From Planctomycetota bacterium (GTDB lineage Bacteria > Planctomycetota > UBA8108 > SXIK01): a DNA stretch of 64,000 nucleotides. Location of the stretch: assembly GCA_965223265.1 (NCBI GenBank), contig OZ244999.1:6432001-6496000 (forward strand), written 5' to 3'. Position 1 is the first letter of the stretch; every line of letters starts with the position of its first letter. Positions 1 to 64,000 of this stretch are shown here, one piece after another. Below the pieces are notes generated by a model. It saw only the letters and a list, made by a program, of their open reading frames with translations, searched no databases and was not told the origin of the DNA. A program made the position numbers and the translations under genes.

Positions 1-2941
1 AGAAAAACTCGAAGTGATTGTCGACTTTATGAAACGCCGGCCGGTGACGCTCCGCACTCGATCCTTCAGCATCACCGGCGCCTTTTTCTCGTGGTCGGTC
101 GAACCAGCGGTTGACGAAATCACCATCGATCCTCTCGACATCCTGATGGACTCCTTCGCGACGGCCGAAGATGTTGAAGTAGACGTACTGCAGTCTCGGG
201 TTCGGCGTTCGGAGGCTTTCGAGAAGCCACAGACTGAGAGCTTCGTGCGGCCGGCGACCGTCAGCGCCCTGGCCGTCGACGTTGAGCTTGCGCCGGCCGT
301 CGAGCGTGTCGTCGCCGAAGCGGATCCGCCAGCTATTAAGCCTGCGGGCGCGTCGCGAGTGCGGACTGCCTCTAAACCGAAAACGCACGTCGTAGAAAAT
401 TTTCGCGTCGCGATAGACAAACGTGCCGCGACTGAGTCGGTTCTCCGCGTAGCTCGGCCGTCTCACAAGCTCTTCCCAATCCTGCTCCCGGACGAGAAGA
501 GTGTACGTAGGAAACTCTTCGTGTAGCTCGATTCCGACAGCGAAGAGTGCAGTGCGCTCCGGAGCGCCAACGGGGTACGTGCCAACTCCCCCAGAGCCGC
601 GCGCCTGCACGAAGAATTCAAAGACGCCGTCACCGAGGCGCGGCAGTGATGCCGTCCAAAGTCCATGCCCTCCGGGTTGAGGCTCAAGGCGCGCCGTCCT
701 CCACTTCTTCGCATTGTCGCGCCGATAGTGAATCGCCGCGTTCTCGACAGGATCGAGCGCCGTGATCGCTACGGTGAAGCGCACCCGCTGCTTCGACGAC
801 GGTGCGACGGGAAACTGAGCCGGGACACCAACCACTGGTGCAGGGTTCTTCACGAACCCACTGTTGCTCGCGCCGGGCGTCCCGAGACGCTCAGGAACTT
901 CCAAACGATGTGTCTGCGCGACGCCCTGACCTGCCGTCCGACTCAAGAGGAGGGGCGTGCCGCGCAGCCATTTGGCTCGGAACGAAATTCCATAGGAACG
1001 CCCAGGCTCGAGTGGCTGCGGCAGAGGAAGCGTCAGATAGTTGTGTCGCGGGTCGCCGCGCCCCTCAGCAACCAGGTGATAACTGGCCCGTCCACGTCGA
1101 TCTTTGCCGCGCCAGATTCCCGAGCCCGCGTGGGTTCCCATCGCCTGCCAATCCTTGTCGCCTCGTTCGAAGGAATCAACGGCGAGGAAGCGGCGCCGGC
1201 TGACCTGCAATCGTACGTCGTCGATGAGGCATTCGCCCTCGTTCAGAAGCATGAACTGAAGCTCGCCCATGCTGCGCCCCTTGAAGGCGCGGTGCGGCTT
1301 GGCATAACGCAACTGCTTCCACTCGGCGTCTGCGCTGTGATCGCTCGCTACCCAGGCGCCCGCGAGCGAGTTATCGAGAGCAGGATTGCGGAGCTCGAGG
1401 CTAGCGCCGAGCCCGTCCGCCCAATGAGGCCACGGCGCGCGGTCGCCGTACGTGACGCGATCGACGACCGCACCGCGTTTGTCGAGGAGTGTTAGCGGCT
1501 CGCCACGATCGGCGAGCCTGCCTTTGAATGGACCAACCACCACGTCTTCGTCGAGGCGGTACTTTTTGCGCAGTGCCGCCGGGTCCTTCGCGATCACGAG
1601 ATAGTCGCCGGCGGCAAGGCGGACACCGTCGCTCTTCTTGAACTTGAAAGCGATTCCTTCGGAGAAGCTGTAGCCGCTGAGGTCTAACGCTTCATCGCCA
1701 TGGTTGTAAAGCTCGACGTACTCGTTCGCTACTTCGTCGCTCATTGGATGGTACATGATCTCGTTGATCACGACCGAACCCACGGTCGGTGCCAGAGCAT
1801 TCGCGGCGCCTGGGGACGGCGCGGTGAGACGCGCGACATCGCGCGCGCCGTCGGGAACTCGCCCACGGCTCACCGCCCTCTTCACAATACCCGCGTCGCT
1901 CGGTCGCGGCGCACCCTCGTCGCCCTCCTCCTTCTTCCGCTTCTTTCGGCGCTTTCCAGCTTTGGACGCCCGCTTCAGGCGCCAAAGATCCTCGGCGCGC
2001 TCGCCTCCCCTTGCAAAGAGAATCAATGCGTCGCCCCGTGATTGCCGTTCCACGAGCGCCGCGATCGCTTCGCCGCTGAGCGTGTGGAAACCGAGCGGCT
2101 CGACATCCGCGTTGGCGGAAAGCTCGATTCTCCTTGGTCGCTTTGGATCATCGGTGAGCGAGTATCCCTTGAGCGCGACCTTGCGCAGTCCTGGGTTGAA
2201 CAGCTCGACGAAAGGCTCCGCGTCGATTCCCGGCGGCGGTAGGAAGACCTCGTTGATGACGAGACGAGGACGGCGCCGACGGGGTTTCAACCGGTTCTTC
2301 GTGCCCGGGGTGCCACCGGGACGCGCGCTCGGCGCCCAACTCTCAGCGGCCCCAACTTCGAAACCGGGATCGAGAATGCTGAGCGTGTGCCCCGAACCAT
2401 TCGGCGTCGACGGCCAACGGCCGTTGGCCCCATAAGCGACCTCACAGACAAGAGCCCCAGAGCTGTTGCGAAGTCGCAGGTTGCCGCCGGCGTTATTGAG
2501 CCGCCCCGAGAACGGCCCCATCACACGGCGCACCTCCGGGGTGCGGCTGCGTAGCGCCTCGGGATCGCGAGCCAGGACCAAGTGCTCGCCGGCGCCGAGA
2601 GAGGTGCCAATCGGAAAATCAAAGCTGACCTCGCCTTCGAGCGTCCACTCGGAGAGATCCGCGCGTGGCGGCTGGCGATTGTAGATCTCGACGAACTCGA
2701 GCACGTCCCCCTCGGGCGGGTGGTAGTGGATCTCGGTGATGACGATCCATGGAGCGGCGAAGAGCGAGCCTGTACCGAACAGACCGCTGATCAACAAGAG
2801 CGTCGCCGCGGCGGCAACGACGAGGTTGCTGCTTCGCCACCAGCGTCGGTGGTAGCGGTGTCGATCGATCGGTCTGCCGTTGCCGTTGACCGAGTCTGGT
2901 CCGAAGCGCGGCGATCGCTCAGTGCCCGTCAGAACTGCCAT
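1..2941 (-). CDS. Lamin-tail-domain (2x LTD) / CotH kinase-family exported protein, C-terminus truncated by window edge
   Basis: Absent from the ORF track because there is no stop in the window. Manual translation from ATG 2941 gives a hydrophobic N-terminal stretch, LTD-type motifs WIVITEIHYHP..EFVEIYN and VVINEIMYHP..EYVELYN, and a CotH-like segment (FRFRG..SWRIRF..KLNVD..DVERIDGDFVNRWF). The start codon and the window-edge codons (HKVDNHFEFF) share one frame. Confidence 0.8.
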   Translation of the reverse strand, partial: MAVLTGTERSPRFGPDSVNGNGRPIDRHRYHRRWWRSSNLVVAAAATLLLISGLFGTGSLFAAPWIVITEIHYHPPEGDVLEFVEIYNRQPPRADLSEWTLEGEVSFDFPIGTSLGAGEHLVLARDPEALRSRTPEVRRVMGPFSGRLNNAGGNLRLRNSSGALVCEVAYGANGRWPSTPNGSGHTLSILDPGFEVGAAESWAPSARPGGTPGTKNRLKPRRRRPRLVINEVFLPPPGIDAEPFVELFNPGLRKVALKGYSLTDDPKRPRRIELSANADVEPLGFHTLSGEAIAALVERQSRGDALILFARGGERAEDLWRLKRASKAGKRRKKRKKEEGDEGAPRPSDAGIVKRAVSRGRVPDGARDVARLTAPSPGAANALAPTVGSVVINEIMYHPMSDEVANEYVELYNHGDEALDLSGYSFSEGIAFKFKKSDGVRLAAGDYLVIAKDPAALRKKYRLDEDVVVGPFKGRLADRGEPLTLLDKRGAVVDRVTYGDRAPWPHWADGLGASLELRNPALDNSLAGAWVASDHSADAEWKQLRYAKPHRAFKGRSMGELQFMLLNEGECLIDDVRLQVSRRRFLAVDSFERGDKDWQAMGTHAGSGIWRGKDRRGRASYHLVAEGRGDPRHNYLTLPLPQPLEPGRSYGISFRAKWLRGTPLLLSRTAGQGVAQTHRLEVPERLGTPGASNSGFVKNPAPVVGVPAQFPVAPSSKQRVRFTVAITALDPVENAAIHYRRDNAKKWRTARLEPQPGGHGLWTASLPRLGDGVFEFFVQARGSGGVGTYPVGAPERTALFAVGIELHEEFPTYTLLVREQDWEELVRRPSYAENRLSRGTFVYRDAKIFYDVRFRFRGSPHSRRARRLNSWRIRFGDDTLDGRRKLNVDGQGADGRRPHEALSLWLLESLRTPNPRLQYVYFNIFGRREGVHQDVERIDGDFVNRWFDRPREKGAGDAEGSSAERHRPAFHKVDNHFEFF

Positions 2942-3110
2942 CGCCCATCCCTGTGCCCAAAGAGGGTGAAAGTCAAACGACGCCAAGAAAAGCCCCAAAA
3001 CCCATTCTTGAGCGTCACCACGGCGTTTTCAACCGCCGCGAGCCCACCAACCTTGGTACCCAGCCCAAGAGTCTACCGAGGATAAGCATTCTCGCAGGAA
3101 CTATGCCACA

Positions 3111-4577
3111 CTACGCCACGATCTCGGGGACAACGCGTCCGTGAACGTCGGTCAGACGAAACTGGCGCCCCTGGAACCGATAGGTGAGACGTTCATGGTC
3201 GATGCCGAGAAGATGTAACACGGTCGCCTGAAAGTCGTGCACGTGGACAGGGTTCGCGGCCACATTGTACGCGAAACCATCAGACGCGCCGTAGGTGATT
3301 CCGGATTTGATGCCGCCGCCGGCCATCCAAATCGTGAACGCGTACGGGTGATGATCACGACCCCAGTTCCTGCGGTTCTTGATGTCGCCTTGGCAAAACG
3401 GAGTCCGCCCGAACTCTCCGGCCCAAATGACGAGCGTGTCGTCCAACAGCCCTCGCTGCTTCAAATCCTTCACGAGCGCGGCACTCGGTTGGTCGGTGTC
3501 CCGGCACTGGATTTCGAACTGCCGGCTCAGATTGCTGTGGTGGTCCCAGCCGGCGTGAAACATCTGGATGTGACGCACGCCGCGTTCGGCGAGTCGACGC
3601 GCAATCAAGCAGTTGTACGCGAAAGAACCTCGCCGGGTGACCTCCGGGCCATACATGTCAAGCACATGGTGTGGTTCCGTTGACAGATCGACAAGCTCCG
3701 GCACGCTCGTCTGCATCCGAAACGCCATTTCATACTGCGCAATGCGCGTGGCGATTTCCGGGTCGCCGAAGTCGCGCAGTCGGGCTTCGTTGAGCTCTGC
3801 CAAATCGTCCAACAGTCCGCGGCGGACCGCTCTGCTGGCACCGTCGGGATTGGCGACGTAGAGGACGGGATCACCGCTGCCGCGAAACTTGACTCCCTGG
3901 AACTTGGACGGCAGAAAACCGCTGCCCCAATAGAAGTCATAGAAGATCTGGCCACATGACGCTTCCTTGTCCCGCGACGTCATGACAACGAACGCTGGTA
4001 GGTCCCGCGTTTCGCTTCCAAGACCGTAGGCCGTCCAAGCTCCTAGACTCGGACGCCCCGGCATCTCCGCCCCTGTAAGAAAGAACGTGATCGCTGGTGC
4101 GTGATTCACCTGCGTCGTATGCATCGACTTGACAAAACAAAGGTCGTCGACGATCGATGCGGTGTGCGGTAGGAAATCGCACACCCAAGCACCGGAAGTG
4201 CCGTGACGTTTGAAGCCGGTGAACGGAGGAAGTACAGGCTTGCTCTTTTTGCTCGCGGTCATCGTGCTCAAGCGCTGGTTGCGATGGACCGACTCCGGCA
4301 GTTCAGAGCCGAAGAGACGCCGCAAACCGGGCTTGTAGTCGAACATGTCGAGATGTGGCGGAGCGCCGTTCTGGAGCAAATAGATGACACGCTTCGCCTT
4401 GGGAGCGAAGTGTGGCAAATTGGGGAGGCCGCCGACGCGCGACGTCTCGAGTGATGCTTCAAGCCGTCCGTCATGCCTGAGCAGCGACGCGAGTGCCGCC
4501 GTGCCGATGCCGACGGCGGATCGCCCGAAGAACTGCCGGCGCGTGCTGTGGAGATAATCTTCGGTGCGTGGATCCAT
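3111..4577 (-). CDS. DUF1501 family protein (planctomycete sulfatase-like, Tat-type N-terminus)
   Basis: TRRQFF twin-arginine motif, HFAPKAKRVIYL, GWDHH, GEFGRTP, GRDHHP, HVHDFQATVLHLLGIDHERLTY. Confidence 0.92.
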   Translation of the reverse strand: MDPRTEDYLHSTRRQFFGRSAVGIGTAALASLLRHDGRLEASLETSRVGGLPNLPHFAPKAKRVIYLLQNGAPPHLDMFDYKPGLRRLFGSELPESVHRNQRLSTMTASKKSKPVLPPFTGFKRHGTSGAWVCDFLPHTASIVDDLCFVKSMHTTQVNHAPAITFFLTGAEMPGRPSLGAWTAYGLGSETRDLPAFVVMTSRDKEASCGQIFYDFYWGSGFLPSKFQGVKFRGSGDPVLYVANPDGASRAVRRGLLDDLAELNEARLRDFGDPEIATRIAQYEMAFRMQTSVPELVDLSTEPHHVLDMYGPEVTRRGSFAYNCLIARRLAERGVRHIQMFHAGWDHHSNLSRQFEIQCRDTDQPSAALVKDLKQRGLLDDTLVIWAGEFGRTPFCQGDIKNRRNWGRDHHPYAFTIWMAGGGIKSGITYGASDGFAYNVAANPVHVHDFQATVLHLLGIDHERLTYRFQGRQFRLTDVHGRVVPEIVA

Positions 4578-4602
4578 GTTCAGTGCCTACTTGGGTTCAA
4601 CA

Positions 4603-7107
4603 TCACTCTTTTGTGATCACTTCGTCGAGGTTTAAAAGCAGCGAGCAGAGCATCGTCAAAGCCGCATGCTCGGCCGAGTCAAGGTTTTCGTTTCGTGGTG
4701 ACTCCCCAACACTCAACAGCTTCACCGCCTCTCCTTGGTTTTTCTCATACTCTGCGGTGAGTAGGTCAAGCCGCCGCTTCAGCACTTTCTGCGCCATGGT
4801 GCTCGGCCAGCGACCTGTCGCCAAACGAAACGCGGCCGCAATCCGCTCTTCAGCGCTCTGATGCCCCTGAGCCATCAACCTTTCGGCCATGGCGCGCGCG
4901 GCTTCAACATAGGTCGGATCATTGAGCGTGATCAGCGCGTGCAACGGAGTGTTCGTGCGCTGAGCTCTTACAGTACACGTCTGCCGAGTCGCTGCGTCGA
5001 AGAACATGGTAGGACCAACGATCCGCCGCCAAAACGTGTAGAGACTGCGCCGATAGAGGCTCTCGCCGTGGTCCTGCTCGTAGGACTTTTTCCCGAACGT
5101 CGCTTCCTCCCACACTCCTGCAGGTTGATACGGTTTGACAGGTCGGCCTCCGAGCTTCCTCACAAGAAGACCGCTGAGAGCGAGAGCCTGATCGCGAATC
5201 ATGTATGACGGCAATCGAAATCGCGGCCCACGCGCCAACAGTCGATTGATCGGATCCCGCGCCTGGTGCTCCGCGGTTTGCTTCGACGATTGGCGGTAGG
5301 TCGAACTGGTGACGATGAGGCGGTGGAGTCGTTTGACATTCCATCCGGAGCGCACAAACTCGGTTGCCAGCCAGTCCAGGAGTTCCGGGTGGCTTGGTTC
5401 CTCCCCCTGCACGCCGAAATCGTCGACGGTGCGCACAAGGCCGGCGCCGAAAAACATCTGCCAGTACCGATTAACGATGACGCGGGCAGTCAGCGGGTGC
5501 GAAGGATCAACGAGCCACTGGGCAAGCCCGAGACGATCGAGCGGGGCGCCTTGAGGCAAGCGCGGCAGGATCGCTGGAACAGCCCGCTGAACCTCTTTTC
5601 CAGGGCGGTTGTAGACGCCACGCGTGAGGATGAACGTCGAGCGAGGATTCGCCAGCTCTTCCATCACCATGACACGTGGAATCTGGCGGCGGTATTGATC
5701 GCGTCCGTCACGAGCCACCTTCAGAGCGTGCAAGCGCGCGGCGTAGTCCGCTTGTTCAGCCGCCGCGAAGTAATTCGCGAGCGCCTCGAGATCGCTGGTG
5801 CGGCGGGCCGACGGAGCCGCGTCAAGTCGAGTGCGAATCTCTTCCGGAAGATTCTTCGCGCGCGGCGCTTTCGCAGCCGTCTCGCCTTCGTCACGGGGGA
5901 ACAAGCCCCGCTCGAGCGCGGCAACTTTGTCGACCTCGGCGCCGAAACGACTCTCCAGCTCGAGCAGTTGAGCCTCTTGCGACCGCGTCTTCACCTCGAG
6001 GAATGGGCTTTGGCTGCCGCTGCGCCCGGCACCGTCGACAGGGGTGCTGTTGAAGAAGGCGAAGAGTTGGTAGTACTCCTCTTGCGACAGCGGGTCGAAC
6101 TTGTGGTCATGGCAGCGGGCGCATCCGACCGTCAGCCCGAGCCACACCGCCGACATGGTCTCGATCTGGTCGAACACGTATTCGACGCGATTCTCCTCGG
6201 GGATGCGGCCGCCCTCGCCGTTGATCATGTGATTGCGATTGAAGCCGGTCGCGATCCGCTGATCGAAGCGAGCCGATGGTAAGAGATCGCCAGCCAACTG
6301 CTCGACAGTGAAGCGGTCGAACGGCATGTCGCCGTTGAGAGCGCTGACGGCCCAGTCACGCCACGGCCACATCGTGCGGTCGCTGTCGCCCTGGTAGCCG
6401 TTCGAGTCTGCGTAGCGGGAGGCCTCAAGCCACTCCCACACCATCCGTTCGCCGTAGCGCGGCGACGCGAGGAGGCGGTCAACGACTTTCGCGTACGCCG
6501 ACGGCGAATCATCGTCGAGAAAGGCATCGACCTCGCTCGGCGTCGGCGGCAACCCGGTGAGGTCGAACGTGACGCGTCGAAGGAGGACTTCTGGCGCCGC
6601 GGCTGGCGATGGCGCCAAGCCTTCCCGCTGCAAGCGGGCAAGGACAAACCGATCGATTGCATTCCTCGGCCGCGCGATGTCGTGCACCGACGGTGGTTCA
6701 GGTCGCGCTGGTGCACGGAACGCCCAGTGTTCAGCCCACCCCGCGCCGCCTTCAACCCAGCGCCTGAGTACGTCGATCTGCGCCGGGGTCAATTTGCGAT
6801 TGGAATCGACGGGCGGCATGACCTCGCCGGTGTCCGAGGTCGTGACGCGACGAACGAGCTCACTCGCCGTCGGGTCACCTGGCACGACGATGGAGATCCC
6901 GTCTTGCGTCCGAAACAGCTGCTCGCGAACGTCGAGACGTAGATCAGCCTGACGAGTCGCCGTGTCGGGCCCGTGACACGGATAGCAGTTCTCCGCCAGA
7001 ACCGGCTGGACATCGAGATTGAAGTCTACGGCGTATGCCGAGGCTGAGATGCCAGACCACGGGCCGAGCAGGTAGCAGTACACCAGGAAGAGGAGCCGTC
7101 TGGGCAC
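4603..7107 (-). CDS. Planctomycete cytochrome c / DUF1549 / DUF1553 (PSD1) protein
   Basis: CYPCHGPD and CARCHDHKFDP heme-type motifs, RYADSNGY, PSHPELLDWLA, RRSLYTFWRR, TNTPLHAL; sits in the typical pair with DUF1501. Confidence 0.93.
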   Translation of the reverse strand: MPRRLLFLVYCYLLGPWSGISASAYAVDFNLDVQPVLAENCYPCHGPDTATRQADLRLDVREQLFRTQDGISIVVPGDPTASELVRRVTTSDTGEVMPPVDSNRKLTPAQIDVLRRWVEGGAGWAEHWAFRAPARPEPPSVHDIARPRNAIDRFVLARLQREGLAPSPAAAPEVLLRRVTFDLTGLPPTPSEVDAFLDDDSPSAYAKVVDRLLASPRYGERMVWEWLEASRYADSNGYQGDSDRTMWPWRDWAVSALNGDMPFDRFTVEQLAGDLLPSARFDQRIATGFNRNHMINGEGGRIPEENRVEYVFDQIETMSAVWLGLTVGCARCHDHKFDPLSQEEYYQLFAFFNSTPVDGAGRSGSQSPFLEVKTRSQEAQLLELESRFGAEVDKVAALERGLFPRDEGETAAKAPRAKNLPEEIRTRLDAAPSARRTSDLEALANYFAAAEQADYAARLHALKVARDGRDQYRRQIPRVMVMEELANPRSTFILTRGVYNRPGKEVQRAVPAILPRLPQGAPLDRLGLAQWLVDPSHPLTARVIVNRYWQMFFGAGLVRTVDDFGVQGEEPSHPELLDWLATEFVRSGWNVKRLHRLIVTSSTYRQSSKQTAEHQARDPINRLLARGPRFRLPSYMIRDQALALSGLLVRKLGGRPVKPYQPAGVWEEATFGKKSYEQDHGESLYRRSLYTFWRRIVGPTMFFDAATRQTCTVRAQRTNTPLHALITLNDPTYVEAARAMAERLMAQGHQSAEERIAAAFRLATGRWPSTMAQKVLKRRLDLLTAEYEKNQGEAVKLLSVGESPRNENLDSAEHAALTMLCSLLLNLDEVITKE

Positions 7108-7736
7108 GATGAGCGATCCTGAGGAAGAATTCGCAGCTTGTCCAAATCGTTCGTCGATCTACGGATCTTACTCACCGACCCGCCCTGGATGAAGCGTCGA
7201 GACACACGACGGTGGGATGTCAGCTTGCCGTTCGTGCGATCCGCGACGGCGACACTTCTGTAACTTTCCGCCGTCGCTGGCCGTCTGCTCAGTCCTTTAT
7301 GGAAACCATGCACGCGCGAACGCTCACGCTGTCGTCGAACGATCATTCCGCGACGGCGGAACTGTCGTCCGGGACCGCGGCCCCTACGACACGAGGAACG
7401 GTCACAACAGAGCCCGAGTTCTGCCGTCGCTCGAAACGCCGTAACCAGACAAACGGGTTCGTAGGCCTTGAAGGACAAAAGCGCTGATTATTTCGCGTTT
7501 CTCTCGCGACGGCCAAGGAATGCACGCGACAGAGCGGTTATCAGTCCAGTCGATTGGCGGCAAACGGTGTGATCGGGTTTACTCCTGATGCAGACGCCTT
7601 CGGTTCTCATCGAGGTTCTACAGCTTGAACGAGGATCCGGAGTGAGGAACCCTTGCCGGGTTCGAAGGATTGAGTCACGGCTCGTGCGGCCGGCAGCGCC
7701 ACGACGAGTTGCCCCTCTCACAGATCGGAGAGATCC

Positions 7737-8831
7737 ATGGAATTCAGCCTCTTCTACTTTGCCGACCATGGGGCCGCCCACGATCACGATCAGGGGAAGT
7801 ACCACCTGATTATGGAGAGTGCAAAATGGGCAGATGAGAACGCGTTTGTGGGACTCTGGACGCCCGAACGCCACTTCCACGCATTCGGTGGACTCTCACC
7901 AAACCCTTCCGTTCTGGGAGCCGCGTTGGCGGCGACGACGGAGAGGATCCACATCCGCTCCGGGAGCGTCGTGCTGCCTCTTCACGATCCCATCCGGGTC
8001 GCTGAAGAGTGGGCCGTGGTCGACAATATCTCCGATGGTCGAGTCGGCCTGGGTGTGGCCTGTGGTTGGGTGCCAAATGATTTCGTCATCTCGCAGAGTC
8101 AGGCAAACTTCGACAACCGAAAAGAAGTCTTCGCCCAGAATGTCACGACTCTCAGAAAGCTCTGGCGAGGCGAGACGGTGTCGGTGGTCAATCCGCAGGG
8201 AAACACGATCCAGGTCCAGACACTTCCTCGCCCGGTACAAGCGGAAGTCCCTGTGTGGATTACGGCCGCGGCCAATCCAGACACCTTCCGGCAAGCGGGT
8301 GAAATGGGGACGAACCTGTTGACCCATTTACTGGGTCAAACGATGAAGGATCTGGCCCAAAAGGCGGCCATATACCACGAGGCGTGGGCAGACTCAGGAC
8401 ATCCTGGAAGAGGAACTCTGACGGTGATGCTGCACACGTTCGTGGGCGACGATGATGAAGAGGTGCGTGACATCGTCAGGGAGCCGATGAAGAAATACTT
8501 GGGCAGCTCCCTCAATTTGGCGAAGGCGCACCTGGCATCGGTACCCTTTCTCAAAAACACTGGCTCCCTCGACCCCACCTCCCTGTCTGCTGACACCGTG
8601 GACGAGATGTTGGAGTGCTCTTTCGGACGCTATTTCGAAACGGCCAGCCTACTTGGCACTCCTCAAAAGTGCTTGGGCATGGTCGATCGACTCGCGAAGA
8701 TCGGCGTGGACGAGATCGCCTGCCTGGTCGACTTTGGAGTCGATACAGACACGGTCTTATGCAGTCTCGGGAATCTGAACGAAGTCCGCGACCTTGCTCA
8801 TACCGCGCCGATTGCCCGAGCGTCCGTATGA
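7737..8831 (+). CDS. Luciferase-like FMN-dependent monooxygenase, MupA/Atu3671 type
   Basis: MEFSLFYFA, WTPERHFHAFGG, NPSVLGAALA, RVAEEWAVVDN, GVDEIACLVDFG. Confidence 0.88.
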   Translation: MEFSLFYFADHGAAHDHDQGKYHLIMESAKWADENAFVGLWTPERHFHAFGGLSPNPSVLGAALAATTERIHIRSGSVVLPLHDPIRVAEEWAVVDNISDGRVGLGVACGWVPNDFVISQSQANFDNRKEVFAQNVTTLRKLWRGETVSVVNPQGNTIQVQTLPRPVQAEVPVWITAAANPDTFRQAGEMGTNLLTHLLGQTMKDLAQKAAIYHEAWADSGHPGRGTLTVMLHTFVGDDDEEVRDIVREPMKKYLGSSLNLAKAHLASVPFLKNTGSLDPTSLSADTVDEMLECSFGRYFETASLLGTPQKCLGMVDRLAKIGVDEIACLVDFGVDTDTVLCSLGNLNEVRDLAHTAPIARASV

Positions 8832-9037
8832 TGGACTCGATCGTTCCCTTGCGTTGCTCACGGGGCTGACGGCATCGCCGCTCGACGGACGCGACAAGAG
8901 ATAAGAAAAGCGCCTCGCACAGCTCGCGATCGCGCCGTCCCGACGAGGGGTCGCGTCTCAGGAGCGATACCACCGTCGTCTCAGCTCTCCCTGTGCTTGC
9001 AATCCTTGACACGGCTTGATAATGGTCCACGGGACCT

Positions 9038-9160
9038 ATGAAGACCCAAGCGGTCAGACTTCTTGACCGGCGCCGAGGCTGTGAAATCCTCGAGTGTCTC
9101 CCGCCTCGACGCTCCGCAGTTGGGATCGAATTGGCGAATCTGCGAAGCCTCGGCAAGTGA
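9038..9160 (+). pseudogene. Probable frameshifted MerR/excisionase-type HTH remnant
   Basis: SDFLTGAEA in one frame and STLRSWDRIG in another; joined, they resemble the LTxxEAAxxLGVSxxTLRxWD HTH pattern. Confidence 0.45.
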
Positions 9161-9168
9161 AGAGAGCG

Positions 9169-11427
9169 ATGACAATCGAAGAAGACTTTGATGTGGGGTT
9201 CGCGGCACGCCTCACGAGCGAAGAGAAGCAGATTCAGCAAAACTACCGCCCAATCATCGGTGTGCACAAGTGGTTCGCTCGGCGACCGGGCTCTCTGTTG
9301 CGGGCTCTCCTCGTGTCTGAGTTCTCTCCGAACCGCAAGCTCTCCGAAGCATACTTCGAGTCGCACTCGTTTGACGACTTAACGATCGGCGACCCATTCA
9401 TGGGCGGAGGCACGACGCTCTTCGAGGCGAATCGACTCGGATTCAATGTCATTGGAACTGACATCAATCCGATGGCTTATTGGGTCGTTCGTCAAGAGCT
9501 TGCCCCACTCGATCTCCAAGTGTTTCGAGAGACCGCTGAGACCGTCATTCAAGACGTAGAGCGCGAGATTGGTGAATTCTACACCACAGAATGCCTCGAC
9601 TGTGGCGCATCGGTGCCCGTTAAGTACTTCTTCTGGGTAAAAACCCACAAGTGCCGGTCTTGCCGAAAAGACCTCGACCTGTTTTCCAGCTACCTGATCG
9701 CCAAGAACTCTCGACACACTCACTTCGTGCTTCACTGCCCGAGCTGTCAACGTCTAACGCAATCTGTTGAGCTTCCGAAAGAGGGAACGAGCGCAAAGTG
9801 CGGAGAGTGCGGATACCGGTTTGCCTGGCGTCAAGGGAACGCCACACGCAATCGATACCGCTGCTCCTGTGGGCATGTGGGCGAGTATCCGGCCGAACTG
9901 AGAGAAGAGGGACCGCCCAGGCACCGACTCTTCGGCATGGAGTACTTCTGTCCGAGTTGCCGAGGTACTCGTTCGGGCAGATGGTTCAAGACCGCTGACA
10001 GCGCTGACACGGCTCGGTTCGAGGCCGCCTGGAATCGACTTGACGAACGCACCGATCTGCCCTGCCCCGACGCGGAGATTCTCGACGGCGACGAGACGAA
10101 ACGGCTCCATCGCTGGGGGTACGAACGCTTTCGAGACATGTTCAACGAGCGTCAACTCTATTCACTCGGGCTTCTGCTTGACCGCATCGCCTCAGTTCCC
10201 GACGAAGAGGCCCGAAGCGCCCTGGCGACTGTCTTCTCCGATTTCCTGCGCTATCAGAATATGCTCTGCCGGTACGACGTGTGCGCACTCAAGTGCCAAG
10301 ACATTTTTGCCGTACACGGATTCCCAGTGGGCTTGGTCGAATGTGAAAACAACGTCCTCGGCGTACCGAAAGTTGGGAGCGGCGGCTTCCGACATTTTGT
10401 GGAGAAGTTCGTTCGAGCCAAAAACTACTGCGAGGAACCTTTTGAGACGATCAAGAGAGGAAATCGAAAAACGATTGTGAAGATCGCGGGCGAGCGAATC
10501 GAAGCCCGCTTCGTCAAGACCCCAGGGAGACTCAAAGGAGGACGCAAGGCTCTCATCAAGTCGGGCTCCTTCACTGAAGTGCGTGCGAAACCGGGCTCGC
10601 TGGACGGGATCTTTACCGACCCGCCCTATTTCGACAACGTTCAGTACGCCGAACTTATGGACTTCTGCTACTCGTGGCTCAGGCTGCTCCTGAAAGACGA
10701 CACGAGTTTCGCATCGACGTACACGCGTTCTCCAAACGAGCTGACTGGGAATGTAACGTCGGGGCGCGATCTCGAACACTTCACCGCTGGACTGTCGTCT
10801 GTGTTCACGACAGCCGCTGAGAGCCTGAAGACTGGCGCACCATTCGTGTTTACGTACCACCACAATGACGTCAGCGCCTATGTCCCCGTCGTCGTGGCAA
10901 TCCTGGACGCCGGCATGCGCTGCACAGCGACGTTAGCGGCTCCCGCCGAAATGAGCGCTTCGCTGCACATCAACGGCACCGGTTCCTCAGTAGTGGACAC
11001 AGTGGTCGTCTGTCGGAGAACGGCGCAGCCCACTTCCGCTGCCGGCGTGGGACACAAAACCCTCCTGCGCTGGCTTGCCGACGACCAGCGCAAGCTCCGT
11101 TCTGGGGGTGTGAGGTGTACCCAAGGCGATTTGTGCTGTCTGGCAATGGGTCACGTGGCGCGGGTGTCGGTTGGTAAGCTGGGTGATCAGTGGAATCGGA
11201 AACTACCAACCAAGGAAAAAATGATTGCTGCGGAACGCTCGCTACAGTCCCTTGTGAGGCGATGCGACGTGCAAGGAATCGTGCGGGCTCTCTTGGACGA
11301 GGCGGCCTTCGTAGGGACGTCCGAGCAAACGCTCGTAGAGGAGAGCAGTGCCGCCAACGTTCGCCGGCACTCCCGACCTCGCGGACTTATTCGCTGCGAA
11401 TCCTCAGGTGGGACACTCAAACCCTAG
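9169..11427 (+). CDS. DNA amino-methyltransferase with Zn ribbons (DUF1156-like)
   Basis: HKWFARR, SAM motif DPFMGGGTT placed before catalytic DPPY, several CxxC pairs. ATG 9169 is preferred over the track's GTG 9094. Confidence 0.88.
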   Translation: MTIEEDFDVGFAARLTSEEKQIQQNYRPIIGVHKWFARRPGSLLRALLVSEFSPNRKLSEAYFESHSFDDLTIGDPFMGGGTTLFEANRLGFNVIGTDINPMAYWVVRQELAPLDLQVFRETAETVIQDVEREIGEFYTTECLDCGASVPVKYFFWVKTHKCRSCRKDLDLFSSYLIAKNSRHTHFVLHCPSCQRLTQSVELPKEGTSAKCGECGYRFAWRQGNATRNRYRCSCGHVGEYPAELREEGPPRHRLFGMEYFCPSCRGTRSGRWFKTADSADTARFEAAWNRLDERTDLPCPDAEILDGDETKRLHRWGYERFRDMFNERQLYSLGLLLDRIASVPDEEARSALATVFSDFLRYQNMLCRYDVCALKCQDIFAVHGFPVGLVECENNVLGVPKVGSGGFRHFVEKFVRAKNYCEEPFETIKRGNRKTIVKIAGERIEARFVKTPGRLKGGRKALIKSGSFTEVRAKPGSLDGIFTDPPYFDNVQYAELMDFCYSWLRLLLKDDTSFASTYTRSPNELTGNVTSGRDLEHFTAGLSSVFTTAAESLKTGAPFVFTYHHNDVSAYVPVVVAILDAGMRCTATLAAPAEMSASLHINGTGSSVVDTVVVCRRTAQPTSAAGVGHKTLLRWLADDQRKLRSGGVRCTQGDLCCLAMGHVARVSVGKLGDQWNRKLPTKEKMIAAERSLQSLVRRCDVQGIVRALLDEAAFVGTSEQTLVEESSAANVRRHSRPRGLIRCESSGGTLKP

Positions 11428-11496
11428 ACGCACGCTACCGCTTGCTGCACCTCGCGCTGTCCAGAATGCGGCCCAGCCTTCCCAGGGTCACCGGCG

Positions 11497-11532
11497 AAAA
11501 GAAAAAGGACTTGGTCGTCCCAAGTCCCTTTT
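11497..11532 (-). terminator. Intrinsic terminator after tRNA-Thr (possibly bidirectional)
   Basis: GGACTTGG-N5-CCAAGTCC stem with T-runs on both strands. Confidence 0.7.
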
Positions 11533-11545
11533 CCGTCGAAGTATC

Positions 11546-11621
11546 TGGAGCCACCTACCCGACTCGAACGGGTGACCTGTTCATTACGAATGAACTGCTC
11601 TACCAACTGAGCTAAGGTGGC
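11546..11621 (-). tRNA. tRNA-Thr(CGT) with encoded CCA
   Basis: Reverse complement reads GCCACCTTAGCTCAGTTGGTAGAGCAGTTCATTCGTAATGAACAGGTCACCCGTTCGAGTCGGGTAGGTGGCTCCA: cloverleaf, anticodon loop TTCGTAA, TTCGA T-loop. Confidence 0.97.
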
Positions 11622-11874
11622 TTGCTTTCTCTTTTGGGCGCGGAAGCTCTCCGCGCGGCAGTCGTCGGGCACGCTATACGCTCGCCACGCGAGTCGACAG
11701 CACCGGTGAGCTTTCTACCGGAATCCGTAGGGCGATGCAACTCTACACCCTGCGGCGGGACGGGTTGACGCGGCTGCCGCATCACGGGCAGGAACCGGCA
11801 GACAAAGGCACCCCTCTCCGTTACCATTCAGGGCTCGCCCTCTCAGCCGAAAACAGCGCCCGGAGAGCCGTTCT

Positions 11875-12756
11875 ATGGAGAAACTCATCATCACCGTCAC
11901 GTGCGACTGCACGATGGCGTACCCCAGCAATCCGCACAACCCCACGCCGAAAGGCTATGACGAGGTCGCGCGCGAATACGTGCGCTCAATCGGAGCTGGC
12001 GCCAGCATCTGCCATCTTCATGGCCCCTACACGATCGACGAGGAAATCCAGGCAGATGGCACGCGACTCTCGGATCTCGACATCCCCGGGTGGGCGAAAT
12101 TGAAGCAGGACATCCTCGACGGCGGCGATGCCATCATTCAATACGGCATCGCCAACGGCCGCTTTCCGCAGCGCAAGGACCTTTTACGCGACCAGCGTCC
12201 CGACATGGTGTCGGTCTGTTTCAACGCGCATGACGAGTGCTTTGACTACGAGCCGCCCAACGAGCCTGTTGAACTGTACGGCCTTCACGACCGCGACGAG
12301 CTGACAGAGTACTGCAAGCTGACGCGCGAGCTCGGCGTCACCATCGAAGCCGAATGTTTCCACTACGGCGGTGTCTGGAACGCGCAGCGCATGATCAGCC
12401 AGGGTCTCTTGGCGCAGCCAACTTGGATCACGTTCTTTCTCGGCTGGCGCGGCGGCTGCTATACACCCCCGACGCCAAAGGCGATGCAGTATATGCACGA
12501 CCATTTGCCGGACGGCTTTCTCTACAACACCTCGGTGATGGACCCCGACCACCACTGGCGGATCCTCACCATGGCGATCCTTCTCGGCGGCCACGTACGC
12601 GTTGGCATGGAAGACAATCCTTTCTTGGGCCCCGGTGAGTACGCCAGCTCGAATGCCGAACTGGTGGAGAAGATCGTGCGGATCTCGCGCGAGCTCGGCC
12701 GTGAGATCGCAACACCGGACGAGGCGCGACGGATCATTTGGCCGCAGGGGCGATAG
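11875..12756 (+). CDS. Beta-keto acid cleavage enzyme (BKACE/DUF849, Kce-like)
   Basis: KLIITV N-terminus, GASICHLH Zn motif, GGHVRVGMEDN, SNAELVEK, REIATPDEAR. Confidence 0.9.
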   Translation: MEKLIITVTCDCTMAYPSNPHNPTPKGYDEVAREYVRSIGAGASICHLHGPYTIDEEIQADGTRLSDLDIPGWAKLKQDILDGGDAIIQYGIANGRFPQRKDLLRDQRPDMVSVCFNAHDECFDYEPPNEPVELYGLHDRDELTEYCKLTRELGVTIEAECFHYGGVWNAQRMISQGLLAQPTWITFFLGWRGGCYTPPTPKAMQYMHDHLPDGFLYNTSVMDPDHHWRILTMAILLGGHVRVGMEDNPFLGPGEYASSNAELVEKIVRISRELGREIATPDEARRIIWPQGR

Positions 12757-12915
12757 CAGCCCGTTGAAAAAGTCATTCGGCCGAGAAACCGGCCTCTTCA
12801 CGCCCAGCTCGACCGCGTCAATACTCGAAAATCTCGGAGATTACCTGCGTTTGCCGCGGCCGATCTGGACGCGAAGAGACCAGTTTTCGGCTCGAAGCAC
12901 TTTTTCAACAGGCTG
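12757..12915. mobile_element. MITE family A, full-length copy (159 bp)
   Basis: Terminal inverted repeats CAGCCCGTTGAAAAAGT / ACTTTTTCAACAGGCTG; near-identical reverse-complement copy at 27519-27677; starts right after the TAG stop. Confidence 0.85.
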
Positions 12916-12979
12916 ATAGGCGCGCTTCTCCGACTCCTCCAACTCCTCCGACATTCAAAGCGAAAGCGGAAGGAACGAC

Positions 12980-13798
12980 ATGGCACGGATCAACGCCGTC
13001 AGTTTCCACGAAGATCCGAGCGTCGAATCGGTCTGCCGCAAGGTCATCGCCGCCGGTTTCGATTCTCTCGAGCTCTCCCGACCGCCGTTCTATGACAAAC
13101 TGACGACTTCGGGGACGCGTGAGCGCTTCGCCGCGTGGGCTCGCGAGCTTGGGCTCAGTCTCCACGGCTTCGACTGCTGGGTGGAAGTTGAGCCATACAC
13201 CGACTTCCAGGCGACTCTCGACGACTTCGCGCGAGCTGTCGACTGGGCTGCCGACCTATATCTCGGCCTACTCATTAGCCACGACCCTTGGGCGAAAGTG
13301 AACGGCGACCGAAGTCCGAGCTCGTGCCTTGAAGTCAACGTCGATCTCTTCCGGCGCGTCGCGGATCTCTGCAGCGCCAAAGACCTTCGGCTCGTGTTCG
13401 AGCCACACCCCGACACGCTCAGCATGGAAGACGCGTGGGCGATCGATTTCATCGACCAGGTGGCGAAGGATCAACCAGAGGCGAGTGTCGGGATCCTCTG
13501 GGACTGTTGCCACTACGGCGTCGGCCAGCCCGACAGCTACCTCAAGTCGATCGCGACGCTCGGAGATCGAATTCAACACGTCCACTACTCCGACGGCGAC
13601 GCCGAAACGTACGCCCTCCACCTGCCGATCGGCGACGGCGTGCTTGACCTCCCAAGCATCGTCAAAGAGCTGCAGCGCATCGGGTACGGCAGCTCTCTGA
13701 CGAACGACCTTTTCAACTACCCCCTTCTTGAGGACGGTGCGAAGCGAAACGTCGCAAGCATCCGCGAAGTCGAACGCAGCCTCGGACTCGCGCCTTGA
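12980..13798 (+). CDS. Sugar phosphate isomerase/epimerase (xylose-isomerase-like TIM barrel)
   Basis: LVFEPH, WDCCH, IQHVHYSD, HLPIGDG metal-site pattern. Confidence 0.82.
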   Translation: MARINAVSFHEDPSVESVCRKVIAAGFDSLELSRPPFYDKLTTSGTRERFAAWARELGLSLHGFDCWVEVEPYTDFQATLDDFARAVDWAADLYLGLLISHDPWAKVNGDRSPSSCLEVNVDLFRRVADLCSAKDLRLVFEPHPDTLSMEDAWAIDFIDQVAKDQPEASVGILWDCCHYGVGQPDSYLKSIATLGDRIQHVHYSDGDAETYALHLPIGDGVLDLPSIVKELQRIGYGSSLTNDLFNYPLLEDGAKRNVASIREVERSLGLAP

Positions 13799-14923
13799 GT
13801 GGCGCGCCCCCGCACAATCCTCCACGCGAACTGGCCAGCGATGAACGAAAACCACGCAGACAACACGAACAACACCGAGTCAGACATCCACCTTGAGCCA
13901 GACTTCATCCTCGATGCGGCGACTCGCGCCTTCGTGGCCGCCGGATCAAACCCCGAAGCGGCGGCCATCGTTGCCGACCACCTCGTCGAAGCAGAGCTCT
14001 GCGGCGTCACGTCGCACGGCATCATTCGCATCCCCCAATACCTCGACGCAATCGACTCCGGCAAAGTGAACCCCGCAGCGGAGGTGACGGTTCGACGCGA
14101 CGAACGCGCCACTTCGGTACTCGATGGCAATGGCGGCTTCGGCCAGGTGATGGCACACGCGGCGATGGAACGAGCCCTCGACAAAGCCGAGGAGTACGGG
14201 GTCGGTGCGGTGACACTCGTGCGCTGCGGCCACACCGGCCGCCTCGCTAGCTACACCCTGCAAGCCGTCAAACGCAGCATGGCGGGCATCATGCTGGTCA
14301 ACACGGGCGGACATGGCCAATGGGTGGCGCCCTACGGCGGCATCCAAGGGCGGCTGTCGACGAATCCTTTCAGCTTCGCGCTGCCGCGTGCTGACGGTGA
14401 CCCGATCGTCCTCGACATTGCGTCGTGTGCCGCACCCGAGGGTAAGGTCCGCGCGTATCAGGCGGCAGGCAGAACTCTGCCTGCCGGCTGGCTGGCAGAT
14501 CACACCGGCCGTCCGAGTACCGATCCTGCCGATCTCTATGGCCCTCCTCGCGGCACACTTCAGCCCCTCGGCGGACACAAAGGCTTTGGCTTGGCAATGA
14601 TTGTTGACCTGCTCGCTGGTGCTCTTTCAGGTGCCGGCGTCTGCTCGGATCCGGACGCCCCACTCGGTGGCGACACTGACGGGATCTTGATGATCGCTCT
14701 GCGCATTGAGTCGTTCTGCCCGTTCGCGAGTTTCTCGAGCCTCGGAGATCAACTCGTCGCCCACGTCAAGAGCGCCGCGACCGCACCCGGCGTCGACTCC
14801 ATCTACTTTCCCGGTGAGATCGAAGCCAACAACCGACGCCGGAGCGTGGCGAATGGCATTCGGCTGGCGAGCTCGACTTGGGAACTGATCCGCACGGCCC
14901 TCGCCGGACGCGGTGTCTTGTAG
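13799..14923 (+). CDS. Ldh_2 family oxidoreductase (malate/L-lactate/sulfolactate dehydrogenase-like)
   Basis: GVTSHGIIRI, DGNGGFGQ, HTGRL, STNPF, GGHKGFGL, YFPGE; alternative ATG at 13841. Confidence 0.9.
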   Translation: MARPRTILHANWPAMNENHADNTNNTESDIHLEPDFILDAATRAFVAAGSNPEAAAIVADHLVEAELCGVTSHGIIRIPQYLDAIDSGKVNPAAEVTVRRDERATSVLDGNGGFGQVMAHAAMERALDKAEEYGVGAVTLVRCGHTGRLASYTLQAVKRSMAGIMLVNTGGHGQWVAPYGGIQGRLSTNPFSFALPRADGDPIVLDIASCAAPEGKVRAYQAAGRTLPAGWLADHTGRPSTDPADLYGPPRGTLQPLGGHKGFGLAMIVDLLAGALSGAGVCSDPDAPLGGDTDGILMIALRIESFCPFASFSSLGDQLVAHVKSAATAPGVDSIYFPGEIEANNRRRSVANGIRLASSTWELIRTALAGRGVL

Positions 14924-15179
14924 CTCTCAAGAGACTGGCCGATTCGCGTTGTTGGCGAGTTCGACTGATGTGAAAAAGAGGAGACGTCAGAAGTTCGACC
15001 GAACCGCCGCCCATGGTAACCCGCGTCCCCCACGCCCACGCACTCTCACCCTACAGTTGCATAAATTTCTCGCCGGAAGATCTCGGAAGCTCTTGTTCTA
15101 CGGCTCGATCCGCGGTTGTGGGACGTCGCGGCAGACTTCACGTTTGGTGAGGTTTCCCGGAGTGCCTGCTCTACCGCCA

Positions 15180-15345
15180 ACGCGCACCCACACACCCTCA
15201 CACCCGCACTCTCTCACGCCCACCCGCTCACGCCCACGCACTCGCCCTCCCACTCGCTCACGGTCTTGAAGTGTTTCTCTTTTGCAACATTGGGGTCTCA
15301 CTCCGAGTCTCACTCGCCCACGCCCACCCACACGCAATCGCAATC
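15180..15345. repeat. Low-complexity C/A-rich degenerate hexamer tract (CACGCC/CTCACG-like)
   Basis: cacccacacaccctcacacccgcactctctcacgcccacccgctcacgcccacg... directly visible. Confidence 0.7.
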
Positions 15346-15576
15346 GCGACCCCGCACGGCTCAGAACCGCTTCCTTTCGCAGAATCGGGGCAGGAAAACG
15401 CCGCCCAATCCACCCGAAGATCAGGAAAACCCTGATGGTGGCGCGCGCAAAGGGTCCCTAGGATGACATTGAAGCCGCAACGAAGAGCCTGGCTTCAACG
15501 CTGCGCTGCACCGCATTTGACCGCACCGAGCGCGAGTTCAGCTGCAGCACTTAACTGTGCCCCACAACTGCCCCGA

Positions 15577-15612
15577 GGTCGGTTGGCTTCCCCGCCAGCC
15601 GGCCTTTTTTTT
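15577..15612 (+). terminator. Intrinsic terminator in long intergenic region upstream of VIT1 gene
   Basis: GGTCGGTTGGC-TTCCCC-GCCAGCCGGCC followed by T8. Confidence 0.75.
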
Positions 15613-15857
15613 GGCACGGAACGATGAAGTTCCACGGCACGGGACCGTCTTTTCGGTGCTGTCAGGCTGCGGTGGACGTGACGCCTCAGTTGACGTATCT
15701 TCGTCGGCGCCGCTCGCAGAACGAGGCATCTGAGTTGACGACGGGACGGAGAAGACACGGCGACCGTGGGAGCCGAAGGTCGGAGACGAAGCAAGGGCTG
15801 TCGTCAAGGCGTTCCTGCAGCCCCATCAAATCCTTGCAGATCCCATAGAGGCGCCTC

Positions 15858-16610
15858 ATGAGCCTGCACGACGACCACACCCCCGAAGCGATCCGCAGGC
15901 GACTGAACCTGCGCCCAAAACAGACGTACCTGCGCGATTTCGTCTACGGCTCGGTCGACGGCGTCGTGACGACGTTCGCAATCGTAGCGGGTGTCGCCGG
16001 TGCCGGCTTGGCGCCGGGCATCGTTGTCGTTCTCGGGATCGCGAACGTGCTCGCCGACGGATTCAGCATGGCGGTCAGCAACTTCCTCGGCACGCGAGCA
16101 GACGAACAGCTCCGGGACGAGGCGAGGCGCGTCGAAAGGAATCACATCGAAACCGTGCCGGACGGCGAGCGCGAAGAAATCCGGCAGATCTTCGCCGCCA
16201 AGGGTTTCGAGGGCGAGGATCTTGAGCGCGCGGTGACGGTGATCACCTCCGACGTCGAACGCTGGGTCGACACCATGCTCAAAGAGGAGTTGGGACTCAC
16301 TCTTCACGGCCCGTCGCCTTGGCTAGCCGCCACGTGGACATTCGTGGCCTTCGTGCTCGTCGGCTTCCTGCCTCTGACCAGCTACGTGGTCGGCGTGGCC
16401 TCGCCGGGGCTCGTTGAGTCGCCTTTTCTCTGGAGTAGCGTGCTCGCGGCGATCGCGTTCTTCTCGATCGGGGCGATCAAAAGCCGCTTCGTCCAGCAGC
16501 ACTGGTCGGCGGCCGGTCTCGAGACGGTCGCGGTCGGCGGGATCGCTGCGGCACTGGCGTACGTCGTCGGCTATCTGCTTCGCGATCTGGTCGGCCCCCT
16601 CGGAGCTTGA
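15858..16610 (+). CDS. VIT1/CCC1 Fe/Mn transporter family protein
   Basis: [48 protein letters not shown], hydrophobic helices. Confidence 0.92.
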
Positions 16611-16666
16611 CAGCGTGTTGACGCTGAGGATCGCTTGTCGCGAGCGACCACCTGTCCACACCCACG

Positions 16667-18538
16667 TTACGACGTCGTCGCGGCCAGACGCCCACCGCGC
16701 AGGTTACGCAACCACGACTCGAGCACAAGGATTCGCCACAGCTTACTGCCGTCGAGCTTGCCGCGCCGCGGTGTGAGCGTCGCGTCGATGGCACGGCGCT
16801 CCAGCAGCCCCTCGCGCACGACGTGTGCATCTTCGAGGCGCTCCCGGACAAACTCCTGCAGCCCGCCGGCAAACCAGTAGCTCAGAGGTGGGCCAAAGCC
16901 CCGCTTGCGCCGGCTCAGTACGGATGGCGGCAGATCACTCCGAAGCGCGTGGCGCATCAAGCCCTTGGTCTCATCGCCGTAGAGTTTGAGCGGCGACGAG
17001 AGCTGAAACGCGAAACGCACGAACGCAAGATCGAGAAAGGGCACGCGGACCTCAAGAGACGTCTGCATGCTCGCGCGATCGACCTTGACGAGGTGATACT
17101 CCGACAGTATGGAATGTAAATCGATTGCGAGGAGTCGGCTGAGCGGCGGTAGACCGTGCAGCCGCGAAATCAAGTCGCCGACAGGGCCATGGCGGCCGTT
17201 TCGGTTCAACTCCGGTCGCAGCGCCGCCCCGTAAAGCGGTGCGAGTTCACGGCGGTGCATGCGGATCAAAAAACGGTGGTAGAGATCATCAACCGCCGGC
17301 CCATCGGCATAGCGCCACTTGCTCACATCTCGCGGCGCCGCCTGAAGCCGACGCCAGAGCCACCACAGCGGGCGGCACGGCGGTGGAATCGCCAGCAAAT
17401 GCAGCGCACGGAAATACCGTCCGTAACCAGCAAAGAGTTCATCTCCACCATCGCCGGAGAGCACCACCTTGACGCTCCGCTGAGCCAATTTCGAGACCGC
17501 GAAGGTCGGCAGGATCGCCGTGTCGCCGAACGGTTCGTCGACGTGATCGAGCACTGACTCGATCACACCTCGCGCGGCGCGAGTGTCGAACACCTCGACG
17601 TTGTGCTGCGTTCCCACTTCGCGCGCGACTTCGTCGGCAAACCGCCGCTCGTCGTACTTCGGCTCCTCAAACCCGATGGAAAAAGTATGCACGCGCGACC
17701 GAGCTTCCTCAGCCATGAACGCGACGATGGCGGAGGAGTCGAGCCCTCCACTGAGGAATGCGCCGACGTCGACGTCAGCGACCATTTGTCGAGTCACGCA
17801 CTCCTTCAGTCGCGCCCGAAGCTCCTCGCTGGCACTCTCGACATCCGTCAAGCTCTCGATGGCATCTCGCTCGAGGTTCCAATAGCGCTGGCGCTGTAGA
17901 CGGCCGCTGGACTCCAGCGTGAGCCACTCGCCAGCGCAGAGTTTCTCCACCCCCTTGAGGGCGCTCTTGGGGGCCGGAATGAACCGGTACTGCATGTAAA
18001 GATGAACACCCTCGAGATCGATCTCAGGGTCGAATCCTGCGAGCGCGGAAAAAGCGCGCGGCTCGGAAGCGAACGCAAAACGCGACCGGTCGCGGAAGAA
18101 GTAGAGGGGCTTGATGCCGAGCGGATCACGCGCGCAAAAGAGGCGTTCGCCATCCCAAATAACGAAGGCGAACTGGCCGCTCAATCGCTCAACGCATGCC
18201 GCCCCCATCTCTTCGTAGAGGTGAACAATCACCTCAGTGTCGCTCTGGGTTCGAAACTGATGGCCGCGTCCCTCCAACTCACGACGCAGCTGTCGATAGT
18301 TGAAAATCTCCCCGTTATAGGTGATCCAGACCGACCCGTCCTCGTTCGCGAGGGGCTGCCGACCACCGTCGAGGTCAATGATCGACAGCCGCCGGTGACC
18401 GAGGGCCACCCACGGCGCGGGCGTCTCGAGACCTTCCCCATCCGGACCGCGGTGGCGTAGGGTGTTCGTCATCCGACGCACGCTGTCAACATCCACGGAC
18501 GTCCGATCGAGCTGGATCAAGCCCGCGATGCCACACAT
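16667..18538 (-). CDS. asnB: Asparagine synthase (glutamine-hydrolysing) family amidotransferase
   Basis: MCGIAG, HRGPD, LGHRRLSIIDL, NGEIFN, LSGGLDSS, SGDGGDELFAGY, KVDRASM, EVRVPFLD. Confidence 0.93.
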   Translation of the reverse strand: MCGIAGLIQLDRTSVDVDSVRRMTNTLRHRGPDGEGLETPAPWVALGHRRLSIIDLDGGRQPLANEDGSVWITYNGEIFNYRQLRRELEGRGHQFRTQSDTEVIVHLYEEMGAACVERLSGQFAFVIWDGERLFCARDPLGIKPLYFFRDRSRFAFASEPRAFSALAGFDPEIDLEGVHLYMQYRFIPAPKSALKGVEKLCAGEWLTLESSGRLQRQRYWNLERDAIESLTDVESASEELRARLKECVTRQMVADVDVGAFLSGGLDSSAIVAFMAEEARSRVHTFSIGFEEPKYDERRFADEVAREVGTQHNVEVFDTRAARGVIESVLDHVDEPFGDTAILPTFAVSKLAQRSVKVVLSGDGGDELFAGYGRYFRALHLLAIPPPCRPLWWLWRRLQAAPRDVSKWRYADGPAVDDLYHRFLIRMHRRELAPLYGAALRPELNRNGRHGPVGDLISRLHGLPPLSRLLAIDLHSILSEYHLVKVDRASMQTSLEVRVPFLDLAFVRFAFQLSSPLKLYGDETKGLMRHALRSDLPPSVLSRRKRGFGPPLSYWFAGGLQEFVRERLEDAHVVREGLLERRAIDATLTPRRGKLDGSKLWRILVLESWLRNLRGGRLAATTS

Positions 18539-18564
18539 CTATTCACTCCTTCTCGCTCACTCAC

Positions 18565-18738
18565 CAGCCTGCCTGAAAAGTGCTTCGAGCCGAAAACTGG
18601 TCTCTTCGCTTCCAGATCGGCCGCGGCAAACGCAGGCAATCATGCACAAGGGTTCTCAGGGTACAAAAAAGTCGAAAGGGCCTTTGAATCCCCGCGAAAC
18701 TCGTCCGGCCAGGCCGGCGCGAAATGGCCGAACTCGCG
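18565..18738. mobile_element. Chimeric MITE: left part of family A (18565-18641) fused to right part of family B (18644-18738)
   Basis: Matches 27519-27595 and then 27834-27928 nearly base for base. Confidence 0.8.
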
Positions 18739-18926
18739 GTCAAGGCTCAAACACGACCAAAGGCTACCGTTCGAGGGCGTGGCAATTATAATCAGGCGTC
18801 CGGCGGTGGACCATGGTGTACGGCAGCTTGGTGTAGGCGCCACTACGAAATGGAGTCGCCGACTGCTGCCAGAAGCAGCGATTGTTCACGAATCGCCAAT
18901 CTCTCTGACCCCATGAGGAGCGCAGC

Positions 18927-19766
18927 GTGAGAATCAGCGTGCTCATGAACACGTTCAACCGCGGCTATCTTCTGCGCCTGGCACTCAGGTCGTACCTGCG
19001 CCAAAGCGAAGGAGATTTCGAAATCGTCGTCGCGGACGACGGGTCCACGGACGACACCCCGGAAATCGTCGACACGTTCCGCCGCGAGGCGCCGTTCGAC
19101 GTTACTTACGCACGCCAAGAGAACCAAGGGCACCGACGAGCAGCGGCGCTCAACCGCGGCATAGCAAAGTGTCGCTTCGAGTACGTTCTCTTCACGGACT
19201 GCGACTCTCTCGCACTCCACGATCTAATCGAGGTGCACCGCCGCTATGCCGATCCCTCGCGGCTGCTCTGCGGCGGCTATTTGCGTCTCACGGAAGAACA
19301 GACCGCAGCCCTGACGGAAGAAGACGTCGTCAGCGGCCGCTTCGAGGCTCTGATCGACCGGCGCGGCCGTCGCGAGCTGTGGCGCAAACACATGAAAGCG
19401 CGCTGGGAAATCCTCCGCCGAAAACCACGCCGGCCACACAACATGGGGCTCAACTATTCCGTCTCACGTGAAGCCCTCGAGCGGATCAACGGCTATGACG
19501 AAGAGTTCGAAGGCTGGGGATCAGCCGACGGTGACGTGCGTGAGCGGCTTCGATCGACCGGAGTCGTGCCCCACTCCCTCTACGACCGCGCCGTCGTTCT
19601 CCACATGTGGCACCCGATCGAGACCACAAAGCTGAACAAAGACAACCTCAGGCGGAACCGTGCCTATGCCTCCCGTGACGACGTTCCCACGGTATGTCGG
19701 CGCGGCCTGAAGCAGCTCGAGGAAGCCTCCGTCGAGCCATCCTCGCACGGCGCAGACGGCAATTGA
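18927..19766 (+). CDS. Glycosyltransferase family 2
   Basis: VVADDGSTD, FTDCD DxD motif, INGYDEEFEGWG.D, HMWH. Confidence 0.9.
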   Translation: MRISVLMNTFNRGYLLRLALRSYLRQSEGDFEIVVADDGSTDDTPEIVDTFRREAPFDVTYARQENQGHRRAAALNRGIAKCRFEYVLFTDCDSLALHDLIEVHRRYADPSRLLCGGYLRLTEEQTAALTEEDVVSGRFEALIDRRGRRELWRKHMKARWEILRRKPRRPHNMGLNYSVSREALERINGYDEEFEGWGSADGDVRERLRSTGVVPHSLYDRAVVLHMWHPIETTKLNKDNLRRNRAYASRDDVPTVCRRGLKQLEEASVEPSSHGADGN

Positions 19767-21094
19767 GCACTCAACTGCGTGAGATTCCGGAGGTTTCTGC
19801 GCTCGACGCACCGAGCGGTGTGGTGCGGATACCGCCCGGTGTCGACGTGCCACTCACACCGCGCGTGCGACGGCTCGTCGACTCGCGGCCGTTTCGCCGA
19901 CTCTCCCGCGTTCGCCAACTCGGACTGGTATCGCTCGTCTATCCTGGCGCGACCCACTCGCGATTCGAGCACTCGCTCGGCGTCTACCGCAACGCTCTTC
20001 ACTACCTTCGCCAGCTGTCATTCGATGAGCGCTTTCGGAGCCACTTGAGTCGAGAGGCCGCCGAGAAGTTCATCGTCGCAGCCTTGCTCCACGATCTTGG
20101 ACACTGGCCTTTCTGCCACCCCATCGAAGACATGCGCCTGGAAGACGTGCCGCGGCATGAGGTGTTCGTCGAGCGTTTCATCACCTCGGAAGATCTCGCG
20201 CAGCTCTTGCGTGACGACTGGCAGCTCGAGCCCCAGTCGGTCTGCGAGCTTCTCAGCGGCAAGGCCGTTGACGACGAGGAGCGCATCCTCTGCAGCATGC
20301 TCTCCGGCCCCATCGACATCGACAAACTGGACTATCTCCCACGCGACAGCCTGCACGCCGGCGTACCCTACGGCAGGCATTTTGATGAGGAGCGACTCGT
20401 GCGCAGTCTCTGCCTGAACGACGATGGCACAGGTCTCGCTCTGACGGAAAAGGGACGCACTGCCGCCGAACTGCTCGTGTTCGCCCGCTACGTCATGTTC
20501 AGCGAAGTGTACTGGCATCACGGTGTGCGCGCGGCCACTTCGATGTTACAGCGCGCCTTTTTCGCGCTGCGGCATCACTTTGAGCTGCCCGAACTCTTCA
20601 GCGGTGGCGACGACGACGTCGTGGAACAGATGCTGGCCGCCGCGCAGAGCGAACCGACGGCCCCCCTCGTCAACGGTCTGTTTGGTTCGCGACGTGTCCT
20701 CTACAAACGCCTGGCGGAATACAGCTTCTTTCAGGCAGAAGAGATCTACAGCCAACTCGCACGGCGCCCATACGGCTCGCTCGTGCAGTGCGGCGCTGCA
20801 TTCGCCGAGCTGGCCAGCCGCGCCGTCGGTGGCGAGGTCGCGCCGCACGAGGTCCTCTTCGACGCTCCTCCAGTCGAGAAGGAAGTCGAGTTCAACGTGC
20901 AGGTCCGTTTTCGGGAAGAAAAGGCTTATCGCAACCTCGAAGAGGTCTCCCCTGTGGTTCGCGCGCTGGCCAAGGAACAATTCGACGACATCGTCAAACG
21001 GGTGAGAGTTTTTGTCCATCCTCGCTGGGTCAAGCCGCTACGCGAGCTCGGCGATCTGCGCGAAATCGTGCTCGAGGCCGCCGCACGTACTTGA
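19763..21094 (+). CDS. HD-domain phosphohydrolase (YdhJ/SAMHD1-like)
   Basis: RQLG..YPGATHSRFEHSLG, LLHDLGHWPFCH, DIDKLDYL.RDS, VYWHH. The probable TTG start overlaps the GT2 stop; the track start is 19694. Confidence 0.9.
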   Translation: MSTQLREIPEVSALDAPSGVVRIPPGVDVPLTPRVRRLVDSRPFRRLSRVRQLGLVSLVYPGATHSRFEHSLGVYRNALHYLRQLSFDERFRSHLSREAAEKFIVAALLHDLGHWPFCHPIEDMRLEDVPRHEVFVERFITSEDLAQLLRDDWQLEPQSVCELLSGKAVDDEERILCSMLSGPIDIDKLDYLPRDSLHAGVPYGRHFDEERLVRSLCLNDDGTGLALTEKGRTAAELLVFARYVMFSEVYWHHGVRAATSMLQRAFFALRHHFELPELFSGGDDDVVEQMLAAAQSEPTAPLVNGLFGSRRVLYKRLAEYSFFQAEEIYSQLARRPYGSLVQCGAAFAELASRAVGGEVAPHEVLFDAPPVEKEVEFNVQVRFREEKAYRNLEEVSPVVRALAKEQFDDIVKRVRVFVHPRWVKPLRELGDLREIVLEAAART

Positions 21095-21104
21095 GGGCTG
21101 CCGG

Positions 21105-22922
21105 CTAACGGTCGACCGGCTCGCTCAGCACAAGGTGGACGCCCACCAGTGATCGACTCGGATCCATACGCCATGCCTTCTCAGGCGCGATCGCGTATTG
21201 ATTCAGCCGGGAGTTGTCGAAGACAATCGTTGCCTCGATCACCGTGCCGGCGACGAGAAGCTCGCTGTCCGCAGAGAACGAGTAAGAGAGTGGCCACGCA
21301 GGGCTGTAGCTGGGGACGGAGAGCAGCTCTGCTGGCTGAGGCGAGCCATCGTCGCCGGGAGGTGGCACGACGCGCATCGCCAGAGAGGTGGCGTAGCGGC
21401 CGAGCCAAGGGGTCGCCACACGCACGGCCGCAGCACGATCGAGCCGGTGCGTGATCCGGACAGTGCGCGCGAACGCACCGGGGTCGAGCTTGAGTTCTCC
21501 AACGGTGAGCGCGGCCGTTCGTTGAGGCTTCAGCGCGGCCTCGCTGCGCCGCGCGGTGAGCTCGAACGCCGTCACCTCCGGCGCCGCTGCGGAATGCGAC
21601 GCGGCAGTCGCATCCAAATCAACGATTTCGATGATGCGAGCGCGCAGGTGCGCACCGACGGGAAGTTGCATGCCGCGCCCTGGCTCCCACGGCGTCGACC
21701 AGCATCCCGGCCCAAATGCTGCCACGACTTGACCTGCATCGTCGCCGCCGGTGACGACCGAGAGGAGGACGCCGCGAACGGCCGCAGGCGCCTTGAGCGT
21801 GAACCCTGCGACCCAGACGTCTGCCGGCACCGGTGGCACGAGGGAAAGACTTCGCGATGCCAGGCCCCCGCCTCCGCCTCCGGAGCGCGGCAGCAGAGGC
21901 CGCACTGCAGCAGCGCGCGCCGCAGTGAACACGATCGAGCTGTTCGCCTTCCCACTCGCCGAACCGCCTGCCGAAACCGACGCGCCCGGCGGCACGGACT
22001 CGGCCGGGGGAGCGCCTTCAGGTGTTCCGGCGCCGACCCAGGCCACCAGCGTCGCGAGTTCCTTACGGGTCAACTGCTTCTGTAGCTCGACCGCCGGCCC
22101 GCTGCCGAACACCGGAGGCATACGTCTCTGGGAGACGACCCGGCGGAGCGCGCCCGCACGGCGCGACGCCGCAGCAAAATTGGTGAGGTCAAACGCCTGC
22201 CCCGCGGGGCTGTGACAACGCGTGCAGCGCGCTGCCAAAATCGGCGCAACGTGCTGATGGTACTCACGTCCACGGCCCCGTCGCCGCTGCGGTGCTCGGA
22301 TGAGACAGCCAGGCGCCGCCGTGACGCCAACGCTCAGCTCTCGCCCGGCAAGAAGCGCACTCACGGCGCGTTCGAGGAGGCGCGAGGGTGTCGTCGAGCT
22401 GGCGGTGCGGACGGCGCCGCGATATCGAAGCTTGCCCTGAGCGTCAAAGACGAACGCATGCGGCGAGCGGCGAGCGCCCAGCAGATCGCGACACACCTGA
22501 TCGAAATCCATGAGTACAGGAAACGTCCAGCCACGCTCCCTGGCACTGACAGCCGCATCGAAGGCGCTCTCGAGGCGGTTCGAGTTGACCCCGACCAGCA
22601 CCATGCCTTCGCGCCGGAGCCGCTGCCACAAGTCTTCAAGATACGCCGATTCCTCGGCCACGGCCGCGCAGCTCGCATCGACGAAGACCACAGCAAGCGC
22701 TGGCACACCGACCAGATCGTTCAACGCCATCGGCGCGCCTCGCGTATCTACGAGCGTCACGTCGGGAAGCTGCTCGCCCAGCGGCAAAAGCTCCCCCCCG
22801 TCCACCCATAGCGGCGCCCAGATCCCGAGCGTCAAAGAGAGGCCAAACAGCGCCGTCGAGATAACCTCGCTCGCCCGCCGAGGCGGCAAAACAGGGCTCT
22901 CAAACACCTGATCTTTCTTCAT
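21105..22922 (-). CDS. Redoxin (AhpC/TSA-like) + c-type heme + monooxygenase-like multidomain exported protein
   Basis: Hydrophobic N-terminal helix, FPVLMD..Q, LRYRGA, GCLI, CTRCH, RRMPP, FDNS. Confidence 0.7.
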   Translation of the reverse strand: MKKDQVFESPVLPPRRASEVISTALFGLSLTLGIWAPLWVDGGELLPLGEQLPDVTLVDTRGAPMALNDLVGVPALAVVFVDASCAAVAEESAYLEDLWQRLRREGMVLVGVNSNRLESAFDAAVSARERGWTFPVLMDFDQVCRDLLGARRSPHAFVFDAQGKLRYRGAVRTASSTTPSRLLERAVSALLAGRELSVGVTAAPGCLIRAPQRRRGRGREYHQHVAPILAARCTRCHSPAGQAFDLTNFAAASRRAGALRRVVSQRRMPPVFGSGPAVELQKQLTRKELATLVAWVGAGTPEGAPPAESVPPGASVSAGGSASGKANSSIVFTAARAAAVRPLLPRSGGGGGGLASRSLSLVPPVPADVWVAGFTLKAPAAVRGVLLSVVTGGDDAGQVVAAFGPGCWSTPWEPGRGMQLPVGAHLRARIIEIVDLDATAASHSAAAPEVTAFELTARRSEAALKPQRTAALTVGELKLDPGAFARTVRITHRLDRAAAVRVATPWLGRYATSLAMRVVPPPGDDGSPQPAELLSVPSYSPAWPLSYSFSADSELLVAGTVIEATIVFDNSRLNQYAIAPEKAWRMDPSRSLVGVHLVLSEPVDR

Positions 22923-23019
22923 CCCGTAGTCTTTCGCCAACACCACCAGCGCATCTCAGAAACCCTCCGAGAATCAAGAGGTGGGCGTCGCAAGAGTTGA
23001 CGCCTGCCCGATTTTTGAC

Positions 23020-23048
23020 TTGACGATTCTGCTCTAGACTCGTAGAGT
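23020..23048 (+). promoter_or_regulatory. Putative sigma70 promoter for dksA-like gene
   Basis: TTGACG-N17-TAGAGT. Confidence 0.45.
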
Positions 23049-23183
23049 CCTGCGCCTGAAAAATGGGCTGAAGTCTCTTCGAATCGGTCCGTGGTGGTCT
23101 CGTCACGTGTCGTTAGGCTTCATTCCAGCAATCGCGGCAGGCCGTTCTGGTAGTGTCATTCCGAAACGTCATTCTGAAGCGTC

Positions 23184-23990
23184 ATGTCTCCGACGAAAAA
23201 AAGTTCGGCGAAAAAGAAGGCCAGCAAGGTGACAAAGACAGGGTCGAAGAAGAAAACCGCGACGACCAAGAAAAAAACAGCAAAAAAGACATCTAAAACA
23301 GCAAAAAAAGCCAAGAGCAAGAGCTCTAAGGCCGCCAAGCCGAAAGCCGGCGCCAAAAAAACCGCTGCGAAGAAGTCAAAGGCCGCCAAGAAGACGGCAA
23401 AGACCAGCTCGAAAAAGGCAACAGCGAAAAAAGCCGCCAAGAAGCCTTCGAGCAAGAAAGCCGCGACGAAAAAGGCACCGGTCAGTCGCCCGGCACGTGC
23501 CGCGCGGACGACGAAGGCCTCGGCGGCGGCGAGCGGTGTGAAAACTCCAGAAGCCCCGATCAAAGTTCCGCCGCTGAGCAAACGGATCGCGCGTAAAGAC
23601 CTCAATGAAATCCGTAAGCGGCTGGTGAATCAGCTCAAGACGCTTCTTGGATCGATCGACAGCCTCGGTGCGGAGTACCTTGGCACGAACGAAAACGTGA
23701 CGACACGCGGCGGGGACGAGGCCGACCAGGCATCGACCGCGCTGACCGCGGACCTGTCGCTGCGCTTGGCCGAAAGCGAGTCGAAAATGGTCCGTGAGGT
23801 CCAGCTAGCGCTGAACAAGATCGAAGACGGCAGCTACGGCGTCTGCGAGGTCACCGGCCAGCCGATCAACATTCAACGGCTCCTTGCGGTACCGTGGGCG
23901 CGTCTTTCTCTCGAGGCACAGGAGCGACTCGAACGCCAGCAGATCGTCTTCGACGAGGCGACGGGCTGGGTCGCGGCTGACGAGCTTTAA
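23184..23990 (+). CDS. dksA: TraR/DksA family regulator with Lys/Ala-rich histone-like N-terminal tail
   Basis: GDEADQA coiled-coil tip (DxxDxA), ALNKIEDGSYGVCEVTG..I..RL.AVPWA; roughly the first 110 aa are rich in K/A/S/T. Confidence 0.85.
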   Translation: MSPTKKSSAKKKASKVTKTGSKKKTATTKKKTAKKTSKTAKKAKSKSSKAAKPKAGAKKTAAKKSKAAKKTAKTSSKKATAKKAAKKPSSKKAATKKAPVSRPARAARTTKASAAASGVKTPEAPIKVPPLSKRIARKDLNEIRKRLVNQLKTLLGSIDSLGAEYLGTNENVTTRGGDEADQASTALTADLSLRLAESESKMVREVQLALNKIEDGSYGVCEVTGQPINIQRLLAVPWARLSLEAQERLERQQIVFDEATGWVAADEL

Positions 23991-24081
23991 CAGCCTGCCT
24001 GAAAAAGTGCTTCGAGCCGAAAACTGGTCTCTTCGTGTCCAGATCAGCCGCGGCGAACGCGGGCAATCTTCGGCCGGGCTG
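23991..24081. mobile_element. MITE family A, internally deleted copy retaining both ends
   Basis: CAGCCTGCCTGAAAAAGTGCTTCGAGCCG...TTCGGCCGGGCTG directly after the TAA stop. Confidence 0.75.
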
Positions 24082-24264
24082 TTCAGTTAACGCCGGTTGA
24101 CCCTCGAGTCGGGCCGTCCGGTGCACCAAGATCGCAGACACCGTCTGTCCGTTCTTCCTTCGTCGTCGGCGAAGGCGCACGGAGAGGCTGTGGAGCTTTT
24201 CGAAGCGTGCTGTCGAAACTCACAGACGCCCTCGCGACGGCACACAGCCCGTGCGCCGCTCCGG

Positions 24265-24380
24265 ACGTGACGTTGGGCCGTGGGCGTGGGACGTGACCCG
24301 GTGGTGGTACGATCCGTGACCGTGGGACGTGGGAGGTGACCGTGGGGGTGGGACGTTGGGGGTGGGACCGTGACCGTAGG
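24265..24380. repeat. G-rich GTGGG/GTGACC degenerate repeat tract
   Basis: gtgggcgtgggacgtgacc...gtgggacgtgggaggtgaccgtgggggtgggacgttgggggtgggaccgtgacc. Confidence 0.7.
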
Positions 24381-24386
24381 CCGTAA

Positions 24387-27300
24387 CTACCCGAGCTCCG
24401 CCAACTGTGCTTTCAGGGCTTCTGCTTCGCGCTCGGCGTCCACAAGCTGCTGGCGGGTCTCCTCGACGAGGTGCGAAGGCGCCTTGCTGACGTAGTTTTC
24501 GTTGGCCAGACGGCCCGTGAGGCTCTTGACGCGACCACCGACGTCCTGCAGGCGTCGCGCGAGGCGCTCGCGCTCGGCGTCGACGTCGACGAGATCATGA
24601 AGATAGAGCTCAATCTCGCCAACGGCCGTGGAGCCGGCACGATCCGGTTGCGTGACTTCCGGACCGATGGATCCGAACTCGACGGTGGCAAGTGTGGCGA
24701 TGAGCGGCGCGTGCTCGCTCAACCGGGCCGCGAGTGGTGCGCTGGCGCGCGCGGTCAGAACGATACGCTCACGCGGCGCGACCTTGTGAGTCGTTCTGAC
24801 TTCGCGCACTGCGGTCACAACGCTCTGCACCAGCGCAAATGCCTCTTCAGCCGCGGCATCGACAAGCGTCGCGTCGACCGACGGCCATGGCGCGCGAATC
24901 AACAGATCACCCGCCGGGAGCGCCAAGCCTTCGACACCACGCTCGGCCACGCGCGCGCTCAAGCTCTCCCATAGCTTCTCGGTGACAAACGGCATCGAGG
25001 GGTGCAGCAGCCGCAGGATCGCGTCGATCGCACTCGCTAGCACCCGCTGCTGTACGAGGTCGTCCTGAACCGTCGGCTTGATCGCCTCAATGTACCAATC
25101 GCAAAAATCTCGCCACGTAAACGAATAGAGCTGCTGCGCGTAGGCGCCGAATTCGTACGATTCTAGCGCGCGAGTCGACTCTCCAATCACGCCAGCCAAT
25201 CGCGACAACAGCCATCGACTGGCGAGATCCGGCTGTCCGTTCGCCGCACCGCACGAGTCCGTCAGGTGGCCAAGGCTGAAGCGCACAGCATTCCACAGCT
25301 TGTTGGCGAAGTTGCGACCAAACTCAAACTTCGAGCTGGTGTTGCGTGCCTGGGGCGTGTCCGTCGCCGATCGCGCCTCGCCCGATACAATCCCGTATGA
25401 TGTCACCATCTGCTTGCTCGGATCGGAGGGGCACTCCTGCAGCGGAGCGGCAACTCGATGTCCCGCGCTCGTCGTCACCATACGCGGCGTGAACGTTTCG
25501 CCGGTATGCGGGCAGACAATGTCGACCGGCATGCGGACGTCTTGTGTATTCGTGGTCATCGAGGCCAAGGTGAACCGCATGGCGTCAGAGCCGTGGTGGT
25601 GGATGATATCCAGCGGATCGACGCCGTTGCCGAGACTCTTCGACATCTTCTGCCCCTCGCCATCCTGAATCATGGCGTGGATGAACACGTCGCGAAACGG
25701 CAACCGATCGCGGAAGAAAAGATTGAACATCACCATCCGTGACACCCAGAGGGTGATGATCTCCCGTGCGGTACACAACGTGTCGCTGGGATTCCAAGTG
25801 TCGAGGGGGCGCGGGTCGGACTGGAACGAATCCGGAAAATCCTCCGGCTTCGGCCACCCCAGTGTGCTGATCGGCCAAAGCGCCGAGCTGAACCAAGTAT
25901 CCAGCACGTCGTCGTCCTGCACGAATCCGGCGGCGGCGAGCGCTTCTTCGAGCTCCTGGTCGGGACGACGTACGCAGATGTAGTGGCGCTCGCCGATCAC
26001 CTGCAGCGCCAGTCGGTCGCCGTAAGGCGTGATATCGAACTGCGCTCCGGCATCCGCGCTCCATACCGGGATGCGATGCCCCCACCAGAGCTGCCGGCTG
26101 ATGCACCAATCGCGAATATTCTCGTGCCAAGCCTGGAAAATCTTGGCGTAGCGCGGCGGATAGAATTTCAATGCGCCGTGCCACTCTGTCTCTGCTTTAC
26201 CCCGCGCTGTCGCCCCCTCCGGGGGGTCGTCGTCGCGGCGCCAGACGCAGCCCTCACTCGCCGTTCTCTGCTCGGGATTCATGGCGCGCAGAGCCGCGCC
26301 AGCGAGGCGCTCGTCAGTTACCTTCACGTACCACTGATCGGAGAGGTAAGGCTCGATCGGCACATGAGAACGATAGCTGTGTCCCACCGCATGACGATAC
26401 GGCTTGACCGAATCGAGCAGTCCATTCGTCTTAAACCACTCGACGATGCCCGCTCGCGCCTCCTCACGGCTCAAACCGAGGAACTGCTCTGCTTCCCGCG
26501 CCGCGCCGGATGCGAACTCGGCCTCTGGCCAGCCGTAGTCACGACTGACGGATGCATCCGGCGCCATAACGTTAATGACGTCGAGACCGAACCGCAGACC
26601 GATCTCCCAGTCGTTCGGATCGTGCGCCGGTGTCACCTTGAGAAACCCTGACGAGAACCGCGCCTTCTCGTCGCCGTCAGGATCCGGCAGGATCACGTAG
26701 TCGTCCTCGACGATGGGAATGATGCGATCGACGATCGGCAATCGGACCTGCGCGCCGCGGAGTGCAGGAGCACGCGGGTCATTCGGGTTCATGGCGACCG
26801 CCGTGTCCCCAAGCATGGTCTCAGGACGCGTCGTCGCGACGACGATAGAGTCGATCGTTTCGCCGTCACACTGCACTGGCTCGGTGAGGGGGTAGCGCAG
26901 ATACCAAAACGAGCCGTCGACCTCCTGCATCTCAACTTCGTCGTCAGCGAGTGCCGTTTGCGTCACCGGGTCCCAGTTAACGAGCCGCTTGCCGCGATAG
27001 ATCAATCCTTCACTGAAGAGGCGAAAAAACGCCTCGCGCACTGCGGCAGCGCAGACGGGATCCATCGTGAAGCGCTGACGCTCCCAATCGCAGGAACATC
27101 CCATCGCTCTGAGCTGCTCAGTGATCCGCGCTTCGTACTCGTCCTTCCACGCTTGGATCTTGGCGACGAACACGTCGCGATCAAAATCCGTGCGCCGTTT
27201 ACCCTCTTCCTGAAGCACCCGCTTCTCAACGACGGTCTGTGTCGCGATGCCGGCGTGATCGGTTCCCGGCATCCACATCGCGTTACGCCCCTGCATGCGC

Positions 27301-27509
27301 CGCCAACGCACCAGGATGTCCTGCAAAGTATTGTTGAGTGCATGCCCCATGTGCAAAGGCGCCGTGACGTTCGGCGGTGGGATCACAATCGCGTAGGGGA
27401 CTCCTGGGGAAGCGGCGTCGGCGTGAAAGGCTCCCGATTGTAACCACCGCGTGTGGATCTCGGGTTCGACGGCCGCCGGTTGATAGGTCTTGGCGAGTTC
27501 GGTACTCAT
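24387..27509 (-). CDS. valS: Valine--tRNA ligase
   Basis: PPPNVT..HMGH, DHAGIATQ, ATTRPET, WCISRQLWWGHRIP, DVLDTWFSS, KMSKSLGN. Confidence 0.98.
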   Translation of the reverse strand: MSTELAKTYQPAAVEPEIHTRWLQSGAFHADAASPGVPYAIVIPPPNVTAPLHMGHALNNTLQDILVRWRRMQGRNAMWMPGTDHAGIATQTVVEKRVLQEEGKRRTDFDRDVFVAKIQAWKDEYEARITEQLRAMGCSCDWERQRFTMDPVCAAAVREAFFRLFSEGLIYRGKRLVNWDPVTQTALADDEVEMQEVDGSFWYLRYPLTEPVQCDGETIDSIVVATTRPETMLGDTAVAMNPNDPRAPALRGAQVRLPIVDRIIPIVEDDYVILPDPDGDEKARFSSGFLKVTPAHDPNDWEIGLRFGLDVINVMAPDASVSRDYGWPEAEFASGAAREAEQFLGLSREEARAGIVEWFKTNGLLDSVKPYRHAVGHSYRSHVPIEPYLSDQWYVKVTDERLAGAALRAMNPEQRTASEGCVWRRDDDPPEGATARGKAETEWHGALKFYPPRYAKIFQAWHENIRDWCISRQLWWGHRIPVWSADAGAQFDITPYGDRLALQVIGERHYICVRRPDQELEEALAAAGFVQDDDVLDTWFSSALWPISTLGWPKPEDFPDSFQSDPRPLDTWNPSDTLCTAREIITLWVSRMVMFNLFFRDRLPFRDVFIHAMIQDGEGQKMSKSLGNGVDPLDIIHHHGSDAMRFTLASMTTNTQDVRMPVDIVCPHTGETFTPRMVTTSAGHRVAAPLQECPSDPSKQMVTSYGIVSGEARSATDTPQARNTSSKFEFGRNFANKLWNAVRFSLGHLTDSCGAANGQPDLASRWLLSRLAGVIGESTRALESYEFGAYAQQLYSFTWRDFCDWYIEAIKPTVQDDLVQQRVLASAIDAILRLLHPSMPFVTEKLWESLSARVAERGVEGLALPAGDLLIRAPWPSVDATLVDAAAEEAFALVQSVVTAVREVRTTHKVAPRERIVLTARASAPLAARLSEHAPLIATLATVEFGSIGPEVTQPDRAGSTAVGEIELYLHDLVDVDAERERLARRLQDVGGRVKSLTGRLANENYVSKAPSHLVEETRQQLVDAEREAEALKAQLAELG

Positions 27510-27518
27510 TTCGATTAG

Positions 27519-27677
27519 CAGCCTGTTAAAAAGTGCTTCGAGCCGAAAACTGGTCTCTTCGCGTCCAGGTCGGCTGCGGCAAACGCAGGTAATCTCCGAG
27601 ATTATCGAGTATTGACGCGGTCGAGCTGGGCGTGAAGAGGGCAGTTTCTCGGCCGAATGACTTTTTCAGGCGGGCTG
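27519..27677. mobile_element. MITE family A, full-length copy (159 bp), 9 bp upstream of valS ATG
   Basis: CAGCCTGTTAAAAAGT...ACTTTTTCAGGCGGGCTG with TTAG on both sides; reverse complement of 12757-12915. Confidence 0.85.
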
Positions 27678-27681
27678 TTAG

Positions 27682-27928
27682 CTCGAGTTTGGCCATTTCG
27701 CGTCGAGTCTGGGAACGCCAGGAGCGTCGAAGCCAAGGAACGACTCGGGCGCGATCCCGCTCGGGTCGTGGCGGAGGACGGGCGCAGGCATCGGCGCTCC
27801 TCCCCGAAGGGCCGGACAGGAGTTTTTGAATGGGCACAAGGGTTCTCAGGGTACAAAAAAGTTGAAAGGGCCTTTGAATCCCCGCGAAACTCGTCCGGCC
27901 AGGCCGGCGCGAAATGGCCAAACTCGAG
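27682..27928. mobile_element. MITE family B, full-length copy (247 bp)
   Basis: Perfect 21-bp terminal inverted repeat CTCGAGTTTGGCCATTTCGCG / CGCGAAATGGCCAAACTCGAG; partial copy at 18644-18738. Confidence 0.8.
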
Positions 27929-28112
27929 GTTAGGTTAGGACTCTTGATGCGCGATCCGAAGGAAGTTTGAGGAAAAGAGCGAGGCGGCGATTCGAACGAG
28001 TTGAAAAGTAGCAGGCACGCCCGGTTCGTAAGGATTCATGTGCCGCTGCGGTCGAGCCGCCGAAGAGAGAGCGGACAACACAAAGGTGTACGCCTGCCAC
28101 CTCGGCTCGAGA

Positions 28113-28883
28113 TCATTCCCGTGTGAGATTCGAGGCGACGACCGGGCACTCCAGGATGCCGACGCCCGTAATCTCAACCTCGACAACGTCACCGGCACGC
28201 ATCTTTGGGATGGCTTTGCTGGCCCCCGTGAAGATCACGTCGCCGACTTCGAGAGTGATGGACTGAGACACCATCGAGACGAGCTCGGCTGGCCCCATCA
28301 CCATGTGATCCGTGTTCGTGCGTTCGAGCTCACGCCCGTTGACACGCAGTATGATGTCGTGGCCGGACGCCCCAAGTGACCGGACGATCCGCCCTCCAAC
28401 GGGAGCAATTCCATCTGCAGACTTCCCGGCCAACGACGGCGCCAGCTGCAACTGGCCGTCCGCGTCGGTAACAGACGGCGAACCGTCCATGCCGCAGGTG
28501 TAACCGTAGATGAACTCCTCCGCCTCGTCGACCGACACGTTGCGCGCCCGTCGCCCGATGATGATCACCAGTTCTGCTTCGTAGAGAACGGTGTCATAAG
28601 CGTGAGGCAGAACGATCGGGTCGCCCGCTCGGGCCAGCGACGAGGCTGCACGGACGAAGAAGCCAGGCTTTGCGACCGGCACGTCGGGATCGAGCGGCGG
28701 AAAATTCTTCATGATGCCGATTGCCTTCGTCGGCGGCGGCAAAAGCTCAAAGAGACGTGCACGCGGCAGCTCCGAAGGAACCAAATCCGGAGACTGAGCG
28801 CAGCCGGGAAACCCACCGAGCGAAAGCAAGAGCAAAACCAAGCCAGCGCCATGAGCGCAGACGAGGGAACGATACCCACTCAT
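28113..28883 (-). CDS. Fumarylacetoacetate hydrolase family protein with N-terminal hydrophobic leader
   Basis: YEAELVIIIG, YGYTCGMD, GKSADG..PVG, TLEVGDVIFTG, GDVVEVEITGVG; start uncertain (track 28982). Confidence 0.85.
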   Translation of the reverse strand: MSGYRSLVCAHGAGLVLLLLSLGGFPGCAQSPDLVPSELPRARLFELLPPPTKAIGIMKNFPPLDPDVPVAKPGFFVRAASSLARAGDPIVLPHAYDTVLYEAELVIIIGRRARNVSVDEAEEFIYGYTCGMDGSPSVTDADGQLQLAPSLAGKSADGIAPVGGRIVRSLGASGHDIILRVNGRELERTNTDHMVMGPAELVSMVSQSITLEVGDVIFTGASKAIPKMRAGDVVEVEITGVGILECPVVASNLTRE

Positions 28884-29224
28884 CTGGTGCCTCATTCGAG
28901 AAGAAAAGAATAGAAGTTGGTGAACGCCTCTCAGTACTCCCAGCGCCTTCCGGCAAAGCGAATCTTCGCACGTCTGTCGCAAGCGCCGGAGACAGTTCTC
29001 GGCACGCGCACGCCTTCAGTGAACCGCTCTCGGAATGCACGAACATACCGAGTCGCGGGCTGCGTGGCAAGCGCGCCAGCCGCCGGGTACGCCGGATGCT
29101 TTCCAATCGTGGTGTTGGCTCGTATCATGGCAAGCTTCCTGGCCGGACACCGCGCCCGGACACCGCGCACCGTCAGCAAAGACTCTTCTGTCCCGAAGGC
29201 GCTCAAGTCGCAAGATCGACAGCG

Positions 29225-30613
29225 ATGAAGGAATACCTCGACCCCACGGGCTGCCCCGGCGAGAAGCCGCAGCTCAAGAATATGGCCGCCGACACCAGGG
29301 CCTTGCACGACGCGATCGATCGCGTCATGCGCGAGCAGGGCGTGCCTTATTTGCACCCAGCCGGCGCCAGCATTCAGCTGGACATGCTCGGCTCCCAGCG
29401 CGTGATCGCCTGGCAGGAAGGCAAGGCGGAGGCGGTGTTTAGCGGCGACGCGTGCTGGTCGCAGCTGCCGCAGATCTACGGTCGTTACGGAGTCGAGAGC
29501 AGCCGCACGTTGATCGCAACCGTCCGCAAGTTGGAGCAGGCAGCGGGCGCGATCGTCACCGATTGCGGCATGCAGGCGTGTGCGCTTCTCTTCGACGTTC
29601 TCTTGCAGCCAGGGAGCCACGCGGTCGTTTTGCGACAGGTCTACAACAAAGCGAAGAAGCACCTCGAGTGGCTTGCCCAGCGCACCGGGTCCAGTTTGAC
29701 GTTCGTCGATGGTCTGGGAGTGGACGAATTGGAACGCGCCGTGCGCCCAACCACTCGACTCGTATTCTACGAAACCTACTCGAACCCCCTCACCCGTGCG
29801 CTCGACCCTGAGGAGCTTGGCGCCGCCGCCGCTCGACTGCGCGCGGCGAAGGCACCTGGCCTACACCTAGTGGTCGATGACACCGTCGCGTCTCCCTGGG
29901 GATTAAAAAAGCCGCTTCTGAGCTACGATGGAATTCACGCGGTGGTCGCCAGCGGTACGAAGTCCTTGGCTGGACAGGATCGCGACCTGTGGGGTTACGT
30001 CGCCGCGAACGACCTGGATCTCATGAATGAGGTGATGGATCTGGAGGCGACCCGTGGTGGCGGTCTGGACTGGCGCCGCGCTGAGGCGATCGTGGCGGGG
30101 CTGGACCGGGCGCGTGACCGCTTCGAGCAGCGCTGCTCGGCCGCAACTCGCGTCGCGGGGTTCCTTGCGGGACATCCCCGCGTCGAGAAGGTCTTCCATC
30201 CAAGCTTGTCCTCGCACGTCGATGCCGAAACGGTTCGCAAACACTACCGTCTCCCCGGGTCGCTCGTCGCCTTTCGCGTCGCGGGCCTCTCTGAAGACGG
30301 CGCTCGACACTTCGCCGACGTGCTCGCCACCACCACCGTGCCTCGATATGCCCTGAGCTTCGACGGATTGAGCACGAAGATCAATCACCACGTGACCGTC
30401 TCAGAGTATTTCACTCCTGCCGACGAGCTGGCCCGCTGCGGCTTCGATCGAATTCTCCGCCTTGGAGTCGGGACGGAACACCCAGATGATCTCATCGCCT
30501 GTCTCAACTGGGCGCTCTGGCACCATGATTCCGTCGACGCTCAAGAAGTCGCCGCCTGGCAGCGGCAGAGGACCGAGGATCTAGGGATTTACCAGGAAGA
30601 CGCGAAGCCGTAG
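29225..30613 (+). CDS. PLP-dependent Cys/Met metabolism family enzyme (divergent)
   Basis: YGRYG, GMQA, ETYSNP, VVDDT, SGTK (PLP lysine), LRLGVGTE..DDLI; likely ATG 29225 (track start 28721). Confidence 0.85.
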   Translation: MKEYLDPTGCPGEKPQLKNMAADTRALHDAIDRVMREQGVPYLHPAGASIQLDMLGSQRVIAWQEGKAEAVFSGDACWSQLPQIYGRYGVESSRTLIATVRKLEQAAGAIVTDCGMQACALLFDVLLQPGSHAVVLRQVYNKAKKHLEWLAQRTGSSLTFVDGLGVDELERAVRPTTRLVFYETYSNPLTRALDPEELGAAAARLRAAKAPGLHLVVDDTVASPWGLKKPLLSYDGIHAVVASGTKSLAGQDRDLWGYVAANDLDLMNEVMDLEATRGGGLDWRRAEAIVAGLDRARDRFEQRCSAATRVAGFLAGHPRVEKVFHPSLSSHVDAETVRKHYRLPGSLVAFRVAGLSEDGARHFADVLATTTVPRYALSFDGLSTKINHHVTVSEYFTPADELARCGFDRILRLGVGTEHPDDLIACLNWALWHHDSVDAQEVAAWQRQRTEDLGIYQEDAKP

Positions 30614-30847
30614 AATCTCGACACTCCATCGCGCAGACTTGGGAGTCAGCCCGTCTTGCCGCCAGACTCGGCACGGGAACGAGACCGAGACGACTCCTGC
30701 TGAAGCGCTCGAGCGGGTTCGGACGCGCTCGGGACTGAATCACTGCCATTCGGGTTTGACCCGTAGGAGCTGGGCCGCGAAAGGCACTGTTCGACAGGCG
30801 GCCAACCCTCGATCTCAAGAATCCAAAAATCTGACCGGAGGCTGAAC

Positions 30848-31288
30848 GTGTCAAAGTTGGTGTTGGAGTTCCACGACTGGAGAGAGTTGCGTGCCGACGA
30901 CGAGAACGAACGCGCCGCGCTTTTTCTTTTCAGCCTCGCGAGTGAAAGCAGCCGCAAGGCCGGCATCCGCCTCGATCAGGAGCACACGTTTTGGACGGAA
31001 GTGAAGCTTCGTCGCGACCTGGCAGCGCGAGGAAGCTGGCCGCAGCTGTCGAAGCAAGACACGCTCAAGGCGATGTTTCGCTGGGCACAAGAGCGCATTC
31101 TGGCGCGCGGCACGAAACTTCGGCAAGCGCCGATGTTCTGGACCGCGACGAGTCCACTAGCCTCCGGACCGCCGTGGGACCTGAGCTCGGTGCAGTTTCC
31201 GAAAGCTCCGCCGGTGACGTTCGAGGTGACGCAGGAGATGGCGGAGTCCGGAACGGGTTCGCGCGTTGGCGCGGGTCACCCGGCGTAA
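30848..31288 (+). CDS. Hypothetical protein
   Basis: GGAGG RBS before GTG; protein-like composition. Confidence 0.6.
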   Translation: MSKLVLEFHDWRELRADDENERAALFLFSLASESSRKAGIRLDQEHTFWTEVKLRRDLAARGSWPQLSKQDTLKAMFRWAQERILARGTKLRQAPMFWTATSPLASGPPWDLSSVQFPKAPPVTFEVTQEMAESGTGSRVGAGHPA

Positions 31289-31321
31289 TCGCCTGGTCGA
31301 CTCCGTCCAGCTGAGAATGCC

Positions 31322-32701
31322 CTATGGATCTATCTGCACCTTGAGGCGAGTTTCGAACGTATGGGCAACCAACTCGCCAGGCTTTGGGACGCGCAAACGG
31401 TAGGTCCGCGCATCGCGTCCTCGGCGCCCGGGAGAAAAAGTCACCATCCAGTTCGCTCCCGTCTTCGACCCGCGTCTCGACGCGCCCCTCGACACGGGTC
31501 GAGCACCGCTGGCGCGGGTGACCACGTTTTTCGCATCGACGATGGACAGGGAGCGCATTGGGAGAGGAAAACCCGTAGCCTCGAGCAGTACCTCAAGGTG
31601 TCGGCCTCGGAAACGCTCCCCGCGGACATGAAGTGTCGATTGACCCAGTTCGATCAGCGACGGAAAAACCGGGACTTGGACGTCCTCGTCAGCACCTAGT
31701 TGCCGTACGATCAATTTCCCGCTGCCTATCTTCTCACCCACCTCCTCGACTGGAAAACGCACGGTGAGCTTTGCTTCTTGGCGTTTAACTTCACCGCCCA
31801 CAACGCCTTCGACGCGGTCGCCGCCGGCAGTGAGGAGGTCAACGATCGGAAGAAACCGTCGACGCTCGAGCTCGAGTTTTTTGAGCTGAACTTCGATCGT
31901 GTGTAGATCCTTGTCGCTGGAGACGCTCACAACGCGCAGCGAGCCTCCCTCGCCAACGTTCTGCCATGTGCGAGTCATCGCGTTGAGAGGCTGATCTGTC
32001 GTCACTTCTTGCCACTGTGCGCACAGACGAGTCTTCACCCGAAACTTGAGGCGAGCCTTACCAGTCCGGACTCCCCCCTTGAAGCAGCGCAGGAGCCAGG
32101 TGCCAGCGATCTGGTCCGATTGACGCGCCTCACCATCTGCCCCCGAGTCGAATCTGCGCTTGCCCTGCTGCGAAGTCAAATCGAGTCGCCAACGCTGAAA
32201 GTCAATCGCTCCGAAGCGAGGCTCGGCTTGGACGTGAATCCAAAGTGAGCGAACGTCACCGTTGAGTCGCACAACCGGTGTCAGGCGGAATGCGCCTTCC
32301 TCGACTGTCGCCCCGATTGGCATATAGGCGCCGAAACGGCGATCGCTCGCATCGGGCGCGGGAAGAGCGAGTCGGAGCATCTGGCCTCGATTGTCGGCAA
32401 ACGTGTAGCCCGTCTCTTTCGAGATCACCTCGACCAGCGACCAGAAACTCCATGACTCCTGGGGCCGGAGCTTCACTTGCCGCGCCAACACTTCGTCGAC
32501 GTCAGAAACCTTCCCGGAAAGCTTGATTCGATTTCCCGTTTGATTCTCGATCTGCTGCAGAAGCTCCCCGAACGTCAACTGCGTCGCGCTCAATCTCACC
32601 CGCGAGCCATGTTTCAGCTCGTCCTGGAGCTCGCCGGGTGCTGCTGCGTGGGAATTCAACAAAAGCGTCGAGAGCAATACCATTGCCCCTAGGTGCATCA
32701 C
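31322..32701 (-). CDS. Hypothetical exported protein
   Basis: GGAGG RBS, signal peptide ending SHA-A, 459 aa, 6 bp after the amidohydrolase stop. Confidence 0.7.
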   Translation of the reverse strand: MMHLGAMVLLSTLLLNSHAAAPGELQDELKHGSRVRLSATQLTFGELLQQIENQTGNRIKLSGKVSDVDEVLARQVKLRPQESWSFWSLVEVISKETGYTFADNRGQMLRLALPAPDASDRRFGAYMPIGATVEEGAFRLTPVVRLNGDVRSLWIHVQAEPRFGAIDFQRWRLDLTSQQGKRRFDSGADGEARQSDQIAGTWLLRCFKGGVRTGKARLKFRVKTRLCAQWQEVTTDQPLNAMTRTWQNVGEGGSLRVVSVSSDKDLHTIEVQLKKLELERRRFLPIVDLLTAGGDRVEGVVGGEVKRQEAKLTVRFPVEEVGEKIGSGKLIVRQLGADEDVQVPVFPSLIELGQSTLHVRGERFRGRHLEVLLEATGFPLPMRSLSIVDAKNVVTRASGARPVSRGASRRGSKTGANWMVTFSPGRRGRDARTYRLRVPKPGELVAHTFETRLKVQIDP

Positions 32702-32707
32702 AACCTC

Positions 32708-34228
32708 CTAAGAAGACGAAGAGTCGAGCGGTCTCTCCCGCTGCCAACGTGCAAACGCCCCTGCGCAACGGCTGACGTCGCGCCCAATCGATTCCTCATC
32801 GAGAGTCACAACCGCCGCGCCGTCGTACAAGACCTTTCCGTCCACGACGGTCAGCTGAACATCGCGGCCGCTAGCGCAAAAGAGCATGCTGACGAGTGGG
32901 TCGTAGACAGGTTCCTGCCGTACCCCGGAAAGGTCCAAGGCGATCAGATCAGCCCGTTTGCCGGGCTCGAGCGTACCGATCTCGTCGGCAAGCCCCAAGG
33001 CGCGGGCACCTCCTATTGTCGCCAGTTCCAAAAGACGAGGAGCATCCACGCGACGCGCGTGATGTGTGCCTGACGCCGTCAGCTCTCCTCCATGTTGACC
33101 CTCTTGCGCTCGCGCCAACAGGAAGGCAACGCGCGCCTCGTCGAAGAGGTCACAGCTGTTGTTGCTGACGGTGCCGTCCGTTCCAAGCGCGATCTCGACG
33201 CCGGCTGCGAGGAGCTGCGACAGCGGCGCGATTCCGTGGGCGAACTTTGCGTTCGACTTTGGGCAGTGGACGACTTTGGCGCCGCGCGACGCGATGAGTC
33301 CTACGTCACTGGCATCAACGTCGACCGCATGGACGAGTAGCGGGGCTGTCTCAAGAATTCCGCAATCTTCGAGAAGACGCACTGGAGAGACGCGACGCGC
33401 GGTCACCGGAATCTCTCGACGACGGTGATCGTCTGCGAATGGGCCCGCTCCGTCGCGCACGAACGCCCGCTCAGCCTGCGACTCCGCCACATGGATCGAA
33501 ACTGGAAGCGACATCGACGTCGCCAGCCGCGCCACGCGCGCGAAGAGCTCAGTGGATACCGTGTACGGCGCGTGAGGCGACACACCGACGCGCACACGGG
33601 AGCTCTGGCGCCGTAGCAGCGGATCGAGTCGCTCGGTGAGAGCCTCAAGGCTCCGCACGGCGTCACGTGGATGTGGACCGAAGACTTCCTGGAACGTCAC
33701 TCCACGTACACCAGACTCTTCGAGCGCCCCGAAGATCGCGGCGTGGTCTGACGCGTCACCCACCGTGGTGATGCCACTGCGAATCGCTTCGATCAGCCCC
33801 CAACGCGCAGCCGTCTCGAAGGTCTCGCTGGCCACCTCCGAATACTTGAGCGCCGTGAGATGGCGAATCCACGCAAAAAAACCACTCTCTTCACACAAGC
33901 CCCGAAATAGCGACAGGTCGAGGTGCGTGTGCGCGTTGACCAAACCAGGAAGAACCGCGCAGCCAGGAAGGTCGACCAACTCCGCGCCGCCGCTCGCCTG
34001 AGCCTGAGCCAAGACCTCAGCGCGTGGACCGACGCACTCGATCCGCGCCCCTGAGGTCAAGACGGCACCATTTTCGATGACCGGGCTCGAAACCGGCACG
34101 ACCCAGCGCGCGGCATACACCCGCTGGCTCGAAGACGATGACGAAGTGAGTCCACCGATCGTGGACGCGACGGTGTCGGTCTGGACCGGTTTCGGCGAAT
34201 GGTCAGACGATGGACGATCACTTGGCAT
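32708..34228 (-). CDS. Metal-dependent amidohydrolase (MTA/SAH deaminase-like)
   Basis: PGLVNAHTHL, SPHAPYT, IHVAES, HCPKSN, ALGTDG, GTLEPGKRADL. Confidence 0.9.
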   Translation of the reverse strand: MPSDRPSSDHSPKPVQTDTVASTIGGLTSSSSSSQRVYAARWVVPVSSPVIENGAVLTSGARIECVGPRAEVLAQAQASGGAELVDLPGCAVLPGLVNAHTHLDLSLFRGLCEESGFFAWIRHLTALKYSEVASETFETAARWGLIEAIRSGITTVGDASDHAAIFGALEESGVRGVTFQEVFGPHPRDAVRSLEALTERLDPLLRRQSSRVRVGVSPHAPYTVSTELFARVARLATSMSLPVSIHVAESQAERAFVRDGAGPFADDHRRREIPVTARRVSPVRLLEDCGILETAPLLVHAVDVDASDVGLIASRGAKVVHCPKSNAKFAHGIAPLSQLLAAGVEIALGTDGTVSNNSCDLFDEARVAFLLARAQEGQHGGELTASGTHHARRVDAPRLLELATIGGARALGLADEIGTLEPGKRADLIALDLSGVRQEPVYDPLVSMLFCASGRDVQLTVVDGKVLYDGAAVVTLDEESIGRDVSRCAGAFARWQRERPLDSSSS

Positions 34229-34427
34229 CGCGGTTCACTCTCTCAACAACTTTGACGGTCTCTTCCGCGCTCAAACGAGAGGCCCACCCGCAGCGCAACG
34301 CACTCGAAACGCCTTCTGCCGTAGCCCTCGCTCCTCGAACACCCTCCCTCGCGAGCACCTTCGTGCGCACAAGCAGTCCGACTCGCGACCTCGCCCCGAC
34401 ACGCATCACCACAAACTCAACGCAGGT

Positions 34428-34477
34428 AAAAAAAAGCGGCCGCCACTCCTGGGTCAGAGAGAGTGGCGCACCGCTTT
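34428..34477 (-). terminator. Intrinsic terminator downstream of sigma factor gene
   Basis: Minus strand AAAGCGGTGCGCCACTC...GAGTGGCGGCCGC-T8. Confidence 0.7.
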
Positions 34478-34583
34478 GAGGGGGTTGGGAGGGATGCTCG
34501 GCCCGGTGAAGGGCCGAGGGTTCGGGTCGATGGGATTCTGGTTTTGTTTTCTATCCCGAAAATGGCTCGCGCGCTCCGTCAGC

Positions 34584-35804
34584 TCAGTTGCGCGCCAACG
34601 CGGCGCCGGAACCATCGACAAGATCGAGTTCTTCGTAGACTTCTACCAGGTCGTTATCGTGCTTCATGTGCTCGAGCGCCTCGCGCTCGATCTGCCGGAT
34701 CCTCTCGCGCGAAAGATTGAGGTGAGTGCCTATTTCCTCTAGGGTCTGCGGGCGTTCACCGCCGAGCCCAAAGCGCCGCTGCAGTACGTCGCGCTCGCGC
34801 GTGCTCAGCGACTCCAGCGCTTCGGCCACGGCTTTTGGGACACGCCCGATGTGGAGCCCGCGGCTACCAGCCGCCTGGGGTGACACGTCCTTGACGTCGA
34901 ACGAAAAGCGGTCATCGCTATCATCGGAATCGCCGGCAGAGAAGAGGACGGTCTCGGTCAAGATCCGTCGCACGCGATCGGCTTCGTTCTCGGCGAGTCG
35001 ACAAGTTTTCTTTCGCAGCTCCTCTTGCACCGCCTGGGGCACACGGATGACTCGCGACTTGTCGATCAGAGCCTTGCGAATCGACTGCCGAATCCAATAC
35101 GTGGCGTAGGTCGAAAACCGAATGCCGCGCGTCGGATCGTAGCGGAAGACGGCTTTGTGCAGCCCGATGATCCCCTCTTGGAAGAGATCGCTGCGGCGCA
35201 TTCCGGTCGGGTGGTAACGGAAGACTTCCTTCATGACGAGGCGGAGGTTCGGCAAAACCATGCGATCACGATCGTTCGCGAGGATCTCCAGGGCACGCCC
35301 CAGCACCCGATGCAGTCGCGGGAATTCAGCCAGCTGGCCCATGGCGCCAGGCTTCTGATCACTCTCAAAGACTTCTCGGGACCACTGCAGCAGCGTCTCA
35401 GGGTCGAGGTTGTAGGTCTCGAGCACTTTGACGCCGCGCCGATAGGCCTGGCGCGCCTTCTTTTCATCACCGTTTTCGACCCAGCGCTCAGCCCGCTCGA
35501 GCGCTCGCGTAGCCTTGCCAAAGTCGGCCTCGATCCGATCCTTGAACGACAGCCAAGTGTACATGAGGGAACCACCGCTGGTCACCTCGCTCATACGCGC
35601 GAGGAGACGCCTGTAGCCGACGGGGTGGCGCGGCAGGAGTGTGCGCAGGCGCCGGAGAGATTGACGCACCTTGGAGCCGAGAAAGATCTCTTCCTCACGG
35701 GTCAACAGTGGGCGCACCGGCACCTCAAGATCCATCAGCGAAAGTGGCCTTGGAGAGGCAGCCGCTGCAGGAGCTTTCAGCTTTGATTGTTTGGGAGTTT
35801 TCAT
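34584..35804 (-). CDS. Sigma-70 family (RpoD/RpoS-like) RNA polymerase sigma factor
   Basis: Region 1.2 PLLTREEE; region 2 NLRLV..DLFQEG..FSTYATYWIRQ; region 4 TLEEIG..LSRERIRQIE. Likely ATG 35804 (track start 36137). Confidence 0.9.
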   Translation of the reverse strand: MKTPKQSKLKAPAAAASPRPLSLMDLEVPVRPLLTREEEIFLGSKVRQSLRRLRTLLPRHPVGYRRLLARMSEVTSGGSLMYTWLSFKDRIEADFGKATRALERAERWVENGDEKKARQAYRRGVKVLETYNLDPETLLQWSREVFESDQKPGAMGQLAEFPRLHRVLGRALEILANDRDRMVLPNLRLVMKEVFRYHPTGMRRSDLFQEGIIGLHKAVFRYDPTRGIRFSTYATYWIRQSIRKALIDKSRVIRVPQAVQEELRKKTCRLAENEADRVRRILTETVLFSAGDSDDSDDRFSFDVKDVSPQAAGSRGLHIGRVPKAVAEALESLSTRERDVLQRRFGLGGERPQTLEEIGTHLNLSRERIRQIEREALEHMKHDNDLVEVYEELDLVDGSGAALARN

Positions 35805-36320
35805 TGAAAGCGACCTTTCCTGATACTTGCTTCCCCCGACAAACCTCGACTTAGAAGTACCGGCGAGTCGGACGATTCGTAAAAAGGGGGAGCTCTTGTG
35901 CAGGGTCGAGCACCAAAAGTCACGCGGGCCTTTGCCGCCGGCAAAGGAGACGGTCCCGAGTGGCTCTTGACTCTTCTCAACACTTTTGACGCGCAAAGAG
36001 TGTTCCTGTTGCAAAAAAAAGCCGGGAAAACTTTGCCGTCGCCCGACCGACGCCGAGAGACTCCCGTAAAGATTTAATTCAACGGGACTTACAAAACCGA
36101 CAAAGAATCCGCTCAGCAACTCACGGAAGCGCCGCACAGTGGCGGTGGTGACTTGTCAGGTGTTTGCGGATCAAACAGCGCTCGACGAGCCCGTTCTGCC
36201 GCAACGCAAAACGCTCTCCGGTTCACGTCGAACTCTCGTGAAAGTGTCTCCCTTCTTCCGACGACGCGCGCCGAGCCCGGTATGACTCGCGACACCGCAC
36301 TGGGAACACGGAGGGACGCG

Positions 36321-36398
36321 ACTCTGTAACGACACTCTGTAACGACTCTGTAACGGAACTCGGTCCCGGGCTGTAACGCGCGGCGCTGGAGAACGTCT
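36321..36398 (+). promoter_or_regulatory. Three ACTCTGTAACG direct repeats followed by ECF-type promoter
   Basis: ACTCTGTAACG x3 (36321-36355), then TGTAAC-N16-CGTC (36372-36397) just before ATG 36410. Confidence 0.55.
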
Positions 36399-36409
36399 AT
36401 GACCGTGTC

Positions 36410-36628
36410 ATGAAGAACCACACCATCAACACTGTGATCGCAGGCATCGTGGGTGCGATCTCTTCTCGTTTCATCTTCGGCCTGCTGGGCTGGGGCGGAG
36501 GAAGCCTGTTCGGTATGGTCGCCGGGGTCGCACTCTACCGCCTCGGAAGCCGAGCGTCCGCACGGTCGATGTCGAGGCCGGGCGACGCATCGCGGCCCGT
36601 TCCGCGCCGCGCCGCCTCACACCGCTAA
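36410..36628 (+). CDS. Small Gly-rich membrane protein (GlsB/YeaQ-like)
   Basis: IAGIVGA..FIFGLLGWGGGSLFGMVAGVALY, two hydrophobic helices. Confidence 0.55.
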   Translation: MKNHTINTVIAGIVGAISSRFIFGLLGWGGGSLFGMVAGVALYRLGSRASARSMSRPGDASRPVPRRAASHR

Positions 36629-36779
36629 CAGCCCGCATTCCTCACAAGTTCCTCGTCGCTCAACCGCAAACGAACCACCGTCGTTCACACGGATTCACGG
36701 GTTCGTTGTGTGCCGCTCTTGCGAGAGCCTGCGACGCGCCGCGTGCCCCGCGCCCCTGCGGCAGCTGGTCGAGGCAACG

Positions 36780-38933
36780 TCAATACGCCACAAGCTCACG
36801 GAGCGCCGCCTCGATCTGACGCTCACCCGGTAGCATCTTCTCCTCGAGCACGGGCGCATACGGAACTGGGAGATTCAAGGCGCCGACGCGCCGCACCGGT
36901 GCGTCGAGGTGGCCGAACAGGTCGTCGCCAATGCGCGCCGCGATCTCGGCGCCGAAACCATGCTCCAGCGGTTCTTCCGTGACGACGAGCGCCCGGTGAG
37001 TGGCGCGGACCGACTCAGAGACAGCGTCCCAGTCGTAGGGCACGAGGCAGCGCAGATCGATGATCTCGACCTCGACACCGCCGGCACTCAGGGCGTCGGC
37101 CGTCTGCCGACACTTCTCCACCATGGCCCCGTACGTGATGACCGTGACATCCGTACCGCGACGGACCCTCCTGGCCTTGCCAAGCGGAATCACATAGTCC
37201 GGGCCAGGATACGGCGATCGCGCATACGGCTGGCGATAGAGGTGCTTGTGCTCAAGAAAAAGCGTTGGATCGCCGCAGCGCAGCGCCGCCCGGAGTAAGC
37301 CGGCAGCATCCTGGGCATTCGAAGGAAAGATGACACGAAGGCCGGGACAACTGCAAAAGATAGACTCAGCGGACTGACTGTGGTACATGCCGCCGCCGCG
37401 AAGATATCCGCCAATCGGCACACGCAAGACAACAGGAGCGGAAAAGTTGTTGAACGAACGCCAACGCAAGACGGCCAGCTCGTTACGAATCTGGTGCATG
37501 GCCGGCCAGATATAATCGAAGAACTGGATCTCGGCGATCGGCAGCAGACCACGGGCGGCGAGACCGAGCGCCCGGCCAACGATGGCAGCCTCGGCGATCG
37601 GGGTGTTGAAGACGCGCTCGGGGCCAAACTCGCGCTGGAGTCCTTGCGTCAGGCGAAACACGCCGCCCTTTCCGTCTAAGCTCCCGGCGAGGTGAGCGCG
37701 CGAAACGTCGGCGACATCCTCACCGAAAACGAGGATCCGATCGTCGCGACGCATCTCCAGCGCCATCGTCTCGCGAATCGACTCGAGGAGCGTGACCGAC
37801 TTACCGTCCGGTTCGGGCGGAGTTTCTTGCGCGCATGCGGCGACGGGCGAAAAGAGGAACCTCTCGACGCTTGTTGCGTCGGCCTCGGGCTCGTTCTCAA
37901 TCAGCTGCACTGCACGGTCCACTTCCGCCGTGATCTCGAGCTTGAGGTGCCGCAACTCGGCCTCGGTGATATGGCCGCGATCGAGAAGCAAGCTCTCGAG
38001 CTTCGTGAGAGGGTCGCGGCGGCGCATGTCGCGACGCTCGTCCGCCGGCCGATAGCTCGCGTCGTTGTCCGCGTCGGAGTGCGGGGTCAGCCGCTCGACG
38101 TGGGCATGGACCAACGCCGGGCCGCGACCGGAACGCACATGGCGCACGGCCTCGCCCAGGCCGCGGTAACTCGCGACCACGTCGGTACCGTCGAATTCCT
38201 GAATGAGAAGTCCAGGAAAGCCGCGAAAAAGCTGCGAGATGTTGGCGCCCGGGGTCTGATACTCGACCGGCACCGAAATCGCGTAGCCGTTGTCCTCGAT
38301 CAAGAATACGACGGGAAGCCTCTTCAAACACGCCGCAGAGATGGCCTCGTAAAACTCCCCCTCACTCGTGGCGCCGTCGCCACCACAGGTGAGCACGATC
38401 TCGTCGGGTTCGACTCGCGCTGCGTCCACAGCATCGACGTGTGACGGCGTCACGCCGGTGCGGCGCGCGTAGGCGATCCCTTCGGCGGTGCCGACTGCGT
38501 GGAGGAATTGGCTCCCCGTCGCACTCGACTGATTGACGATACGCAGCGCGGGGGTGCCGAAATGACACGGCATCTCTCGCCCGCCGCTGGTTCCGTCCGT
38601 CACTTTGGCGAACGCTTGCCGCAGCTGGTCGACGACGGAGACGCCAAGACCGAGACTAAGACAACGGTCTCGATAGTAGAGGTAAAACCAATCGTACCCT
38701 GGTCGAAAGAGCTGCGCGGCCGTGGCTTGAATCAGCTCATGTCCCGCACTGCTAATGTAGAAGTAGGTACGCCCTTGCTTGCGAAGTCTGGCCTCAGCGT
38801 CGTCAAGCGAACGCGAAAGGACAACCAGACGAAGGATCTCTACCAGGGTCGCACTGTCCGGTGCCTCGTAGGTCGGGGCAGCAACCCCAGTCGCTTGGCG
38901 GCCGCCCGTGTCGCCCTCTCGTAGATTGGCCAT
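36780..38933 (-). CDS. 2-oxoacid (probably branched-chain) dehydrogenase E1, fused alpha/beta
   Basis: GDGATSEG..DN TPP motif, GGREMPCHF, FGEDV, GGVFR, FNTPIAE, EIQFFDY, YHSQS, FLEHK. Confidence 0.93.
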   Translation of the reverse strand: MANLREGDTGGRQATGVAAPTYEAPDSATLVEILRLVVLSRSLDDAEARLRKQGRTYFYISSAGHELIQATAAQLFRPGYDWFYLYYRDRCLSLGLGVSVVDQLRQAFAKVTDGTSGGREMPCHFGTPALRIVNQSSATGSQFLHAVGTAEGIAYARRTGVTPSHVDAVDAARVEPDEIVLTCGGDGATSEGEFYEAISAACLKRLPVVFLIEDNGYAISVPVEYQTPGANISQLFRGFPGLLIQEFDGTDVVASYRGLGEAVRHVRSGRGPALVHAHVERLTPHSDADNDASYRPADERRDMRRRDPLTKLESLLLDRGHITEAELRHLKLEITAEVDRAVQLIENEPEADATSVERFLFSPVAACAQETPPEPDGKSVTLLESIRETMALEMRRDDRILVFGEDVADVSRAHLAGSLDGKGGVFRLTQGLQREFGPERVFNTPIAEAAIVGRALGLAARGLLPIAEIQFFDYIWPAMHQIRNELAVLRWRSFNNFSAPVVLRVPIGGYLRGGGMYHSQSAESIFCSCPGLRVIFPSNAQDAAGLLRAALRCGDPTLFLEHKHLYRQPYARSPYPGPDYVIPLGKARRVRRGTDVTVITYGAMVEKCRQTADALSAGGVEVEIIDLRCLVPYDWDAVSESVRATHRALVVTEEPLEHGFGAEIAARIGDDLFGHLDAPVRRVGALNLPVPYAPVLEEKMLPGERQIEAALRELVAY

Positions 38934-39109
38934 GGTCCTCTCCCCTTCGATTCACTTCTCTTCCGTGGAGCGGTGGAGACGTGGCGATCCCCCGCTCTCA
39001 TCACGAACGGTGTTGACGCGCGCCACAGGTTCCTCGCGGAGGCGGTCTTGTGAAAAGGAAGCTCGACACACCACTGGGTAGGCTAACGCCATCACCGGAG
39101 CGGGTCGAC

Positions 39110-40060
39110 TCACGATTCGCTGTCGTGCCCCCAAAGGCCCGTACTAAAGTAACGCTCGCCGAAGTCGTTGAAAACCGTTACTACGACGCCGCGATCGATT
39201 CTCTCCAGAACGGACTCCACTCCTTTAAGGTACCCCCCAGACGACTGACCTACAAAAAAACCTTGTTTGGCGAGCTGCTGACAATAGTCGTAGGCGTCGT
39301 CGATACGGACCTCGACGCGGTGGTCGATCACAGATTCGTCGAGGATTTCCGGAACAATGTCCTCGGGATGGCCGAGCGGCTTGAGCCCCTCGATGCCCGG
39401 GAAAAGATCGGGGACGATGCAGGTAACCTCAATCCCCGGAACTTCTTGCTTCAAGCGCCGGCCCACGCCAGTCACCGTGCCACCCGTGCCAACGCCGGCG
39501 ACGAAATGGGTCACCCGCCCGCCGGTTTGGTCGAGAATCTCCTGCGCCGTACTGTGGTAATGCGCCTGCCAATTGTTCTCGTTGGCATACTGATCGCAGA
39601 AGAAAAACCTCTCGGGTTCGGCCTCCGCCTGGCGCCGCACCTCGCGCAGCGCTTCGTCGTAGCCTTCAACGGGATCGGTATAGAAGATGTCGGCTCCGTG
39701 CGCCACCAAACGTTTCTTACGCTCCGCGGATGCGTTTCCTGGAATGACGATGCGAACGTCATAGCCAAGCGCGCCGCCGATCATAGCGTAGGCGATCCCA
39801 GCGTTACCCGAAGAGGAATCCAGCACGGTCATCCCAGGCTTCAGCCGGCCGTCTAGGATCGCCTTCATGAGCATCCATGACACCGGTCGATCCTTGATCG
39901 ACCCCCCTGGATTGAAGTACTCAAGCTTGGCGTAGATCTCCACACCGGGCTTCTTCAGGCCCTCGAGTTCGACACGAACGCAGGGCGTTTGACCGATCGC
40001 GGAGAGCACCGGATAGCGCTCAAGGAAAGTCTGAAACTCAGACGGAAGGTAAGGATTCAA
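39110..40060 (-). CDS. cysM: PLP-dependent cysteine synthase (CysM-type)
   Basis: IGQTP, KLEYFNPGGSIKDR, SSGNAG, DQYAN, VAGVGTGGT, GQSSG, GERYFST. Confidence 0.88.
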   Translation of the reverse strand: MNPYLPSEFQTFLERYPVLSAIGQTPCVRVELEGLKKPGVEIYAKLEYFNPGGSIKDRPVSWMLMKAILDGRLKPGMTVLDSSSGNAGIAYAMIGGALGYDVRIVIPGNASAERKKRLVAHGADIFYTDPVEGYDEALREVRRQAEAEPERFFFCDQYANENNWQAHYHSTAQEILDQTGGRVTHFVAGVGTGGTVTGVGRRLKQEVPGIEVTCIVPDLFPGIEGLKPLGHPEDIVPEILDESVIDHRVEVRIDDAYDYCQQLAKQGFFVGQSSGGYLKGVESVLERIDRGVVVTVFNDFGERYFSTGLWGHDSES

Positions 40061-40069
40061 GGGCCTTCG

Positions 40070-41230
40070 TCAAGTGCTGCAAAAGTGGCCGTAGTCGATG
40101 TAGCCAGGGAATTCATCCTGGCTGCAGTAGTGGCATTTCGGATCCCGCTTGACTCGGAGCTCGCGGAACCTCACTTCTAGAGCGTCGTACATCAAAAGGC
40201 GCCCTACAAGCAAGTCGCCTTGGCCAAGAATGACCTTGATCGTCTCGATCGCCTCGAGCACGCCCACGACACCCGGAAGCACTCCGAGCACTCCAGCTTC
40301 AGCACAAGAGGGCGCCATCTCCGGCGGCGGCGGCTCGGGATACAGGCACCGATAGCACGGGCCGCGACCCGGCCAAAACACCGTCACCTGCCCCTCGAAA
40401 CGGTAGATACTCCCGTGCACGTTCGGTTTGCGGTGTTTGACACAACCGTCGTTGACCAAATAGCGCGTCGGGAAGTTGTCGCAACCATCGAGAATCACGT
40501 CGTAGTCGCTGAAGAGTCGGTCGACGTTCTCGCTTGTGAGACGCTCCTCGTAGGTCACCACCTCGATGTCGGGATTCATCGCCTCGAGAGTCTCCCTTGC
40601 CGAGTCGGTCTTGAGCATGCCCACGCGAGCGTCGGTGTGCAGAATTTGTCGTTGGAGATTCGTTCGATCGACGACGTCGTAGTCGACGATCCCGACCGTT
40701 CCAATGCCGGCAGCGGCCAAGTAATAGGCAGCGGGAGAACCCAGCCCGCCGGCCCCGATGCAGAGCACCTTGGCTTTCTTGAGCTTGATCTGTCCAGCTT
40801 CACCCACTTCGTCGATCGTCAGATGGCGCGCGTAACGCTCGCGCTCGCGCTCGCTCAGCACCTCGGGAACGTGGAACGCGTGCCCGTTCTGCTTCCAGCG
40901 GGTGAAACCGCCGCTCATCGAGATGACATCGGTGTACCCCATCTTCTGCAGCGTGTCCGCTGCAAAGAGCGATCGCACGCCGCCAGCACAGTAAGCGACG
41001 ATCTTCCGCTCCTTCGCATTCAACCTGGACTCCGCTTGCAGCTCCAAAAAACCGCGCGGCAGGTGAATCGCTCCAGGGAGATGGCCCTGGCGGTACTCAT
41101 CGCCTTCGCGCACATCGACGACGACGACATCTTCCGAACCGTTCCCTTGGATCAGCTTCTCAACGTCCTCAGGAGACGCCTCGGGAATGCGGGTTCGCAA
41201 TTCGCTGAGCCATTGGTCCTTCATGGACAC
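40070..41230 (-). CDS. moeB: Rhodanese-MoeB fusion (sulfur-carrier adenylyltransferase/sulfurtransferase)
   Basis: N-terminal rhodanese DVRE..GHLPGA..YCAGGVRS; MoeB RYARH, GAGGLGSP, TNLQRQ, CYRC, SCAEAG, CHYC. Confidence 0.92.
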   Translation of the reverse strand: MSMKDQWLSELRTRIPEASPEDVEKLIQGNGSEDVVVVDVREGDEYRQGHLPGAIHLPRGFLELQAESRLNAKERKIVAYCAGGVRSLFAADTLQKMGYTDVISMSGGFTRWKQNGHAFHVPEVLSERERERYARHLTIDEVGEAGQIKLKKAKVLCIGAGGLGSPAAYYLAAAGIGTVGIVDYDVVDRTNLQRQILHTDARVGMLKTDSARETLEAMNPDIEVVTYEERLTSENVDRLFSDYDVILDGCDNFPTRYLVNDGCVKHRKPNVHGSIYRFEGQVTVFWPGRGPCYRCLYPEPPPPEMAPSCAEAGVLGVLPGVVGVLEAIETIKVILGQGDLLVGRLLMYDALEVRFRELRVKRDPKCHYCSQDEFPGYIDYGHFCST

Positions 41231-41347
41231 GGTGGTGGTCCTCCTTGTCTGAGGCCCCGCTCTTGGGGTTTTCGTGGACTAGATTTGGATTCTTGACGAC
41301 TTCGAGCGACGGGCCGCGCCACAACATGTCAGCGCAGCAGATGTGTC

Positions 41348-41641
41348 TCACCCGGCAGCACAATCGGAGCACCCCCCAGCGATCGCCGGAACAATGCTCA
41401 GCTCGTCGCCATCGTTGATCGCCGTCTCAGGTCCTTGGAGGTGGCGAATGTCTTCGCCGTTGACGAAAACGTTGATGAAACGACGCACTTCGCCGCTGTC
41501 GTCAAAGATCTTTTCCTTGATGCCGCTGCAGGACGATTCCAGTTGGTCGAACGCTTCACGAACGTTCGCACCTTCAACCGTCACCTCTGCCTGACCGTTA
41601 GCATACTTTCGTAGCGGGGTGGGGATTCGAACAGTAGCCAT
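41348..41641 (-). CDS. MoaD/ThiS/CysO-type ubiquitin-like sulfur carrier with C-terminal extension
   Basis: VRIPTPLR, RRFINVFVNGEDIR, SIVPAIAGG followed by CSDCAAG*. Confidence 0.92.
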   Translation of the reverse strand: MATVRIPTPLRKYANGQAEVTVEGANVREAFDQLESSCSGIKEKIFDDSGEVRRFINVFVNGEDIRHLQGPETAINDGDELSIVPAIAGGCSDCAAG

Positions 41642-41813
41642 TCGTAGCGCTCTCTCAAGCAAGGAATAGGGAGCAGTTGCCCTTCAACAGCGGACTTACG
41701 GGATCGGACCAGGTGGCGCCGCGACGCGCGCCCCATGGAGTCCATCAGCCCGTTGGTGACGCTGATCTGGCGCTGCGAGCCGCAATCTTTCACGGCAGTC
41801 GTCAGAATTCAGG

Positions 41814-41842
41814 AGTATATCGCACGACCGAGACGCCTTCAA
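41814..41842 (-). promoter_or_regulatory. Putative sigma70 promoter of the sulfur-carrier operon
   Basis: Minus strand TTGAAG-N17-TATACT. Confidence 0.6.
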
Positions 41843-42049
41843 CGCCGCTAGCAGTCGGTTGTCCTACTACTGCAGGCTTCGAAGGGCAGAAAACGGCACT
41901 GCATTGCTCGCGCTGCGCCGAGACCGCCGGGAAAGCGGCACCCCCAAGGCCCGGCGCTCGCGTCGCGAGAGCAGGCGCTTCTCCCGGGACAAGTCGGCTT
42001 GCCCGGCTGCCCGGCGCCGGCAAGGCTCCGCCGGACACGCTTGTGCTGT

Positions 42050-43282
42050 CTAGCGCTGGGCGGCTGCCGCGGTGCTCTTTTTCGGAGGCTGCTCCTTGGC
42101 TCTGGCGTTGGGTGACTCGCGATAGGGAGGACAAAACTTGCGCCACTCATTCTCCCAACCTCGCGTGACGAGAAAACGCCCTTTCGACGACGTCGCGAGC
42201 CCGAGCCGACTCACCTTCTGAAACACTTCCTCGAGCACCTTGTCAGCAATGTGATAGACCCGCAGCTGCGTGCGATTCTCTGCCGTCAACCCGGGGTAGC
42301 GACTGGCGATGAGCACCGGCCTGGTGTCGAGGAGCGCATCGAGCGCCACGGGAACGACCTTCAGCCCCTGCCCTGCAATGCGCTGCACAATCGCTTCCGT
42401 CGTCAGCTCCGGCTGTCCCTCCTCGGTAGCCTCCGGCTGCACACTCAACTCCCCGAGCGTCAAGTAGAGGTCCGGCGAACCAAGAACCTCGCTCTGGCGC
42501 GACACACGCTCCCACAGCACGCTCGCCATGAGTCGGCGCACCTGCAGATAGGCATCTTTCTCACTCTTGACGTTCTCTTGGTGTAGGTCAGGCACCTCAA
42601 GCGCATCCAGAAGCTCGCCGGAGGGCGACATCACCGCTAGTTCGGCGTCGGCAACGACCTTGTAACCGAAGACGCGTCCCTGAGCCTTCAGATGTTTCAC
42701 AAAGCCAATCTGTACACTGCCCTCGACCCTATACTGCGCGTCTTCGATCGTCTCGACGATCCAAAACCCAGCGCGACGCAGATACTCTGCAAGGTAGCGC
42801 TCAACGACTTGGACATCGGGAATCCGCTGCTGCGACTCCGAGTCGACAATCGACTCACCGAAACGGAGGAAGACCTTACCCCGTTCGAACTTCACCGTCG
42901 CCGGGTTCGGTGGCTCACGCGTACGCGGTGGCAGCGCGCCGTCGGGAAGTGGCGCGAGCTCCCGGCCGCCGGCCGCGCTGGGTCGAGCGTTGGACGGCTC
43001 GGATTCCTTCGCCGTGGCCGGATCCCTATCCTTTGCAGCCTCTGATGTATCTTCTTTCGCTCTCTTCTCTTTCTTCTCTTCGCTCTCTTCTTTCGCCGCG
43101 GCCTTTTCTCGCGTCTCCGCCTTGCCCCCTTTTGCCGAGCTCGCGGCTTTGTCAGTCTGCACGGACTTCTGATCGCCACCGATCCCACGTGCGCACACGG
43201 CCATTGTCAAAGTCAGCGCAAACACAACAGCGCGACGAGAAAGCCGCGTCCAGCGCATCGATTCATAGCGCTCCATCGACAA
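42050..43282 (-). CDS. Hypothetical exported protein with charged low-complexity N-terminal linker
   Basis: Signal-like RRAVVFALTLTMAVC, K/E-rich linker, globular C-terminal part. Confidence 0.7.
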   Translation of the reverse strand: MSMERYESMRWTRLSRRAVVFALTLTMAVCARGIGGDQKSVQTDKAASSAKGGKAETREKAAAKEESEEKKEKRAKEDTSEAAKDRDPATAKESEPSNARPSAAGGRELAPLPDGALPPRTREPPNPATVKFERGKVFLRFGESIVDSESQQRIPDVQVVERYLAEYLRRAGFWIVETIEDAQYRVEGSVQIGFVKHLKAQGRVFGYKVVADAELAVMSPSGELLDALEVPDLHQENVKSEKDAYLQVRRLMASVLWERVSRQSEVLGSPDLYLTLGELSVQPEATEEGQPELTTEAIVQRIAGQGLKVVPVALDALLDTRPVLIASRYPGLTAENRTQLRVYHIADKVLEEVFQKVSRLGLATSSKGRFLVTRGWENEWRKFCPPYRESPNARAKEQPPKKSTAAAAQR

Positions 43283-43624
43283 TCCTCCGGTGTGACGTAA
43301 CCATCTCTCGAACCGACGACAAGCGCCAAGCCCCGTGGTGGCTAGTTCGCGGCGTGACGACGGTTCCTTCCTTAAACTTAGACGCCGACCGGCAGAAAAT
43401 CTGGCGGAAAAACCGACTTTGCCCCCAACTCCTACAAAGAATGGCGGGAAAGAGTGCGGCGGTGCGCCGTTTCGAGGCGAGGCGGATACGCGAAGGGTAC
43501 TTCGCGGGAGGTGAGCATGGCCAACTCGGCGGCAGCGTCGCTCCTGGCTTCCTTTGCCGGACCGAAGGCGCCTATTGTGTCACTTCTTTGCCGGGTTGAG
43601 GGTCAAAACGAAGTCGAAACCGCC

Positions 43625-43684
43625 GCCGTACAGAGCCGTACAGAGCCGTACAGAGCCGTGCAGAGCCGTGCAGAGCCGTGCAGA
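43625..43684. repeat. Tandem 10-bp repeat GCCGTRCAGA x6
   Basis: 3x GCCGTACAGA then 3x GCCGTGCAGA. Confidence 0.9.
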
Positions 43685-43733
43685 GGCAGCAGCTCACTGC
43701 GCCCTTGCCATGCTTCGGCGTCATCCTCGGCGT

Positions 43734-44804
43734 CTATGACTCGGTGTGCGGGAAAGGCGCCAGCGTTGAACGCCCCGGCGCTCGAGCGAGGGGCTCACGA
43801 ACGCCCGTTGCCACCGTCGGGTGCGGCGAGTACGGCCAAGCCCCGGCGAACACTTCCACCGCCGGCCCTGTCATGTGCACCGCTCCGCATCGACTCAGAC
43901 CCGGGTTCTCCCAGCGAATCTTCAGCTCGCCGCCGCGAAGACGCAGCGTCGCCTCTGGCTCGGCGCGGCCGCTGAGCACGGCACTCACCAGGACTGCGCA
44001 TGCACCCGTACCGCAGGCAAGGGTCTCGCCGCTGCCGCGCTCCCACACGCGCAGCTCGATTTCAGTCGGCGAGATCACACTGACGAACTCGACGTTCGTG
44101 CGCTCAGGAAACGATGGGTGATTTTCGAAACGAGGCCCCCACTCTGTAACAGAGAAACCCGCCAACGGCGTCGCGTATGGCAGCGCCGCAGCGCGCGCAA
44201 ACGCGCTGTCGCTTCTAAGTGGTTGCGGCTGGCTCGGAAGAAACGTCACCGCGTGGGGGTTGCCCATCGAAACAGTCGTGACGCGAAACTCGGTACCGCC
44301 CACCTGCAGCGGTACGTCGATCGCCGGCGCGTCTGCTGCGCCACCGTCGACAAACGGCACCGAGCCGCGGCGCAGCTCTGGCGGCCCCATATCAACCTCA
44401 ACGAGCGACTCACGGCCGCAAGTGCTGGCGACAATGGAGACGCACCGCGCTCCCGCATCCGTATCGACGACGAAAGTTGTCTCTTCGACTAAGCCGTGAT
44501 CGAAGGCGTACTTCGCTACGCAGCGCAGGCCGTTACCGCACATGCCGGCGCGTGAGCCATCCGCGTTGTACATCTCCATGCGGCAAGCCGCGTGGCGCGA
44601 GCGCGGCGGCTTGATGAGGATGAGCCCGTCGGCGCCGACTCCGAAGTGGCGATCCGAAATCTGCCGCGCTAAATCGGCCACCTTGGGCGTCCCCGCAAGG
44701 AACTTCGAGGCAGCCGCAGCCCCCTCGGAGGCCACGTCGATGTAGACGTAATCGTTCCCGAGGCCCTGCATCTTGGTGAACCTCAGCACCTCCGTCCTCT
44801 TCAC
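43734..44804 (-). CDS. dapF: Diaminopimelate epimerase
   Basis: FTKMQGLGNDY, NADGS..MCGNG, SMGNPHA, NVEF, WERGSGETLACGTG. Confidence 0.96.
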   Translation of the reverse strand: MKRTEVLRFTKMQGLGNDYVYIDVASEGAAAASKFLAGTPKVADLARQISDRHFGVGADGLILIKPPRSRHAACRMEMYNADGSRAGMCGNGLRCVAKYAFDHGLVEETTFVVDTDAGARCVSIVASTCGRESLVEVDMGPPELRRGSVPFVDGGAADAPAIDVPLQVGGTEFRVTTVSMGNPHAVTFLPSQPQPLRSDSAFARAAALPYATPLAGFSVTEWGPRFENHPSFPERTNVEFVSVISPTEIELRVWERGSGETLACGTGACAVLVSAVLSGRAEPEATLRLRGGELKIRWENPGLSRCGAVHMTGPAVEVFAGAWPYSPHPTVATGVREPLARAPGRSTLAPFPHTES

Positions 44805-44877
44805 TTCGCTTCACTCCCTCCCTTCACTGACACCCCAAATTCACGCCGCGGCCCGATTCGTCGCGCTGCGGCGAAGT

Positions 44878-45984
44878 CTATCGCCGTCCAGGCTGTCGTC
44901 GCCGTTTCTCCCTCGAGTTCTTCTTGGCAGCCCGCAGAACGACCTTGCCGGTGCCGCGCGTGATCTCACCAATGTGAGCCGCCGGAACACGGAGATCCCT
45001 CAAGTGCTGCAGGATAGAGTCGCAAAAAAAGCGCGAGACGACGAGGACCATACCGATTCCCATGTTGAAGACGCGGAACATTTCGCGGTCACTGATCGCC
45101 CCCTTCGTCTGCAACCAATCGAAGAGCGGCGGCACCTCCCAACTGCCCTTGCGAATCACGGCGTTGACCGAACCCGGGAGCACCCGCGGTACGTTCCCAA
45201 CAAGGCCTCCGCCAGTGATATGAGCCATGGCGTGGATCACACGCTTACGCCGGTACAGTGCCAGCAAACGACGGATGGGCTGGACGTAAATACGTGTGGG
45301 TTCGAGAAGGGCCTCACCGAGAGTGGTCTCAAGCCCGCGAGGGCGACTATGCAGTTTGGCGCGACTGAGCGAAATCACTCGTCGCACGAGAGAATAGCCG
45401 TTCGAATGCACACCGCTCGACGCCAAGCCGATGATCTGATCGCCCGGGGCGACGGCATCGCCGAGGATCAACCGCGACTTCTCCGCCACGCCGACGGCAA
45501 AGCCGGCAAGGTCGTAGTGCCCATTCGGGTAAAAGCCCGGCATCTCAGCAGTTTCACCGCCGAGGAGAGCGCATCCCGACTCGCGACAGCCCGCCGCGAT
45601 ACCCTTGACGATGTCGGCGACGGTCTGCGGCTTCAGCTTGCCGACGGCCACATAGTCGAGAAAGAAGAGCGGCTCGGCGCCTTGGACGATGAGATCGTTG
45701 ACGCACATCGCGACGAGGTCAACGCCAACCGTATCAGCGCGCCCAGTACGAAACGCGATCTCGAGTTTCGTTCCGACCCCGTCGGTGCAAGCCACGAGCA
45801 CGGGGTCCTTCAAGTCTCGGCGGAGCAGCCCCTTGGGGTAGTCGAGCTGGAAAAGCCCAGCAAATCCACCGTGGCTGCCGTTCAAGACCTGCGGAGTGTA
45901 CGTGCTGCGGACGTGATTCGTGATCAAGCGAACCGCGTTGTCACCGGCGTCGATATCGACGCCGGCGTCTTTGTAACTGACCAT
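44878..45984 (-). CDS. purM: Phosphoribosylformylglycinamidine cyclo-ligase (AIR synthase)
   Basis: SYKDAGVDIDAG, DGVGTK, AMCVND, GGETAEMPG, SSGVHSNGYS, HITGGG, FNMGIG. Confidence 0.98.
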   Translation of the reverse strand: MVSYKDAGVDIDAGDNAVRLITNHVRSTYTPQVLNGSHGGFAGLFQLDYPKGLLRRDLKDPVLVACTDGVGTKLEIAFRTGRADTVGVDLVAMCVNDLIVQGAEPLFFLDYVAVGKLKPQTVADIVKGIAAGCRESGCALLGGETAEMPGFYPNGHYDLAGFAVGVAEKSRLILGDAVAPGDQIIGLASSGVHSNGYSLVRRVISLSRAKLHSRPRGLETTLGEALLEPTRIYVQPIRRLLALYRRKRVIHAMAHITGGGLVGNVPRVLPGSVNAVIRKGSWEVPPLFDWLQTKGAISDREMFRVFNMGIGMVLVVSRFFCDSILQHLRDLRVPAAHIGEITRGTGKVVLRAAKKNSREKRRRQPGRR

Positions 45985-46149
45985 GTCGCCTCAAGGTTTT
46001 CGAAACGATGTTGCTGTCGTTCCTCTCTACCGGCCACCGCGTCGCGATGCAAGGAAAGACGGCTGCCGATGGTGAAGACGACCCAACGCGGTGCCCACAC
46101 GCGCGCGACGAAACAGGCTCTCTCGTTCGCGGCGGCACCGCTCGATCGG

Positions 46150-46878
46150 TCAGCTCGTCGATCGCTTGGGTTCTTCCCGGGCGCCAGGCGGCCGATCAGG
46201 GCCAACCGGGACGTCGGCCGCGCTCTCCGTAACTCCGACTGGAGCGCCGCTCTCTGGCGCCGGCGCCCGTTGATCTCCTGGTTTTTCCGTGGTGCCGGAT
46301 TCCCGACGCCCGCGGACGCGCTCCAGCGCTCGATCGATCTCCCATGACCACTTGCCTTCGACATCAAGTTTGGCGGCACGCCTGAGTGCCCGGCGAGCTT
46401 GATGCGGCGGCGCAAAGTAAGAAAGGACAACCCCAAGTCGCAGCTGCGCCTCGACGTCGAGGCGGTCTAAACGGAGACAAGCGGCGAACTTTTCGGCAGC
46501 GTGCGGCAAGTCGCCGCGCACGTAGGCAAACATGCCGCTTTTCAGGCACTCGTCGCGGAGGTCACGCTCAGCCCTGACGCGCACCGGACGCGTACGCCAA
46601 AAGAGCTCGATCCACTGCGCGCACCAGAGAAGAACGAAAAGCAGTCCGGCCGTGCGTGTCCAAAACGTTCGGTCGGGGCCGGTGTAGAAGAAGTAGGCGT
46701 ACGTAAAGAGAAAGAAAAACGGCATGCACAACATGAAGAAGAGAAGGCCCTGCCGTTCGCGGCCCCAACAGATGTGTCCCCAGCCGGGGATCACTCCCAA
46801 GACGAGGGACAGTAGTCGCGAGCGCTGCGGAGAGGCTGGCGGCAATTCAACCTGCGAAACGGAGAGCGGTTCGTCCAT
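46150..46878 (-). CDS. Membrane protein with TPR-like C-terminal part
   Basis: LSLVLGVIPGWGHI and further hydrophobic helices, then TPR-like helices. Confidence 0.65.
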   Translation of the reverse strand: MDEPLSVSQVELPPASPQRSRLLSLVLGVIPGWGHICWGRERQGLLFFMLCMPFFFLFTYAYFFYTGPDRTFWTRTAGLLFVLLWCAQWIELFWRTRPVRVRAERDLRDECLKSGMFAYVRGDLPHAAEKFAACLRLDRLDVEAQLRLGVVLSYFAPPHQARRALRRAAKLDVEGKWSWEIDRALERVRGRRESGTTEKPGDQRAPAPESGAPVGVTESAADVPVGPDRPPGAREEPKRSTS

Positions 46879-46979
46879 GTTCGGCCGCGATTATACGCAA
46901 CGGGCATCGGAAACGAAACTGCGGGACAAGAGCGGAGACGGAGACGGAAGCACCGCCCCCGATCTTCGTCGAGCTCGAG

Positions 46980-48107
46980 CTACTGTCGCTGCCGCGAGGA
47001 GGGTGCCGCTGGCGGCGCACTGGCAGCTGGTGTCGACAGCGACTCCGCGCTCGTCGGCGCCATCGCTCGAACGAACTCAGCGGCGGCGCTCTCGGGATCA
47101 ACCGCGTCGAGGATGGCCGCGCCCACCGCCACTCGCCCGATGCCGACACGACGCAAGTCCGTCAGACGGGTAGATTGGATGCCACCGATGGGAAACACCG
47201 GAAGCGAAGCGACCCGGTAAAGCTGGGCCGCTCGGTCGACCCCCAGCGGTGTCTCATGATCCCTCTTCGTCGACGAGGGGAACAGCGGGCCGATGCCGAC
47301 ATAATCCGCGCCCTGTCGCTCCGCCGCTTCGATCTCGCTCTCGTTGTGAGTCGAGAGACCAACGAGGACCTCGCCAGCCACTTCCCGCACAGCGCTGAGC
47401 GGTAAGTCGTCCTGCCCAACGTGAACGCCGTCCGCATGGACGATGCGGGCGATGTCAGGCCGCTCATTGATCAGGAGGAGCGCAGCAAACTCCGCGGTCA
47501 GCTCTCGCAGGCGCACGCCGAGCTGCAGAACGTCGCCGTCCGAAACTCCCTTCGCCCGCAGCTGTACCAGCCGCACGCCGCCTTGGAGCGCGGCGCGCAC
47601 AGCCGCAAACGGAAACGACGTCCCGGCTGCGCAGGTGGCGATCAAATAGACGCGCGCAGCCGCCAGTGCGGCCGCGCGTGCCGGCGGCTGGACGAGGCCT
47701 TGCAGCCGCTTCTCGGTGCCATAGAGCGAGTAGCGAACAGCCTCGAGCTCAGGCATCGACTCGGGTGCGGCGATCCGACAGCTCTCCTGCAGCACTCGAA
47801 GGGCTTCTTTTGCCCGCGACAGATTGCGCCAGGCGAGGTCAGCTGGCTGCAGGGACGGGGCGTCGATCGACTGATCACGCCCGACGTCGGCTTCAATGTC
47901 GCGCGCCGCAAGCAACCGCTCCCGAGTTAGTCCGGAGAGGGCCAAGGCGGCGAAAACGCGGTGCCGCAACTCTTGAAGCGAAGCGGCTGCCAGTGCCAGG
48001 TTCCAGTGAAATCTGCACACGTCCTCGACGACCCGCAGCGCTTCGGTGACGCGGTTCAAGTTCGCGTCGATGAGTCGAAGCAGACTAGTGGGCTTGTCGG
48101 AATTCAT
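46980..48107 (-). CDS. thiE: Thiamine-phosphate synthase with N-terminal ThiD2-type helical domain
   Basis: RLIDANLNR..EALRVVEDVCRF, VQLRAK, ADGVHVGQDD, GLSTH, FPSSTK, PIGGI. Confidence 0.92.
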   Translation of the reverse strand: MNSDKPTSLLRLIDANLNRVTEALRVVEDVCRFHWNLALAAASLQELRHRVFAALALSGLTRERLLAARDIEADVGRDQSIDAPSLQPADLAWRNLSRAKEALRVLQESCRIAAPESMPELEAVRYSLYGTEKRLQGLVQPPARAAALAAARVYLIATCAAGTSFPFAAVRAALQGGVRLVQLRAKGVSDGDVLQLGVRLRELTAEFAALLLINERPDIARIVHADGVHVGQDDLPLSAVREVAGEVLVGLSTHNESEIEAAERQGADYVGIGPLFPSSTKRDHETPLGVDRAAQLYRVASLPVFPIGGIQSTRLTDLRRVGIGRVAVGAAILDAVDPESAAAEFVRAMAPTSAESLSTPAASAPPAAPSSRQRQ

Positions 48108-48318
48108 GGCAGCGCCTCAACGGGGTCGTTGATCGAAAAGATCATCTCCCCTCCACTTCGCGCGCTGCAGTCGAAGGCGCGGGATGCCGACGAGCCGCCA
48201 CAGTCGATGGCAAACTCGAAAGACCGGCGAAGCGCCACGCCCGCATTGTCGCATCAAATCACGCGGCCGCCTCCGCAGCGCTGACGGCGATCGACGACCA
48301 AAGAACGCGCAAGCTAAA

Positions 48319-48930
48319 CTAGACTTCTACCTCCTCGGCAGCGCGCAGCGCATTGCGCAGGCCGCTGACGACGAGGTGCACGGCAATCATGTGGGCATTC
48401 TCGGCAATCTCCATGTCGAGGACACCGCAGTGGATGCTCAAGTCGACCGACGACTTGAGTTTGCCGCCGTTGAAACCCGTCATGCCGCAAACGAAGAGAC
48501 CGTTGTCCTTCGCCCACTTGACAGCGCTAAGAATGTTCGGACTGTTGCCCGAACCACTGATTGCGATGAGTACGTCTCCTGGCGAGGCGTTCGTGATCAG
48601 CTGCTCCCGGAAGACGGTCTCGAACCCGCAGTCATTTCCAAGCGCACTGATAAACGGCACCGAGTCGGTCAAGCTGAGCACCCGAAGGCGCTTCGGCTCG
48701 TCCATACTCTTGAGAATCCCTTTGGCGAGATCCTCCGCGAAGTGCGACGCGGTCGCCGCGGAGCCACCGTTGCCACAGATAAAGACTCGAGTGCCGTGCT
48801 CGTAGGCTTCATGAAGTTTGTCAACGAGCGTCTTCACGGCGGCGATATCGATCCGCTGTAGCACCTCGATCGTCCGTTCGATGTGATCGTGCATCCCCTT
48901 TTCGATCGCGGTTTCTGGGCTTCCCACCAT
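48319..48930 (-). CDS. gmhA: SIS-domain phosphoheptose isomerase (GmhA-like)
   Basis: CGNGGSAATASHFAEDL, GND.GFE, ISGSGNSPN, ENAH; start uncertain (48894-49023). Confidence 0.8.
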   Translation of the reverse strand: MVGSPETAIEKGMHDHIERTIEVLQRIDIAAVKTLVDKLHEAYEHGTRVFICGNGGSAATASHFAEDLAKGILKSMDEPKRLRVLSLTDSVPFISALGNDCGFETVFREQLITNASPGDVLIAISGSGNSPNILSAVKWAKDNGLFVCGMTGFNGGKLKSSVDLSIHCGVLDMEIAENAHMIAVHLVVSGLRNALRAAEEVEV

Positions 48931-49125
48931 CTTCGAATCCTCGATTCTTGCCTGATTCTCTCTACGGCGAACCACATTCCTGCGAAGCCGCCTGCTCTCC
49001 ACTTCTACGGACGCTTCAATCATGCGAGCCGCAGATTGTAGCCAAGATGCGGCGAGACGAACTGTAAAAAATCGCTCTTTTTCGGCTCGCGTACCGTTGA
49101 AATCCAGTGAAAACCCGCCACACCT

Positions 49126-51156
49126 CTACGAGGAGCCCGTCGCCGATGCGAGGGGCCGGTCGGCTGGCTTCTCGATCTGGTAGACGCGGAGTTTCTCATA
49201 CAGCGTCGAACGATTGATGCCAAGAATTTGGGCGGCCCGGCGCTTGTTCCAGTTGACGCTCTGGAGGACGCGGGCGACGTGCTGCGCTTCCAGTTCGTTG
49301 AGTGACACGAAGGGCTGGGGATTGTCGTCATGACGCAGCTCAGTAGGTAGATTCTCGGGGTATATCGTCCGGCCGCTCGCGAGCAGTACGGCTTGTTCTA
49401 TGCAATTCTTCAGCTCGCGGATGTTCCCCGGCCAATGATAGGCGAGAAGCAGCTCCTTGGCCCGCGGCGACAGATCGAGCGGCCCCACTCCCTCCTGCGC
49501 GTAGAGCGAGAGGAAATGCTGCACCAGTGGCAAGATGTCGTCGCGACGATCTCGGAGCGGGGGAAGCTCAATCTTGAAGACCTTCAGACGGTAGTAGAGA
49601 TCCTCGCGAAACTCGCCGTTGTCGACCGCCTTCAGCAGCACCTTGTTGGTTGCCGCGACGATGCGCAGGTCGACGGGAATGCCTTCCTGACCGCCAAGGC
49701 GATCAACGACGCGCTCCTCCAACACGCGGAGGATCTTCGCCTGCGTCGCGAGGCTCATGTCGCCGAGTTCATCAAGGAAGAGAGTGCCGCCGTCCGCAAG
49801 CTCAAATTTGCCGGGCTTGCCTTGTGGGTTGCTACCCGCGATTCCGGAATCCGGCACGTAGCCAAAAAGCTCACTCTCCAGCAGTGTCTCAGGGATAGCC
49901 GCGCAGTTGACGGCCACGAACGGGCTACCGCGACGCGGGGAACGATCGTGTATGGCGCGCGCAACGAGCTCCTTGCCGGTTCCGCTCTCGCCCGAGATCA
50001 ACACGGTCGTATCAAACTGGGCGACTTTCTTGATCTTGCGAAGGAGTTCCTTGGAGAGAGAACTGACGGCAACCATGCGGTTCTTGTGATGCAAGATCGA
50101 CTTGAGCTCGATGTTTTCCTGCTGAATCTGCTGATAGAGCTCGTCCTTCTCAAGCGCCATGGAGATCAGGTGCGAGAGGATGCTTCCGAAGTAGAGGTCC
50201 GCCTGGCAGAAGCTCTCAGAAGCCTCGCGGTTGTCGAGGTAGAGAACACCGATCACCTCCTCACCGTGGAAGATCGGCAGGCACATGGCGCTCTTGATTT
50301 TCAAACGGACGATGCTCTTCGAACTCTTCGGGTCGAATTCCGCCTGCGGCGGTGCCGCGGGTCTCTCAGCGTCCGCACCGCCAAGCGCGACAGAATCGGT
50401 GCCGTTAGAGCTCGCGACAGCGGAATCCCCAACCGCAATATCCTGTTCAACGTGAGGGCAGAACAGAATCGAGACGCCGTCGCGACGGACGCGCTCGACG
50501 ATCGTGTGGCTGTAGGAACGCCCGCGAATCCGCCCTCGATTCTTCTCAGCGACGATCTCCAACTGCAGGTCCGGCGCAAAGAAACCGACGAAGCCGCGAA
50601 TGACGGTCAGGTTGTCAAAGACGGTCTCGAGCGCTGCTTGGAGCAACTTCTGGCGGTCGGAGATATTGCGAATGAGGTCACTGAAGTTCTGGAGAATGCG
50701 CAGGTTCTTGTCCGAGCGATTCGATAACGTCTCCGCCGTCTGGAGCGATGGCAGAGTGTCCTCAACCGACGAGACGCGACGAACTCCGGAGCGGCGAAAC
50801 AGCGCGAGAGCCTCGCGAGCATCGACGATGAGGGGGGCGGGGTCTTCGATGGACTCTTGGCCGCTGGCGTTGTCGCCGGAAAAAACGATCTCGGTGTCGC
50901 CGACCTTGATCACATCGCCTGCAGTCAGCGTGTGGCTAATCACCTCAGAGCGATTGACCCGGAGAGGATTGCGCCCGCCGATGTCCTGAAGCACAAACTT
51001 GCTGCCACGAGCGATGATGACGGCGTGCTGCCTGGAGACGAGCGGATCGTCGAGGACGAGGTCCATGGCTCGGTCGCGACCGAGAAACACCGGACTTTTC
51101 TCGCTTTCGAATTGGCGCGCAGGCCGCTCCTTCGGGCGAACTTCTAGTCTTAACAC
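49126..51156 (-). CDS. FHA-GAF-sigma54-type AAA+-HTH transcriptional regulator
   Basis: FHA LGR..VSRQHA; GAF SAMCLPI..GVLYLD; GESGTGKE, LFLDELGD, FREDLYYRL, WPGNIREL, HTH LGINRSTLY. Likely GTG 51156 (track start 51363). Confidence 0.9.
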   Translation of the reverse strand: MLRLEVRPKERPARQFESEKSPVFLGRDRAMDLVLDDPLVSRQHAVIIARGSKFVLQDIGGRNPLRVNRSEVISHTLTAGDVIKVGDTEIVFSGDNASGQESIEDPAPLIVDAREALALFRRSGVRRVSSVEDTLPSLQTAETLSNRSDKNLRILQNFSDLIRNISDRQKLLQAALETVFDNLTVIRGFVGFFAPDLQLEIVAEKNRGRIRGRSYSHTIVERVRRDGVSILFCPHVEQDIAVGDSAVASSNGTDSVALGGADAERPAAPPQAEFDPKSSKSIVRLKIKSAMCLPIFHGEEVIGVLYLDNREASESFCQADLYFGSILSHLISMALEKDELYQQIQQENIELKSILHHKNRMVAVSSLSKELLRKIKKVAQFDTTVLISGESGTGKELVARAIHDRSPRRGSPFVAVNCAAIPETLLESELFGYVPDSGIAGSNPQGKPGKFELADGGTLFLDELGDMSLATQAKILRVLEERVVDRLGGQEGIPVDLRIVAATNKVLLKAVDNGEFREDLYYRLKVFKIELPPLRDRRDDILPLVQHFLSLYAQEGVGPLDLSPRAKELLLAYHWPGNIRELKNCIEQAVLLASGRTIYPENLPTELRHDDNPQPFVSLNELEAQHVARVLQSVNWNKRRAAQILGINRSTLYEKLRVYQIEKPADRPLASATGSS

Positions 51157-51683
51157 TTCAACCTCGTGATTGCGTACCGTTGGCGCGGCGGCGACATAAG
51201 CGATGGTGTCCGCGCACCGCACCGAGCGCCGTACCGAGCGCCGGAGAATCGTGAACCAAGCGGCTCGCCCGCAGGCAGGCGGCTGCCCCTCGTCGTGCGA
51301 GGAAGGCCAGCGCAGCCGAGGACCCGCCGTCAGCGCCAAGCGAAAACCCGATTTCCACTCCACAAGCCGACCGTTGTCGGGCGACTCGAATCAATATCTC
51401 TTGCGTTGACTGTGAACTCTTTCCGACCCGATCCCACCGCGATTTCGCATCCGCCCGCACTCCAGAGACGACTGCAAACGTCGGCTCCGGAGTCCCCGCT
51501 CGTACGCCCTCAGAGGAGCTCGTGAGCACCGCTTCGCGCCGCGCATCCCTCTCCGAGCGGCTCCTCGGAGCGAGCTGCCGGCGACGGCTTTGAGACACCC
51601 TTGAGACCCTACCACTGCGGAAGGCCGATAACCTAACGCAGCGCGAAGGCGGTGTCAAGGGGTTCGGCACCGAGGGACTATCA

Positions 51684-51708
51684 TAAACCATTGATTATCA
51701 ATGACTTA
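51684..51708. promoter_or_regulatory. AT-rich dyad matching IHF consensus on both strands
   Basis: TAAACCATTGATTATCAATGACTTA contains WATCAA-N4-TTA in both orientations. Confidence 0.65.
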
Positions 51709-52047
51709 AGAAAGTTAAAAAGAGTGCTGGAAAGACCAACGTCCGAAAATCCAACGCGACCCGACTGTACACCAAAACTGCGACGAACCCAAAGACCGTT
51801 GTCAAAGTTTTCCCAGAACCGCTGCCTGCCGATGACCGCCGCCATCGTTGAACGTTCGACTTTGCCAAGACTTGGCGAGGAGCCGCGCAGCGCGAACACC
51901 GCAGGGCAGAGCGCGCCTGGTATTGCGTCCCGGAGCAATTCTCAGCTCGCCAGCTGGCGAGCTTCAGATCAGACGTGAGGCGTGATAAAGTGAGCGATCC
52001 GCCGCGCCGCCACTGACGCGGCCCGCCCCGGCCAGGACAACCAACCG

Positions 52048-52713
52048 ATGCGAACGCTCGCATTTTGGCTCGTCGCTTTACCACTTTTCAGCTGCGCGAG
52101 CTACCAGACGCTCGATTTGCCTCGTCGGCCAGCCCACACTTTCGCGAACCGCCAGGTGCAGCACGGTTTCGTTATGGCGGCCGAGCTTCTTCTTGAACCA
52201 GAGGAAAGAGCGCACCAGTTCGGGCCGCAGCTCCAGGATCTCGGCTACTTGCCGGTGCTCGTTTTCCTTGAGAACAACGGCGCGAGCAGCTTCGAAATCT
52301 CACGCCAACACTGCGAACTCCTGCTCGAAAACGGCGACAGGCTCGGACCGACGCCGCCGCTCACAGTCTACCGGCAACTACAGAAATCCTTCGTGCCGGT
52401 TGTCTTTCTCGGCCCCCTCGTCCTGCCGCCAATCGCGCTCTACCGACACCTCGAGACTTACAACCACGACTTGGCGCGTGACGTCTTCACGAAGGCTTTT
52501 CCCGCAAGCCTGCGCTTGCAGCCCGGCGATCCTCCACAAGCCTTCGCCTTCTTCTTTCGTGACCCGGATCATCGATTGCAGAGCGAGTTTCTCAGCTCGG
52601 TCTTGACGGCACGTGTCGAGCAGGAAGGCCGGCGTGAGGCAAAGAGCGACTCGAACGCCGTCGGCCGCACGCTGACGTTCACGATCTCACTCTACACGGA
52701 AGGAATGAGATGA
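52048..52713 (+). CDS. Putative lipoprotein
   Basis: Signal peptide with LFSC lipobox-like motif. Confidence 0.7.
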   Translation: MRTLAFWLVALPLFSCASYQTLDLPRRPAHTFANRQVQHGFVMAAELLLEPEERAHQFGPQLQDLGYLPVLVFLENNGASSFEISRQHCELLLENGDRLGPTPPLTVYRQLQKSFVPVVFLGPLVLPPIALYRHLETYNHDLARDVFTKAFPASLRLQPGDPPQAFAFFFRDPDHRLQSEFLSSVLTARVEQEGRREAKSDSNAVGRTLTFTISLYTEGMR

Positions 52714-54518
52714 ACCTGCGCGCCATATTTTCCCTACCGATCGTCATGCTCGCCGTGATCTGCCTCCGGTGCGCTGCACCGCTAGCAGTCGACAGCACGA
52801 CGCCCTACAAGCTTGGACTCGAGGCGCTGGAACGAAACGACCTCGGCGCTGCGATCACCCAGTTCACGCTCGCCATCGAGAAATCCGAGAACGTCTTCTT
52901 TACAGCGGCGTATCTCAAGCGGGGCGAATGCTATCTACAGCGCACGCTGAGCTCGGCTCCCGACAACGTGCGACACGAAACCATTCAACGCGCCCTTGAC
53001 GATTTCGAACGCGTCCTCGGTCAGTCCGAGTTGAGCGTCGGAGAGCGAGCTAGATCGCTCTACCTTCAAGGCGAAGCGCACCGAAGAGCCGGAGAGATCG
53101 ACCCGGCGATCGACTCTTTCCACCAGGTTCTTCAGCTGCCTGTCGCAGAAGAGACAACGCAGGAGAGACTCCGGACGCACACGGTACTCGGAAGGATACT
53201 ACTTGAAAGCGCGTTGGTGTCTTACGACGCTCATGGACTCTCAGAACAGACCGCGGACACTCTGCGGCGAGCGCAGCGCGAATTCGCCGCCGGACTGAAA
53301 ATCGATCCGAACGAACCATTCTGCAATCGCGGCAAAGGGATTTGCCTTTTCTACCTCCGCCAGCATGGACACGCCGTTGACCTTCTCGAACGGTCGACGC
53401 AATTGAGTGAGCAGCAGGGCCAACGCAACCCCAGGGGGCACTTCTATCTGGGGCGGGCACTTGGCGCCTGGCGTGGCCCCCAGCTCGCCGCGCTGGAGCA
53501 CTACCGGAAAGCACTCGCGCAGGATCGTGATCGCAAGTTCACACGCCTCTACCGCCACTTGATTGACGTTATCGAAGACTACGTTCCGTTCGACACCCAA
53601 GCCGCGCTGTTCGAGAAGATGTTCGAAGAGCTCCTGCTTTACGCGGGCGAGGACACAGAGTATTGGCGTCGCGTCGAAGCTCGCACGAACGAAATGATCG
53701 CTTCAGACATCGAGGGTAAAAAGCTTCTGGGTCGCTATGGACGCGCGCTCGCTCGAGCGCGCCAAGGCAAAATCGAAGCCGCGGTCGACGACTCGATCGC
53801 GCTAGCGGCGGCATCGCCACAACTGTTTTTGACACGGCTGAAATCGGTTTTCTCGCCGCCCACACCGCTACTGCGCGACCACTACGGGCGAGGGCTGACC
53901 CTGTACAGGACCGGACGGCACGAGGAACTCGACCTTCTGTACCGCGAGGAGCTTCCGGAGCTCGTCACCAACGGCGTGGACGTCGCTGAGAAGGGTCGTT
54001 ATTACTACCTGCTGCGCCTGCTTTACGGGCGCAACATCGTTGAACTCTGGCGCCGGAGCGAAACGAGCGGCGAAGAGGTCCTGCTCCCGGAAGACCATGC
54101 TCCCCTCGAGGAGGCAAAGGCAGCGCTCAGATCGTATCTGACCGAGCACGAAAACGATCCACAGGTGCGCCTCGATCTCGGCGACGTTGAAGAGATTCTG
54201 AAGTCCTACGTCCAGGCGTACACGCAGTACGATCTCGTGATCGCGTCGCAGCCGGATCACACCGAGGCCTTTCGCCGAGTCCTACGACTGCACCGCGATG
54301 GCCTCCTTCAGCAACTCGACCACGCGCGCGCCTGGACAACGCTGAAGTCGTACCGCGGCGAAGATCCGGAGATTGTTGGCTACATCGCGCAGGTGAGCGC
54401 CCAGATCGAAACGAAAAGCCGCCATAGCTGCCGCCGCTGTGGCCATCAAGGACAAGCGAACGAGGACATCTGCCAAGCCTGCGGCAGGCGCTTCGTCCAG
54501 CGGACCCCGATGCCGTGA
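52710..54518 (+). CDS. TPR-repeat exported protein with C-terminal zinc ribbon
   Basis: ATGA overlap with upstream gene, signal peptide, TPRs (AYLKRGECY..ALDDF), terminal CRRC-x10-CQAC. Confidence 0.8.
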   Translation: MNLRAIFSLPIVMLAVICLRCAAPLAVDSTTPYKLGLEALERNDLGAAITQFTLAIEKSENVFFTAAYLKRGECYLQRTLSSAPDNVRHETIQRALDDFERVLGQSELSVGERARSLYLQGEAHRRAGEIDPAIDSFHQVLQLPVAEETTQERLRTHTVLGRILLESALVSYDAHGLSEQTADTLRRAQREFAAGLKIDPNEPFCNRGKGICLFYLRQHGHAVDLLERSTQLSEQQGQRNPRGHFYLGRALGAWRGPQLAALEHYRKALAQDRDRKFTRLYRHLIDVIEDYVPFDTQAALFEKMFEELLLYAGEDTEYWRRVEARTNEMIASDIEGKKLLGRYGRALARARQGKIEAAVDDSIALAAASPQLFLTRLKSVFSPPTPLLRDHYGRGLTLYRTGRHEELDLLYREELPELVTNGVDVAEKGRYYYLLRLLYGRNIVELWRRSETSGEEVLLPEDHAPLEEAKAALRSYLTEHENDPQVRLDLGDVEEILKSYVQAYTQYDLVIASQPDHTEAFRRVLRLHRDGLLQQLDHARAWTTLKSYRGEDPEIVGYIAQVSAQIETKSRHSCRRCGHQGQANEDICQACGRRFVQRTPMP

Positions 54519-54816
54519 GACGCCCACCTCGAGGCGAACACTGCGTCTGGGCGAAAAAAAAGTTCGACCCGGAAGGGGGGAGAATCCCGTGTGGGAAACA
54601 GCTCCGGGACGAACCTTGTCCAGACCGTTGAAGTCGCGCCTCGTCGGAGCATCACGACGTCAGCGATCCGGTGCACCGAGCTCATCGAGAATCGGTACTT
54701 TTTGTAATCTTTCTCGTCGTTTGTGCCGTTCTTATTCTATAGTCAGTGGAAGTGTTGTCTACCTCTACTCGTTGGGCTGACGAGTAGTTGCGCACGATTC
54801 GTTAGGACTTAGAAAG

Positions 54817-55581
54817 ATGTCAGACTTCCGTTCGGTGCTCGTCGTTACCGCTGCGTTACTTTCCAGCTGTTCGCCGGCCTCTCAAACCCCCGCCGCGAAA
54901 CCTCCTGGGGGCGACCAGACAGGTCAACCGGCGACTGATTCCAGCCCGAGCGATGGCTCGGCTCTCGCAAAACTTGAGGCAGACGTCCTTGGCACTGAGG
55001 CGACCAAGACGATGACCGAGTCGGCGGCACCGCCGACGAGTCCGCCGGCGCCTGAAACGCCGCCCCCCCCTGCGGGCGAGGCGAATCGTGATGCCTCTGA
55101 TGCCTCGAACGCCGCAGCTGCGTCCACGATCAACGACGCCACAGGAACCGACGCACCACCTCCTGCGCTCAGCGAAGCGGAGGCGGAGAAACTGATCGCA
55201 TCGATCGGCGAGCAAGTCGGCGCTGCGATTCGCTCGACCGATCGCGAAGAATTCGACGCACTGTTGATCAAGCCCGACGAGCTCTCCGAGTCGATCGTCT
55301 CCGGCTACCGTTCGATTCTCGGCAATACGGTGATCGAGCAGAATCGAGTCGTCGCCGACCGGCTCTTTGAGGTTCTGAACGGCCGGACGGTGGAAGCTGT
55401 CAAGTGGCGGCCAGGATCGCTCTCGGTGACGCGACCAGGAGCAGCCTTCGTGCCAGGACGACGTCATATCTCGGAGTCACGCGCACTCGTGACGGTCGAT
55501 TCCGTGCACGTCGTCGTAAAAATCGACACTCTGCTTGAGGTCGGCGGCGCCTGGAAAATCTTTCGCGTCTCACTACCGTAG
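54817..55581 (+). CDS. Putative lipoprotein with Pro/Ala-rich linker
   Basis: LSSC lipobox, low-complexity linker, C-terminal domain ending GAWKIF. Confidence 0.7.
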   Translation: MSDFRSVLVVTAALLSSCSPASQTPAAKPPGGDQTGQPATDSSPSDGSALAKLEADVLGTEATKTMTESAAPPTSPPAPETPPPPAGEANRDASDASNAAAASTINDATGTDAPPPALSEAEAEKLIASIGEQVGAAIRSTDREEFDALLIKPDELSESIVSGYRSILGNTVIEQNRVVADRLFEVLNGRTVEAVKWRPGSLSVTRPGAAFVPGRRHISESRALVTVDSVHVVVKIDTLLEVGGAWKIFRVSLP

Positions 55582-55714
55582 AGTCGTCGTGGAGTTTCTG
55601 TGGGATTTCATGATGGGGGCCTCGACGCCCGACCATGGAACAGCCACCTAACCCGCGTCCCAAAAGACACTTAGCGCCATCTCGATAGAGCCTCAGCTAG
55701 CCGCAACTGTGCCC

Positions 55715-55743
55715 TTGACAGGCAACGCGCAGGTGAGTATATT
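55715..55743 (+). promoter_or_regulatory. Near-consensus sigma70 promoter
   Basis: TTGACA-N17-TATATT. Confidence 0.8.
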
Positions 55744-55750
55744 AGGCTCC

Positions 55751-55925
55751 ACTGTCGGCGCACTCGCACTGCGAGTCGGTGACGCCAAAGCGGGCAACCG
55801 TCCGAGATCGTCGCGATTCTCGGTGTCCGAGGCGGCCCGTCCGGCATCTGACAACACTCGAAAAAAGCTTTTCTCTTCACTTCTTTTCTAAGGGCGTCTT
55901 AACTCCTCTGAGACGTCCTTTTTTT
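55751..55925 (+). ncRNA. Candidate structured small RNA (about 175 nt)
   Basis: Bounded by the promoter above and an intrinsic terminator; nested complementary segments; no credible ORF. Confidence 0.6.
55890..55925 (+). terminator. Intrinsic terminator
   Basis: AAGGGCGTCTT-N9-GAGACGTCCTT followed by T run. Confidence 0.8.
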
Positions 55926-56009
55926 ATTTCGAGTGCCTTGTCTTGTTGTGGTTCGCACGCCGAGGCTGCGTCTACAGGGGAGAAGGTGGAGCCGCCGATC
56001 GTGGCATGC

Positions 56010-59000
56010 TCACCGCGCCGTCGCGGAAGTGTTGTGCACGCGTGAGTGCGCCACCCGACTGCACCAGCCGAACTGCTCCTGTAGTGCTGGGCTCAGCTGT
56101 CCCTTGATCGTCGCCGTGATTGCCGCCGCGCGCTCCTGGTAGCGGCGTGAGGCGTCGTCCTTGCCGCGATCGGCATAGACCACGGCAAGTGTGGAGAGGA
56201 CCTCCCACTGCAGCCGAGGGCGACATCTCGATTCGGCTCCATGGAGCGCCTGCTCGAGCGCATCGATCGCACGCACGAAGTTGCGGTGAGGATTCCGGCC
56301 GCTCGCCTCAATGCTGCCAAGCAAGTGGAGAAGGTCTCCGAGCAGCGGACGAAGCTGGCACACACGTGCGATGTCGATCCCCTGACGGGCCGACGTGATC
56401 GCCGCTGCAAACTCGCCAGCGTGAAACTGAAGCCAGCCACGCTCGAGAAGTAATCCGCAGCGTTCAACCGGCTGCCCCAAGAGGCTGCAACAGCGCTCGG
56501 CCAACCCGAGCTCCTGCTGTGCAGAGTCGCATTCACCACCGCTCTCCGCCATCCGCACTATGACGCGCCGCGCCGCGAGCTCAAGCTCACGGTTGCTGGC
56601 GCCGGCGTTGAGGGCCAGCGCGGAACGCGCGACAGACAGCGCCGCAGCCGCTGCCCCGATACCGCCAAAGTACTCCGCGAGGGCGAGGAGAGCGAGGGCC
56701 AGCGCCGAAGCTTCACCGCTCTCCAGGGCGATACGAAACCCTCGGAGTGCGTAGGTGTGAGCCGAAGCGAAGTCGGCGTGTTCGACGAGCACGCCGGTTG
56801 CCTCGCGATAGGCCTGCAGGACGATCATCCTCTCGGGAACGCGGCCGATACCGGACAGCCCTTGCTCAATTCTATTGAGCGAACTGTCATAGTCGCCGGT
56901 CAAGGCATCAATGCGTCCCATACGCATCAAGCTCCGTGCTCGCAGGCGGCCCCCCTCAACAGAGCCGACATCACGCGTAGCAGATCTGCACACTTGCCAG
57001 TAGACATCACGCGCTTCGCTGAGCTCGCCAGAATCGTCCAACAGCTTGGCGTAGGCAAAACGCTCGCTCAGCTTAATGCGGCCACGAGAAATCTTCTTTC
57101 GCAGCGAGGTGATCTCCCGTTGCCGAACGGCGGCGTCGTGAGGTTGTTCTGACGCCTCAACCCTGACGCTCCGCCGGCACCAATGCTCAACAAGCTCACG
57201 AGCGGTGGCTCCGACGGCACTGAACTGACCGGCCTGCAACTCGCACACGACCACTAAGCTGCGCACCTCGTCGAGCGCCTCGTCGTCTCCCAGGTCGCGC
57301 AAGGTGTCCGCCGAGTGACGAAAATAGGAGAGGGCCTGAAGCAGCTGCCCACGCTCACGCCAGAAACAGCCAAAGGCGTGATGCGCCTGCGCCAATACGT
57401 GGCGCGAGCCACTTTCGATCGCCGCATTCTGCATCTCGCGCAAGAAGCTCTCGGCGTTGTCCCAGTCGCCGCTCGCTTTGTGAAACTGAGCGGACTGGAG
57501 CAAGGCTTTCACATAACCCAAAAAATTCGCATGGCGGCGGCGCTGCTCCAGAAAAGTTTTCTCGCCGCCCGACGCCCCGTCCTCTACTAACCACTCGACC
57601 TCTACCGCCTGACCGAGTGTGTAGGCGGCACCGAACGCATCGTGTTCTGCAAGTTCCTCGTTCGACAGGAGCGGGCGTAGCTCGTCAAAGATCGTGCGAC
57701 ACTTGATATCATCTCCCGCCTCGTGGAACGCTTTCGCTTTTGCGGTCAAGATCCTCAGCCTCTCGGCCTCGTGTTCTATCTCGACACTTTCGAGACACTG
57801 GAGTCCCGCGTCGTACTCGCGCTGGCAGACTTCCCCGTCGCTGAGCGACGCGCGCAGATCACCGATCCAGAGGTGCAGTCGTGCCTTCTCCAGTCCGCGC
57901 GGCACCAACCTGCGAAGCTCCTCGTACTGATCAATAGCTTCTCGATGTCGCCCGCTGGCGTGCAAGGCACGGGCGTATCGAAGTCGCCAGACGTCACCAG
58001 CGGCGCTATCGTGGCTCGTCGAGGTGACCATGGAATCCAGCAGTTCAATGGTCTCGTCAAGACACCCCAGTGTCTGGAGGTACGAAATCGCGAGAGAAGC
58101 AGTACCCTCGACATCAACCGGCAAGCGTGTTCGCAGGAGATGGCGTAGGGCATATGGCCACAGGCGTGGATCGTCTGCGGCTTCGAGGGCGAGAGCCGCG
58201 GCCGCTCCGGCGTCAATCAACTCCCGGTCGTTGGAGGGAATCGACTCGGCGATCGTCGAGGCAATATCCGACGCCACGATGCCGAACTCGGTGTAGGTGA
58301 CGGTCCCCGCAGCTCTCTGCTCGATCGCCCAACCGAGCTCACACAACCTCTCGAGGACTGATTTCGAGTCAAAGCTCTCGAGCTGCAGCTCGAGAGCGAG
58401 TTCGGCCGCTTCTTCGTCGCCAAATCCCGTGGCCTCGAAGAGAAGATTCGCGGATACAGGACGTGCCAAGACGGCGAGCACCTCGATCAATTTGCGGACC
58501 GTGGGAGGCGTGCGCTCGAGGCGCTCACGGACAAGGTCGCCCAGCTCGACGGCCGCATCGCCGCGGTCACCCGAATCCTCACGCTCCGACCAACCGCGCA
58601 GGAACCACTGGATGGTTCGGACATGCCCTCCACATGACCGCATCACACTTTCACGCGTCCCTACCGGTAGATCCTGCTCCAAAACATGCCGCGCGAGACC
58701 ATCGAGGTCACTACGCGAGTAGCCGCGCGCCACGACTTCAAAGGAAGTCAGAGAGTCGAAGTTCCTCCAGAATGCGTCGTCGAACCCCTCGACACTACAG
58801 CCGTCGGGCATGCCGATCACCAGTAACATTCGAGGCATGCGGCGACGCTGACGGCGAAGAGCCAACATGCGGAGGAGGTGGTCAAACACCCGCCGTGAGA
58901 ACACGTCCATGTTCTCGAAATCTTGAACGATCACAACCATGGCCGTCGAAGCAGATGCCTCGAATAGCGCCCTGGCAACCGCGTCGACAAGCCGCAAGTT

Positions 59001-59480
59001 GTCGAGCTCAAAGCCGAGAGAAGGGAGGGGGACCGATTCAGAACTTAGGTCGACGGTAACTCGGCTCAACTCACTGGCCACGGACGTGGACAATCCGGCG
59101 TCCGGACCATCGCCGTCGTCTGACTGCTCCGATGCTTGACCTTTTCTGATCGTTTCGAGATCAACGAGCTGCCGCATGAGGTCGCCGACAACACCCGGTG
59201 ACGGCGAGTCACAGACACTTCGCGCACAAAGAGCCTGAAGTCCAATGTGATGACAGAAGTCTCGAAACGCCTCGAACGTCTCGGCCTGTCCGCAGCCGTC
59301 ATCGCCTCGTAGAATCCCGACACAGCGTGATGGGCCGGGGCCGCCTGTAAGCTGCGACAGCCATGCGTGCATGCCCTCCAGCAGCAGTCGAAACTCTCGC
59401 CGCGGTACACGTGGGTCCGTCGTGCGGTGGGATGCGGTGTCGACTGACTGCTGTCGACTGGATGGTGATGCGCCTTGCAT
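56010..59480 (-). CDS. Large STAND/AAA_16-like ATPase-TPR protein with degenerate Walker motifs
   Basis: ILRGDDGCGQAE, VVIVQDFENMD, RSCGGH (GxP-like), LAVLARP winged-helix region, long TPR-like C-terminus. Likely ATG 59480 after AGGAAGG (track start 59618). Confidence 0.7.
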   Translation of the reverse strand: MQGASPSSRQQSVDTASHRTTDPRVPRREFRLLLEGMHAWLSQLTGGPGPSRCVGILRGDDGCGQAETFEAFRDFCHHIGLQALCARSVCDSPSPGVVGDLMRQLVDLETIRKGQASEQSDDGDGPDAGLSTSVASELSRVTVDLSSESVPLPSLGFELDNLRLVDAVARALFEASASTAMVVIVQDFENMDVFSRRVFDHLLRMLALRRQRRRMPRMLLVIGMPDGCSVEGFDDAFWRNFDSLTSFEVVARGYSRSDLDGLARHVLEQDLPVGTRESVMRSCGGHVRTIQWFLRGWSEREDSGDRGDAAVELGDLVRERLERTPPTVRKLIEVLAVLARPVSANLLFEATGFGDEEAAELALELQLESFDSKSVLERLCELGWAIEQRAAGTVTYTEFGIVASDIASTIAESIPSNDRELIDAGAAAALALEAADDPRLWPYALRHLLRTRLPVDVEGTASLAISYLQTLGCLDETIELLDSMVTSTSHDSAAGDVWRLRYARALHASGRHREAIDQYEELRRLVPRGLEKARLHLWIGDLRASLSDGEVCQREYDAGLQCLESVEIEHEAERLRILTAKAKAFHEAGDDIKCRTIFDELRPLLSNEELAEHDAFGAAYTLGQAVEVEWLVEDGASGGEKTFLEQRRRHANFLGYVKALLQSAQFHKASGDWDNAESFLREMQNAAIESGSRHVLAQAHHAFGCFWRERGQLLQALSYFRHSADTLRDLGDDEALDEVRSLVVVCELQAGQFSAVGATARELVEHWCRRSVRVEASEQPHDAAVRQREITSLRKKISRGRIKLSERFAYAKLLDDSGELSEARDVYWQVCRSATRDVGSVEGGRLRARSLMRMGRIDALTGDYDSSLNRIEQGLSGIGRVPERMIVLQAYREATGVLVEHADFASAHTYALRGFRIALESGEASALALALLALAEYFGGIGAAAAALSVARSALALNAGASNRELELAARRVIVRMAESGGECDSAQQELGLAERCCSLLGQPVERCGLLLERGWLQFHAGEFAAAITSARQGIDIARVCQLRPLLGDLLHLLGSIEASGRNPHRNFVRAIDALEQALHGAESRCRPRLQWEVLSTLAVVYADRGKDDASRRYQERAAAITATIKGQLSPALQEQFGWCSRVAHSRVHNTSATAR

Positions 59481-59859
59481 GGTTCCTTCCTGAGCCAGCC
59501 CCTCTGCTAACACTTCGTCCAGACACGAAGTGAGCTCGCAAGAGTTTCCTAGGCTTCCCGTCGGGCGCGGCGATCCGACCAAGAAAGATACAACGCGGCG
59601 AAAACAGCTGCCATCCACCCCAGAGTCAGCGCACGAGCGCTATCGGCCATCAAAGCAATACTATCGGCCGTACGAACGTCCTGTAACGCGTAGTTGTGTC
59701 GTCGCGTTTGCAAAGTTCTGCTGGCGGTATAGATTTCTTCGTCCGTGTTGCCGTCCATGCGTTGGGTAATAACTCGACGACAATCGGTCGATACACGGAG
59801 AAGGCTCTTCGCACTTCGCTGGAGAAGCCCCGCCCCCCCGCTAAGAGGACCCGCATAGG

Positions 59860-62325
59860 ATGGCTGTAAAGTTCACCGAGAAAGCCGAGAAAATCCTCCT
59901 CGCTGCCGGCAACGAAGCGAAGGAACGCAGACACGAGTACATAGGAACCGAGCACATCCTTCATGCGTTACTCGGCCACACTGACAGCATCGCGATGCAA
60001 GCCATAGGGCGCTGTGAAGTGAGCTCCGTCGAGCTTCGCACATCGGTGCTGCATCGGCTCGAACGCATCCAGAGCCAGGAAGACGATTCGAACGCGAACA
60101 TAGCGTTTACGCCACACGCGAAGCGCTGCCTGGAGCTCGCAGGCGACGAAGCCGTTCGCTGGGGTCACTTCTACATTACGACTGAGCATCTCCTCATGGG
60201 CTTGCTCCGTGAAGAGGAAGGAAGTGCCGCTCGACTGCTTTCGGACCTCGGCATTTCCGTGACCCAAATCGAAGAGCAGGTCCTCGCCATTCTGGGCGAG
60301 CCGAAGGACAGTCCCAAAGAGGACAAGTATCAGTTCCTGCAGTCGCAGAATCCGAAGTTGGCCGTGCTCGAGTCTTTCAGCATCGATCTCACCGAGCAGG
60401 CCACACTCAACAAGTTGGACCCCGTCATCGGTCGGGACAAGGAAATTCAGCGCATCATTCAGATTCTCAGCCGGAAGACAAAGAACAACCCAGTCGCGAT
60501 CGGCGAGCCCGGCGTCGGCAAGACGGCGATCATCGAGGGCCTCGCGCAGCGTATCGCCGACAAGGAAGTACCAGAAGTCTTGGTGCAAAAAAGAGTCGTT
60601 AGCCTCGACCTAGCAGCCGTCCTCGCTGGTACGAAGTATCGCGGCGAGTTCGAGAAGCGGCTGAAAACCATCATCAAAGAGGTCGTCGAAGCGAAAAACA
60701 TCGTCCTCTTCATCGATGAGCTACATACGATCATGGGAGCAGGTGCCTCTGAAAGTTCTCTGGATGCTTCGAACATCTTGAAGCCGCCGCTTTCTCGAGG
60801 TGACATCCAGTGCATCGGCGCAACCACTCTGGACGAGTATCGAAAGCACATCGAAAAAGACGGCGCGATGGAGCGACGCTTTCAAACGGTGCTTGTGGAA
60901 CCGCCAACGAAAGAGGAGACCGTTGAAATCCTGTCGGGCCTCCGGGACAGTTTCGAAGCGCACCACAGAGTTCGCATCAGTGACGATGCTGTCGTCGCGT
61001 CCGTCGAGCTATCCACCCGCTACATCTCAGACCGTTTCCTTCCGGACAAGGCGATCGACGTGCTCGACGAAGCATGCTCCCGCGAACGACTCGAACGCAC
61101 GACGAAACCGCCAGACATCGCGAGCTTAGAAGACAGACTCGTGCTTCTCGAGAGGGAGAAGGACCAGGCTGTCCACAGCCAAGACTTCGAACTGGCTGCA
61201 CAAATCAGAGACAAGGTTGAGAAACTCAAAGAGGAGCGGGACCAGATCCTCAATCAATGGAAGAACTCTTCCAAAGAAATCGATGGAAAGATTGATCGCT
61301 ACTCCGTCGCAGAAACGGTTGCTGTGATGACAGGGATACCTGCAGCAAACCTCCGCGAGGAAGAGAGCACCCGTCTGGCCAAGATGGAACAGAATCTTCG
61401 TTCTGTGGTCGTCAGCCAAGATAACGCCATTAAAACCGCCTGCCGTGCCATCCGCCGCTCGCGCGCAGGACTTCGAGATCCCAACCGGCCGTTGGGGTCG
61501 TTCCTATTCGTCGGCCCAACAGGCGTAGGCAAAACGTTGTTGGCCAAAGCGATGGCGAAATTCTTATTCGGCAGTGAAGAGGCACTCATCAGCCTCGACA
61601 TGTCCGAGTACATGGAAAAACATAGCGTTTCACGCCTCGTCGGATCGCCGCCTGGCTACGTTGGCTACGAAGAGGGCGGGCAGCTCACAGAGAAAATCCG
61701 GCGCAAACCGTACTCTGTGGTGCTGCTCGACGAGATTGAAAAGGCGCATCCCGACCTCTCCAACATGCTACTGCAGGTTCTGGAGGAAGGACGCCTGACC
61801 GACAGCTACGGACGTGTGATCGACTTCAAGAATACCTTGCTAATCATGACGTCGAACCTTGGTGTCGAGAAAGCTTTGTCGCAATCGACGTTAGGTTTCC
61901 GACACGACGGAGACTCCGAAAACGACGTTCAAAGGCGTCTCATCACAACAGAACTCGAAGAGCATTTCCGACCTGAATTCCTCAACCGACTCGACGCTGT
62001 GGTTTCCTTCGACTATCTCGATCACTCTGCTATGGAAAAGATCTTCGAGCTCGAGGTTGACAAGGTTCGTGTGCGCCTGAAGGAACATGGTCTCAACCTC
62101 GTCGTCAGTGAGGAAGTCCGAGACCGCTTCATCGAGCTTGGGCACAGCGACCGGACCGGCGCGCGAGGCATCCGCAGGGTTCTCGAAGAGCATCTCGAAG
62201 ATCTCCTCTCTGAGCTGATCATTATGAATCAGATTCAAGATGGACAAACGGCGATTGCCGAGATCGTGAACAACCAGATTGAGATGCGCGTCGTTACCGA
62301 GGAGACTCCCCAGCTGTCAGATTGA
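59860..62325 (+). CDS. clpC: ATP-dependent Clp protease ATP-binding subunit ClpC
   Basis: Two Clp-N repeats (GTEHIL, TTEHLL), [11 protein letters not shown]-like M domain, [18 protein letters not shown] ClpP-docking loop. Confidence 0.94.
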
Positions 62326-62435
62326 CCGGGCAGCTCGCTCTCCGCGACGCCGCCTCGCACTGACGAATCGCTAGCCATTCGATTTCTGCGCCCCAGCGTT
62401 GCTTGCGTTGTCCAGGGCGCTATCATCGAGGCACC

Positions 62436-62744
62436 ATGGATTACTGTCCTCATTGCGGCGAAGAGATCTCACCGGACGCGGAGTGCTGCCCGCATTGTGG
62501 CAGCGATGCGGAAACCGGCTGGAACCCGGAGAGCGAATACTACAGCGTCGATCTGCCGGAGGAGGAGGACTACACGCCGCGGAACGCGCAGCGCAGCAGT
62601 GGGATCATCCCAGTAGTCGTCGCGGCAGTGCTCGCCTTGGTAGCACTAGCGAGACTGCCGAAAGGCGAAGGAATCGCAGTCGCGATCGTCCTCTGCATCT
62701 GCCTCGTGGTCTTTCTCCGCACCGTCAATAAGAGCGCGACTTAG
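62436..62744 (+). CDS. Small zinc-ribbon membrane protein
   Basis: CPHCG..CCPHCGSD plus two hydrophobic helices. Confidence 0.75.
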   Translation: MDYCPHCGEEISPDAECCPHCGSDAETGWNPESEYYSVDLPEEEDYTPRNAQRSSGIIPVVVAAVLALVALARLPKGEGIAVAIVLCICLVVFLRTVNKSAT

Positions 62745-62746
62745 CT

Positions 62747-62806
62747 AGCTCGCTGGAAAGGTCATTCGGCCGAGAAACCGCGCTCTTCACGCCCAGCTCA
62801 CCCGCG
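62747..62806. mobile_element. Degenerate partial MITE family A copy
   Basis: GTCATTCGGCCGAGAAACCG..CTCTTCACGCCCAGCTC matches 12772-12810; follows the TAG stop. Confidence 0.7.
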
Positions 62807-62908
62807 GCGAGCCTCGATCATCCCGAAGATGACCGACGTTCGCAGCGGAAGCAAGTTCCGACGGCGTTAGACCGACTCGTTTCGAGGAGTCTGCTTGCGA
62901 CTTCTCGT

Positions 62909-63706
62909 TCACCGTCGAGCGACGAGAAGACCGTAGCCGACTCGGCGGCGCGGCACGCGGCGCTTGACGCGGTAGCCCGCGTCAGTCAGATAGCGGGCCA
63001 ACGCAACCGAAGTAAACCGCGGGTCATCCGCGGTCGCCTCGTGAAACTCGAGCGCAATGCGTGCGATGCGACCGAAGAGCTCAGGCGACGTGTGATACAG
63101 AATATCGTACTCCCCACCTTCGCAATCGATCTTGAGCAAGTCGCAGCGATCGATGTTGTGCACGCGAAAGAGCTCCTCAAGCGAAATCGCGGGCACTCTT
63201 CTCGCCTCGGCAACAGTGTCCGACAGGCTGGGAAGCGAGGAGTGACCGGCGTCGTTTGCGGAGACGTATAGATCAATCTCCTGGCGCGTCGCCGACACTG
63301 CCGCCTCGACAAGCGTGACGTTCGTACAGCCGGCCGCCTCCATATTGCGTCGAAACAGTTCCCCATTCTCGGCGATCGGTTCACAGGCGACGACCTTGGT
63401 CGCCAGAGGTGAAACGCAAGCCGAGAACACGCCGATGTGCCCTCCGATGTCGACTACGCAGTCAAGCTTCGAGCCGATGTGAGATAGCCGCCGCAGGCTA
63501 CCCACTTCGTAGCTATCTCGCAGGAAGACGTCTTTGAAGACGTGAATATCCGAGGTCCCCGAGCGCACGTACATCACTCCACCTCGACGCAACCTCAGAG
63601 GCACGAGCGTTCCGGGGGGTGACATGCGGCGGGCGCGGGCAGCCTCCAGTGGATTCGATACGTAGCGACGATAACGCCACGCTTTCTCCAGATCCCTTAG
63701 GCGCAT
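62909..63706 (-). CDS. FkbM family methyltransferase
   Basis: VVDIGGHIG, ACEP, DLLKIDCEGGEYDIL, LEFH. Confidence 0.92.
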   Translation of the reverse strand: MRLRDLEKAWRYRRYVSNPLEAARARRMSPPGTLVPLRLRRGGVMYVRSGTSDIHVFKDVFLRDSYEVGSLRRLSHIGSKLDCVVDIGGHIGVFSACVSPLATKVVACEPIAENGELFRRNMEAAGCTNVTLVEAAVSATRQEIDLYVSANDAGHSSLPSLSDTVAEARRVPAISLEELFRVHNIDRCDLLKIDCEGGEYDILYHTSPELFGRIARIALEFHEATADDPRFTSVALARYLTDAGYRVKRRVPRRRVGYGLLVARR

Positions 63707-64000
63707 CGCAGTCGCTTCTCCTCAACTCGTCTCTTCTCTATCTTCGTCCTGGCCTCCAGGATGCCACGAACCGAGCGTCGCCGCCACATCGGCGTGACGC
63801 CGCTGGTCGAAAAAAGTGACTCCCGACGCTGAGAGGTCACGCTCGAAACTGACGAAGCACTGATTCATAGAAGTCAGGCGAGTCGCCGGGAATCGACCGA
63901 CCGACCCGAGCAGTCCACGCGCGGTCGCTTCTTGTTGCCCCCGAGACCCCCAAAGAATTGGGAAGGTCCGCCTCAGAAAAAGGAAGCGTCGTCGGTGCCC

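Follow-up and report, generated by a model that had tools for sequence, protein, structure and literature searches.

Does the gap between two convergent genes of a Planctomycetota bacterium hold a gene for an RNA of its own, and what might such an RNA do? The question arose within a window, by which we mean the whole stretch of 64,000 nucleotides that was analysed, in which an earlier note made from the letters alone had placed a stand-alone structured RNA between a promoter and a terminator and had suggested that it acts in trans through an unpaired pyrimidine tract. The reading that we favour, with about even confidence, is that the locus encodes an independently transcribed, trans-acting and Hfq-independent sRNA of about 175 nt, which would pair with purine-rich elements of dcw mRNA and would found a new family. 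The features on which the argument turns are the following, in coordinates of the window.

55715-55743, plus strand: sigma-70-type promoter, 11/12 consensus positions, with a predicted start at about 55750-55751
55751-55846, plus strand: variable 5′ structured domain, GC-rich and with two hairpin units in the minimum-energy fold of the source genome
55847-55867, plus strand: purine/A-rich linker CTGACAACACTCGAAAAAAG, mostly unpaired in the fold
55868-55889, plus strand: invariant CU tract CTTTTCTCTTCACTTCTTTTCT, 22 nt, the proposed seed
55890-55925, plus strand: terminator hairpin and T-run, with arms at 55890-55901 and 55909-55920 and the loop ACTCCTC at 55902-55908
54817-55581, plus strand: conserved neighbour, a 254-aa lipoprotein-like protein, adjoining the RNA gene in 19/24 loci
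56010-59618, minus strand: conserved neighbour, a 1202-aa TPR-repeat protein (TPR_12 and TPR_2 matches), convergent with the RNA gene here

Both transcription signals named in the earlier note are where it had put them. The promoter, TTGACA-N17-TATATT, is one of two promoter-like sites in 54500-57000, a region whose shuffles give 0.3 ± 0.7. The hairpin at 55890-55920 forms 12 pairs around its 7-nt loop before the T-run that ends at 55925, and it is the sole terminator-like site in the same 2.5 kb; shuffles yield 2.0 ± 1.5 such sites, so the hairpin alone is not significant. Folding of 55751-55925 gives −63.9 kcal/mol on the plus strand (z = −2.8, with 1/200 shuffles equally stable) and z = −1.5 on the minus strand. 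The nested pairings that had been proposed within this stretch survive in part: ACTCGC/GCGAGT, GCGGGC/GCCCGT and CCGAGA/TCTCGG belong to the minimum-energy fold, as does ATCG/CGAT except for one pair, GACGCC/GGCATC is only partly formed, and the closing stem TGTCGG/CTGACA is absent. What places the feature beyond chance is its conservation, not its fold.

That conservation is concentrated at the 3′ end. When 60 relatives were searched at the DNA level, matches were confined to the final ~60 nt, comprising the CU tract, the hairpin and the T-run, which are 95-100% identical in 23 genomes from four families. In an alignment of 25 sequences, the region that runs from the CU tract to the end of the hairpin is invariant at most columns, among them positions 16-32, which form the TCTCTTCACTTCTTTTCT core; one relative carries a second copy of the gene with changes in the stem. 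A covariance model of this 3′ module, run on 58 other genomes of the same class, found strong matches in 23 of them: two of three in family f1, all 14 in f2, all three in f3 and all four in f5. It found none in f4 (0/5) or f7 (0/1), and among the 28 genomes of f6 there was one weak match (E = 0.0035) that is better explained as a second RNA family. Outside the class, a 151-genome sample of the phylum gave a single weak match (E = 0.007). An exact 24-nt word of the module, sought in a species-representative collection covering 185,579 species, occurred on 24 contigs, all from Planctomycetota and all corresponding to the same places as the loci already found in relatives. As far as these searches reach, the RNA does not extend beyond four families within a single small class of Planctomycetota.

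The hairpin was also examined for covariation. Standard pairs fill 100% of the 276 hairpin pair cells in the alignment, one pair is changed on both sides (UA to AU) and five are changed on one side; with this one compensatory pair, the covariation score of the hairpin was matched by 23/500 shuffles. Covariation in the hairpin is too sparse for proof of structure. Its sequence is near-invariant across families, and the fact that both stem and loop are held in this way points to a further constraint beyond pairing, perhaps a protein.

Upstream of the module, the 24 loci carry 45-175 nt of unrelated sequence, which in every case forms one hairpin or more close to the predicted 5′ end, and the linkers of relatives are A-rich with differing sequence. 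The 5′ domains have no 6-mer in common other than at the start of the CU tract (the most frequent one is found in 5/15 representatives), and hence no conserved fold or ligand pocket. As the 5′ sequences of homologues are unrelated, the elaborate 5′ fold of the source genome is best seen as a local solution, and the emphasis that the earlier note had laid on it does not hold.

The surroundings of the gene argue that it stands alone. A promoter of the form TTGACn-N16-18-TAnnnT is kept in 24/24 loci, from 24 genomes, at 45-175 nt upstream of the CU tract. The neighbours in the source genome, where the RNA gene is present in a single copy, are convergent, as the earlier note had described. The TPR protein has a homologue beside the RNA gene in 9/24 loci; the more frequent neighbour, the 254-aa protein, gave no family match in Pfam or NCBIfam and has an N-terminus that reads as lipobox-like. 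The commonest arrangement has the TPR gene upstream and co-directional and the 254-aa gene convergent. The RNA gene is reversed between these two genes in the source genome and in one other genus, so that there the conserved neighbour lies upstream and the next downstream gene converges too. This inversion relative to the flanks in two genera argues for a unit of its own, and inversion together with the conserved promoter argues that the element is not a 3′ UTR, a leader or a mere terminator. The RNA gene is predicted to be its own transcription unit, independent of the flanking genes: it has its own promoter and a putative Rho-independent terminator and lies outside the neighbouring mRNAs, the layout generally expected of a trans-encoded sRNA. 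The claim of a stand-alone unit is borne out by the retention of promoter, CU tract and terminator in 23 relatives as well as by the inverted loci. A cis-regulatory leader or riboswitch, which the earlier note had already thought unlikely, was rejected: in the source genome the next gene along is convergent, 17/24 loci have their conserved downstream neighbour on the opposite strand, and the terminator is invariant and looks constitutive. A 20-nt motif, TGTGAAAAAATTGTGGAATT, lies upstream of the −35 element in one genus, where it occurs at the RNA gene only in 4/4 genomes, bar one site with three mismatches; it was not found in one genome of another genus, and it was rejected as a general promoter element. 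In relatives, TGTGRAA direct repeats spaced 11 nt apart lie upstream of the −35 element and are candidates for control of the promoter.

No described family accommodates the RNA. Rfam 15 gave no match at the gathering score in 55550-56050, and in the whole 64-kb window it recognised a single element, the tRNA at 11549-11621. With the threshold relaxed to E = 10, the locus matched LhrC (19.8 bits, where the gathering score is 110) and Yar_3 (11.2 bits, where it is 50), an insect lncRNA fragment, and nothing else, so that the cmscan-type check gives no confident assignment, in keeping with the earlier statement that the family was not recognised. Membership of LhrC (RF00616) was rejected, as the match has E = 1.8 and aligns the CU tract and terminator only. 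LhrC, RoxS and RsaE of Firmicutes are pyrimidine-rich, Hfq-independent sRNAs that pair with purine-rich mRNA regions, and the LhrC model asks for UCCC motifs in loops and in single strand. The RNA described here resembles these sRNAs in its unpaired C/U-rich stretch and C/U-rich terminator loop, LhrC being the sole Rfam likeness; it differs in that its tract is U-rich with few C and lacks UCCC or CCCC motifs, and in that it has a single long tract in place of several short motifs. Literature searches, within the collection covered, brought up no paper on an RNA of this kind, and the terms sRNA, small RNA, non-coding and riboswitch are absent from a 2025 review of the Planctomycetota (PMC12673574). 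We regard the RNA as a real, conserved and previously undescribed sRNA family of one planctomycete class.

Traces of transcription come from relatives. Nineteen RNA libraries contained a few words of the window. In three of them, metatranscriptomes of soil, seawater and marine sediment that come from separate studies, there are contigs of 181, 230 and 186 nt that carry 56-63 nt of the module at 100% identity within unrelated flanks. These contigs continue for 35-137 nt beyond the T-run and thus do not fix a 3′ end, and they may reflect DNA carry-over; they lend weak support to transcription of the module in relatives. Gaps in the coverage of the window by these RNA runs carry no information. 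As a separate observation, one run of the organism's own study contains the module joined to other flanks, which means that the assembly breaks there.

With which mRNAs could the CU tract pair? The best non-self match of the module in the 18.4-Mb source genome, at 6202490-6202527, scores 52; the next score 35, 34 and 31, and only four non-self hits genome-wide score at least 30. The match is on the plus strand, and its complement falls on the minus-strand dcw transcript, which comprises mraZ, rsmH, an 88-aa ftsL-like ORF and a class B penicillin-binding protein gene, within the 227-nt spacer between rsmH and ftsL. Pfam recognises the MraW methylase and the dimer and transpeptidase domains of the penicillin-binding protein, and the genome family search recognises MraZ; the 88-aa ORF has no family match and is called ftsL by position alone. 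The main site lies 150-190 nt from the ftsL-like start, away from its ribosome binding site, and a second short site, GUGAAGAGAAGUGAAG, is found ~50 nt before that start. Neither the source mraZ leader nor the mraZ-rsmH spacer has a site (scores 15 and 13), and the dcw loci gave no Rfam match. The similarity in the source genome continues through the hairpin, which leaves open that the dcw spacer arose as an antisense copy of the RNA gene, since decayed, and is no selected target. The source genome has no FtsZ/tubulin match, a lack that lends interest to any regulator of the dcw genes that remain; the absence of FtsZ is stated for the whole phylum in the 2025 review (PMC12673574).

We fetched the rsmH locus from 29 relatives, of which 22 bear the RNA and 7 do not. 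Complement-strand local scores of at least 24 (24-35) occur in 18 of the 22 RNA-bearing loci, and of at least 30 in 13, as against none of the seven genomes without the RNA (scores 17-20, maximum 20) and 16-23 in the same-sense control, counts that carry with them a search for complementarity as the means of finding the sites, one genus supplying 9/22 loci and shared ancestry among the relatives. Four RNA-bearing relatives stay below 24 by alignment, two of them with incomplete upstream sequence. By duplex energy, 20/22 RNA-bearing loci reach −25 kcal/mol or better, compared with 0/7 without the RNA, and the two failures have incomplete upstream sequence; of the four low scorers, G001 and G012 attain −28.6 and −29.3 kcal/mol only via wobble-rich or gapped pairing. 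Among 30 shuffled CU-rich seeds the best come to between −26 and −31 kcal/mol, so that shuffles too can arrive at energies of −25 to −29 kcal/mol, and only 10 loci beat all their shuffles.

The position of the site varies with the lineage. In f2 and in one f1 genus it precedes mraZ by ~200-300 nt; in f3 it follows rsmH immediately (with four GUGAAGAG repeats before the ftsL-like ORF in one f3 genome); and in f5 it falls in the last rsmH codons, for EEVKRN, where the match may be a coding coincidence. When an 18-nt degenerate complement was scanned across 10 whole genomes, four had their sole extra perfect match in the dcw locus, one further had a non-dcw extra perfect match and a dcw match at two mismatches, and five had no extra perfect match; allowing mismatches in the source genome, the whole-genome search gave no complementary site within five mismatches of the 26-nt tract or two of a 17-mer. 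One genus has a structured mraZ leader, with 7 pairs changed on both sides, that includes a complementary element and a terminator-like hairpin ~65 nt before mraZ. The RNA thus combines a conserved seed, predicted to be unpaired, with target sites conserved in 18/22 loci and in 0/7 without the RNA, a pairing that is generally looked for in trans-acting sRNAs. The claim of a trans-acting sRNA with the CU tract as its working part agrees with the invariance of the tract and with these predicted dcw sites. The narrower suggestion, that the tract could pair with purine-rich ribosome binding sites, needs correcting: the complementary partners with most support are long purine-rich elements of dcw leaders and spacers.

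Other candidate partners in the source genome were set aside. The site ranked second, at 7361766-7361847 with −33.8 kcal/mol, precedes a gene for a secreted TPR-like protein by ~200 nt and proved uninterpretable; the match at 6998709 is on the sense strand of a long ORF, whose mRNA lacks the complement; and a 17-nt perfect complement at 1076904 sits in a low-GC stretch with no clear gene downstream.

A second likeness bears on what the tract might be. The CU tract and the first hairpin bases, TCACTTCTTTTCTAAGG, are identical at 15/17 positions to the 3′ end of the source 16S rRNA, TCACCTCCTTTCTAAGG. The single 16S gene ends ...GGATCACCTCCTTTCTAAGGA, and the counterpart in the sRNA is TTCACTTCTTTTCTAAGGG; the two differences are C-to-U changes inside CCUCC, giving CUUCU, and the likeness extends four bases (AAGG) past CCUCCUUUCU. 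Only four sites in the whole genome come within two mismatches of the sRNA 17-mer, namely the RNA gene, the 16S end, the dcw spacer and one other. Composition-matched shuffles reached 15/17 in 7 of 20000 cases for the whole module and 1 of 20000 for the CU part, figures that are indicative only, as the likeness was noticed before the test. Unlike the 16S tail, the element in the sRNA is carried by a small transcript that has a promoter and a terminator to itself. It is possible, though in our view unlikely, that the RNA is a ribosomal-tail mimic turned regulator, a free copy of the 16S tail with CCUCC softened to CUUCU that would compete with, or substitute for, the ribosome's tail at long purine-rich elements of the dcw transcript. 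Were this so, it would form, with the second RNA family, a lineage-specific layer coupling ribosome or growth status to envelope growth and division.

The same C-to-U copy of the tail at 15/17 positions also suits a global anti-Shine-Dalgarno-like repressor, whose CU tract and CUCCUC loop would occupy many purine-rich ribosome binding sites, as U pairs with both A and G, with insertion-sequence transposase genes and murA among the targets and dcw just one of many. An energy scan finds dozens of Shine-Dalgarno-like sites with energies between −26 and −30 kcal/mol, several of which end in AUG, and since so many pair nearly as well, the principal target may be another than dcw. A DDE transposase gene present in 3-4 copies begins with GGAGUGAAGAGAUCAUG, a murA-like gene of one relative has a site over its start codon, the source murA 5′ UTR is purine-rich up to the ATG, and the weak LhrC likeness shows the same layout of CU tract plus terminator. 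Shuffled CU-rich seeds give similar energies, however, and the long stretches of conserved complementarity (20-47 nt) are peculiar to dcw loci, at some distance from ribosome binding sites, so that a global repressor seems to us an improbable account. We are somewhat more doubtful that the RNA works chiefly by binding protein, serving to titrate, as sponge or decoy, a factor specific for pyrimidine-rich single strands or for the 16S tail, with pairing secondary. Candidates for such a factor include ribosomal protein S1, cold-shock or KH-domain proteins, Era, YbeY and hibernation factors. The near-invariance of the single strand and of the hairpin stem and loop exceeds what a terminator or seed needs, the 16S likeness includes the AAGG that follows CCUCCUUUCU, and the second RNA family keeps a CUUCAYUUCUU...AAGGGCG layout. 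Against this, both C-to-U changes hit the CCUCC core that tail-binding factors and mRNAs read, the neighbouring genes encode a TPR protein and an unknown lipoprotein-like protein and link no candidate to the RNA, and the conserved complementary elements in dcw loci are left unaccounted for.

That the locus holds no RNA gene at all, and is instead a bidirectional terminator, a protein-binding DNA site between convergent genes or a short protein gene, we consider very improbable. Its position between convergent genes, where the hairpin could end both transcripts, and two open frames that cross the module (55709-55891 and 55779-56045) are what such an account has in its favour. A terminator or DNA site would have to contend with the consensus promoter kept in 24/24 loci at variable distance, with the inversion of the whole unit in two genera, with a T-run on one side only, the upstream A-run not being adjacent to the hairpin, and with the better fold of the plus strand than of the minus strand. 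As to a protein, the 3′ module lacks synonymous-type changes and is conserved at every base with no third-position pattern, which rules out a small protein, and the upstream lengths are not multiples of three. A short protein or DNA-only element was accordingly rejected on promoter, inversion and conservation pattern.

Our preferred reading, pairing in trans with dcw mRNA, has a precedent in another phylum. StsR of Rhodobacter sphaeroides pairs with the dcw 5′ leader RNA UpsM, leading to RNase E cleavage; UpsM is made by partial termination in the dcw 5′ UTR, with which StsR also pairs (PMC8266604). The parallel lies in a trans-encoded sRNA predicted to pair with a non-coding part of the dcw transcript, in the one genus whose mraZ leader combines the complementary element, covarying structure and a terminator-like hairpin before mraZ, and in the RNase E/G gene of the source genome. 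The differences are that the two RNAs share no sequence relationship, that the site here moves among the mraZ leader, the rsmH end and the rsmH-ftsL spacer, with the source genome having its site in the spacer only, that the organism has no FtsZ match and that pairing here is predicted only. No Hfq match (PF17209) was found in the single-contig source genome, in a search whose control matched 5/14 reference genomes; an Hfq-dependent sRNA was rejected on this result.

From the StsR/UpsM precedent and the element-bearing, structured mraZ leader comes our proposal that the CU tract pairs with the leader or a spacer of the dcw RNA. The working part would be the invariant 3′ module, that is, the single-stranded 22-nt CU tract and the terminator hairpin with its CUCCUC loop, and the variable 5′ hairpins would probably only stabilise the 5′ end. 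The tract would base-pair, without Hfq, with purine-rich mRNA elements, located in the rsmH-ftsL spacer in the source genome and in the structured mraZ leader or just after rsmH in other genera. Pairing may then act on processing (by RNase E or RNase III), on termination within the leader, or on how ftsL and the genes downstream, including ftsI, are translated, and so would tune envelope growth and division. What the comparisons show is the conservation, the arrangement of promoter and terminator, the independence of the flanking genes, the lack of an Rfam match, the complementarity and its co-occurrence with the RNA gene; where the transcript begins and ends, that pairing takes place in vivo, which way regulation runs and which nuclease acts are inferred.

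The RNA may not be alone of its kind. The second RNA family, located at 3920551-3920629 of the source genome and found in 27/58 genomes of the class, has the layout CUUCAUUUCUU...AAGGGCG followed by a terminator, and this shared layout suggests a wider group of pyrimidine-rich RNAs in the lineage. Taken with the likeness to the 16S tail, it hints that pyrimidine-rich regulators form a broader class in this lineage that is still unexplored. Next to nothing has been described of regulatory RNAs in the Planctomycetota, and a strongly conserved, single-copy sRNA with a specific predicted link to mraZ, rsmH, ftsL and ftsI, in an organism that appears to have a complete genome, would offer a concrete entry point to the control of division in these bacteria.

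A second small-RNA-like unit, related to the small RNA (sRNA) encoded at window 55751-55925, lies elsewhere in the organism's own genome (G000), outside the window, and is made up of CCAUUUCUCCUUUUACUUGCUUCAUUUCUUACGGAAGGGCG, a terminator hairpin and a T-run, in that order.

G000 contig 1, 3920551-3920629, + strand (positions 1501-1579 of the surrounding stretch, L158): second small-RNA-like unit

Its core of about 45 nt, at 85-100% identity, is present in 27 of the 58 other genomes of the class that were compared, spread over families f1 (3/3), f2 (13/14), f3 (3/3), f4 (4/5) and f5 (4/4, with two to three copies), and in none of the 28 genomes of family f6. Near this unit is a 25-nt stretch rich in G-runs and resembling CGAAAGGGTAGGGTTGGGGTTGGG, for which there is another such stretch in the same genome and more than 20 class genomes have 92-96% identical matches at other loci.

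L158 1437-1461 (G000 near 3920487): G-run-rich 25-nt stretch, CGAAAGGGTAGGGTTGGGGTTGGG-like
G000 6766685-6766709, - strand: G-run-rich 25-nt stretch, CGAAAGGGTAGGGTTGGGGTTGGG-like

Other sites outside the window are complementary to the sRNA's CU tract. The start regions of multi-copy elements are complementary to its 5′ half; one type encodes a DDE transposase (Pfam), and the 448-aa protein of the other had no family match.

G000 1199649, 2216609, 6120077 and 7615331: element type 1, GUGAAGAGAAAGGACAUG, four copies
G000 2380704, 2456771 and 4180769: element type 2 (the transposase type), GGAGUGAAGAGAUCAUG, at least three copies
G000 7361766-7361847, purine-rich on the - strand: purine-rich stretch

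The last of these ranks second by energy of pairing with the CU tract (-33.8 kcal/mol), contains the complement of AAGGGCGUC and lies within an extended intergenic region, some 200 nt upstream of the 370-aa open reading frame for a secreted TPR-like protein. On the plus strand, this site resembles another decayed copy of the module, the conserved 3′ part of the sRNA that comprises the CU tract and terminator. In sequencing run X22, from the organism's own study, the module (window 55869-55928) is joined in contigs to two or more flanks other than those seen here. Further genomes or copies carrying the module are therefore present in the sample, and the assembly breaks where the module lies.

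The region upstream of the organism's own mraZ, also outside the window, has a promoter-like TTGACA-N17-TAAACT about 115 nt upstream of the gene, followed by several GTGG-containing repeats, which resemble MraZ operator repeats.

G000 about 6204476-6204600, - strand: mraZ upstream region

Within the window, the Rfam search returned a single match, a tRNA gene, and the RNA gene has two genes for large TPR-repeat proteins in its vicinity, of which the one encoding 1202 aa is a conserved neighbour.

Window 11549-11621, - strand: tRNA gene (Rfam, 66.8 bits)
Window 52710-54518, + strand: large TPR-repeat protein gene
Window 56010-59618, - strand: large TPR-repeat protein gene, 1202 aa

Many relatives carry two TGTGRAA-like direct repeats, 11 nt apart, before the sRNA promoter; the organism's own genome has no clear copy at window 55655-55714.

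Relatives' sRNA loci (L002-L024), between 10 and 45 nt before the -35 hexamer: TGTGRAA-like repeat pair, for example CTGTGAAAAAATTGTGGAATTC

In all four genomes of one genus, the 20-nt form of the repeat occurs only at the sRNA gene, save for one site with three mismatches. The repeat pair is possibly an activator site.
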